From an uncultured Alphaproteobacteria bacterium (GTDB lineage Bacteria > Pseudomonadota > Alphaproteobacteria > Rs-D84 > CACZYB01), in the NCBI GenBank assembly GCA_934246625.1, contig CAKQHZ010000004.1, positions 1-32,000 on the forward strand: a DNA stretch of 32,000 nt, in the 5' to 3' direction. Within the stretch, counting starts at the first letter, position 1. Each line of letters begins with the position of its first letter. The notes beneath the pieces are model-generated. The model worked only from the letters and a program-made list of their open reading frames with translations, was not told the origin of the DNA and made no database searches. This document shows positions 1-32,000 of this stretch, in pieces. The translations under genes were made by a program, and so were the position numbers.

Positions 1-192
1 TCGTCTAGATTTAATATGTATTCATATTATGAATAATATCCCAAAATGTCAATAAATTTATGCACTTATATCCTCCCTCTTTACCTCCCCTCTATATATC
101 ATCTAAACCATCCTTTTTGTAGAGCTCAACTACAGAAATCTTCAAGAGGGATAGTATTAACTTTAACTTTAAAAAAGAAAAAGGAAATAAAT

Positions 193-648
193 ATGGTAAA
201 TTACATAAAAAATAACTTATCAAAAGATGAACAAATTTTGTTATCTTCAAAGTTCACATTACGATTTTATATACGTTTTGTTATAATTTTTTTATTTTTT
301 GAGTTGATTTTGTTTGTAAAAGATAGAAATGTTGCGTTGAAAGTCTTCTTTATCTTTTTATGTTTTGCATTATATACATATTTAAATACTAAATTTATTG
401 AAATGGCTATTACAAATAAGAGAATTATTCTTAAAAAAGGCATTATTTCAACATTAACAGAAGAAATTAGGATAGAAAAGTGTGAAAGTGTTAAACTTGA
501 TAAGGGAATATTTGGTGTATTTTTTGATTATGGGAGTATAATTTTTTCAGGAACGGAAAATTCAAAAATAGAATGGAAAGGAGTTTCAAATCCTGAGGGG
601 CTTAGAAAACAGATAGAAGATATTTTTGATATTTATCAAAAAAAATAA
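193..648 (+). CDS. small membrane protein with bacterial PH-like (bPH_2 / YdbS-YdbT type) domain
   Basis: Part of ORF 46..648. I moved the start to ATG 193 because AAGGAA (181-186) lies 6 nt upstream and the first 49 codons look non-coding. Two hydrophobic helices (FYIRFVIIFLFFELILF, VFFIFLCFALYTYL) are followed by ITNKRIILKKGIISTLTEEIRIEKCESVKLDKGIFGVFFDYGSIIF, a pattern I associate with bPH_2 proteins. Family call is from memory, not a search. Confidence 0.5.
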   Translation: MVNYIKNNLSKDEQILLSSKFTLRFYIRFVIIFLFFELILFVKDRNVALKVFFIFLCFALYTYLNTKFIEMAITNKRIILKKGIISTLTEEIRIEKCESVKLDKGIFGVFFDYGSIIFSGTENSKIEWKGVSNPEGLRKQIEDIFDIYQKK

Positions 649-710
649 TAATTTGATTTTGTCTTTTTTATGCAAATATGATATATAATTATTATTAACG
701 GCCAACTAAA

Positions 711-1133
711 ATGAAATTATTTACTATTGGATATAGTGGAAAAAGTGAAGCAAAGTTTTTTGAAATTTTGCGGGAGGCTGGCGTATCAAAAATTATTGAT
801 GTGCGAAGATTTAGGACTTCTAAATTTGTGTCATTTGCATCTGAGATAAACCTACAAAAAAAATGCAAATACAAATATGTTGTTATGGAACAGGTCGCTC
901 CATTATCCAAACTTTTAAGTGATTGGCAAAAGGGTGAAATTGCGTGGAGCTATTACGAACGAGAATACAAAAAATACTTGTCTGAAATTCATGCTGAAAA
1001 AATTTTTTCAAAAGATATTTTGGATAATGCTTGCCTGCTTTGTATGGAGGGAGAAGCCTTCCAATGCCACCGTCGACTTTTGGCTGAATATTTGAGTGAA
1101 AAGTTTAATGATGTTGAAGTTGTGCATTTGTAA
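711..1133 (+). CDS. DUF488 family protein
   Basis: 140 aa. The N-terminus MKLFTIGYSGKS..FFEILREAGVSKIIDVR and the C-terminus LLCMEGEAFQCHRRLLAEYL match the conserved ends of DUF488 proteins. Confidence 0.6.
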   Translation: MKLFTIGYSGKSEAKFFEILREAGVSKIIDVRRFRTSKFVSFASEINLQKKCKYKYVVMEQVAPLSKLLSDWQKGEIAWSYYEREYKKYLSEIHAEKIFSKDILDNACLLCMEGEAFQCHRRLLAEYLSEKFNDVEVVHL

Positions 1134-1169
1134 TAATTCAATTATCTTTGTTATTGTGTGGGTTAACCT

Positions 1170-1196
1170 CCACAAGAGGAGTATATCCTCTTGTGG
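1170..1196. terminator. perfect 11-bp stem hairpin between convergent genes (possible bidirectional terminator, no clear U-tract)
   Basis: ccacaagagga (1170-1180), loop gtata (1181-1185), tcctcttgtgg (1186-1196). It sits between the DUF488 stop (1133) and the HTH gene stop (1226). Confidence 0.4.
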
Positions 1197-1225
1197 TAAT
1201 TCTACATAATTGGTTCTTTCTATTC

Positions 1226-1459
1226 CTACCCCTCTAAATACTTAGAGAATTGCTCCCAGGAAAGACCAGTCGCCCTCATAACCTTACAAATACTTTCCGT
1301 AGATGGCCATCTGAACTTGCCACTAGGATAAAACCTCTTACTCTTATTAAATGCTGTAGCATCAAGACCTGCCTTTTTAGCCAAAGCAGAAACAGAAATA
1401 CCGTTTATGTATGCAATCTTGTCAATAGTCCCCCAGATTTTAGAATGTTCTGTATCCAT
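1226..1459 (-). CDS. small helix-turn-helix (XRE/cI-like) transcriptional regulator
   Basis: Part of ORF 1226..1507. I placed the start at ATG 1459 because AAAGGAG lies just upstream on the minus strand. GISVSALAKKAGLDATAFNKSKR...WPSTESICKVM resembles the N-terminal DNA-binding domain of phage-repressor-like regulators common in Alphaproteobacteria. Confidence 0.65.
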   Translation of the reverse strand: MDTEHSKIWGTIDKIAYINGISVSALAKKAGLDATAFNKSKRFYPSGKFRWPSTESICKVMRATGLSWEQFSKYLEG

Positions 1460-1519
1460 AACACAACTCCTTTGATTATAACTCTCTTTTACGACAATCT
1501 CATACAATGCATATTACAA

Positions 1520-1548
1520 CTTATACTAGAAAATAAGAAGAAATGCAA
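1520..1548 (-). promoter_or_regulatory. candidate sigma70-type promoter for the HTH gene
   Basis: On the minus strand: TTGCAT (1548-1543), 17-nt spacer, TATAAG (1525-1520). Confidence 0.3.
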
Positions 1549-1578
1549 GAGGAAGATATTCTTATCGTGGGGGATAAG

Positions 1579-1605
1579 AAAAAAGAGCAGGGCAAACCAT
1601 ACTCT
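1579..1605 (-). terminator. intrinsic terminator of the predicted tracrRNA
   Basis: Minus strand reads AGAGTATGG-TTTG-CCCTGCTCT, a 9-bp stem with one mismatch and one G-U pair, then TTTTT (plus-strand A-run 1579-1583). On the plus strand the same hairpin has no following T-tract. Confidence 0.55.
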
Positions 1606-1680
1606 TTAAAATTGTGAATTTTTCATCTTATTGACTACTAGACATTTAATTCCAATACAAATAGTTATCAATAAATTCAC
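1579..1680 (-). ncRNA. tracrRNA: predicted tracrRNA (anti-repeat 1635-1657, ends approximate)
   Basis: Plus-strand 1635-1657 (ctactagacatttaattccaata) is identical to 23 nt of the reverse complement of the CRISPR repeat. ttg (1631-1633) extends the match across a 1-nt bulge (A1634). On the minus strand it has a consensus-like promoter upstream and a hairpin plus U-tract terminator downstream. Confidence 0.7.
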
Positions 1681-1686
1681 ATTTTT

Positions 1687-1716
1687 ATTATAATATTAAA
1701 TACTTGCATTTGTCAA
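1687..1716 (-). promoter_or_regulatory. candidate tracrRNA promoter
   Basis: On the minus strand: TTGACA (1716-1711), 18-nt spacer, TATAAT (1692-1687). The predicted start is near 1680. Confidence 0.5.
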
Positions 1717-1733
1717 TATTTTTATTTTATAAT
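1704..1733 (+). promoter_or_regulatory. candidate cas9 operon promoter
   Basis: TTGCAT (1704-1709), 18-nt spacer, TATAAT (1728-1733). AAGGA lies upstream of ATG 1763. Its -35 region lies back-to-back with the -35 of the tracrRNA promoter. Confidence 0.45.
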
Positions 1734-1762
1734 ATCCTTATATTAAATAAAGGAATTTTATT

Positions 1763-4700
1763 ATGGCTTATAAATTTGCATTTGATTTAGGATCTAGTTC
1801 TTGTGGTTGGGCTGTTGTTGAAGTTGATGAAAATCAAAATGTTTTATGTTTGAAAGATATGGGAGTACGTATTTTTCCAGATGGTAGAAATGATAAGAAT
1901 CCAGAATCTCTTTGTGTAAATAGAAGGAATAAAAGAGAATTAAGGCGAAGGTTTGATAGAATCCTTTTGAGAAAGAAAAGATTATTAGGTATTTTGAAAT
2001 CTAATAATATGGCAGATTTTCATTTAGATAATAATAAAAATTCTGAAGATTTTATACAAAATAATCCATATTATTTGAGAGCAAAGGCAGTTTATGAAAA
2101 AGTTTCTTTGAGTGAGTTAGGACATATATTTTTTAATCTTTGCCAAAGAAGAGGTTTTAAAAGTAATAGAAAAGAAATTAAACAAGATAAAAAAAATGAT
2201 GAAGGTTTACAAAGTGCAATAAAACGATTAAGTTTACTTTTATCTAATAAAACTTTAGGGGAATATCTTTATGAAACATATTGTGATTATTGCAATAATA
2301 AAGATGAAAAAAATAATGTAGATAAAATAAGATTTTCAGAACAATTTGATAAAAATAAAAAACTTAAAAATGATGCTTTGTATCCAACAAGGGAAATGTA
2401 TGAATCTGAATTTGAAAAAATTTGGGATGTTCAATCTAGGTTTTATCCATCTGTTTTAAAAGATGATTTAAAAAAAGAACTCTATGATGCAATTTTTTAT
2501 CAGAGAAATTTGCATCCTCAAGAAAGAGGAAAATGTATTTTTGAATCAGGTGAGTATAGAATATATAAGGCACATCCTTTATTTCAAAAATTTAGAATTC
2601 TACAGACAATAAATCAATTAAAAGTTATTGATAATAGTGGTAAATTAAAGCCTTTTGAACAAAGGGATAAATTAAAAAATATTTTATTTAATTCTTTTGA
2701 TAAAGCAAATAAAAAAGGTGAAATAACTTGGGGAAATTTGAAAAAATTATTAGGGGTTGATAAGTTATTTCATTTTAATCTTGAAACAGAAAAACGAATG
2801 TCTTTGTCTGTGGATACTACAGCTTTTATTCTTTCAAAAGAGGATTATTTTGGTGATAAATGGTTTGAATTGTCTGATATAGAAAAATCAGAAATTGTTG
2901 ATGATTTATTAAGTGATAAGAGTGATGAAGATGTTAAATTAAGTTTATTAAAATATAATTTATCAAATTTGCAAATTGATAATATTTTAACAGCACCGTT
3001 AGAAGATAATGTTGGTTCACTTTCTTTGAAGGCAATTTTGAAACTTATCCCTTTGTTAGAAAAAGGGTATTTATATAATGATGCTTGTAGAGAAATATAC
3101 AAAACACATTCTGATTTATATAGTGAAGAAAAAATGGAAAAGTTGCCTTATTATGGTCAAATATTAAGAACATCATGTATATCTGTTAAAGAAGGTGATG
3201 GTAGTTTGGATGAACAAAAATATGGTAGAATTACTAATGTAACTGTTCATATTGCACTTAATCAACTTAGACAAGTTGTAAATAGTTTAATTGAAAAATA
3301 TGGTAAACCAAATTTTATATCTATTGAAGTAGCAAGAGATTTGAAGGCAGGAACAAAACAACGTAAAGAAATTATGCAAAGACAAAAAGAGAATGAAAAG
3401 TATAATAATACTATAGTTGATTTCTTAAATGAACATAATTTTAAGGTGAATAGAGAAAATATTCAAAAATATAAATTATGGAAAGAGTTATCTGATAATC
3501 CCACTGATCGATGTTGTGTATATACAGGTAAGCCAATAAGTGAAACGGATTTATTTTCTCCTAATGTTCAAATAGAACATATACTTCCATTTTCAAGGAC
3601 TTTGGATGATAGTATGGCAAATAAAACTTTGTCTTATAGTGATGCAAATTATTATAAAAAGGAGAGAACTCCTTTTGAAGCATTTGCAAATAGTAAAGAT
3701 AGTCGATTTGTTTGGCATGATATTGTTGATAGAGCTCTTAAACTTCCTGCTAATAAGTCTTGGCGTTTTGAAGAAAATGCAATGGATAAATTTAAAAAAG
3801 ATAATGATTTTATTGCAAGAGTTTTGAATGATACAAGGTATATGTCTAGGATTGCTGTATTATATTTAAAGTGTTTATTTGATAAAGAACATAAGTCAAA
3901 TGTTTTTGGGCTTCCTGGTTCAATGACAAGTTTGTTACGTGAGGCATGGGGATTGAATGTACTTAAAGATAAAAGAAATGACGATACTTATAGAGCTTTG
4001 CATATCCATCATGCAATTGATGCTTTTGTTATTGCCTGTATGACAAGAAGTCAAATGCAAATTTTGGCAAAAAATGCTGATAAAATAGAAAAAGAGGCAA
4101 TAGATGCTTCTGGACAAATAAATTATTCAGATCAAAAGGAATGGAGAAAAAAACTTGTTGGTGATAAAAAAGATCCTATTGATAATTTTGATAGAGATGG
4201 ATTTTTTAGAAAATGTGAAAATATAGTTGTTTCCTATAAATCAAAACTGAAGAATCCTAAAAATACAAAGAATACTGTTGGTGCTTTGCATGAAGATACA
4301 GCTTATAATTTATTGGATTTTAAAAGAAATAAAAAAGGAGAATTAACTTCACAAACAAAAGCAATTTTTGAGTGTAGAGTTCTTATTTCTGATTTAAAGG
4401 AAAAAGATTTAGTTAATGTTCATGATAGTTATGCTGAAAAGTTAGTTAGAAATAATGATCAAAATCTTTTAGGTGAATTTTTAGAGTATTGTAAAGCTTG
4501 TGGTAAGAAAAAAATAAGAGTTAAAAAAGAAGTTGATTTTTCTAATTATGTGCCAGTGTTTAGATCAAAGCAAGAAAGAGACGCTTATCATCTTGCTTAT
4601 GAAAATTGGTATAAAGAAACTGGCAAGGGTAATAAGGTAAAAGAAAAAGCTCTTATGAAAGTTCTTTGTGATGAAGCCAAAAAAGCATATAAATGGTATG

Positions 4701-5122
4701 TAAGTGGTAATAATTTTTGTGCTGATATATATCAAATAGATCCTAATGATAAAGTTTTTGTAAAAGAACGTGGACAATATAATGTTGAAATAATTTCGAA
4801 TTATATGGCTATGTTGAATAAAGGAGAACCTTTGTGGAAAAAGAAATATCCAAAAGCTCGTCGTATAATAAGATTGAAACAAGATGATCAAATTATGTTG
4901 GAATTTGATGGATGTAAATATATTTATAGGGTTAGAGGTTTTGGTTTAAATAAACAATTTTACTTAAGACATAATAAAGATACAAAAGATACGAATCGTA
5001 GTCTTAGCCCTTATATTAATGATCTCATAAAAATGAAGATAAGAAAAATTTATGTTTCACCAATAGGTGATGTTATTGATAATGGTTTTGATACAAAATG
5101 GAGTAATAAAGATGATAAATAA
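1763..5122 (+). CDS. cas9: CRISPR-associated endonuclease Cas9, type II-C-like (1119 aa)
   Basis: RuvC-I FDLGSSSCGWAV (Asp8). Arg-rich bridge helix RRNKRELRRRFDRILLRKKRL. RuvC-II ISIEVARDL (Glu522). HNH QIEHILPFSRTLDDSMANKTL (His606). RuvC-III HIHHAIDAF (His750, Asp753). It is followed directly by cas1, cas2 and the array. Confidence 0.97.
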   Translation: MAYKFAFDLGSSSCGWAVVEVDENQNVLCLKDMGVRIFPDGRNDKNPESLCVNRRNKRELRRRFDRILLRKKRLLGILKSNNMADFHLDNNKNSEDFIQNNPYYLRAKAVYEKVSLSELGHIFFNLCQRRGFKSNRKEIKQDKKNDEGLQSAIKRLSLLLSNKTLGEYLYETYCDYCNNKDEKNNVDKIRFSEQFDKNKKLKNDALYPTREMYESEFEKIWDVQSRFYPSVLKDDLKKELYDAIFYQRNLHPQERGKCIFESGEYRIYKAHPLFQKFRILQTINQLKVIDNSGKLKPFEQRDKLKNILFNSFDKANKKGEITWGNLKKLLGVDKLFHFNLETEKRMSLSVDTTAFILSKEDYFGDKWFELSDIEKSEIVDDLLSDKSDEDVKLSLLKYNLSNLQIDNILTAPLEDNVGSLSLKAILKLIPLLEKGYLYNDACREIYKTHSDLYSEEKMEKLPYYGQILRTSCISVKEGDGSLDEQKYGRITNVTVHIALNQLRQVVNSLIEKYGKPNFISIEVARDLKAGTKQRKEIMQRQKENEKYNNTIVDFLNEHNFKVNRENIQKYKLWKELSDNPTDRCCVYTGKPISETDLFSPNVQIEHILPFSRTLDDSMANKTLSYSDANYYKKERTPFEAFANSKDSRFVWHDIVDRALKLPANKSWRFEENAMDKFKKDNDFIARVLNDTRYMSRIAVLYLKCLFDKEHKSNVFGLPGSMTSLLREAWGLNVLKDKRNDDTYRALHIHHAIDAFVIACMTRSQMQILAKNADKIEKEAIDASGQINYSDQKEWRKKLVGDKKDPIDNFDRDGFFRKCENIVVSYKSKLKNPKNTKNTVGALHEDTAYNLLDFKRNKKGELTSQTKAIFECRVLISDLKEKDLVNVHDSYAEKLVRNNDQNLLGEFLEYCKACGKKKIRVKKEVDFSNYVPVFRSKQERDAYHLAYENWYKETGKGNKVKEKALMKVLCDEAKKAYKWYVSGNNFCADIYQIDPNDKVFVKERGQYNVEIISNYMAMLNKGEPLWKKKYPKARRIIRLKQDDQIMLEFDGCKYIYRVRGFGLNKQFYLRHNKDTKDTNRSLSPYINDLIKMKIRKIYVSPIGDVIDNGFDTKWSNKDDK

Positions 5123-6011
5123 TATAATTGAAATTTCGACTGATAATAAAGAGTTATCGTCATATAAAGGATTTTTGAGAATAAAGGAAAGAGGAGAGGT
5201 TGTTAAAGACCTCTCTTTTGATTCTATACATGCTCTTATTATAACAGGTAAAGCAGTTGTTTATACAAATAATTTATTACAAAGTTTGTGTGAATATGGA
5301 ATTCCTCTTATTATTTGTGGAAATAATTTTTTACCTTGTGGTATTTTGACATCTTTTGTTGGTCAACGACAACAAACAAAAATTCAACAAATACAAATTG
5401 ATACTTCTAAACCTTTGCAGAAACAATTATGGGCAGAGATTGTTAAAGAAAAAATTAGAAATCAATCAAGAGTATTAGAATTATTGGGGAAAGAAAATAA
5501 ATTAAGAAATCTTCATAATGAAGTTTTATCTGGAGATACTTCTAATGTAGAAGCTAATGCTGCAAGATTATATTTCCCGGCTTTATTTGGTTGCAATTTT
5601 ATTAGAAATACTGATAAAAATGGGATAAATAGTTTTCTTAATTATGGATATGCTATAATTAGAGCTTGTGTTGCAAGATTTGTTATTTCTGCTGGATTAA
5701 ATCCTTCATTTGGTTTGCAACATCATAATAAATTAAATCCATTTTGCTTAGTTGATGATTTAATGGAAATTTACAGACCATTAGTTGATGTAAAAGTATA
5801 TCAAATATTTGATGGATTAGACGATGAAAAAAAAGAACTTTTACCAGAGTATAAACAAATTTTAGCCAATGTTTTGCATATAGAAATTTATAATGGAGAT
5901 GGATTTTCTGAGCTTGTTAATATTATTCAAAATGATATATGGGCTTTTGTATCTTCTTTAAAGGGAAAGAAAGTAAAGTTTGAGTTTAACAAATATATTA
6001 TAAGGAAATAA
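5112..6011 (+). CDS. cas1: CRISPR-associated endonuclease Cas1 (type II)
   Basis: ORF 5067..6011. I placed the start at ATG 5112 (MINNIIEIS...), with GGAG at 5099-5102, overlapping the cas9 stop by 11 nt. LIICGNNFLPCG, QLWAEIVKEKIRNQ and NSFLNYGYAIIRA align by eye with type II Cas1 such as the Neisseria protein. Confidence 0.93.
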   Translation: MINNIIEISTDNKELSSYKGFLRIKERGEVVKDLSFDSIHALIITGKAVVYTNNLLQSLCEYGIPLIICGNNFLPCGILTSFVGQRQQTKIQQIQIDTSKPLQKQLWAEIVKEKIRNQSRVLELLGKENKLRNLHNEVLSGDTSNVEANAARLYFPALFGCNFIRNTDKNGINSFLNYGYAIIRACVARFVISAGLNPSFGLQHHNKLNPFCLVDDLMEIYRPLVDVKVYQIFDGLDDEKKELLPEYKQILANVLHIEIYNGDGFSELVNIIQNDIWAFVSSLKGKKVKFEFNKYIIRK

Positions 6012-6013
6012 TT

Positions 6014-6364
6014 ATGGATGATAATCAATATTTTAAAACAAAAGGATTAAAATATATGTGGATGATGATAATGTTTGATTTGCCTACTGATACAGCAGAA
6101 GAAAGGCATAAAGCAACAAAATTTAGAAATTTTTTGTTGGATAGTGGATTTGAAATGGCTCAATATTCTGTATATATGCGTTTTACAGGGACAAGAGAGA
6201 ATTCACAAAAATATATAAAAATGGTGAAAGATAATAATCCTTGTACAGGGGATGTATGTATTTTATTTTTTACGGATTATCAATTTGGAGAAATTCAGCA
6301 TTTAAGTAAGTTTGATAGACCTAAAAAATTAGCTGAGCAACCTGCTCAATATCAATTATTTTAA
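6014..6364 (+). CDS. cas2: CRISPR-associated endoribonuclease Cas2
   Basis: 116 aa, with AAGGA 7 nt upstream of the ATG. MIMFDLPTDTAEERHKATKFRNFLLDSGFEMAQYSVYMRF is the typical Cas2 beta-alpha-beta core. Its position directly after cas1 fits. Confidence 0.9.
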   Translation: MDDNQYFKTKGLKYMWMMIMFDLPTDTAEERHKATKFRNFLLDSGFEMAQYSVYMRFTGTRENSQKYIKMVKDNNPCTGDVCILFFTDYQFGEIQHLSKFDRPKKLAEQPAQYQLF

Positions 6365-6455
6365 CGAATCGGTTTAATTTTACGATTAAAAAAATTGTAA
6401 ATTTATACATAAATCGAATCGTAAATATAGATTTTTATATTTTTGATTAGTATAT

Positions 6456-6483
6456 AAAAAGCCCATTTTTTCTGGGCTTTTTT
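6456..6483. terminator. bidirectional intrinsic terminator between cas2 and the CRISPR array
   Basis: aaaaa-gccca (6461-6465), loop ttttttc, tgggc (6473-6477), tttttt. The stem is extendable by the flanking A/T runs, so it has a U-tract in either direction. Confidence 0.6.
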
Positions 6484-6490
6484 GTGGTCT

Positions 6491-6790
6491 ATTATAACAT
6501 ATTGGAATTAAATGTCTAGTAGCAACTACCTTGCAATTTAAAACCATCAACCCCTTATTATAACATATTGGAATTAAATGTCTAGTAGCAACTTATAAGG
6601 GGTAATAAATATGCAAACAGATATTATAACATATTGGAATTAAATGTCTAGTAGCAACTTTAACATACACGATGAATTTTTCATCTGGATTATAACATAT
6701 TGGAATTAAATGTCTAGTAGCAACAAAGTATAAAGGCATTTATGGCACAACTTAATTATAACATATTGGAATTAAATGTCTAGTAGCAAC
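6491..6790 (-). CRISPR. CRISPR array of 5 identical 36-nt repeats and 4 spacers of 30 nt, predicted to be transcribed on the minus strand
   Basis: Repeat attataacatattggaattaaatgtctagtagcaac occurs at 6491-6526, 6557-6592, 6623-6658, 6689-6724 and 6755-6790. Spacers are 6527-6556, 6593-6622, 6659-6688 and 6725-6754. The strand is inferred from the GTTG...TGTTATAAT orientation and the tracrRNA strand. Confidence 0.97.
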
Positions 6791-6791
6791 T

Positions 6792-6805
6792 ATTATTTGG
6801 AATTA
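6792..6805. repeat. truncated CRISPR repeat remnant abutting the last repeat
   Basis: attatttggaatta equals repeat nt 1-5 (attat) plus nt 12-20 (ttggaatta) with nt 6-11 missing. It begins 1 nt after repeat 5 with no spacer between them. Confidence 0.4.
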
Positions 6806-6808
6806 CCT

Positions 6809-7618
6809 TTATTTCTTTTCACTAAATTTTTTCTTTAGGAAGAAGCCGAAGCTGATAGCAAGAAGTATGCTTACCAAAATTATGTAGTAAAAGATATTTT
6901 GTTTGTTTGCAAATGGAAGTCGGACATTCATTCCATAAAGACCTGAAATACTTGTGATAATAAGAGCTGAAACGTTGACTATTGTCAATGATTCCATTCG
7001 TTTGTTTGTTATATTATTTGTGATAATTTCAAGAGTACTTTTTAAATTTGATACATTTTTTGAATATGAAACTGCGGTTTCAAGGGCCTGATCATTTTCA
7101 ATTTTTGCATCGTTTATAAACTCATTATTTGGGGTTAGTGTTATGATTTTGTTTAAGACTTGCAAATTACCCTTTATTGCAATTATATATTCGTCCAAGT
7201 CATTTTGAAGTTCAAAAAGAGTCAACAAATCTTTGTTTTTAACATGGGTTTTTGAGGAGATTTTTATCTTTTTTATTTTTGTATTCATTGTTTTAAGGCT
7301 TTTAAAATATGCTTCTGTGATTTTATAAATTGCATCAACAATGATTAAAGTTGTGTTTTCTAATGATTTATCTAATTCAAAAGGAAAGTCCTTTTCATGC
7401 AAAAAGTAGGCAACATTTTTGGTTAAATAAATTCCCAATGTTTCGACATCGTTTTTTAACGGATACTTTAAAATGATTTCTGTATAGTCGTTTTTGCCCA
7501 AAAAACGTGCGATTTCGTTAGAGTCCTGGACATCTAAAAATAAATCCTCGTCAATGTTATATTTGGATATAATTTCCTTTGCATCTGAGTCTTTTATATT
7601 TATATCTTTTATAATCAT
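6809..7618 (-). CDS. short CorA-family divalent metal ion transporter-like protein
   Basis: 269 aa. The C-terminal SGLYGMNVRLPF (GMN signature) lies between two hydrophobic helices (VSALIITSISGLYG and IFYYIILVSILLAISFGFFL). AAGGA lies upstream of the ATG. It is shorter than typical CorA. Confidence 0.65.
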   Translation of the reverse strand: MIIKDINIKDSDAKEIISKYNIDEDLFLDVQDSNEIARFLGKNDYTEIILKYPLKNDVETLGIYLTKNVAYFLHEKDFPFELDKSLENTTLIIVDAIYKITEAYFKSLKTMNTKIKKIKISSKTHVKNKDLLTLFELQNDLDEYIIAIKGNLQVLNKIITLTPNNEFINDAKIENDQALETAVSYSKNVSNLKSTLEIITNNITNKRMESLTIVNVSALIITSISGLYGMNVRLPFANKQNIFYYIILVSILLAISFGFFLKKKFSEKK

Positions 7619-7760
7619 TTTAGTTCCTTATTTTTCTCTCTAATTTCAATATGATAGTATATATTTTTTTTTATTGCAATTTATTTATTTTTTTATTGAC
7701 ATTTTTGAAATATATTCTATTGTTTTTAAACAAAAAAAATAATTTTTTACAGGGGTTATT

Positions 7761-8615
7761 ATGAAACAAGTTGTTCGTTCTAATCAAGAAATTTTTAATT
7801 CATTATTGAATTTTAAAAAGTTTATTGTGTATCTTCCTTTTTTTAAAAAGTATAATTTTGATATTTTAAAGGAGGAAATGTTTTCTGAAAAGGCTGGGGT
7901 GTTTGATAATCCTAAGCAAGTGGCTGGTTTTGTAAAAGATTATACTCTTATTGTATATTTGAATAGATTGAATTCTGGGTTTGAAGAATTTTATACTAAT
8001 ATTATTACTAGTTATCCTCAATATTTGCATATTCCTTCTCGTATATTTGAATTGTATGCTGATTTTGGTATGATAAAGTTATTAAATAAAGGGGGAATAG
8101 ATATTTCAAAAACAGATGTATTTAAGAATGATGAGTCAATTTATTCAAAATGTTATTCAATGAAAAATTTAGATTATAAAAAATATTTGAAAAAGTGGGA
8201 TTCCCTTGATCCTGTAGATTTGATAGTGAAATATTATCCTAGAGATAATGTTTTTGATGTAAAAATGGATAAAAATGATTATCAAGTTACTATTAAAAAA
8301 ATTAACAATGAAAATGTAAAAGTTAAAACTTTTATTGATTTTAATGATAATGCGTATAAGTCTTTTTATGATTTTTATAAGTTCGCTGGGTTTTATTCAA
8401 GAACTATTGATAAATATAAATTAAGGTCTATGGTAAGAGCTTCACAAACAGAACAAGAATTAAGAAAAAATTTATTTGATTTTAATGATTTCTTGGTTGA
8501 AAAAAATAATTATCCTCTTTCATTTAATTTTAAAAATTCAAATAAGGAAAAGGAAATTATTATTCACGAAGAATTGAAACAAAAGTTGTTAAAAAATACT
8601 TATTCAATGAGATAA
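7761..8615 (+). CDS. hypothetical protein (no recognisable domain)
   Basis: 284-aa ORF with AGGGG upstream of the ATG and a terminator downstream. It is K/N/F/Y-rich and I recognise no motif. Confidence 0.5.
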   Translation: MKQVVRSNQEIFNSLLNFKKFIVYLPFFKKYNFDILKEEMFSEKAGVFDNPKQVAGFVKDYTLIVYLNRLNSGFEEFYTNIITSYPQYLHIPSRIFELYADFGMIKLLNKGGIDISKTDVFKNDESIYSKCYSMKNLDYKKYLKKWDSLDPVDLIVKYYPRDNVFDVKMDKNDYQVTIKKINNENVKVKTFIDFNDNAYKSFYDFYKFAGFYSRTIDKYKLRSMVRASQTEQELRKNLFDFNDFLVEKNNYPLSFNFKNSNKEKEIIIHEELKQKLLKNTYSMR

Positions 8616-8620
8616 TAAAA

Positions 8621-8645
8621 AAGAGGTTTTGAAGCCTCTTTTTTT
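8621..8645. terminator. bidirectional terminator between convergent genes
   Basis: aagagg (8621-8626), loop ttttgaag, cctctt (8635-8640), then a T-run, with an A-run before the stem. The T-run overlaps the pepA stop codon. Confidence 0.5.
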
Positions 8646-10089
8646 ATTTATAGTTTTTTAAGAAATCGTATATCAATCTTACACCATATCCTGTTAATCC
8701 TTTTGGTGAAGTATTTGTTTCAGATGAGGTCCAAGCTGTGCCTGCGATATCAATATGAGCCCATGGTGTATCCTGTGCAAAATTATGTAAGAATTCGGCA
8801 GCAGTGATTGAGCCAGCATATCGTGCAGGGTGGCTTATGTTTGCCATATCAGCAACAGGAGAACTTAGCATCTCATTATATTTTTTTGAAAGTGGGAATT
8901 GCCATAATTCATCGCCTGTTGTGTTGCCTGATTTTAATAATTGTAAAGCAAGTTTTTCTGAATTGGTGAAAAGACCTGCCTTGTATTCGCCAAGTGCAAT
9001 AAGGATTGCACCAGTTAATGTAGCAAAATCAATAATTGCGACAGGATTTAATTTTTCCTTTGCATAAGTAATGCAATCGGCAAGAACCAATCTTCCTTCG
9101 GCATCAGTATTTAAAACTTCAACAGTTTGTTTTGAAAGTGAAGTTAGTATATCACCAGGTTTATAAGATGCTCCATCTGGCATATTTTCGGCAAGTCCGA
9201 TTACACCAGTGATATTCATTTTTGCCTTTTGTTTTGCAAGCATTTCCATAATGCCAACAACGGTTGATGCTCCTGTCATATCGGATTTCATTTCGTCCAT
9301 ATTTGCAGATGGCTTTATTGAAATTCCACCGCTGTCAAAACATAATCCTTTACCAACAAGGGCGATGGTGTTTTTTGATTTTTTGTTTCCTGTGTATTTC
9401 ATTATTACCATATAAGGAGGATATTTTGAACCTTGTCCCACAGCAGTAATTAAATTTGCACCAATCTTTTTTAATTGCTTTTCATCTAGGATTTCAATTT
9501 TTATACCAAGTTTTGAAAGTTTTTGAACTTCCTTTACAAATTGAGTTGTCGTTAAAATGTTTGATGGTTCGGTTGCAAGATTTCTTGTGGTGATAACTCC
9601 ATCAATGATAGCATTTGTTTCTGCAAAGTTTTCCTTTGCTTTGAGTGGGGTTTCTGTGTGAATATAAAGAGTATATTCAGGTTTCTTTTTTTCCTTTGTA
9701 ATATATTTATCGAATTTGTATGTTTTTAATTTTGCACCATAGATTAGTTCAAAATTTTTTTCGTCTGAAAAATTATCTAACATTAAAAGGGCAGTTGAAA
9801 GTTTTTCACGTCCTAAAACTTTGCCAACAATTCCACCAATTTTGTTTAATGAAAGGTTGTCGATTTCATTTGAATTGCCAAGTCCAATTAAAATAATTTT
9901 TTCGGCATAGATTGTTAATGTATCACCAATTTTGCCTGTGAAGGTTGAATTTTTTATTGATTTTGTGATTATGCCTTTTAATTCCTTATCAATTTTTTTT
10001 GTGGTTTGGGAAAAGTTATTGTCGTTATAGATACCAAGGATTGTAAAGTCGTAGTTGTCTTTTATTTTTTCTGTGAATTGAATTTTCAT
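8644..10089 (-). CDS. pepA: leucyl aminopeptidase (M17 family)
   Basis: 481 aa. Contains the NTDAEGRLVLAD signature plus VGKGLCFDSGG and MKSDMTGA. AAGGAGGG lies upstream. Confidence 0.9.
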   Translation of the reverse strand: MKIQFTEKIKDNYDFTILGIYNDNNFSQTTKKIDKELKGIITKSIKNSTFTGKIGDTLTIYAEKIILIGLGNSNEIDNLSLNKIGGIVGKVLGREKLSTALLMLDNFSDEKNFELIYGAKLKTYKFDKYITKEKKKPEYTLYIHTETPLKAKENFAETNAIIDGVITTRNLATEPSNILTTTQFVKEVQKLSKLGIKIEILDEKQLKKIGANLITAVGQGSKYPPYMVIMKYTGNKKSKNTIALVGKGLCFDSGGISIKPSANMDEMKSDMTGASTVVGIMEMLAKQKAKMNITGVIGLAENMPDGASYKPGDILTSLSKQTVEVLNTDAEGRLVLADCITYAKEKLNPVAIIDFATLTGAILIALGEYKAGLFTNSEKLALQLLKSGNTTGDELWQFPLSKKYNEMLSSPVADMANISHPARYAGSITAAEFLHNFAQDTPWAHIDIAGTAWTSSETNTSPKGLTGYGVRLIYDFLKNYK

Positions 10090-10098
10090 TTTCCCTCC

Positions 10099-11805
10099 TT
10101 ATGCTTTTATTGATGATTGAAATAGTGTTCGTGCAGCTTCGATTGCTTCGGCTGTGATTTTATCGCCAGAAATAATTCTTGCAATTTCTTGAATCCTTTG
10201 TGCTTCGGAAAGTTGATTGACTGAGGTGATAGTTTTATTTTTTTCTTCGTCATAATATTTTTCAACTTTGAAGTGGTGATTACCGAATGATGCGACTTGT
10301 GGTGAGTGAGTTACGACCATAGTTTGTATGTGTTTGCTTAGGTTTGCAAGTCGTTCACCAACGGCACTTGCAGTTGCACCAGAAATTCCAGTGTCTACCT
10401 CATCAAAAATCATAGATGAGACAGAGTTTTCATCGGAAATAACAACTTTGATTGCAAGTGTGAAACGGGCAAGTTCACCACCAGATGCGATTTTGTGAAG
10501 ATAGTTTTTGTTTTCACCGAAGTTGGTTGAACCCATAAAACAAACTGTGTTTATTCCGTTTGATGTAAATTTATTTTCATCAGTTTCAGTTGTGATGACG
10601 GTTTCAAAAGTTGCCTTTTCAAGTTTGAGTGGTGGCAATTCTTTCATAACACGAGTGGATAATTCTTGACCTGTTTTTTTTCTTTCATCGGATAATTTTG
10701 TTGCAATTTCAAGGTATGATGATTTTGCAAGTTCTTCGTCCTTTTTCTTTTCATTTAAAACGTTGTCGGAATTGTTAATGTTATCGACAATTTCCTTTAG
10801 CTTTTGTGTGAATGCAGGAAGTTCATCAGGTGAAACTTTGTGTTTACGGGAAAGTTCACGAATTGAAAATAAACGTTCTTCCGTTTTTTCTAATGTTTCA
10901 GTGTCGGACATATCAGAAGAAAGAATTTGTGATAATCTTTCGTATGCGTCAGAAAGGTTTTGTGATGCTTCGTTAAGTGCTGTGATGGTGTCGTTTATGT
11001 TGTCATTTTTTGCATCATCAGGTATTCTTTCAAGAGCATAGGTTGCATCACCAATAAATTTTTCTGGTTCATCACCATATTTTGAAAGATAGTCGAAAGC
11101 GTCCTTTATTGATGTGATAATTTTTTCTGAATTTTGAAGAAGGTGGCGTTTTTGTGAAAGTTCTTCCTCTTCACCGACTTGAGGATTTAATGATGTTAGT
11201 TCAGAAAGATTGTGTTTAAGGTAGTCTTCATCTTCCTTTGCCTTTAAAAATTCTTCTTCGGTTTTGATGCGAATTTTTCGTTTTTCTTGCCAATTTTCGT
11301 ATGCGGTTTTTGTTTGCTCCTTTAACTTTTCAAGATTTCCGAATGTATCAAGAATATTTATATGTGTTGCAGGATTAAGTAGGCTTTGGTTATCAAATTG
11401 TCCGTGAATTTCAATTAAATCAGGGCTTATTGATTTTACCAATGAAAGGCTTACAGGCATATCGTTGATAAAGATTTTATTTTTACCATCTTTGTTCAAA
11501 GTGCGTCGTATGATAATTTCATTTTGATTTGAAATTTCGTTTGAATTTAGTATTTCATTTTCAATAAGTTTTTTGATGGCTGGGTGGGTGGCTTTTAAAT
11601 CAAATGTTGCACACACAGAAGTCGAATCACAATCCTTTTGTATGATTGATGTATCGCTTCGGGAACCAAGCACAAATGAAACGGCGTCAAGGAGGATTGA
11701 TTTACCTGCTCCTGTTTCACCAGTTAAAACGGTTAGTTTGTGTCCGAATGATAAAGTTAAATTTTCAATCAAGATGAAATTTTTAATTATCAAGTTTGTA
11801 AGCAT
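10099..11805 (-). CDS. recN: DNA repair protein RecN
   Basis: 568 aa. Walker A GETGAGKSILLDA at the N-terminus, a long coiled-coil middle, and the C-terminal ASGGELARFTLAIK / IFDEVDTGISG signature and Walker B. Confidence 0.9.
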   Translation of the reverse strand: MLTNLIIKNFILIENLTLSFGHKLTVLTGETGAGKSILLDAVSFVLGSRSDTSIIQKDCDSTSVCATFDLKATHPAIKKLIENEILNSNEISNQNEIIIRRTLNKDGKNKIFINDMPVSLSLVKSISPDLIEIHGQFDNQSLLNPATHINILDTFGNLEKLKEQTKTAYENWQEKRKIRIKTEEEFLKAKEDEDYLKHNLSELTSLNPQVGEEEELSQKRHLLQNSEKIITSIKDAFDYLSKYGDEPEKFIGDATYALERIPDDAKNDNINDTITALNEASQNLSDAYERLSQILSSDMSDTETLEKTEERLFSIRELSRKHKVSPDELPAFTQKLKEIVDNINNSDNVLNEKKKDEELAKSSYLEIATKLSDERKKTGQELSTRVMKELPPLKLEKATFETVITTETDENKFTSNGINTVCFMGSTNFGENKNYLHKIASGGELARFTLAIKVVISDENSVSSMIFDEVDTGISGATASAVGERLANLSKHIQTMVVTHSPQVASFGNHHFKVEKYYDEEKNKTITSVNQLSEAQRIQEIARIISGDKITAEAIEAARTLFQSSIKA

Positions 11806-11814
11806 AATTATTCC

Positions 11815-13980
11815 TTAATTGTATTTCAAAACGGTGTTTATCATTTTTATTGATTTTAAATCTGAAATAATGTTGTTTAAATGTGTTATGTTTTTAACAT
11901 CTATTGTTATCAAAAATTCAATAAATTCACTTGTTTTATTGGCAACTTTGATGTCTTCGATTATTGCATTTTCGCGTGCAAGAATAGATGTAATTTCATT
12001 TAAGGCACCAGATGTGTGATTGCAAAGCACAGAAATTTTTGTGCTGAAAGTTGAATCTTTGAACGCATTGTAATCGTCCCATGTAAGATTGAAAAGTTTT
12101 TCAGGTGTTTTTTCATATTTTGAAAGTTGCTTACAATTTTTTTTATGAATTGTAATGCCTTTGCCTGTATGAATTATTCCGATGATTTCATCTCCTGGAA
12201 GAGGATAACAACATTTTGCAAAGTGTATAGGTATGTTTGATAAAACTCCACTTGTTAATGTTTGAGTATCGTTTTGTGGATTTACTTTGTTGACAACATT
12301 TAAGAAATTATCGACATCAAATTCCCTTTTCTTTTCAGATGTTTTTAATTCTGGGTAAAGTGAGAATAAAACGTGGTCTGGGGTATATTCCTTTGACCCA
12401 ACAAGTAAATATAAATCGTCAAGTCCAGTTGCACCATATTTATTTAAGATTGAGTGTAATTCCTTTTCATGGAAAGTTTTTTTGTAATTTTCAAATGATG
12501 TTTGAATAAGTTGCTTTCCATATAGAATTGTTTGTTGCTTTTTTTGTTGTTTTAGAAAATGTCTTATTGCTGTTTTTGCCTTTATTGTTGCAACAAATCT
12601 TTCCCATTCTGGTGTTGGGGTTTGTGTTTTAGAGGTAAGAATTTCAACTTCGTCCCCAGTTTTAAGTTCAGTTCTGATGTTTTTTATAACCTTGTTTATT
12701 TTTGCACCGACACAATGGTTTCCGATGTTGGAGTGTATGTTGTATGCAAAATCAAGTGCGGTTGCACCAAGTGGAAGAACAATCAAATCTCCCTTTGGTG
12801 TGAAGCAAAATACAGAATCAATGAAAGGTGAAAGTTTTGTATGTTCCACAATTTCGTCTGGAGATGAGATATTTTTTATTGCATCAACCATATTTTTTAA
12901 CCAATCGAAATCGTGTGAAGATATATCGGTTTTGCCTTCCTTATACATCCAATGGGCAGCATATCCGTATTGTGCAACCTTGTCCATTTCTTCGGTTCTT
13001 ATTTGAATTTCAATACGTTTGTTTTGTGGTCCAATTACGGTTGTGTGAAGAGATTGATATTTATTTGGTTTTGGGGTTGAAATATAATCCTTAAATCTGT
13101 TTGGAATCATTTTATAAGTTGAGTGAATCATACCCAAAATTTTATAACAATCTTCGACTGTTTTTGTGATAAAGCGGAATGCAATTATATCAAATATTTC
13201 GTCAAAACGGACATTTTTGTTTTGCATTTTTCGCCATATAGAATATGGACTTTTTTCACGGCCGTAAATTTTTGCCTTTATTTTATGTTTGAATGTTAAT
13301 TCGCTTAATTCGTCAACGATAGGTTCGATTAGGTCGGTTCCACGCTTTCTTAAATCTTCAAGTTTTTCTTGAATAAAATGGTATTCGTGAGGATAAAGTT
13401 CCTTAAAACAAATGTTTTCCATTTTTCGTTTTAATTCTTCCATACCCATACGTTCAGCAAGTGGAATATAAATATTTAATGTTTCAAGTGCAATACGTTG
13501 TCTTTTTTCTGGGGATTTATGGAATTGTAAAGTGCTTATGTTATGAAGTCGGTCAAGGAGTTTTATTATTAAAACACGAATATCCTTTGATACAGAAATT
13601 ACGAAGTTGCGGTAATTTTCTGCCTTTAACATTTTTTCTGATTTTATTTTTAATGAACGAAGTTTTGTAAGTCCGATTACAAGTTCGGCAACATCATCAC
13701 CAAAAAGATTTTGGATTGTTTTTATTGATGTTTCTGTATCTTCTACAACATCGTGAAGTAAAGCTGCAATGATTGAGTCAACATCAAGTTCATAAGTTTT
13801 TGCAGCAAGCATTGCAACTGCCAATGGGTGGGTGAAATATGGTTCACCACTTGCACGCTTTTGTCCTGAATGCTTTTCTTGTGCAAATGTGTAGGCAAGT
13901 TCAAGTCTTGCTTTATCAGATGCTTTTAAATCTGGTATATAACTTTTGACGGCATTTACTAAATCAGCTTTTGTTTCCAC
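11815..13980 (-). CDS. spoT: bifunctional (p)ppGpp synthetase/hydrolase (RelA/SpoT homologue)
   Basis: 721 aa. HD hydrolase motif LLHDVVEDT, synthetase region YRSLHTTV-like (YQSLHTTVIGP) and C-terminal TGS/ACT-like regions. Tightly packed (9-nt gaps) with recN and pepA on the minus strand, so probably co-transcribed. Confidence 0.9.
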   Translation of the reverse strand: METKADLVNAVKSYIPDLKASDKARLELAYTFAQEKHSGQKRASGEPYFTHPLAVAMLAAKTYELDVDSIIAALLHDVVEDTETSIKTIQNLFGDDVAELVIGLTKLRSLKIKSEKMLKAENYRNFVISVSKDIRVLIIKLLDRLHNISTLQFHKSPEKRQRIALETLNIYIPLAERMGMEELKRKMENICFKELYPHEYHFIQEKLEDLRKRGTDLIEPIVDELSELTFKHKIKAKIYGREKSPYSIWRKMQNKNVRFDEIFDIIAFRFITKTVEDCYKILGMIHSTYKMIPNRFKDYISTPKPNKYQSLHTTVIGPQNKRIEIQIRTEEMDKVAQYGYAAHWMYKEGKTDISSHDFDWLKNMVDAIKNISSPDEIVEHTKLSPFIDSVFCFTPKGDLIVLPLGATALDFAYNIHSNIGNHCVGAKINKVIKNIRTELKTGDEVEILTSKTQTPTPEWERFVATIKAKTAIRHFLKQQKKQQTILYGKQLIQTSFENYKKTFHEKELHSILNKYGATGLDDLYLLVGSKEYTPDHVLFSLYPELKTSEKKREFDVDNFLNVVNKVNPQNDTQTLTSGVLSNIPIHFAKCCYPLPGDEIIGIIHTGKGITIHKKNCKQLSKYEKTPEKLFNLTWDDYNAFKDSTFSTKISVLCNHTSGALNEITSILARENAIIEDIKVANKTSEFIEFLITIDVKNITHLNNIISDLKSIKMINTVLKYN

Positions 13981-14068
13981 TTTTTAATCCTTTTATTTAT
14001 ATAAAATAATCTTAGTCTAAAATCTTTTGATTGTAAAGATGGATTTATTCATTTTTTATTGTTTTTTA

Positions 14069-14144
14069 TGTTAAAATACCCCTTGAAAGTTATAAGAAAA
14101 TGCTGTAATTTGCTTGATGTATGAATTTTAAGGAGTTTTTTATG
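14069..14144 (+). promoter_or_regulatory. copy A of a duplicated promoter/5'UTR/RBS block (drives the acyltransferase gene)
   Basis: tgttaaaataccccTTGAAAgttataagaaaaTGcTGTAATttgctt...ttttAAGGAGtttttt-ATG. By eye it is roughly 85-90 percent identical to 14913-14990. Confidence 0.5.
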
Positions 14145-14906
14145 AAAAAAATACTTGTGAAGTTGCTTTGTGCTTTTATTCCTGTTACAAATATTCGGAA
14201 ACTTGTTAGGTTTTGTTTGTATGATGCAAAAGCATTTAACAATAATATTATTTTAGTTGAAGATGGAAAAGAATATGTTAATTCTTTCTTTAAAATTCTT
14301 AAACTTGTTAGAATAAGGAATTTTCGAATTTGTATTTCTGGAAAGAATAATACAATAAAAATCTTTTTACCGGTTTTTGTAGATAAATCTTCTGTTGCAT
14401 TAAATGGAAAAGATTCATATTTGGAGTTGGGGTATCATTGCGGACTTCGTCATAGTTCTATTTTTATGTGTGTAGGATTTTGTGCTGATGTAAAACAAGT
14501 CCTTAAAATTGGGGAGTATTCTCATCTTTTAAAAGCAAGGTTTAGATTTCTTGATGCAGGAGAATGTATTATAGGAAAGCGAAATATGATTGCAAGAAGA
14601 GTGGATTTTATGGTAAGTGATTGCCATTCAATTTTTGATTGTGATACGAAAAAGGTTTTAAATAAGCAGAAAAATCCTCTTTCAATTGGGGATCATGTTT
14701 GGATTGGTGAAGATGTTATTATACTTAAAAATGCACAAATCCCTAACAATACTATTATTGCAAGGGGAAGTGTGGTTGCAGGTAAATTTAAGGAAGAAAA
14801 TACTGTTATTGCGGGTAATCCAGCAAGGGTTGTTAAGACTGGGGTTAATTGGAATGTATCATCGCCAGAAGAATATGAAAGAGGTAAGGTAGATAGTATT
14901 CATTAA
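14142..14906 (+). CDS. hexapeptide-repeat (left-handed beta-helix) acyl/acetyltransferase
   Basis: ORF 14121..14906. I placed the start at ATG 14142 (AAGGAG at 14130-14135). The C-terminal IGDHVWIGEDVIILKNAQIPNNTIIARGSVVAGKF..NTVIAGNPARVV is a hexapeptide repeat. The N-terminal KLLCAFIPVTNIRKLVR resembles surface-polysaccharide modification enzymes. Confidence 0.7.
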   Translation: MKKILVKLLCAFIPVTNIRKLVRFCLYDAKAFNNNIILVEDGKEYVNSFFKILKLVRIRNFRICISGKNNTIKIFLPVFVDKSSVALNGKDSYLELGYHCGLRHSSIFMCVGFCADVKQVLKIGEYSHLLKARFRFLDAGECIIGKRNMIARRVDFMVSDCHSIFDCDTKKVLNKQKNPLSIGDHVWIGEDVIILKNAQIPNNTIIARGSVVAGKFKEENTVIAGNPARVVKTGVNWNVSSPEEYERGKVDSIH

Positions 14907-14912
14907 TATTCT

Positions 14913-14990
14913 TGTTAAAATAAACCTTGAAAGTTATAACAAAATGTTATAATTTGCTTTGAGTATAAATTTTAAGGAGTTTTTATTATG
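14913..14990 (+). promoter_or_regulatory. copy B of the duplicated promoter/5'UTR/RBS block (drives glyQS)
   Basis: tgttaaaataaaccTTGAAAgttataacaaaaTGtTATAATttgcttt...ttttAAGGAGtttttatt-ATG. It has an extended -10 TGtTATAAT (14945-14953) and TTGAAA at 14927-14932. Confidence 0.5.
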
Positions 14991-16361
14991 ACTGCAAAAA
15001 CAATGGAAGATTTGGTTTCACTTTGCAAAAGACGTGGTTTTGTTTTTCAAAGTGGTGAAATTTATGGTGGATTAAAGGGAACTTATGATTATGGTCCTTT
15101 GGGTGTTGAACTTAAAAATAACCTAAAATCTGCTTGGTGGCGTGCAATGATTTATGACCGCGATGATATTGAAGGTCTTGATTCTTCTATACTTTCCAAC
15201 AGATTGATATTTAAACATTCTGGACATGAAACAACATTTACAGATCCTTTGGTTGATTGTAAAAAGTGTAAGCAAAGAATGCGTGCAGATAAACTTTTGG
15301 TGGCTGGAAAATGTGATTATTGTGGTTCAACAGAATTAACAGAACCAAGAGATTTTAATCTTATGATGAAGGTAAATATTGGTCCTGTTGTTGATGAAAA
15401 CAGCTATGCTTATTTACGACCAGAAACAGCACAGGGTATTTTTGTTAATTTTAAAAATATTTTGGATTCAACTTCTAAAAAGGTGCCATTTGGTATTGCA
15501 CAAATTGGTAAGGCATTTAGAAATGAAATTACCCCAAGAAACTTTATTTTCCGTGTTCGTGAATTTGAACAAATGGAAATGGAATTTTTTGTAAAGCCGG
15601 GTGATGATGAAAAATGGCATAAATATTGGATTGAAGAACGTAAAAAATGGTGGTTAAAGCAAGGTTTGACAGAAGAAAATCTTTCTTTTGAGGTGCATGA
15701 TAAATCTGATTTGGCACATTATGCAAAGGCTTGCACTGATATTGTATATAAGTTCCCTCATGGTATAGAAGAGCTTGAAGGAATTGCAAACAGATGTGAT
15801 TTCGACCTTGGTTCACATACAAAAGATGCTGAGGGTTTGGGAGTTAAGGCAAAAGTTTTGGAAAATAAAGATTCATCTGCTAAACTTTCTTATACTGACC
15901 CATATACAAAGGAAACCTATGTTCCATTTGTGATTGAACCTTCTGCTGGTGTAGACAGAGGAACTTTGGCAATACTTAATGAAGCATATACAGAGGAAAT
16001 TTTGGAAAATGGTGATAAGCGTATCGTTCTTAAATTAAAACCTCATTTGGCTCCTGTGAAAGTGGCGGTTATTCCTTTGGCTAAAAATAATCCTCAAATT
16101 ATGGAAAAGGCAGAAGAGTTAAGAGATAGACTTAAAATACTTGGTATTGGTAAAATTGTCCTTGAAACATCTGGTAATGTTGGAAAGTGTTATAGAAAAC
16201 ATGATGAAATTGGAACTCCTATTTGTTTGACGGTGGATTTCGAAACTTTGGAAAAGGACCCTGAAACTATTACTATTAGAGATAGGGATACAATGAGTCA
16301 AATAAGACTTCCTGTTAGTGAAGTGATTAACTATGTTTCTAATTTCTTTAAATATGTATAA
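14988..16361 (+). CDS. glyQS: glycine--tRNA ligase, single-chain alpha2 (GlyQS) type
   Basis: 457 aa. The N-terminus [44 protein letters not shown] is near-identical in pattern to dimeric GlyRS such as the Thermus enzyme. Confidence 0.92.
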
Positions 16362-16377
16362 ATAAAGGAGGTATGAA

Positions 16378-16854
16378 ATGAATAGAAAAAAAATGGTGCA
16401 AAAAATTAAAAAAACGCTTGGTGCAATTTTAATCTATTCATTTTCTATCTTTGTTTGTGTGCGATTTTATTCTTATTTCAAAGAATTAAAAAAAGAGAAT
16501 TTTTATACATTGGTTGCAGATGTTAAAAAAACAGATGAACTTAAGGAGGGCGGATTTGTCCGATTTTCTGGGATTGATATTGGAACAATTTCTAAACTTG
16601 AATTGATGAAAAATTTTACAGTAAAGGTTTATATGCAAATTGATAATAATATATCAATACCTGATGATAGTTCTATTGCAATATATACTGATGGTTTGAT
16701 AGGGGATAAGTATGTTGCGGTGCTTCCTGGTGGAAGTAGTGATTATATGAAAAATGGTGATGCCTTTGAATATGCTCAGGATTCTGTGAATATTACGGAA
16801 ATGATTGAAATGGGACTTTCACAATTTTTCAAAGATGAAAAAAAGGAGAATTAA
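16378..16854 (+). CDS. mlaD: MlaD-like MCE-domain lipid transport protein
   Basis: 158 aa. N-terminal TM helix followed by the MCE core VRFSGIDIGTISKLEL...IYTDGLIGDKYVAVLPG. AAAGGAGG lies upstream. Confidence 0.8.
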   Translation: MNRKKMVQKIKKTLGAILIYSFSIFVCVRFYSYFKELKKENFYTLVADVKKTDELKEGGFVRFSGIDIGTISKLELMKNFTVKVYMQIDNNISIPDDSSIAIYTDGLIGDKYVAVLPGGSSDYMKNGDAFEYAQDSVNITEMIEMGLSQFFKDEKKEN

Positions 16855-17328
16855 ATGTTTGGTTTTGGTAAAAATAAAGTAAAACTTTCTTTTATTTATA
16901 AAAATAAATCTTGGCTTTCAAATATTCCTGATATTGAAAAAATTTCAGAACGTGTTTTGAAAAATACCTTTAAAGCTGTTGGTGTGAAGCAAGTTAAAGG
17001 TATGGAAATAAATATACTTTTGACAAGTGATAAGGAAATACAAGAGCTTAATAAAAACTATAGAGGTAAAAATAAGCCAACAAATGTTTTATCATTTGAA
17101 ACTGGTGATGAATTTTTGCTTGGGGATATAGTAATGTCTTGGGCGACACTTAAAAAAGAGGCGGTTGCTGGTAAAATTTCTGTGAAGGACCATTATGCAC
17201 ATTTGCTTTGTCATGGAATTCTTCATTTGTTGGGATTTGACCATATTGATGAAGATGAAGCAAATGAAATGGAATTTTTTGAAGTAAAAATTTTGAAAAC
17301 TATGAAAATACAAAATCCTTATGAATAA
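16855..17328 (+). CDS. ybeY: rRNA maturation endoribonuclease YbeY
   Basis: 157 aa with the zinc-binding motif HGILHLLGFDH. Confidence 0.9.
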   Translation: MFGFGKNKVKLSFIYKNKSWLSNIPDIEKISERVLKNTFKAVGVKQVKGMEINILLTSDKEIQELNKNYRGKNKPTNVLSFETGDEFLLGDIVMSWATLKKEAVAGKISVKDHYAHLLCHGILHLLGFDHIDEDEANEMEFFEVKILKTMKIQNPYE

Positions 17329-18835
17329 AATTTTTTCTATTTTTATTTATGTTTTAATTGGGTTAATGGGAGGAATTGTTTTTCCTCCTTTTAATAAAAT
17401 GATTTTGTTATCACTTGTATGTGGTGGTATTTATTTTTCTTATTTATTATATGGAATAGTTCGTTCAAAAAGTGCTAGGGGTGCATTTTTGTTTTCATGG
17501 GGACTTGGGTTTCTTTCATATATTATTTCGTTTAGCTGGCTTGTCCAACCATTTGAGTTTGTTGGGGCAAGTGCGGTGGCTCCGCTGGTGGTTGTATTTT
17601 TTGATTTGTGTTGGTCGGTGTTTTTTGGAATTGTTGGACTATTTACTTTTTATATTAAAAGAGAAAAGCAATATTGTGGCTTTGCGATTTTATTTACTTT
17701 GATTGAGTGGGTAAAAAGTTGGATTTTTACAGGTTTCCCGTGGAATCCTGTTGCTCTTGTTTGGTCAAATAATTTGGCAATGATGCAAAGTGTAAGTGTG
17801 ATTGGGACTTATGGACTTGGCTTTATTACAATAAGTTTTTTGTGTTTGCCATATTTGTTTTTTGAACGTGGAAAAACAATTTTTAAAAGTTTGCAATTTT
17901 ATTGTGTTATGTGTTTGACGGTGGTTTCTTTATCCTTTGGATATTGGCGAATTGGTAAGTATAAGACCTTTGAACCTTTGGGAAAAAGTGTGAAACTTGT
18001 AAATCGAAATGTTGTGCAACAGGATAAATATGATATTTCAAATATTGATGAATATATAAAATTTTCGAAAATAGGTGCCAATACAGATATTGTTATTTGG
18101 TCGGAAACGGCTGTGCCTGTGGATTTGTTTCGTGATGAATATTCTTTGATGAAATTGATGAATTTTGTTGGTGATAATAAAACTTTGATTACTGGATTTG
18201 ATAGGGTTGAATTTCTTTCGGCGAGAAATTTTAAACTTTATAATGTTATGGCGATTATTGATTATGTTGGTATTTCAGATTTTTATGATAAGCGACATTT
18301 GGTTCCATTTGGTGAATATATTCCATTTAAAAAATTGATACCATTTCAAAAAATGGTGGAAGGAATGATTGATTTTTCAAGTGGTGAAAGAGAAGTTATA
18401 TTTGATATAGGTGGACTTAAAATTTATCCTGTTATTTGTTATGAGGCTATTTTTTCTGGATTAAAACTTCCTCAAGAGATTGATTTTATTGTTAATATTT
18501 CAAATGATAAATGGTTTGCGGGAATTGGAAAGGTGCAACATTTTGATATAGTTAAGTTTCGTGCTGTGGAGGAGGGGGTGCCGATTGTTCGTGTTGCAAA
18601 TGATGGTATAAGTGCGGTAATTTCTCCGCTGGGAAGTTTGATAAAGTCGATTGATGGACGCGAGTTTTTGAATGAAAGTGGGATTGTAGATGTGGAGTTG
18701 GTTAAACGAATCTCTCGACCATTTTTTTCAAAAACAGGGAATTTGTTAGTTGTTTTTCTTTTAATTTGTGGAGTTATTTGGTCTTTTTGTTCATTTAAAC
18801 CATTTGATTTTACAAAGAAAAATAAAAAATACTAA
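17321..18835 (+). CDS. lnt: apolipoprotein N-acyltransferase
   Basis: 504 aa. Multi-TM N-terminal half with FTGFPWNP, and a C-terminal CN-hydrolase domain (VIWSETA, ICYEAIF, NDKWF). Confidence 0.88.
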   Translation: MNKIFSIFIYVLIGLMGGIVFPPFNKMILLSLVCGGIYFSYLLYGIVRSKSARGAFLFSWGLGFLSYIISFSWLVQPFEFVGASAVAPLVVVFFDLCWSVFFGIVGLFTFYIKREKQYCGFAILFTLIEWVKSWIFTGFPWNPVALVWSNNLAMMQSVSVIGTYGLGFITISFLCLPYLFFERGKTIFKSLQFYCVMCLTVVSLSFGYWRIGKYKTFEPLGKSVKLVNRNVVQQDKYDISNIDEYIKFSKIGANTDIVIWSETAVPVDLFRDEYSLMKLMNFVGDNKTLITGFDRVEFLSARNFKLYNVMAIIDYVGISDFYDKRHLVPFGEYIPFKKLIPFQKMVEGMIDFSSGEREVIFDIGGLKIYPVICYEAIFSGLKLPQEIDFIVNISNDKWFAGIGKVQHFDIVKFRAVEEGVPIVRVANDGISAVISPLGSLIKSIDGREFLNESGIVDVELVKRISRPFFSKTGNLLVVFLLICGVIWSFCSFKPFDFTKKNKKY

Positions 18836-18913
18836 AATAAATAAAATATATATTGACAAAATTAAATAATTGTCATAAATTATCTTTAATTTAATAAATT
18901 AAGGAAAATAAAA

Positions 18914-19333
18914 ATGAAAACTAAAGAACGTATTTTTAATTTTACACTTGCATCTGCATCTTTTGCTATATGTTTTTGTGCTTTGTTAGGTAAAAAAGTA
19001 TATGATAAAAAATATAAATATGTTGAAAATACACTTGGTGAAGATGTTCAATATGTAATGTCAGATGAATATAAACAATATGAAAGACATATTGCGTATT
19101 ATACACAAAAATCTGGGATTACTATGGATGGGGCTATTACAAAACCTGCTTATTTTGTAAAGGTTCCAGCAGAATTTAAAAATGCAATTATAAATGTAAA
19201 GGATTTGAATAAAGAATTATTAAAGGAATATTTATCAATGAAATTTACAAAGGAAGAACAGATTCAATTTGAATGTGAGTTAAATTTGTATAATCAAGAT
19301 ATAATTGTAAATGATATGATAACAACACGATAA
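18914..19333 (+). CDS. hypothetical membrane-anchored protein
   Basis: 139-aa ORF with AAGGAAA upstream, an N-terminal hydrophobic segment (FNFTLASASFAICFCALLG) and a terminator downstream. No recognised domain. Confidence 0.5.
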   Translation: MKTKERIFNFTLASASFAICFCALLGKKVYDKKYKYVENTLGEDVQYVMSDEYKQYERHIAYYTQKSGITMDGAITKPAYFVKVPAEFKNAIINVKDLNKELLKEYLSMKFTKEEQIQFECELNLYNQDIIVNDMITTR

Positions 19334-19337
19334 AATT

Positions 19338-19362
19338 AAATCCCCCATTTGGGGGATTTTTT
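19338..19362. terminator. bidirectional intrinsic terminator
   Basis: aaatccccc (19338-19346), loop attt, gggggattt (19351-19359), then a T-run. It lies between convergent genes 18914..19333 and dksA. Confidence 0.65.
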
Positions 19363-19801
19363 AATTGTTGTATAATTTTTCTTTTGTTTCGTGCTCTTCT
19401 TGGGCCTCTACTGACATTGTGGCAACTGGACGAGCCTCTAATCTTTTAAGTCCGATTGGTTCATCTGTAATTTCACAATATCCGAATGTGCCATCATCTA
19501 TTCTTTTTAATGCAGCATCAATTTTTGATATGAGTTTTCTTTCTCTATCTCTTGCACGAAGTTCAAGTTGTTTTAATGCTTCATCATTTGCACGATCAAC
19601 TTCATCACCAGCAGCACTGTATGTGTCAGAAGTTTCTTCTGTTAAAATTTTTAATGTTTCTTCACTGCCGTGTAAAAGTTCTTCTTTCCAATTAAGTAAT
19701 TTTTGACGGAAGTATTCTAGTTGCATAGGATTCATATATTCTTCATCTTCAGAAGGAACGTATCCTGGTGGTAATTCGATTTTCTTTTTGTCTTCTGTCA
19801 T
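19361..19801 (-). CDS. dksA: RNA polymerase-binding transcription factor DksA (lacks the C4 zinc-finger cysteines)
   Basis: 146 aa. Coiled-coil tip motif DEVDRANDEA, C-terminal GTFGYCEITDEPIGLKRLEARPVATMSVEAQ. The whole protein contains only one Cys. Confidence 0.88.
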   Translation of the reverse strand: MTEDKKKIELPPGYVPSEDEEYMNPMQLEYFRQKLLNWKEELLHGSEETLKILTEETSDTYSAAGDEVDRANDEALKQLELRARDRERKLISKIDAALKRIDDGTFGYCEITDEPIGLKRLEARPVATMSVEAQEEHETKEKLYNN

Positions 19802-19837
19802 TTTTTAACCTCTTTAGTTAGTTAATTTTATAATAGT

Positions 19838-20158
19838 TTAAATGTTTTCATTTATAAAATCAACTAAAGATTTTTTTGACATTGAACCGCTGTGAGATGC
19901 AAGAACTTCGCCATTTTTGAAAAGAATTATTGTTGGAACACCTGTAATATTGTATTTTGCAGGAAGTGTTTGTGCTTCGTCAACATTTGCCTTAAAGAAA
20001 TTTAGTTTATCACCCATTTCATTTGAAACTTCCTCAACAGTTGGTAAAAATTGACGGCATGGACCACACCATTGTGCCCAAAAATCAACCAAAGCGATTT
20101 TATCTGATTTTAATACTAAATCTTCGAAATTTGCATCTGTTATTGATGTAAAAGCCAT
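19838..20158 (-). CDS. trxA: thioredoxin
   Basis: 106 aa with the active site WAQWCGPC. Confidence 0.93.
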   Translation of the reverse strand: MAFTSITDANFEDLVLKSDKIALVDFWAQWCGPCRQFLPTVEEVSNEMGDKLNFFKANVDEAQTLPAKYNITGVPTIILFKNGEVLASHSGSMSKKSLVDFINENI

Positions 20159-20238
20159 ATTTTTTCTCCTTGTCTAATTGTTAAAGTCGTATTATATTAT
20201 ATAGTATAATTTTTAAAAATTGCAATAGGTATATTTTG

Positions 20239-21438
20239 ATGAATGATATAAAAAAACTTTTTCCAATATTTGGAAATAATAAAGATTTAGTCTATTTGGA
20301 TAGTGGCGCATCTGCACAAAAACCTTTGTCTGTGATAAAGGGGATAAGTGATTTTTATATGTCAAGTTATGCTAATATCCATAGGGGTATTTATAAGTTG
20401 TCGGAAGTTTCTTCTTCTTTGTATGACGAAGCAAGAAATAAAGTTCGCAATTTTATTGGAGCAAAGTTTCCCGAGGAAATTATTTTTACAAAGGGAACAA
20501 CCGAGGCAATAAATTTGCTTTGTTCTGTGTTTTCAAGCAATCTTTGTTCAGGAGATGAAATTATTGTGTCCGAGGAAGAGCATCATTCTAATTTAGTGCC
20601 ATGGCAACAAATGGCAATGAAAAAAAATGTTGTGCTTAAGTTTATGCCTGTGCTTGAAAATAAGAAACTTGATTATGATTGGCTTGAAAAAAATGTTTCA
20701 CCAAAGGTTAAGTTGGTTTGCATAACTGGACAATCAAATGTAATAGGACTTAAAAACAATATAAAAAAGATTGTTGCGATTTCACATAAAGTTGGTGCAA
20801 AGGTCTTAATTGATGGGGCACAACTTCTTTGTCATTTTAAAGTTGATGTGTCGGATTTGGATATTGATTTTCTTGCATTTTCAGGACATAAAATTTATGG
20901 GCCAAATGGCATTGGTGTTTTATATGGAAAGCGTGATTTGTTAAGAGAGCTTCCTCCTTATCAATATGGTGGTGATATGGTGGAACGTGTTGATTTTGAT
21001 AAGACGACTTTTCGTGATGTGCCTGAACGATTTGAGGCAGGAACTCCTCCTATTGCAGAGGCGATTGGACTTGGCTTTGCAATTGATTTTGTGAACGAAT
21101 TTGGTATGGAAAAAATTGAAGAAGAATCAAAAATTTTGACGGAATATACTATATCTTGTTTGAAAAATATTGATGGTGTCAGATTGTTAAGTAGTGATGA
21201 TTCAAATGGAGTTGTAAGTTTTGTTGTTGATGGAGTTTCTTCATTTGATATTGGTTCATATCTTTCAATGAAAAATATTTGTATAAGGATTGGAAAGCAT
21301 TGTGCTGAACCTTTGCATAATAAGTTTGGTGTTGAAAGCAGTATGCGAATTTCGTTAGGTATTTATAATGATAAAAATGATATAGATATTTTTATTTCTG
21401 AATTTAAAAAAGCAATAAATTTATTAAAGGGTGTTTAA
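20239..21438 (+). CDS. sufS: cysteine desulfurase, SufS/CsdA class II
   Basis: ORF 20236..21438 begins at TTG. ATG 20239 is the more likely start. Contains PLP-lysine FSGHKIYGP and active-site RIGKHCAEP. Followed by a SUF-associated DUF59 gene. Confidence 0.88.
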   Translation: MNDIKKLFPIFGNNKDLVYLDSGASAQKPLSVIKGISDFYMSSYANIHRGIYKLSEVSSSLYDEARNKVRNFIGAKFPEEIIFTKGTTEAINLLCSVFSSNLCSGDEIIVSEEEHHSNLVPWQQMAMKKNVVLKFMPVLENKKLDYDWLEKNVSPKVKLVCITGQSNVIGLKNNIKKIVAISHKVGAKVLIDGAQLLCHFKVDVSDLDIDFLAFSGHKIYGPNGIGVLYGKRDLLRELPPYQYGGDMVERVDFDKTTFRDVPERFEAGTPPIAEAIGLGFAIDFVNEFGMEKIEEESKILTEYTISCLKNIDGVRLLSSDDSNGVVSFVVDGVSSFDIGSYLSMKNICIRIGKHCAEPLHNKFGVESSMRISLGIYNDKNDIDIFISEFKKAINLLKGV

Positions 21439-21861
21439 ATGGTTGAAGGTGTGAATCCTACAAAATTAACTTTTGATGGTGAGGTAAAAGAGCTTCAAGA
21501 TATTATTATTAAGTCTGGTGAAAAATTAAAAGATGGTGTGCCAGTTGCATCAAAAGATGATGTGATTGATGCTTTGAAACTTGTGTTTGACCCAGAAATC
21601 AATGTTGATGTGTATAATCTTGGGCTTATTTATAAAATTGAAATTTCGTTTGATGGAAATGTTTTTATTGAAATGACTTTGACTTCTCCTACTTGTCCTA
21701 TGGCAGAAGAAATTCCGCATTGGGTTGCAGATAGTGTGGCTTCTGTGGAAGGGGTTGGTGAAGTTGAGGTGAAACTTGTATGGGCTCCTTCTTGGGATTT
21801 AAGCAAAATGAGTGATGAAGCCCGTTTCCAACTTGATATTGCAGATATGGATTTGGAATAA
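21439..21861 (+). CDS. DUF59 (SufT/MIP18-like) Fe-S cluster assembly protein
   Basis: 140 aa. VFDPEINVDVYNLGLIY and TLTSPTCPMAEEI are the conserved DUF59 motifs. The start abuts the sufS stop. Confidence 0.8.
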   Translation: MVEGVNPTKLTFDGEVKELQDIIIKSGEKLKDGVPVASKDDVIDALKLVFDPEINVDVYNLGLIYKIEISFDGNVFIEMTLTSPTCPMAEEIPHWVADSVASVEGVGEVEVKLVWAPSWDLSKMSDEARFQLDIADMDLE

Positions 21862-21865
21862 TTAT

Positions 21866-24526
21866 TTATCCTATTATTTCTTTTAGTATCATATATGCCT
21901 TTCCAATATCGGTTGAGGTGATTGTGGAAAGAAGTATGATGCTTTTGTCGGTGGTTGATGCCTTTATAATAAGGTTATCAAATTCGGTTATGTATGTTTT
22001 TACAAAATCGTAAAATTCTTTGTTTGTTGAAAGAAGTTCTTTTAATGAAGAAATTTGCTTCTTACTTAAAATGTGATTAAGGTATTTTGAAAATACATTT
22101 TTGTGGCCTGCTTTGTATTTGCTCCAAAGTTCGCTGTTGACTTCGGGTGCAAGAATTTGTGATAAGTCCAAAGATGTTTCATTTATTTTTTCGATTATAT
22201 AGCCAGCCTTATTTAAAAAATCATCGGTTGAAATTTTTTCTGGTTCCTTTGGTTTGTTGGCATTAAGTTTTTCAAGGTTTTGTTGAAGTTCCTTTGAAAG
22301 TTGATTTGTATAGGTTGCAAGTTTTGTAATTGCTTGGGTTGAATTGTTTGAAATGTATTCGATTTCAGATGTTTTTTCATTTGCGAATTTTGAAAATTCT
22401 GAACCAATAATGTTTAAATTTTCAATAAGTTGTTTTGATTTTTGTTTTGTTGAATCAATCGCATTATTGATATTTTCAGCATTTTTTGATAATGAATTGC
22501 CAAGGCCACTTATTGAATTGTTTAATTCTGGGATTGTTTTAGATGCCTTTATAATGTCAGATGAAATTGTGCCAACTAAATCCTTTGTTTGATATGCGGT
22601 TGCTTCTAAACTTGAAGTTTGTTGTTTTAATTCGTTTAGCAAATTGTTGATTTCAATATTTGTGTTTTTGGATTTTTCTGCAAAATCTTGGGACATATTT
22701 TTGAAATTAACAGATTGTTCGATTGAAGATTCAATGTTGTCTGAAATAATTTTTGATGCAGTAGATGAATTTTGTAAAATACTGTTGTTTATCATTTTAA
22801 ATTTTTCATCAATTTGTGATGCAAGGTTTAAAACATTATTAACGGTAGAGGCAATTTTGCCATTCATACTGTCGATTTTTAAGAAAATATTTTCGGTGAT
22901 AGAGGAGAGTTTTTCACCTTGCTTTTCAATAGAAATTTCACCCAAGGTTGTTTGGGTTGAAATGTTATTTCCGATTTCTTCCAAATCATTGATTTGGTTT
23001 TTAAGGGTTGTTCGGATATCGGTTGCGAATTTAAGTGCAGCTTCGGCTTGGGTTGAAAGATTTGATTTTGATTTTGTCATTAAATTATTTATTTCTGTTG
23101 TCGCAGATTTTATATTATTTGATGTATTGATAATTTCAGATGAGGAGTTTTTGATATTATCTGTTGTTTCAATAGTTATATCCTTTACATCTTTGATTGA
23201 TTTTATAAAGTTATCTTTTTCATTTGCAATTTTTGATGAAAGGGTTGAAATGTTTTGTGCAACTTCTGATGATGTTTCAAAAAGATTGTCCTTTTGATTA
23301 TTGATTTCGTTTGCAATGTCTTTGAAATTTGAAATAATTGTATCAGAAATTTTATTCATACTTGAACTGATGGCTTCAAATTTTGTTTCAACATTTGCAA
23401 CGGTGGTAAGTATGTTTGAAGTTTTGTCTTCGAATTGTTTGATTTGTTCGTGTAGCTTTTGTGCAATAAATTTGCTTTGTGTAGAAATTTGTTCAAGTGT
23501 ATTATAAGTTAATTTTTTGTTTTCATTTGAAATTATGTTTATTGTATTTATTGATGATGTTAAATCATTTGATACAGATGAAATTCTTTCTGCTGAGATA
23601 TTACTTTTTGCAATGAAAAGTTTTGTTTTTTCATCAATTTTATCCAAAATTTGATTTGAACGAGTATTTGCAATTTCGGTTGAGGTAATAATTTTTTCGC
23701 CAATATCTTTGAATATATTTGATGTATTTTGTGCTTGTGTAAGTGCTGTGTTTGTAGCATTTTCAATATTAAGAGTGTTTGAGTTTAGCTCGGTTATTGT
23801 TTCTTCGAGTTTTGTTGCTTGGCTTAAAAGGTCAGTTGTGATTGAGTTTGTTTTTTTCTCAAGCAAAGAGGTTGTATCATTTAATTTTGTTATATCTGTG
23901 ATAGATTTGTTTAAATTTGTTGTAATATTATTTAATGTTGTTTCATGTTGTTGCATAGATGCAGTATTGTTTTTGATGTTATTAGAAACTTCGGTATGGA
24001 TTTGTGCAAGTTTTGTTGCAAAATCGCTAAATGTTTCAATAGTTTTTTTTAGTTCGTTTGTTTCAGTTTGAATTTTTTGTTTTATTACCTTTGTAATAAC
24101 AGATGTATCACCGTATGGGTCGATAATGCTTTGTAAAAATGGATAAATAACCTTATGTTCGTAATCAGAATTTATATTTTTATCAATGTATAATGCACTT
24201 ATCCAAATAAAGCAAATAGGCATAATAATCCCAGATAAAAATCCACCAAATTCATGAGGAAGCATTTGAAATATTTTTGCAAAAGTATATGTTTGATTTG
24301 CGGAATAAGACCAAATAAAAATTATCCATAATAAACTTATGATACCAGCACTTATGTATATATAGGTAGGGTTGATTTTGCGAAAACCATAAACTTTGTT
24401 AAATTCGTTGTATTGAGATTTCAATGATTTGATTTCAGAATTTTTGTCTTCTTTGTCTTTGTTTATAGAAAGTTTTATTTCTTTTGTCATTTTTTTCTTG
24501 CCCCTCTGGTTTTTATATATTATCAT
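21866..24526 (-). CDS. large membrane-anchored repetitive protein with predicted long alpha-helical region, function unknown
   Basis: 886 aa. Two N-terminal hydrophobic helices (IYISAGIISLLWIIFIWSY and FGGFLSGIIMPICFIWISALYI) are followed by ~650 aa of N/S/T/I/K/E-rich repetitive sequence and a distinct C-terminal ~120-aa region. The start could alternatively be Met13 (24490). Confidence 0.7.
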   Translation of the reverse strand: MIIYKNQRGKKKMTKEIKLSINKDKEDKNSEIKSLKSQYNEFNKVYGFRKINPTYIYISAGIISLLWIIFIWSYSANQTYTFAKIFQMLPHEFGGFLSGIIMPICFIWISALYIDKNINSDYEHKVIYPFLQSIIDPYGDTSVITKVIKQKIQTETNELKKTIETFSDFATKLAQIHTEVSNNIKNNTASMQQHETTLNNITTNLNKSITDITKLNDTTSLLEKKTNSITTDLLSQATKLEETITELNSNTLNIENATNTALTQAQNTSNIFKDIGEKIITSTEIANTRSNQILDKIDEKTKLFIAKSNISAERISSVSNDLTSSINTINIISNENKKLTYNTLEQISTQSKFIAQKLHEQIKQFEDKTSNILTTVANVETKFEAISSSMNKISDTIISNFKDIANEINNQKDNLFETSSEVAQNISTLSSKIANEKDNFIKSIKDVKDITIETTDNIKNSSSEIINTSNNIKSATTEINNLMTKSKSNLSTQAEAALKFATDIRTTLKNQINDLEEIGNNISTQTTLGEISIEKQGEKLSSITENIFLKIDSMNGKIASTVNNVLNLASQIDEKFKMINNSILQNSSTASKIISDNIESSIEQSVNFKNMSQDFAEKSKNTNIEINNLLNELKQQTSSLEATAYQTKDLVGTISSDIIKASKTIPELNNSISGLGNSLSKNAENINNAIDSTKQKSKQLIENLNIIGSEFSKFANEKTSEIEYISNNSTQAITKLATYTNQLSKELQQNLEKLNANKPKEPEKISTDDFLNKAGYIIEKINETSLDLSQILAPEVNSELWSKYKAGHKNVFSKYLNHILSKKQISSLKELLSTNKEFYDFVKTYITEFDNLIIKASTTDKSIILLSTITSTDIGKAYMILKEIIG

Positions 24527-24573
24527 AAAAACAATCTTAAAACAACTTTTTATTATTTATATAGAGGGGAAAT

Positions 24574-25716
24574 ATGAAAAAAAATTTGTTAGCTTTGGCT
24601 TTTGTTTTAGCCTCATCTTCTTTTGTTTTAGCAGAAGATAAAATTGATTATGATAAACCTTTTGATCAAATAAAGGAGGATATGTCAAGTTTTGAAAACA
24701 GACATAGTTTGATGCCGAGAGTTGAAGAAAAAGTTCAACTTTCACCTGTGGTTTCAAATCCTGATAATGGGGTCGCGGTGCTTCCATTGTTAGATGGAAA
24801 ACCAGTTGATAGTTCTTCTCCTGATAATTCTGTTAAATCTGATGTAGAAAATAAGGTTGAAAATGTTGATACTCCTGTGCAAATAAAGGCTATGAGTAAA
24901 GAAGCTATGGAACAAATGGATACTCCAAAAACTTCAACAATAAAAAATATAAATAAAGTTCCTGAAAATTTAGATGTCGCAGATGACAAGCCAGTTGAAA
25001 TTGTGCCAATGTCTCCTGTTGTTAAAGAGGAAGCAAAAGTTGATGCTCCTGTTATTGATAAGCCAGAAGGTTATGATGAGTTGATGAAAATGGCAAAAGA
25101 ACAAGGCGGTGTTATAAAACCATCTAATTATAAAGAAGATATGAATGGTAATCTTGTTCTTGCTCCTGAAACAAAAGAAGAAGTGAAGGTTGTATCTTCT
25201 CCTGTAATAGAAGAAAAAAAGGAAGATGTTGTTAATAAACCTTTGTTTAATTCTGTGGAGGAAAAGGCACAAGTTCAAGAGGTAAAACCTGTTGCTCCTG
25301 TTGTTGAAACAACAAAGGAAGTTGCTCCTGTTAAATATTCTGCTCCACTTCTTGTAAATAAAGAAATTTCAAATAATGTTAAAGAAGATGTTAAACCTGA
25401 AGTAAAACCTGTATCAACACCAGTTTATAAAACAGATGTTGTTGATAGAAGTGTGAAAACTCAATCTGAAGAAAAACCTTATCAATCTATTGCACATATT
25501 GCCTCTTATAAAACAGAAGATAGTGCGAAAAAGGGTATCGGTGTAATTATATCAAAATATCCTCGTGCAAATATGTTTGAAACATATATTCATTACGAAT
25601 ATGTTGATGGAAAGGGTAATTTTTATAGGTTATATTTCTTAGGCGATAGACGTGAACTTGAATATCTTTGCCGTGAAATGAAAGCTAATGGTGATTGGTG
25701 TAATATTTTGAAATAA
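24574..25716 (+). CDS. SPOR domain-containing secreted protein
   Basis: 380 aa. Signal peptide MKKNLLALAFVLASSSFVLA, a long P/V/E/K-rich linker, and a C-terminal SPOR-like domain (IAHIASYKTEDSAKKGI...FYRLYFLG). GAGGGG lies upstream. Confidence 0.75.
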   Translation: MKKNLLALAFVLASSSFVLAEDKIDYDKPFDQIKEDMSSFENRHSLMPRVEEKVQLSPVVSNPDNGVAVLPLLDGKPVDSSSPDNSVKSDVENKVENVDTPVQIKAMSKEAMEQMDTPKTSTIKNINKVPENLDVADDKPVEIVPMSPVVKEEAKVDAPVIDKPEGYDELMKMAKEQGGVIKPSNYKEDMNGNLVLAPETKEEVKVVSSPVIEEKKEDVVNKPLFNSVEEKAQVQEVKPVAPVVETTKEVAPVKYSAPLLVNKEISNNVKEDVKPEVKPVSTPVYKTDVVDRSVKTQSEEKPYQSIAHIASYKTEDSAKKGIGVIISKYPRANMFETYIHYEYVDGKGNFYRLYFLGDRRELEYLCREMKANGDWCNILK

Positions 25717-25789
25717 AAACTTGCTTGCGAAGTATTTTTATTCGTGATATGCTCTTCTATGTTTAATAATAATATAGAGGAGTTTTTTT

Positions 25790-27400
25790 ATGAATGTAAA
25801 AGAAATTTTGACAACACCTTTTGATAATCAAAAGCCTGGAACTGGTGGAATAAGAAAACAAACAAAAGTTTTTGTGCAACCTCATTTTTTGGAAAATTTT
25901 ATACAATCTGCTCTTAATGTAAGAATTGAAAATGGCGATGTTTTGAATTCTTGGGTTATTGGTGGTGATGGAAGATACCCAGGGTTAGAATTTTTGCCTC
26001 GTATTATAAAAATGTTGATTGCCAATGGGGTGAAAAAAGTTTTGGTTGTTGGTCGTGATTTGGTTGCTCCTACACCTGCAATTTCTCATATTATAAGAAA
26101 GTATAAAGCTGATGGTGGTTTTATTTTGTCCGCTTCTCACAATCCTGCTGGTATTAATGGTGATTTTGGTGTAAAGGTTGAAATGGATAATGGTGGACAA
26201 GCTCCTGAATCATTTACAAATGCACTATATGAAAATACAAAAAATATTAAAGTATATAAGACTTTGGATATTTCAGATGAGGAAGCATTGAAACTTAATC
26301 AAGTGGAATATTTGGACCCAATTAAGGATTATGCTGATTTAATGGAATCTATGTTTGATTTTGATTTAATCAAAGGTTGGTTTAAGGCTGGTAATACTTT
26401 CCGTTTTGATGCAATGAATGCGTCCACAGGAAAAACAGCAATCGAAATTTTTGTGAACAGATTAGGTGCAAAAAAGGAATGGATTTTGAATAGTGAAACC
26501 TTGCCTGATTTTGGTGGAGTGCACCCTGAACCAAATCCAACATACGCAAAAAGCATTTATGATTTTATGATGAATGGTGGTGCTGACTTTGGTTGTGCAT
26601 GTGATGGTGATGGCGACAGAAATATGATACTGGGTAAAGGTTTTTATGTAAAACCTTCTGATTGCTTGGCAATTATGACTAAATATCATAAATTTATTCC
26701 TTATTATAAAGATGGATTGAAGGGGGTGGCTCGTTCAATTCCAACATCAAGTGCAGTTGATTTGGTTGCTGAAAAAATGGGGCTTGATATTTATAAAACT
26801 CCTACTGGTTGGAAATTTTTTGCAAATCTTCTTGATGCCGATAAAATCAATCTTTGTGGTGAAGAAAGTTTTGGTCAAGGTGGCGATTATATCCGTGAAA
26901 AAGATGGTATCTTTGCAATATTGTTCTGGCTTAATATCCTTGCAAAAACTGGAAAAACAGTTGCTGAACTTGTCCGTGAAATGTGGAATGAAAACGGAAG
27001 ATATTTTTATTCTCAATACAGTTATGAAGGTGTTGATAAGGAAAAGGCAGAAGCAATTATCAAAAAAATGCAACAAGCTGAAATTGATGGTAAAAAATAT
27101 TCTGACTTTACTATTAAAACAAAGGAAATATTTAACTATATTGACCCTGTGACTGGTGAAGAATCAAAAAATCAAGGTATTCAAATTTTCACAACTGATG
27201 GAACAAGAATATTTTCACGACTTTCTGGAACAGGAACAGTTGGTGCAACAATGAGATTTTATATTGAAAAATATGAAAATGATAAATCAAAATTTGAAGT
27301 TGACGTTATGGAATATTTAAAGGATACTTTCAAACTTGTTGAAGATATTTTTGAAATCAAAGAAAACTTTGGCGATATAAAACCAAGTGCAATAAATTAG
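25790..27400 (+). CDS. pgm: phosphoglucomutase (alpha-D-glucose phosphate-specific)
   Basis: 536 aa. Active-site loop ILSASHNPAG, metal site CDGDGDRN, sugar-binding GEESFG. Confidence 0.9.
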   Translation: MNVKEILTTPFDNQKPGTGGIRKQTKVFVQPHFLENFIQSALNVRIENGDVLNSWVIGGDGRYPGLEFLPRIIKMLIANGVKKVLVVGRDLVAPTPAISHIIRKYKADGGFILSASHNPAGINGDFGVKVEMDNGGQAPESFTNALYENTKNIKVYKTLDISDEEALKLNQVEYLDPIKDYADLMESMFDFDLIKGWFKAGNTFRFDAMNASTGKTAIEIFVNRLGAKKEWILNSETLPDFGGVHPEPNPTYAKSIYDFMMNGGADFGCACDGDGDRNMILGKGFYVKPSDCLAIMTKYHKFIPYYKDGLKGVARSIPTSSAVDLVAEKMGLDIYKTPTGWKFFANLLDADKINLCGEESFGQGGDYIREKDGIFAILFWLNILAKTGKTVAELVREMWNENGRYFYSQYSYEGVDKEKAEAIIKKMQQAEIDGKKYSDFTIKTKEIFNYIDPVTGEESKNQGIQIFTTDGTRIFSRLSGTGTVGATMRFYIEKYENDKSKFEVDVMEYLKDTFKLVEDIFEIKENFGDIKPSAIN

Positions 27401-27411
27401 GAGGCGTTATT

Positions 27412-27645
27412 ATGTGTTTAATGTGTGTTGCAAAAGCCGTTGAAGTATGTGTGTTGGGGGCTGCTGCTGCTGTAACTGGGGTTGCCTTTTTGAAGGTAAA
27501 ATATAATTTGCATAAAGTAAGCAAATGTGATAAAGATGGTCATTGTGGTTGCAGATGTCATTGCTCTTGCCATCAAAAAGAATGTGGCTGTGAATGTCAT
27601 AAGCATCATGATGTTGTTAAAAAGGAACAAAAGAAAAGTAAGTAG
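27412..27645 (+). CDS. Cys/His-rich small protein with hydrophobic N-terminus (putative metal-binding)
   Basis: 77 aa with 12 Cys and 7 His. The tail is CDKDGHCGCRCHCSCHQKECGCECHKHH. A strong AGGAGG (27399-27404) lies 7 nt upstream of the ATG. It is packed between pgm and ffh. Confidence 0.6.
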   Translation: MCLMCVAKAVEVCVLGAAAAVTGVAFLKVKYNLHKVSKCDKDGHCGCRCHCSCHQKECGCECHKHHDVVKKEQKKSK

Positions 27646-27652
27646 GTTGTAA

Positions 27653-29044
27653 ATGTTTGAATCTTTATCTAAAAAACTTCTTAAGACTCTTGATTATATA
27701 AGAGGTAAAGATAAACTTAGTGAAATTGATGTTGAAAACGCATTGCGTGAAATTAAAATTGCACTTTTGGAAGCTGATGTTTCATTAAATGTTGTAAAGG
27801 ATTTAATGGGACGAATTAAGGATAAGGCTGTTGGTCAAAAAATTATTGAAGATGTTTCACCTTCTCAACAAGTGGTTAAAATTGTTAATGACGAATTGGT
27901 ATCTTTGTTGGGTGAAAAAAATGAGTCTTTGAAATTAAATGATGGTAAGTTAAGTGTTATTTTAATGGCTGGACTTAATGGAAGCGGTAAAACAACAACA
28001 ACTGCAAAACTTGCAAAATTGTTGCATGATAAGGATTCAAAAAAAGTTTTGTTGGCATCTGCTGATGTCTATAGACCTCAGGCTCGTGAACAACTTCAAA
28101 TTTTGGCACAAAAGATTGGTGTTGATAGCTTGGATATAGTTGCTGATGAAAAGCCTTTGGATATAGTAAAGCGTGCTTTGAAGGTGGCTAATGCTTCGAA
28201 TTATGATGTGCTTTTTATTGATACCGCTGGTCGTGTTAGTATCGATGACGATATGATGAAGGAAATTGTCGAAATTAAAAAACTTTCTTTGCCTGATGAA
28301 ATATTGCTTTGTGTAGATAGTCTTATGGGGCAAGATGGTGTTAATGTTGCGACAGCATTTAATGATGCGATTGGTTTAACAGGTATTGTTATGACTCGTG
28401 TTGATGGTGATGCTCGTGGTGGTTCCGCAATTTCAATGCACTATATTACTGGTGTGCCAATAAAGTTTTTGGGTAGTGGTGAAAAGCCAGAAGATTTGGA
28501 ATTGTTTTTCCCAGACAGAATTGCAAGTCGAATACTTGGTATGGGGGATATTGTTTCTTTGGTTGAACAAGCCCAAGCAAAGATTGATGAAAATGAAGCA
28601 AAGGCTTTGACCGAAAGAATGCTTAATGGTCAATTCAATTTTAATGATATGCTTTCTCAATTTAGACAAGTGAAAAAACTTGGTTCTATTGGTGGAATTA
28701 TGAAATTTTTACCTGGGATTGGTGGTTTGACTGAAAAACTTCAAATGGCAGGTATAAATGATAATATGATGAAACGACAAGAAGCTATTATTCTTTCAAT
28801 GACAAAAAAAGAGCGTTTGAATCCAGATATTTTGCTTATGGGAAGAAAAAAACGTATTGCAAAAGGTGCAGGAGTTAGTTTGTCAGATGTTGAAAAACTT
28901 ATTCGACAATATCAAAAAACAAAGCAAATGATGGACCAAATGCACAAAATGGGTGGACTTAAAGGTTTGATGCAAATGGCAAAGTCAATGCAAGAAAGTG
29001 GTGATTTTGCAAATATGCTAGATTTGTCAGGATTGAAATTTTAA
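27653..29044 (+). CDS. ffh: signal recognition particle protein Ffh
   Basis: 463 aa. NG domain GLNGSGKTTT, DTAGR, TRVDGDARGG, and a Met-rich C-terminal M domain. Confidence 0.93.
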   Translation: MFESLSKKLLKTLDYIRGKDKLSEIDVENALREIKIALLEADVSLNVVKDLMGRIKDKAVGQKIIEDVSPSQQVVKIVNDELVSLLGEKNESLKLNDGKLSVILMAGLNGSGKTTTTAKLAKLLHDKDSKKVLLASADVYRPQAREQLQILAQKIGVDSLDIVADEKPLDIVKRALKVANASNYDVLFIDTAGRVSIDDDMMKEIVEIKKLSLPDEILLCVDSLMGQDGVNVATAFNDAIGLTGIVMTRVDGDARGGSAISMHYITGVPIKFLGSGEKPEDLELFFPDRIASRILGMGDIVSLVEQAQAKIDENEAKALTERMLNGQFNFNDMLSQFRQVKKLGSIGGIMKFLPGIGGLTEKLQMAGINDNMMKRQEAIILSMTKKERLNPDILLMGRKKRIAKGAGVSLSDVEKLIRQYQKTKQMMDQMHKMGGLKGLMQMAKSMQESGDFANMLDLSGLKF

Positions 29045-29061
29045 TTTTTGATATTTTTATC

Positions 29062-29089
29062 TTGAAAAATTTATTTTTTAAGTTATAAT
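29062..29089 (+). promoter_or_regulatory. candidate promoter for tRNA-Leu
   Basis: TTGAAA (29062-29067), 16-nt spacer, TATAAT (29084-29089), about 27 nt upstream of the tRNA 5' end. Confidence 0.45.
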
Positions 29090-29115
29090 TCTTTTTGTTT
29101 TATGAAACTACCTAT

Positions 29116-29206
29116 GCAGATGTGGCGGAACAGGTAGACGCAAGGGACTTAAAATCCCTCGGGTATTTAAACACCCGTGCTGGTTCGATTCCAGTCATCT
29201 GCACCA
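29116..29206 (+). tRNA. tRNA-Leu (anticodon UAA), CCA encoded
   Basis: Acceptor stem GCAGATG/CATCTGC. Anticodon stem AGGGA/TCCCT with loop CTTAAAA. Long variable arm (GGGT...ACCC). T-arm GCTGG-TTCGATT-CCAGT. Ends in 3' ACCA. Confidence 0.9.
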
Positions 29207-29229
29207 TTTTTTTATGTAGGGGACAATCA

Positions 29230-30216
29230 GTGAAAAAGATATTTGTTTTTATAACCGTTTGTTTTATGCAAATGTTTCTTTTTGCAAATGTTTCTTTTGC
29301 CTCTTCTAATTTACAAAATCTTTTTATTGTTAAGGGAATTGAGGTTTCTCAAACTTCTTATTCTTCAAGTGAAGCTAAGAAAAAGGCTTTAAATGTTGCT
29401 CGTGATGAGGCTTTTCGTGTCGTGCTTAACAGACTTTTGATTTCTTCTGATGTTGCAAATGTTGTTTTCCCAGATGATTACAATGTGGAAAAGTTTATTC
29501 AGACTGTGAAACTTAATAATGAAAAAATGACATCAACTTCTTATAGTGCAGTTGTTGATGTGCAAATCAATAAAAATTTGATGCTTGATTATCTTAAAAA
29601 TCAAGGGTTGAAGGTGTTGGAAGATGTGCCTCCATCTACACTTGTGATTTTTAAAAATGGTGATGTTTTGAATTTTGAAAATGCAAATTATGGCAACAGC
29701 AATGTTGTAAAATTTTATACCTATAATATGCAAAGTTTAAGTTGGTTTGATTTGGATAACTCTGATATTAGTGCATATAAATCTTTGCTTAATACTTACA
29801 ATGCTACTAATGTTATGATTGTTGATGTTGTGGATATGGGACAGGGTATTTATAAGATTAGTTTTAAAGATAAACTTTTGGGTATTGAAAGCGAATTTGA
29901 AACAAATTCTGATAATGCAATATCTGATTTCGTGGTGCATATAAATGATGCTTATAAGTTATCAACGAATGAAGGTGATTTTGGTAAATCCGTTTCTATG
30001 TTGGTTCCTATAATGGGGCTTTCTGATTGGATACAGCTTGAAAAAACTATTTCAAAAGTGCCATCAATAAAATCTTTTGAAGTGCAGGCTTTGAAATATA
30101 ATAAGGTTCAATTAAAGTTAAAATACAATTATGACCTTAATTCAGTTATTAACGATTTGCGTGTGGCTGGATTGGACGTGCAAAATAAAAATACTTATTT
30201 GATTGTGAAACGTTAA
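29230..30216 (+). CDS. secreted hypothetical protein
   Basis: Part of ORF 29095..30216, whose 5' end overlaps the tRNA. I placed the start at GTG 29230 (VKKIFVFITVCFMQMFLFANVSFASS is a signal peptide). The start is uncertain and ATG codons follow a few residues downstream. Its position upstream of hda loosely recalls DUF2066-type genes, but I cannot confirm that. Confidence 0.55.
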   Translation: MKKIFVFITVCFMQMFLFANVSFASSNLQNLFIVKGIEVSQTSYSSSEAKKKALNVARDEAFRVVLNRLLISSDVANVVFPDDYNVEKFIQTVKLNNEKMTSTSYSAVVDVQINKNLMLDYLKNQGLKVLEDVPPSTLVIFKNGDVLNFENANYGNSNVVKFYTYNMQSLSWFDLDNSDISAYKSLLNTYNATNVMIVDVVDMGQGIYKISFKDKLLGIESEFETNSDNAISDFVVHINDAYKLSTNEGDFGKSVSMLVPIMGLSDWIQLEKTISKVPSIKSFEVQALKYNKVQLKLKYNYDLNSVINDLRVAGLDVQNKNTYLIVKR

Positions 30217-30890
30217 TGTATCAATTACCTTTGCTTTTGGAACATAGAAGATTATTGGGTCGTGAAGATTTCCTTGTGTCTCCTTGTAATATTGAAGTCA
30301 TAGAATGGATTGATATTTATCCTGATTGGTATGGTAATAATGGTATTGTTGTTTTGGGAGATAAGTGTTCTGGAAAAACTCATCTTTCTTGGCTTTTTAG
30401 TGAAAAAAGTGGTGCGAAAGTTTATCGAATTTCTGAAATCAAAGATGAAATTTTCTCTGATATAGTGCCGATTGAATCTGCTTTGGTTATTGATGATATT
30501 GATAAGGCTGTTGGTGATTATGAGATGGAGGAAAATTTGTTCCATATTATAAATTATGCAATAGAATGCAATACAAAAATGTTTTTTACGACATCAAAAC
30601 CTCTTGTGAATTTAGATTTTAAAATTGTTGATTTAAAGACTAGGTTGCTTTCTTTTCCTGTGGCAAATATTTATGTTCCTGATGATGATTTGTTAAAGGC
30701 TTTGCTTGTAAAACAATTTATGGAGCGTGGTATAATTGTTGCTCCTGATGTGATTGAATTTATTGTAAAGCATATTGAACGCAATCCATCTTCTGTAAAG
30801 GAATTGGTTGAAAGGGCGGATTTGTTATCTTTTGAAGAAAAAAAACGAATTACTATTCCATTTGTTAAAAAGATAATTGAGGAAATGTAG
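30216..30890 (+). CDS. hda: DnaA regulatory inactivator Hda (HdaA-like)
   Basis: 224 aa. The N-terminal QLPLLLEHRRLLGREDFLVSPCN is typical of alphaproteobacterial HdaA. Contains the degenerate Walker A GDKCSGKTHL. TAATG start-stop overlap with the upstream gene. Confidence 0.8.
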   Translation: MYQLPLLLEHRRLLGREDFLVSPCNIEVIEWIDIYPDWYGNNGIVVLGDKCSGKTHLSWLFSEKSGAKVYRISEIKDEIFSDIVPIESALVIDDIDKAVGDYEMEENLFHIINYAIECNTKMFFTTSKPLVNLDFKIVDLKTRLLSFPVANIYVPDDDLLKALLVKQFMERGIIVAPDVIEFIVKHIERNPSSVKELVERADLLSFEEKKRITIPFVKKIIEEM

Positions 30891-30892
30891 TA

Positions 30893-31498
30893 TTATATTT
30901 CCTTTATTTTTTGTTTGATTTTTTCGATTGTTAATGTGCCCTGTCTTAAAACTTCTATTTGATTATCAATTACTTTTATTATTGTTGATGGGGTGCCTGA
31001 AAGTAATTCGTTGCTTTGAAGTATAGTTATTTGAGGAAAGATTTTATTTGCCATTTCGTCTGTGGTGCAGGCTGGTTCGCCTGATTTATTACAGCTTGTG
31101 GAAATAAGTGGGGTATTGATTTCCCTTAGTATAGTTTGAAGAGTTTTATTTTTTGGAATACGCACACCAATTTCATTATTTTTTATTGTGTATGGTGAAA
31201 GGTGTGTGTTTGGTTTGACCTTTACAATTAAGGTTAGTTCGTTAAAATTTTCCAAAAGCAAACTTTCAAGATTTGATATGTGTGCAATCTTTTTTATTTC
31301 TGTTATGCTTGGAAGGTTTAAAAGCAAAGTTTTTGTTTTCTCTCTGTCTTTTAATTTGTAAATTTCCTCTATTGCATTTGTGTTTGTTGCATCGCAACCT
31401 ATGCCAAAAACGGTATCAGTTGGAAATATTACAACATCTCCGTTTAAAATTTTTTTAATAAATAGGTTTATGTTTTCTTTGTTATTTTCAAGTATCAT
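30893..31498 (-). CDS. tsaC: L-threonylcarbamoyladenylate synthase (YrdC/Sua5 family)
   Basis: 201 aa. VVIFPTDTVFGIGCDATN and ISTSCNKSGEP are YrdC-domain motifs. Confidence 0.82.
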   Translation of the reverse strand: MILENNKENINLFIKKILNGDVVIFPTDTVFGIGCDATNTNAIEEIYKLKDREKTKTLLLNLPSITEIKKIAHISNLESLLLENFNELTLIVKVKPNTHLSPYTIKNNEIGVRIPKNKTLQTILREINTPLISTSCNKSGEPACTTDEMANKIFPQITILQSNELLSGTPSTIIKVIDNQIEVLRQGTLTIEKIKQKIKEI

Positions 31499-31534
31499 AA
31501 ATTCAACCTTGATTAGTTTGTTATTTTCAAGTAT
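31478..31534. repeat. 18-bp perfect direct repeat flanking the tsaC start codon
   Basis: tttgttattttcaagtat occurs at 31478-31495 (tsaC codons 2-7 on the minus strand) and again at 31517-31534 in the 5' leader, offset by 39 nt. Confidence 0.8.
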
Positions 31535-31577
31535 TATTATATACAGATTTTTAACAAATACAAATGGTTTGATATAA

Positions 31578-32000
31578 TGAAGATTTTACATTTTATTGAT
31601 AGTTCTTATTTCGCTTTTCATAAAAAAACTATTTCCGAGCTTATTTTATCGCTTAATAAGAATGATGTTAAGCAAGAGGTAATTACTTCATTTGGTGCAG
31701 ATTTGGGGTGGCTTTCTTCTGTGGTGCCAATTAAATATTGGAAGGTTGGAAAAAATGGAAAAGTCAATACATTTAGAAATAAGTTTAATATGTGGTTGGA
31801 AGTTTCAAGATTTTTACCAGATATTATTGTAAAGTGGGGAAGGGATGCAAGAGTTCTTGCTCCGTCTGGAAATTATGTTCAAATTTCATTTTTGAATGAA
31901 TGTGAAAGTTTGAAACATTTTGATAAGTCTGATTATATAATGACGAATTTGGAAAGTGTTCTTGATTATGCAAAGGAAAATGGATTTAGTGGGGCAAAGT
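31578..32000 (+). CDS. probable glycosyltransferase, 5' partial (runs off the window)
   Basis: The reading frame is open from ATG 31578 to the window end (MKILHFIDSSYFAFHKK...). The N-terminal MKILH.. beta-strand pattern is typical of GT-B glycosyltransferases. The call is weak. Confidence 0.4.

Follow-up and report, generated by a model that had tools for sequence, protein, structure and literature searches.

The type II-C system of Campylobacter jejuni has crRNA promoters embedded in its repeats and a short tracrRNA with a compact tail. The arrays of both Neisseria meningitidis and C. jejuni run in the direction opposite to the cas operon (PMC3737331), and crRNA promoters embedded within the repeats have been described for type II-C systems (PMC12477760). 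For tracr-L, the long-form tracrRNA and natural single guide of Streptococcus pyogenes, Workman et al. required 11 bp and a PAM (bioRxiv 10.1101/2020.05.21.102756), and tracr-L has also been reported in some type II-C systems (10.64898/2026.06.01.729453).

Here, we analyzed a stretch of DNA of 32,000 nt (hereafter the window, meaning the whole stretch) and found that a type II-C CRISPR-Cas9 system with the order cas9-cas1-cas2-array very probably has its tracrRNA gene at positions 1579-1680 of the minus strand. A tracrRNA at these positions had been proposed in an earlier sequence-only reading, which our computations support. The genes of the locus and the elements around them are as follows:

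1704-1733, plus strand: probable promoter of cas9, TTGCAT-18-TATAAT, arranged back to back with the -35 element of the tracrRNA (read from the sequence)
1763-5122, plus strand: cas9, encoding a protein of 1119 aa (TIGR01865, E 1.8e-176)
5067-6011, plus strand: cas1 of type II, NMENI class (TIGR03639, E 2.6e-75)
6014-6364, plus strand: cas2 (TIGR01573, E 5.5e-17)
6456-6484, both strands: hairpin between cas2 and the array with A-runs and U-runs on its flanks, terminator-like both ways
6491-6790, minus strand (predicted crRNA sense): CRISPR array of five identical 36-nt repeats and four spacers of 30 nt

The three cas genes form a cas9-cas1-cas2 operon, and neither csn2 nor cas4 was found at this locus. 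The array is predicted to run opposite to the cas genes from promoters inside its repeats, in the style of N. meningitidis and C. jejuni. On both counts, the locus can be classified as a type II-C CRISPR-Cas locus. The closest solved structure to the Cas9 was that of N. meningitidis Cas9 (E 9e-65, with an alignment over residues 3-779), with whose catalytic residues D8 (the aspartate of RuvC), the histidine of HNH and the HHAIDA motif align; the catalytic residues are intact and the cas9-cas1-cas2 set is complete. The nearest Cas9 in the databases is 61% identical and the protein is known from metagenomes only; it is an uncharacterised Cas9 from an uncultured gut bacterium. The locus lies among housekeeping genes in DNA of about 30% G+C, and the next ORF after the array encodes a CorA-like transporter. 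Homologues of the RelA/SpoT protein came from metagenome bins throughout, the nearest named species being Roseospirillum (45% identity), and the relatives bear conflicting labels ('uncultured proteobacterium' and 'Bacteroidales'), so that the organism is placed only loosely. It should be noted that the listed cas1 ORF begins at a GTG codon and shares 56 nt (5067-5122) with the end of cas9; the match to the Cas1 family starts at residue 20 and thus the true start of cas1 is probably further downstream. The sequence at 1704-1733 is a probable cas9 promoter, which scored under the threshold of the promoter scan; a similar cTTGc/t...TATAAT pattern was seen in the related loci described below.

Read in the minus sense, the repeat is GTTGCTACTAGACATTTAATTCCAATATGTTATAAT. 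All five repeats contain, on the minus strand, the sequence TAGACA-16-TATAAT with an upstream TG (11 of 12 promoter positions matched), and repeat-embedded promoters were likewise present in the relative L007. Strong promoters occur in the repeats on one strand only, the minus strand, and the crRNAs are therefore predicted to be minus-sense. The sequence-only reading had assumed this without stating it, and the premise is backed by the promoter and TG in every repeat. Transcription from the promoter embedded in each repeat would start the crRNAs inside each spacer, independent of any leader promoter. The hairpin at 6456-6484 (plus strand: -12.1 kcal/mol, z-score -3.4; minus strand: -13.5 kcal/mol, z-score -5.9) could stop both the cas operon transcript and the minus-sense transcripts of the array.

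A 23-nt core of the repeat was absent, in either orientation, from the searched literature. No match to phage records could be observed for 12 spacers by BLAST, and the 3' 20-mers of three of the four window spacers had no match in IMG/VR. The one IMG/VR match (20/30) fell inside a repeat-protein ORF of a giant-virus bin and was judged irrelevant, and neither a PAM nor a protospacer was found in the phage records or IMG/VR. Spacer 3 (crRNA sense CCAGATGAAAAATTCATCGTGTATGTTAAA) shares an exact 14-mer, AGATGAAAAATTCA (6673-6686, minus strand), with the tracrRNA nexus (1615-1628, minus strand). This is the longest match of any spacer to the window outside the array, the next longest being 11-mers. 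The 14-mer covers the PAM-distal half of the spacer only, and hence spacer 3 is no functional self-target; the match may be a chance occurrence in AT-rich DNA.

The predicted tracrRNA gene is composed of the following elements:

1711-1716, minus strand: -35 element TTGACA (12/12 promoter match)
1687-1692, minus strand: -10 element TATAAT (12/12 promoter match, 18-nt spacing)
1579-1680, minus strand: predicted tracrRNA of 100-102 nt (consensus promoter and terminator; layout repeated in 11 relatives)
1658-1680, minus strand: 5' leader of 23 nt, GUGAAUUUAUUGAUAACUAUUUG (inverted repeats, centroid fold, compensatory changes)
1630-1657, minus strand: anti-repeat, predicted to pair with crRNA repeat nt 1-27, with U1634 as a one-base bulge
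1611-1632, minus strand: linker and short nexus hairpin, AAUAAGA-N(3-9)-UUCACAAU (conservation, folds)
1579-1607, minus strand: intrinsic terminator, a hairpin plus U6 (centroid fold; a hairpin in each of 11 relatives)

The anti-repeat is able to pair with the repeat of its own locus. The sequence-only reading had reported that plus-strand 1635-1657 matches 23 consecutive nt of the reverse complement of the repeat, and this proved exact: the segment, CTACTAGACATTTAATTCCAATA, is identical to the minus-sense repeat over all 23 positions from nt 5 to nt 27 and is the sole match outside the array even when three mismatches were allowed (shuffles expect 0). In a local-alignment scan of the whole window, it scored 24, compared with at most 14 elsewhere. 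The further match beyond a bulge at 1634 was also recovered, with TTG at 1631-1633 corresponding to repeat nt 2-4 past one extra base, A1634, on the plus strand. At the RNA level the pairing is extended by two wobbles (G1-U at 1630 and U28-G at 1658). The register thus places repeat nt 2-4 against 1631-1633 and nt 5-27 against 1635-1657, the whole duplex covering nt 1-28. The energy calculated for this repeat/anti-repeat duplex was -39.1 kcal/mol, compared with -13.2 kcal/mol for the wrong-sense repeat. The distal third of the repeat (nt 29-36) pairs poorly at the window locus. At the other end of the duplex, the spacer-proximal one, the tracrRNA tail is adjoined as in known dual RNAs.

The gene adjoins cas9 in the correct strand geometry and has a promoter and a terminator of its own. 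Its layout fits published type II-C biology, in which anti-repeats are mostly located upstream of cas9 (PMC3737331). The minus-strand promoter at 1716-1687, which had been called near-consensus, scored 12 of 12. The hairpin and U-tract, which had been read at 1605-1579 on the same strand, were placed at 1607-1579 by folding: the stem pairs 1607-1600 with 1589-1582, including inner GG/CC pairs, and UUUUUU at 1584-1579 overlaps its 3' arm. A simple terminator scan did not flag this hairpin because its stem is interrupted. Consensus rules only were used to predict the ends of the transcript, from which we infer a 5' end at G1680 (7 nt past the -10 element and 82 nt upstream of cas9) and a 3' end in the U-run at 1584-1579; the resulting 100-102 nt agrees with the approximate length of 100 nt expected by the sequence-only reading. 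Between anti-repeat and terminator, the nexus hairpin UGAA-AAA-UUCA (1625-1615) has a stem of only 3-4 bp. An Rfam scan of positions 1-8000 (E <= 10) gave no tracrRNA or related match and none in 1500-1760; since tracrRNAs are too diverse for one model, this says little on function.

For comparative analysis, we collected the contigs of Cas9s 41-61% identical to that of the window, as well as further loci via a conserved DNA motif. DNA upstream of cas9 was available for 11 loci (L001, L004, L006, L007, L008, L010, L014, L017, L018, L019 and L020), of which L004 and L006 have duplicates in L012 and L013, respectively. The DNA-pattern scans recovered the true relatives L010, L012, L013 and L014; two other matches of these scans, L011 and L015, were attributed to chance, and a genome scan with the Cas9 as the sole query found nothing.

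In all 12 loci (the window and its 11 relatives), an anti-repeat lies upstream of cas9 on the opposite strand and is preceded by a TTGAC(A/T) promoter. The order of elements in the 11 relatives is TTGAC(A/T) with a -10 box, the leader (not in L017), the anti-repeat and (G/U)UCAAUAAG or (G/U)UUAAUAAG, after which come a short variable stretch, UUCACAAU in most loci and finally a hairpin with a U-run. The -10 box of the relatives is TATAAT, TAGAAT, TAAAAT or TATATT, located 16-18 nt past the -35 element. Across the relatives AATAAG is invariant and TTCACAA nearly so. The anti-repeat changes with the repeat in related loci: in L008, L018 and L019 the repeat differs and the anti-repeat differs in step, the cognate duplexes of these three loci having energies of -28, -30 and -49 kcal/mol, respectively, compared with -10 to -26 kcal/mol for non-cognate ones. 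Terminator stems differ in sequence by lineage and all of them form hairpins (-9 to -18 kcal/mol). Counted over the 8 nt that follow the hairpin, the 11 leader-bearing loci, one of which is that of the window, have 3-7 U when read in the minus sense, compared with 0-3 for the plus sense.

Several of the loci, including that of the window, have peculiarities of their own. An IS1595-family transposase gene was found in L016 (1320-2500) directly after AAUAAGAAUUAUUC of the tracrRNA, whose tail is cut off; this locus is without cas1 and cas2, has kept two repeats and looks like a decaying system. A T/A homopolymer of about 20 nt lies between the tracrRNA promoter and cas9 in L008 (~2960-2985) and L021 (1-41), where variation in its length might change promoter spacing or strength. 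In L019, cas2 and cas1 are located downstream of cas9 on the opposite strand (5816-7034), and the tracrRNA, repeat and leader helices are retained. A small ORF of the window (1226-1459, minus strand), which comes immediately after the terminator of the tracrRNA and shares its strand, has a good ribosome-binding site and a weak match to Cro/C1-type helix-turn-helix proteins (E 3e-4); it is absent upstream of cas9 in the relatives with visible called genes. The motif TTGCATTT occurs at 1703-1711 between the divergent promoters, at 1776-1783 within cas9 codons 5-7 and, inverted, at 1541-1549 past the tracrRNA terminator. In relatives, the copy between the promoters is preserved in the form of overlapping -35 elements, and the remaining two copies are probably due to chance.

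The 5' leader of the predicted tracrRNA is complementary to two parts of the same molecule. In the first helix, P1, positions 1680-1673 pair with 1614-1621, the 5' GUGAAUU(U) being complementary to AAAUUCAC of the nexus. In the second, P2, positions 1674-1662 pair with 1628-1640: UUAUUGAU, continued by AACUA, complements the anti-repeat at its spacer-proximal end, together with the AA that follows it. Both helices are visible as DNA inverted repeats and in the centroid fold. When leaders were shuffled, only 0-26 of 1000 shuffles reached the observed energy, and the genuine leader was better in all 11 leader-bearing loci. For the diverged loci L006, L018, L019 and L020, the cognate 3' region was the best partner of the leader among all eleven. 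We counted pairs by anchor-based scripts with slid-register and shuffle controls. Over 11-12 related sequences with hand-anchored registers, the six core pairs of P2 were formed in 63 of 66 cells (at most 40/66 when slid by 1-3 positions) and the five core pairs of P1 in 44 of 45 (at most 25/45 when slid likewise). Compensatory changes were found in both helices: in P2, G-C is replaced by A-U in L006, L019 and L020 and U-G by C-G, and beyond the core of P1 there are swaps of U-A to A-U. Aligning the 11 tracrRNAs by MAFFT for RNAalifold did not give a structural alignment, and the consensus obtained was meaningless. An extension of P1 upstream of the predicted start, visible as a 15-nt inverted repeat, was rejected as it is not conserved in relatives.

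Pairing of the leader with both the nexus and the spacer-proximal anti-repeat is expected to give the free RNA the fold of a single-guide RNA. The central anti-repeat would then be an open loop in the modeled free RNA and the natural entry point of the crRNA. In L017 (2330-2430, minus strand), a leader is absent, with the anti-repeat following immediately on the end of the promoter. At this locus, the nexus takes the form of a local hairpin of 9 bp that ends at the same UUUC, compared with a weak one of 3-4 bp elsewhere, and it may compensate for the lost leader helix.

Could 1579-1680 be a solitary repeat left by an array rearrangement, decayed and now untranscribed or functionless? It has been suggested that tracrRNAs may derive from degenerate repeats (Chylinski et al., PMC3737331), and the window locus does show decayed pairing in the distal repeat part. 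However, a relic would not retain a promoter with a 12/12 match and a terminator, the AAUAAG...UUCACAAU tail is retained in 11 diverged relatives and the anti-repeat sequence changes together with the repeat, which makes such an origin extremely improbable as a full account. It is equally hard to believe that the functional transcripts are plus-sense, with crRNAs made from the cas2 side and a tracrRNA whose 1631-1657 segment possibly lies in the cas9 5' UTR. A promoter-like site, TTATCA-18-TATAAT, which matches at 10 of 12 positions, is indeed present on the plus strand (1665-1694), and the DNA between cas2 and the array is AT-rich. Yet the former is located downstream of the anti-repeat and therefore cannot drive it, strong repeat promoters occur on the minus strand only and a plus-sense RNA would have its tail next to the spacer-distal end of the duplex, which is the wrong one. 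U-runs follow the hairpin in the minus sense only (11 of 11 leader-bearing loci), and no plus-strand terminator was found before cas9, in agreement with the sequence-only reading, which had located promoter and terminator together on the minus strand only. Neither a dead repeat relic nor a plus-strand RNA explains the conservation patterns of repeat and anti-repeat, terminator and promoter.

Other alternatives concern the leader. The RNA might also act as a natural single guide of the tracr-L type, in which the leader would provide a crRNA-like lower stem and the bases upstream of it would direct Cas9 to repress transcription of cas9 or the tracrRNA. The leader segment AUUGAUAACUA does resemble repeat nt 1-10 (GUUGCUACUA), and 10 of its first 11 positions form pairs with the anti-repeat, as the stem criterion of a 2026 preprint demands (10.64898/2026.06.01.729453), and the leader pairing is conserved with compensatory changes. 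When at most one faulty pair was allowed in the first 11 bp, the stem was present (10/11) in the window, L001, L004, L010 and L019, whereas L006, L007, L008, L014, L018 and L020 had 2-4 faults. On the other hand, no more than 6-9 nt remain between the predicted start and the stem, and these pair with the nexus. A target of at least 11 nt between the tracrRNA gene and cas9 +60 was present in none of the nine loci tested. The best seed match was 6 nt, and a 10/12 match at codons 3-7 of the window cas9 was not conserved. No guide of at least 11 nt with a perfect target and a PAM at the cas9 promoter was found, with just 8 nt left past the predicted start, and no match was conserved over nine loci. 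Such a guide function is thus very unlikely, and tracr-L-type autoregulation, having neither a guide nor a conserved target, was rejected. We also consider it unlikely, if conceivable, that the sole tracrRNA form of this Cas9 lineage is a self-closed, sgRNA-shaped molecule whose leader mimics repeat nt 1-10 and also caps the nexus, and which could load into Cas9 without a crRNA as an inert or only weakly targeting complex. If this were the case, the amount of free (apo) Cas9, or the expression of cas9, would be tied to the supply of crRNA, and the molecule would correspond, in a compact type II-C form, to tracr-L or to the sgRNAs by which phages sequester. Most likely, the leader fold is a conserved 5'-terminal helix that would stabilise or pre-organise the RNA, and a regulatory or Cas9-sequestering role is a minority possibility.

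In the reading that we prefer, a tracrRNA with a folded leader, transcription would start at about G1680 from a consensus sigma-70 promoter placed back to back with the cas9 promoter and would end at about 1579 at the intrinsic terminator. In the free RNA, the 23-nt leader would fold back on the spacer-proximal anti-repeat and the nexus, most likely as a protective 5'-terminal helix, and would leave the central anti-repeat open for the crRNA. The anti-repeat (1657-1630) would then pair with repeat nt 1-27 of the minus-sense crRNAs, with one bulged U near the spacer-proximal end. We infer that the RNA binds Cas9 and is active with it, the 3' tail (AAUAAG, the short nexus hairpin and the terminator hairpin) serving as the scaffold for binding.

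These results supply the missing RNA component of an uncharacterised type II-C Cas9 of 1119 aa. With the RNA ends and the duplex register, a dual-RNA or single-guide scaffold could be synthesized, followed by determination of the PAM. We designed a fused scaffold, GUUGCUACUAGACAUUUAAUUCC-GAAA-GGAAUUAAAUGUCUAGUAGUCAAUAAGAUGAAAAAUUCACAAUUUUAAAGAGUAUGGUUUGCCCUGCUCUUUUUU, in which repeat nt 1-23 are joined through a GAAA loop to tracrRNA nt 28-102, and it folds as intended. Leaving the leader aside, a tracrRNA is an expected part of such loci and is what a specialist would look for at that position. The conserved folding of the leader adds a little to the picture of possible stabilisation or regulation in type II-C tracrRNAs.

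Among known systems, S. pyogenes tracr-L offers a parallel for the leader: the tracrRNA mimics the beginning of the crRNA repeat in its 5' region, which pairs with the anti-repeat on the spacer-proximal side, and hence the free RNA takes an sgRNA-like shape (bioRxiv 10.1101/2020.05.21.102756). In contrast to tracr-L, the window system is of type II-C and has a single promoter and a single short form without a loop of 80-130 nt. In addition, its upstream 6-9 nt are sequestered by the nexus, and no conserved target of at least 11 bp lies near the cas9 promoter. With C. jejuni type II-C, the locus shares an array opposite to the cas operon, whereas no sequence similarity was detected and the Cas9 is larger here (1119 aa versus 984 aa; PMC3737331); in the search against solved structures, the C. 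jejuni Cas9 chains ranked far below those of N. meningitidis.

The locus also resembles that of N. meningitidis (Nme1Cas9/Nme2Cas9). Both have a minimal cas9-cas1-cas2 locus with a Cas9 of similar size, a 36-nt repeat that starts with GUUG and ends in a -10 box, and crRNAs that run, by prediction for the window, opposite to the cas genes from repeat-embedded promoters (PMC3737331, PMC12477760). The N. meningitidis tracrRNA and the predicted one are both about 100 nt long and have AAUAAG after the anti-repeat. Beyond short motifs, however, the tracrRNA sequences are unrelated, and the C-terminal, PAM-interacting part of Cas9 could not be aligned (alignment residues 3-779). The window tail is unusually short (~50 nt), much shorter than that of N. 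meningitidis, with only a 4-bp nexus hairpin and a terminator. Furthermore, the window tracrRNA differs in its conserved 23-nt leader pairing with anti-repeat and nexus. In function and position, the RNA predicted here appears to be an ordinary type II-C tracrRNA, and the one that it most closely follows in logic would be that of N. meningitidis.

Follow-up and report, generated by a model that had tools for sequence, protein, structure and literature searches.

Positions 1579–6790 of the window (the whole 32,000-nt stretch analysed, from an uncultured, AT-rich alphaproteobacterium) carry a tracrRNA gene, cas9, cas1, cas2 and a CRISPR array. Judged from its sequence, this locus is very probably a complete, self-contained and functional type II-C CRISPR-Cas9 adaptive immunity system of the Neisseria/Campylobacter style. 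It is a known kind of system, accessory in its host, and its Cas9 is a new ortholog that is otherwise ordinary. All parts are present and intact, promoters, terminators and RNA pairing are conserved across orthologs in silico, and spacer content turns over between strains. The preliminary description had located all five elements at or near the coordinates given here; its cas1 start has been moved to 5112, and the tracrRNA and crRNAs have been placed on the minus strand, antisense to the cas operon. The features are:

1579–1680, minus strand: predicted primary tracrRNA, ~102 nt (fold, crRNA duplex, and position and strand kept in orthologs)
1687–1716, minus strand: tracrRNA promoter, TTGACA-18-TATAAT, matching at 12/12 positions
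1763–5122, plus strand: cas9, 1119 aa, RuvC and HNH motifs intact
5112–6011, plus strand: cas1, 299 aa, type II/NMENI family, with an 11-nt overlap with the cas9 stop
6014–6364, plus strand: cas2, 116 aa, matching family profiles
6365–6490, no strand assigned: leader-like spacer region with a bidirectional terminator, read directly from the sequence
6491–6790, minus strand (crRNA strand): CRISPR array, five 36-nt repeats and four 30-nt spacers

Assignment to type II-C rests on gene content, the NMENI family of Cas1 and the ranking of solved relatives of Cas9. No match to Csn2 or Cas4 was found among the 28 window ORFs searched against Pfam (and, for 8, against NCBIfam and PADLOC as well), a search that begins at window position 1, and ortholog loci likewise have only the three cas genes; the earlier assignment to II-C from the absence of csn2 and cas4 therefore stands. 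HMM typing, which had been proposed as a check, gives type II throughout: Cas9 matches TIGR01865 (589 bits, covering model positions 1–1069 of 1070), Cas1 matches TIGR03639 cas1_NMENI (253 bits) and PADLOC Cas1_II (307 bits), and Cas2 matches PADLOC Cas2_II (128 bits). The start of cas1 is likely the ATG at 5112, not the GTG at 5067, since the start is called there in all other contigs.

Cas9 has the split RuvC and inserted HNH that define type II (Pfam RuvC_III, HNH_4 and Cas9_a), and alignment to Nme1Cas9 confirms the earlier statement that all nuclease motifs are intact. D8, H606 and N629 correspond to D16, H588 and N611 of Nme1Cas9, while E522 (within SIEVARD) and H749/H750/D753 (within IHHAIDA) align to the respective Nme1Cas9 motifs. 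E605, the Glu preceding the HNH His, is the norm for the clade (102/120 homologs). Among solved structures Nme1/Nme2Cas9 rank best (E ~1e-64), followed at a distance by the II-A proteins St1Cas9 and SaCas9 (E 1e-33 to 1e-27), with no match to SpCas9 or FnCas9 at 1e-3, and the Cas9d (II-D) profile stays below its cutoff (107 versus 375 bits). By this similarity ranking the protein fits with the II-C references. Apart from an identical protein, no Cas9 above 61% identity was found among the 5.8 billion proteins of the database searched, where the nearest has ~61%, and a peptide-pattern scan of GTDB species representatives gave no match.

The tracrRNA gene lies just upstream of cas9 and has, in silico, an anti-repeat complementary to the repeat, its own promoter and a terminator. 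The promoter is the sole 12/12 site in 1100–7000, and its -35 element, TTGACA, does not vary among the four orthologs for which this promoter was aligned and is readable upstream in the remaining ortholog sequences. The predicted transcript comprises a 5′ leader (1666–1680), the anti-repeat (1630–1656, minus strand; a wider 28-nt stretch from 1658 differs from the repeat at 4/28 positions), UCAAUAAG, an invariant UUCACAAU(U), a terminator hairpin (1582–1607) and a U-run, with its 3′ end predicted at 1579, exactly where the preliminary description had begun the locus. The fold is more stable than those of shuffled sequences (z=-5.0) and the predicted duplex with the crRNA repeat has ~-49 kcal/mol (28+5 bp, one bulged U). 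No Rfam family reaches threshold on this RNA. Position and strand of the gene are kept in loci whose Cas9 is 46–61% identical, and the terminator of the orthologs changes in sequence while keeping its hairpin.

In 9/9 orthologs examined, the predicted tracrRNA begins with ~15 nt that pair with the segment directly 3′ of the anti-repeat. This segment (GUCAAUAAG...UUCAC) comprises the crRNA-proximal end of the anti-repeat and the site that holds the nexus stem-loop in other tracrRNAs; no conserved local nexus hairpin is predicted across the orthologs, so details of the guide scaffold may differ from those of Nme. The pairing could mean that the primary tracrRNA of this Cas9 clade is ‘self-closed’ from its predicted start, the leader acting as a mimic of the crRNA repeat or as a nexus stem supplied in trans, a reading that we consider doubtful. 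The 5′ helix draws its support from leader-shuffle energies, and its column-wise covariation in seven sequences is not significant (85.7% paired versus 82% when shuffled; covariation reached in 64/500 shuffles). If true, a self-closed tracrRNA could control the pairing with crRNA or the loading of Cas9, might be connected with the regulation of adaptation through crRNA/tracrRNA sensing that is described for NmeCas9, and would matter for single-guide design in these orthologs.

The array, separated from cas2 by 126 bp, contains five exact copies of the repeat ATTATAACATATTGGAATTAAATGTCTAGTAGCAAC, starting at 6491, 6557, 6623, 6689 and 6755, and four spacers of exactly 30 nt, as previously described. 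In 20 shuffles of the window a 28-nt part of the repeat was matched (≤8 mismatches) once in total. The repeat sequence is absent from papers in the literature searched, as are the sample and assembly accessions; the repeat core is present in five genome records, two of them labelled Alphaproteobacteria bacterium and one proteobacterium. Every repeat contains TAGACA-16-TATAAT with TG upstream (TGnTATAAT), all five sites scoring 11/12 plus TG. The 3′ end of the repeat varies among orthologs and retains a -10-like hexamer, and TGn is also kept in the ortholog repeat ends TGTTATAAT, TGTTATGAT, TGCTATAAT and TGATACAAT; in another ortholog (L013) TG directly abuts TATAAT. Within the region between cas2 and the array, a hairpin (GCCCA-TTTTTTC-TGGGC; 6461–6477) between an A-run and a T-run forms the bidirectional terminator. 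By analogy with N. meningitidis (PMC12477760) the leader is probably on the cas2 side, since the L013 array has a degenerate terminal repeat at its cas-distal end.

From these components, and from the II-C pathway, leader end and array collapse described elsewhere (PMC5965381 and PMC12477760), the following mode of action can be proposed. The cas9-cas1-cas2 operon would be transcribed on the plus strand and end at the bidirectional terminator. Each repeat would act as its own minus-strand promoter, with transcripts, by analogy, starting a few nt into the adjacent spacer and running into the next repeat; the resulting short crRNAs (~24 nt of guide plus repeat) should be independent of RNase III, whose processing would not be obligatory. 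RNase III itself and host factors are encoded beyond the window. The transcript from the first repeat would meet the terminator, shielding cas2 from antisense transcription. The ~100-nt tracrRNA, made divergently from just upstream of cas9, would pair with the repeat part of the crRNA and the pair would be loaded into Cas9, which, as in characterised relatives, would cut PAM-flanked invader DNA through its RuvC and HNH sites. Cas1-Cas2, probably with Cas9 aiding PAM choice, would insert new spacers at the cas2-proximal end, a polarity again taken by analogy.

The flanking genes hda, mlaD, lnt, rel/spoT and a dksA lacking the Zn finger (DksA has only one Cys) were found as previously listed, and the alphaproteobacterial origin suggested from them holds at the level of class, with Alphaproteobacteria as the best named relatives of PepA (~45% identity). 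The accompanying suggestion of a host-associated lifestyle has only indirect support: the contig with the 61%-identical ortholog has ‘Hadza’ in its name, taken to mean a human gut sample, and an ortholog spacer matches faecal microviruses. These uncultured alphaproteobacteria appear to be gut-associated. In the seven ortholog loci that include DNA upstream of cas9, the tracr-cas9-cas1-cas2-array module is the only conserved unit and all outer neighbours differ; a further contig (L029) begins just before cas9, and only cas9-cas1-cas2 and one repeat-like match are visible. Orthologs with 49–61% identity share an unchanged 21-nt repeat/anti-repeat core, and only the most distant ortholog (L032) has a diverged repeat and anti-repeat. 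A role for an HTH gene (1229–1459, minus strand) as regulator or Aca-like partner was rejected, as the gene adjoins no ortholog locus, has no PADLOC or PHROG match and leaves no room for an acr ORF.

Comparison with sister genomes, suggested in the preliminary description, showed that the two closest sister lineages (PepA ~80% identical) lack the CRISPR locus and keep the flanking order lnt-ybeY-mlaD-proS/rel-recN-pepA-x-corA. This absence, together with a left flank (HTH, DUF488 and bPH genes) that has no counterpart in any fetched relative and a G+C content of 33–40% versus 22–28%, a DUF488 protein matching the PADLOC candidate defence family PDC-M45C, and the presence of RelB, AAA_21/RloB and HNH_2 genes at the corresponding place in one sister genome, would fit recent horizontal acquisition within a defence or variable island rather than an ancestral chromosomal system. 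We regard such an origin as a serious but unlikely alternative. In a more distant relative (PepA 65%, RecN 72%) an orthologous locus (Cas9 60.5%, Cas1 85%, Cas2 94%, identical repeat) adjoins the same pepA-recN-rel block, which old residence with repeated loss explains at least as well, and the cas genes have the same G+C content as the genome.

Four contigs encode the same Cas9 (100% identity) but have differing sets of spacers, indicating that spacer content has turned over between strains. One of these contigs (L001), from the same species (~98.5–99.3% identical in DNA by BLAST, with the divergent array included in the alignments), has five spacers, all unrelated to those of the window, and another (L002) has the four window spacers plus one internal spacer. 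For the ten spacers associated with this Cas9 no reliable protospacer was found in exact-pattern scans (eight of IMG/VR and one of JGI metagenomes) or by BLAST against phages and plasmids. The sole hit was for spacer a4 of L001, which matches a tail-like gene of a single virus at 25/30 positions, 23 of them contiguous. Four contigs, each from a different sample (L014, L015, L030, L031), represent this virus. A PAM from this match, whose flank would read TTTACCGACT, was rejected, as by rough estimate the match is not far from chance. In the L013 ortholog, one spacer matches microviruses from mammal faeces at 27–28/30 positions within their replication-initiator (VP4) gene; here too a PAM was rejected, as the sites lie in a conserved coding motif and flanks constrained by coding give none.

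It is very improbable that decay or silencing has left only a remnant here, with genes that look intact but adaptation or interference lost. The array has only four spacers, the searches returned no protospacers, and relatives include arrays collapsed to just one repeat (L011, L023) as well as orphan repeats (L021), but the window repeats are all identical, no ORF or catalytic residue is damaged, promoters and terminators are conserved, and spacer sets differ around an unchanged Cas9. The strain differences and the expression signals kept across orthologs thus bear out the earlier view of a maintained, not decaying, system. A mainly gene-regulatory role, scaRNA-like or tracr-L-like, is more improbable still: the fold-back of the tracrRNA 5′ leader on the 3′ end of the anti-repeat loosely recalls the natural single guide tracr-L (PMC12477760), but the repeat-mimicking segment is preceded on its 5′ side by only 6–8 nt, not enough for a guide, the window contains no scaRNA-like elements or extra degenerate repeats, no spacer matches the window or fetched relative loci (≤6 mismatches), and spacer turnover and the microvirus match of an ortholog point to immunity.

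The locus leaves current understanding unchanged. It does document in uncultured alphaproteobacteria several II-C traits first described in pathogens, including predicted repeat-embedded promoters and strain-level spacer turnover, along with arrays naturally reduced to one repeat, apparent repeated loss from a single chromosomal position and a microvirus match. Its Cas9 adds one more uncharacterised ortholog, with a divergent PAM-interacting region and a fully predictable dual-RNA, as a candidate editing tool.

The closest counterparts are the metagenomic Cas9 orthologs P0002–P0012 (46–61% identical), none of which is named or characterised in the sources searched; they share the order of the module in the seven loci mentioned above. 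C. jejuni CjCas9 resembles the present system in its AT-rich host, minimal three-gene operon and repeat-embedded promoters (PMC5965381; predicted in the present system) and is among the PDB matches (5x2g, E 1.7e-30), but is a much weaker match than Nme and a smaller protein, and its repeat and tracrRNA sequences differ. N. meningitidis Nme1/Nme2Cas9 is the best relative of solved structure (E 9e-65, aligned over residues 3–779). However, the C-terminal ~340 aa (WED/PI region) of the window Cas9 cannot be aligned by phmmer, so the PAM is not transferable from Nme, and the HNH motif is E-H, compared with D-H in Nme. The tracrRNA gene here is upstream of and divergent from cas9, its product lacks a conserved local stem-loop 1, the region of which pairs with the 5′ leader instead, and the host is an AT-rich uncultured alphaproteobacterium. 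Features common to both systems are an operon of cas9-cas1-cas2 only, 36-nt repeats that begin with GTTG and end in an extended -10 box, which in the present system would likewise give a promoter per repeat, and a leader placed by inference at the transcriptionally downstream end (PMC5965381, PMC12477760), and the single-repeat alleles that occur naturally in relatives resemble the experimental R26 allele of Nme.

Similarity ranking of solved Cas9 proteins and the three-gene operon place the system in the window in subtype II-C, as the preliminary description had claimed; both its observation (a self-contained, intact module) and its interpretation stand. Nme1Cas9 and Nme2Cas9 are the top solved relatives (E about 1e-64), followed by St1Cas9 and SaCas9 (1e-33 to 1e-27); CjCas9, CdCas9 and AnaCas9 are likewise among the solved-structure matches, SpCas9 and FnCas9 were absent from the matches, and the Cas9d model score is far under its cutoff. 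No scanned window ORF resembles Csn2 or Cas4 (Pfam, NCBIfam and PADLOC family scans), and PADLOC assigns Cas9, Cas1_II and Cas2_II to the three proteins. cas1 probably starts at the ATG at 5112, not the GTG at 5067 (gene callers of four other contigs), giving an 11-nt overlap with the cas9 stop.

Features of the CRISPR-Cas9 locus.
1716-1687, minus strand: predicted tracrRNA promoter (TTGACA-18-TATAAT), the region's single 12/12 site, preceding the anti-repeat
1680 to 1579, minus strand: predicted tracrRNA (fold z = -5.0), with terminator hairpin then U-run
1763-5122: cas9 (TIGR01865, 589 bits, end to end; Pfam RuvC_III, HNH_4, Cas9_a)
From ATG 5112: cas1 (TIGR03639 cas1_NMENI, 253 bits)
6014-6364: cas2 (ORF list and family scans)
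6461-6477: hairpin with A-run and T-run either side, between cas2 and the array
6491-6790: CRISPR array, five exact 36-nt repeats and four 30-nt spacers

The Cas9 nuclease motifs are intact in an alignment to Nme1Cas9, from which residue positions were computed: D8 (RuvC-I motif) corresponds to Nme D16, H606 to H588 and N629 to N611, with E522 located in SIEVARD and H749, H750 and D753 in IHHAIDA. The residue preceding the HNH histidine is Glu, not Asp, as in 102/120 best homologs, so this is a clade trait rather than damage.

The sole further repeat-like sequence in the window is an anti-repeat on the minus strand from 1658 (4/28 mismatches to the repeat); shuffled windows gave essentially no comparable match. 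The predicted tracrRNA:repeat duplex (28+5 bp, one bulged U) has an energy of about -49 kcal/mol. The tracrRNA previously proposed for this locus is supported by anti-repeat, 12/12 promoter, terminator hairpin and repeat pairing, all predicted from sequence.

Pairing of the tracrRNA 5′ leader is a modest structural lead, not a finding. The predicted tracrRNA opens with ~15 nt complementary to GUCAAUAAG...UUCAC directly 3′ of the anti-repeat in 9/9 orthologs, comprising the window (1612-1680, minus strand; complementary leader sequence GUGAAUUUAUUGAU) and ortholog loci L010, L012, L013, L025-L028 and L032, upstream of cas9. In the eight with a clear -10 hexamer, the complementary sequence begins 5-7 nt past it; in L032, where the hexamer is not clear, the start was placed by spacing from the TTGACA box and complementarity is also present. 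The predicted helix has 14-15 bp and a 5-8 nt bulge, with duplex energies of -7.4 to -13.1 kcal/mol vs about -3 for shuffled leaders (p <= 0.019 each). The MFE fold holds the full helix in four orthologs (L025, L027, L028, L012), most of it in L010 and L026 and none of it in L032; the folds of the window and L013 retain just its outer GUGAA/UUCAC stem. RNAalifold returns the inner part. Position 6 of the outer stem alternates between U-A and A-U among orthologs, and a column-wise covariation test of the helix was not significant (seven sequences, related to one another). UUCACAAU does not vary across the nine orthologs, nor does UUCACAAUU across the four that were aligned first, and no conserved local nexus hairpin was found across the examined ortholog tracrRNAs. 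Because the leader has the same CAAU partner as the 5′-terminal part of the crRNA repeat, crRNA pairing would need at least partial displacement of the leader.

The identical repeats and uniform spacer length noted earlier were confirmed (5 × 36 nt exact, 4 × 30 nt). A promoter scan placed a predicted promoter (TAGACA-16-TATAAT plus upstream TG, 11/12) on the minus strand of every repeat, which implies that the array is transcribed in the direction opposite to the cas operon. In orthologs, the promoter-bearing repeat end varies in sequence, with a -10-like hexamer kept, as is TGn in the repeat ends TGTTATGAT, TGCTATAAT and TGATACAAT; in the L013 repeat, TG abuts TATAAT directly. The hairpin at 6461-6477 is a predicted two-way terminator, able to stop transcription of the cas operon as well as transcription coming out of the first repeat. 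From a degenerate terminal repeat at the cas-distal end of the L013 array and by analogy with Neisseria (PMC12477760), we infer that the array leader lies on the cas2 side, i.e. transcriptionally downstream. Spacer 1 ends in ACCCCTT (6550-6556) and spacer 2 begins with AAGGGGT (6596-6602); these are 7-nt reverse complements, probably by coincidence, since neighbouring bases do not lengthen the match.

An identical Cas9 protein is present on contigs from other samples. One of these, L001, belongs to the same species: it is ~98.5-99.3% identical to the window at the DNA level (BLAST alignments spanning the divergent array), with PepA, RecN and Rel 98.8-100% identical. Yet it has six repeats and five spacers, none in common with the window. 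In L002, the four spacers of the window are joined by a further, internal one. These differences beside an identical Cas9 indicate a living population in which spacers turn over and are deleted through the repeats, in line with the earlier reading of a maintained rather than decaying system.

The host had been guessed to be alphaproteobacterial, which agrees with PepA (metagenomic relatives at 52-81% identity and, below them, named Alphaproteobacteria at about 45%) and with the five genome records containing the repeat core (two titled Alphaproteobacteria, one proteobacterium, one bacterium, one Bacteroidales). A 56%-identical ortholog is found on CAZHAL010000022.1 (L022/L012), from a MAG titled ‘uncultured Bacteroidales bacterium’, a title that may reflect mis-binning or horizontal transfer. 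Flanking housekeeping genes are recN, rel/spoT, proS, mlaD, ybeY, lnt, dksA, trx, sufS, pgm, ffh, hda and sua5. DksA (19361-19801, minus strand) has one Cys instead of four, as expected from the zinc finger reported missing; the homolog reads GYCEITDEPI...ATMSVEAQ, and the Pfam zf-dskA_traR region is still matched.

Two sister lineages (PepA about 80%) keep the order lnt-ybeY-mlaD-proS/rel-recN-pepA-x-corA, with no cas genes past corA. In a more distant relative (PepA 65%, Hadza-named contig), an orthologous locus adjoins pepA, with identical repeat and Cas9, Cas1 and Cas2 60.5%, 85% and 94% identical to those of the window. By this distribution the locus is accessory: either an old locus has been lost repeatedly or the junction is a recurrent insertion site. 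Past corA, the sister L005 (15737-20315), which has no CRISPR locus, carries RelB, an AAA_21/RloB pair and an HNH_2 gene, which suggests a defence or variable island at the junction in this lineage. The left flank is not common to relatives (GC 33-40% vs 22-28%), and two genes in this higher-GC patch have no counterpart in relatives:

711-1133, plus strand: DUF488 protein, PADLOC candidate defence family PDC-M45C (E 7e-38, full length)
1229-1459, minus strand: Cro/C1-like HTH gene (77 aa), adjoining the DUF488 gene

Three of the four other identical-Cas9 contigs start at or beside the HTH gene (window 1347-1553), suggesting strain variation there.

The ten spacers of the window, L001 and L002 had no match at up to 6 mismatches in the window or any fetched locus, and no convincing protospacer in IMG/VR and JGI metagenome pattern scans or BLAST against phages and plasmids; a 23-nt match of one L001 spacer, recurring in four contigs of one virus, is near chance level. 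Among 23 ortholog spacers tested, one from L013 (CGGTCGTCCGCATTATCATTTTATTATTTT, 11336-11365; Cas9 50% identical to the window's) has matches in 21 Microviridae records, almost all from mammal faeces or gut, within the replication-initiator (VP4) gene, with 27-28/30 positions agreeing in the five matches inspected. Gut microviruses are thereby indicated as one class of targets for this Cas9 clade.

The window Cas9 is a new ortholog in a system type already well known. Relatives include natural array-collapse states: L011 (5853) has Cas9 as in L010, yet a single repeat and zero spacers; L023 (5440), seen at repeat level, likewise has one repeat and shares the right-hand flank; and L021, an Alphaproteobacteria MAG, has two orphan repeats (5356 and 6991) 1.6 kb apart. 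The single-repeat alleles are similar to R26, an experimental N. meningitidis allele that raises adaptation (PMC12477760). In the read direction the window's repeat, GTTGCTACTAGACATTTAATTCCAATATGTTATAAT, starts GTTG and finishes in the extended -10 box, the same arrangement as in N. meningitidis and C. jejuni, where crRNAs start inside each spacer and RNase III is not needed (PMC5965381), initiation in II-C systems being at nucleotide 6 of every spacer (PMC12477760).
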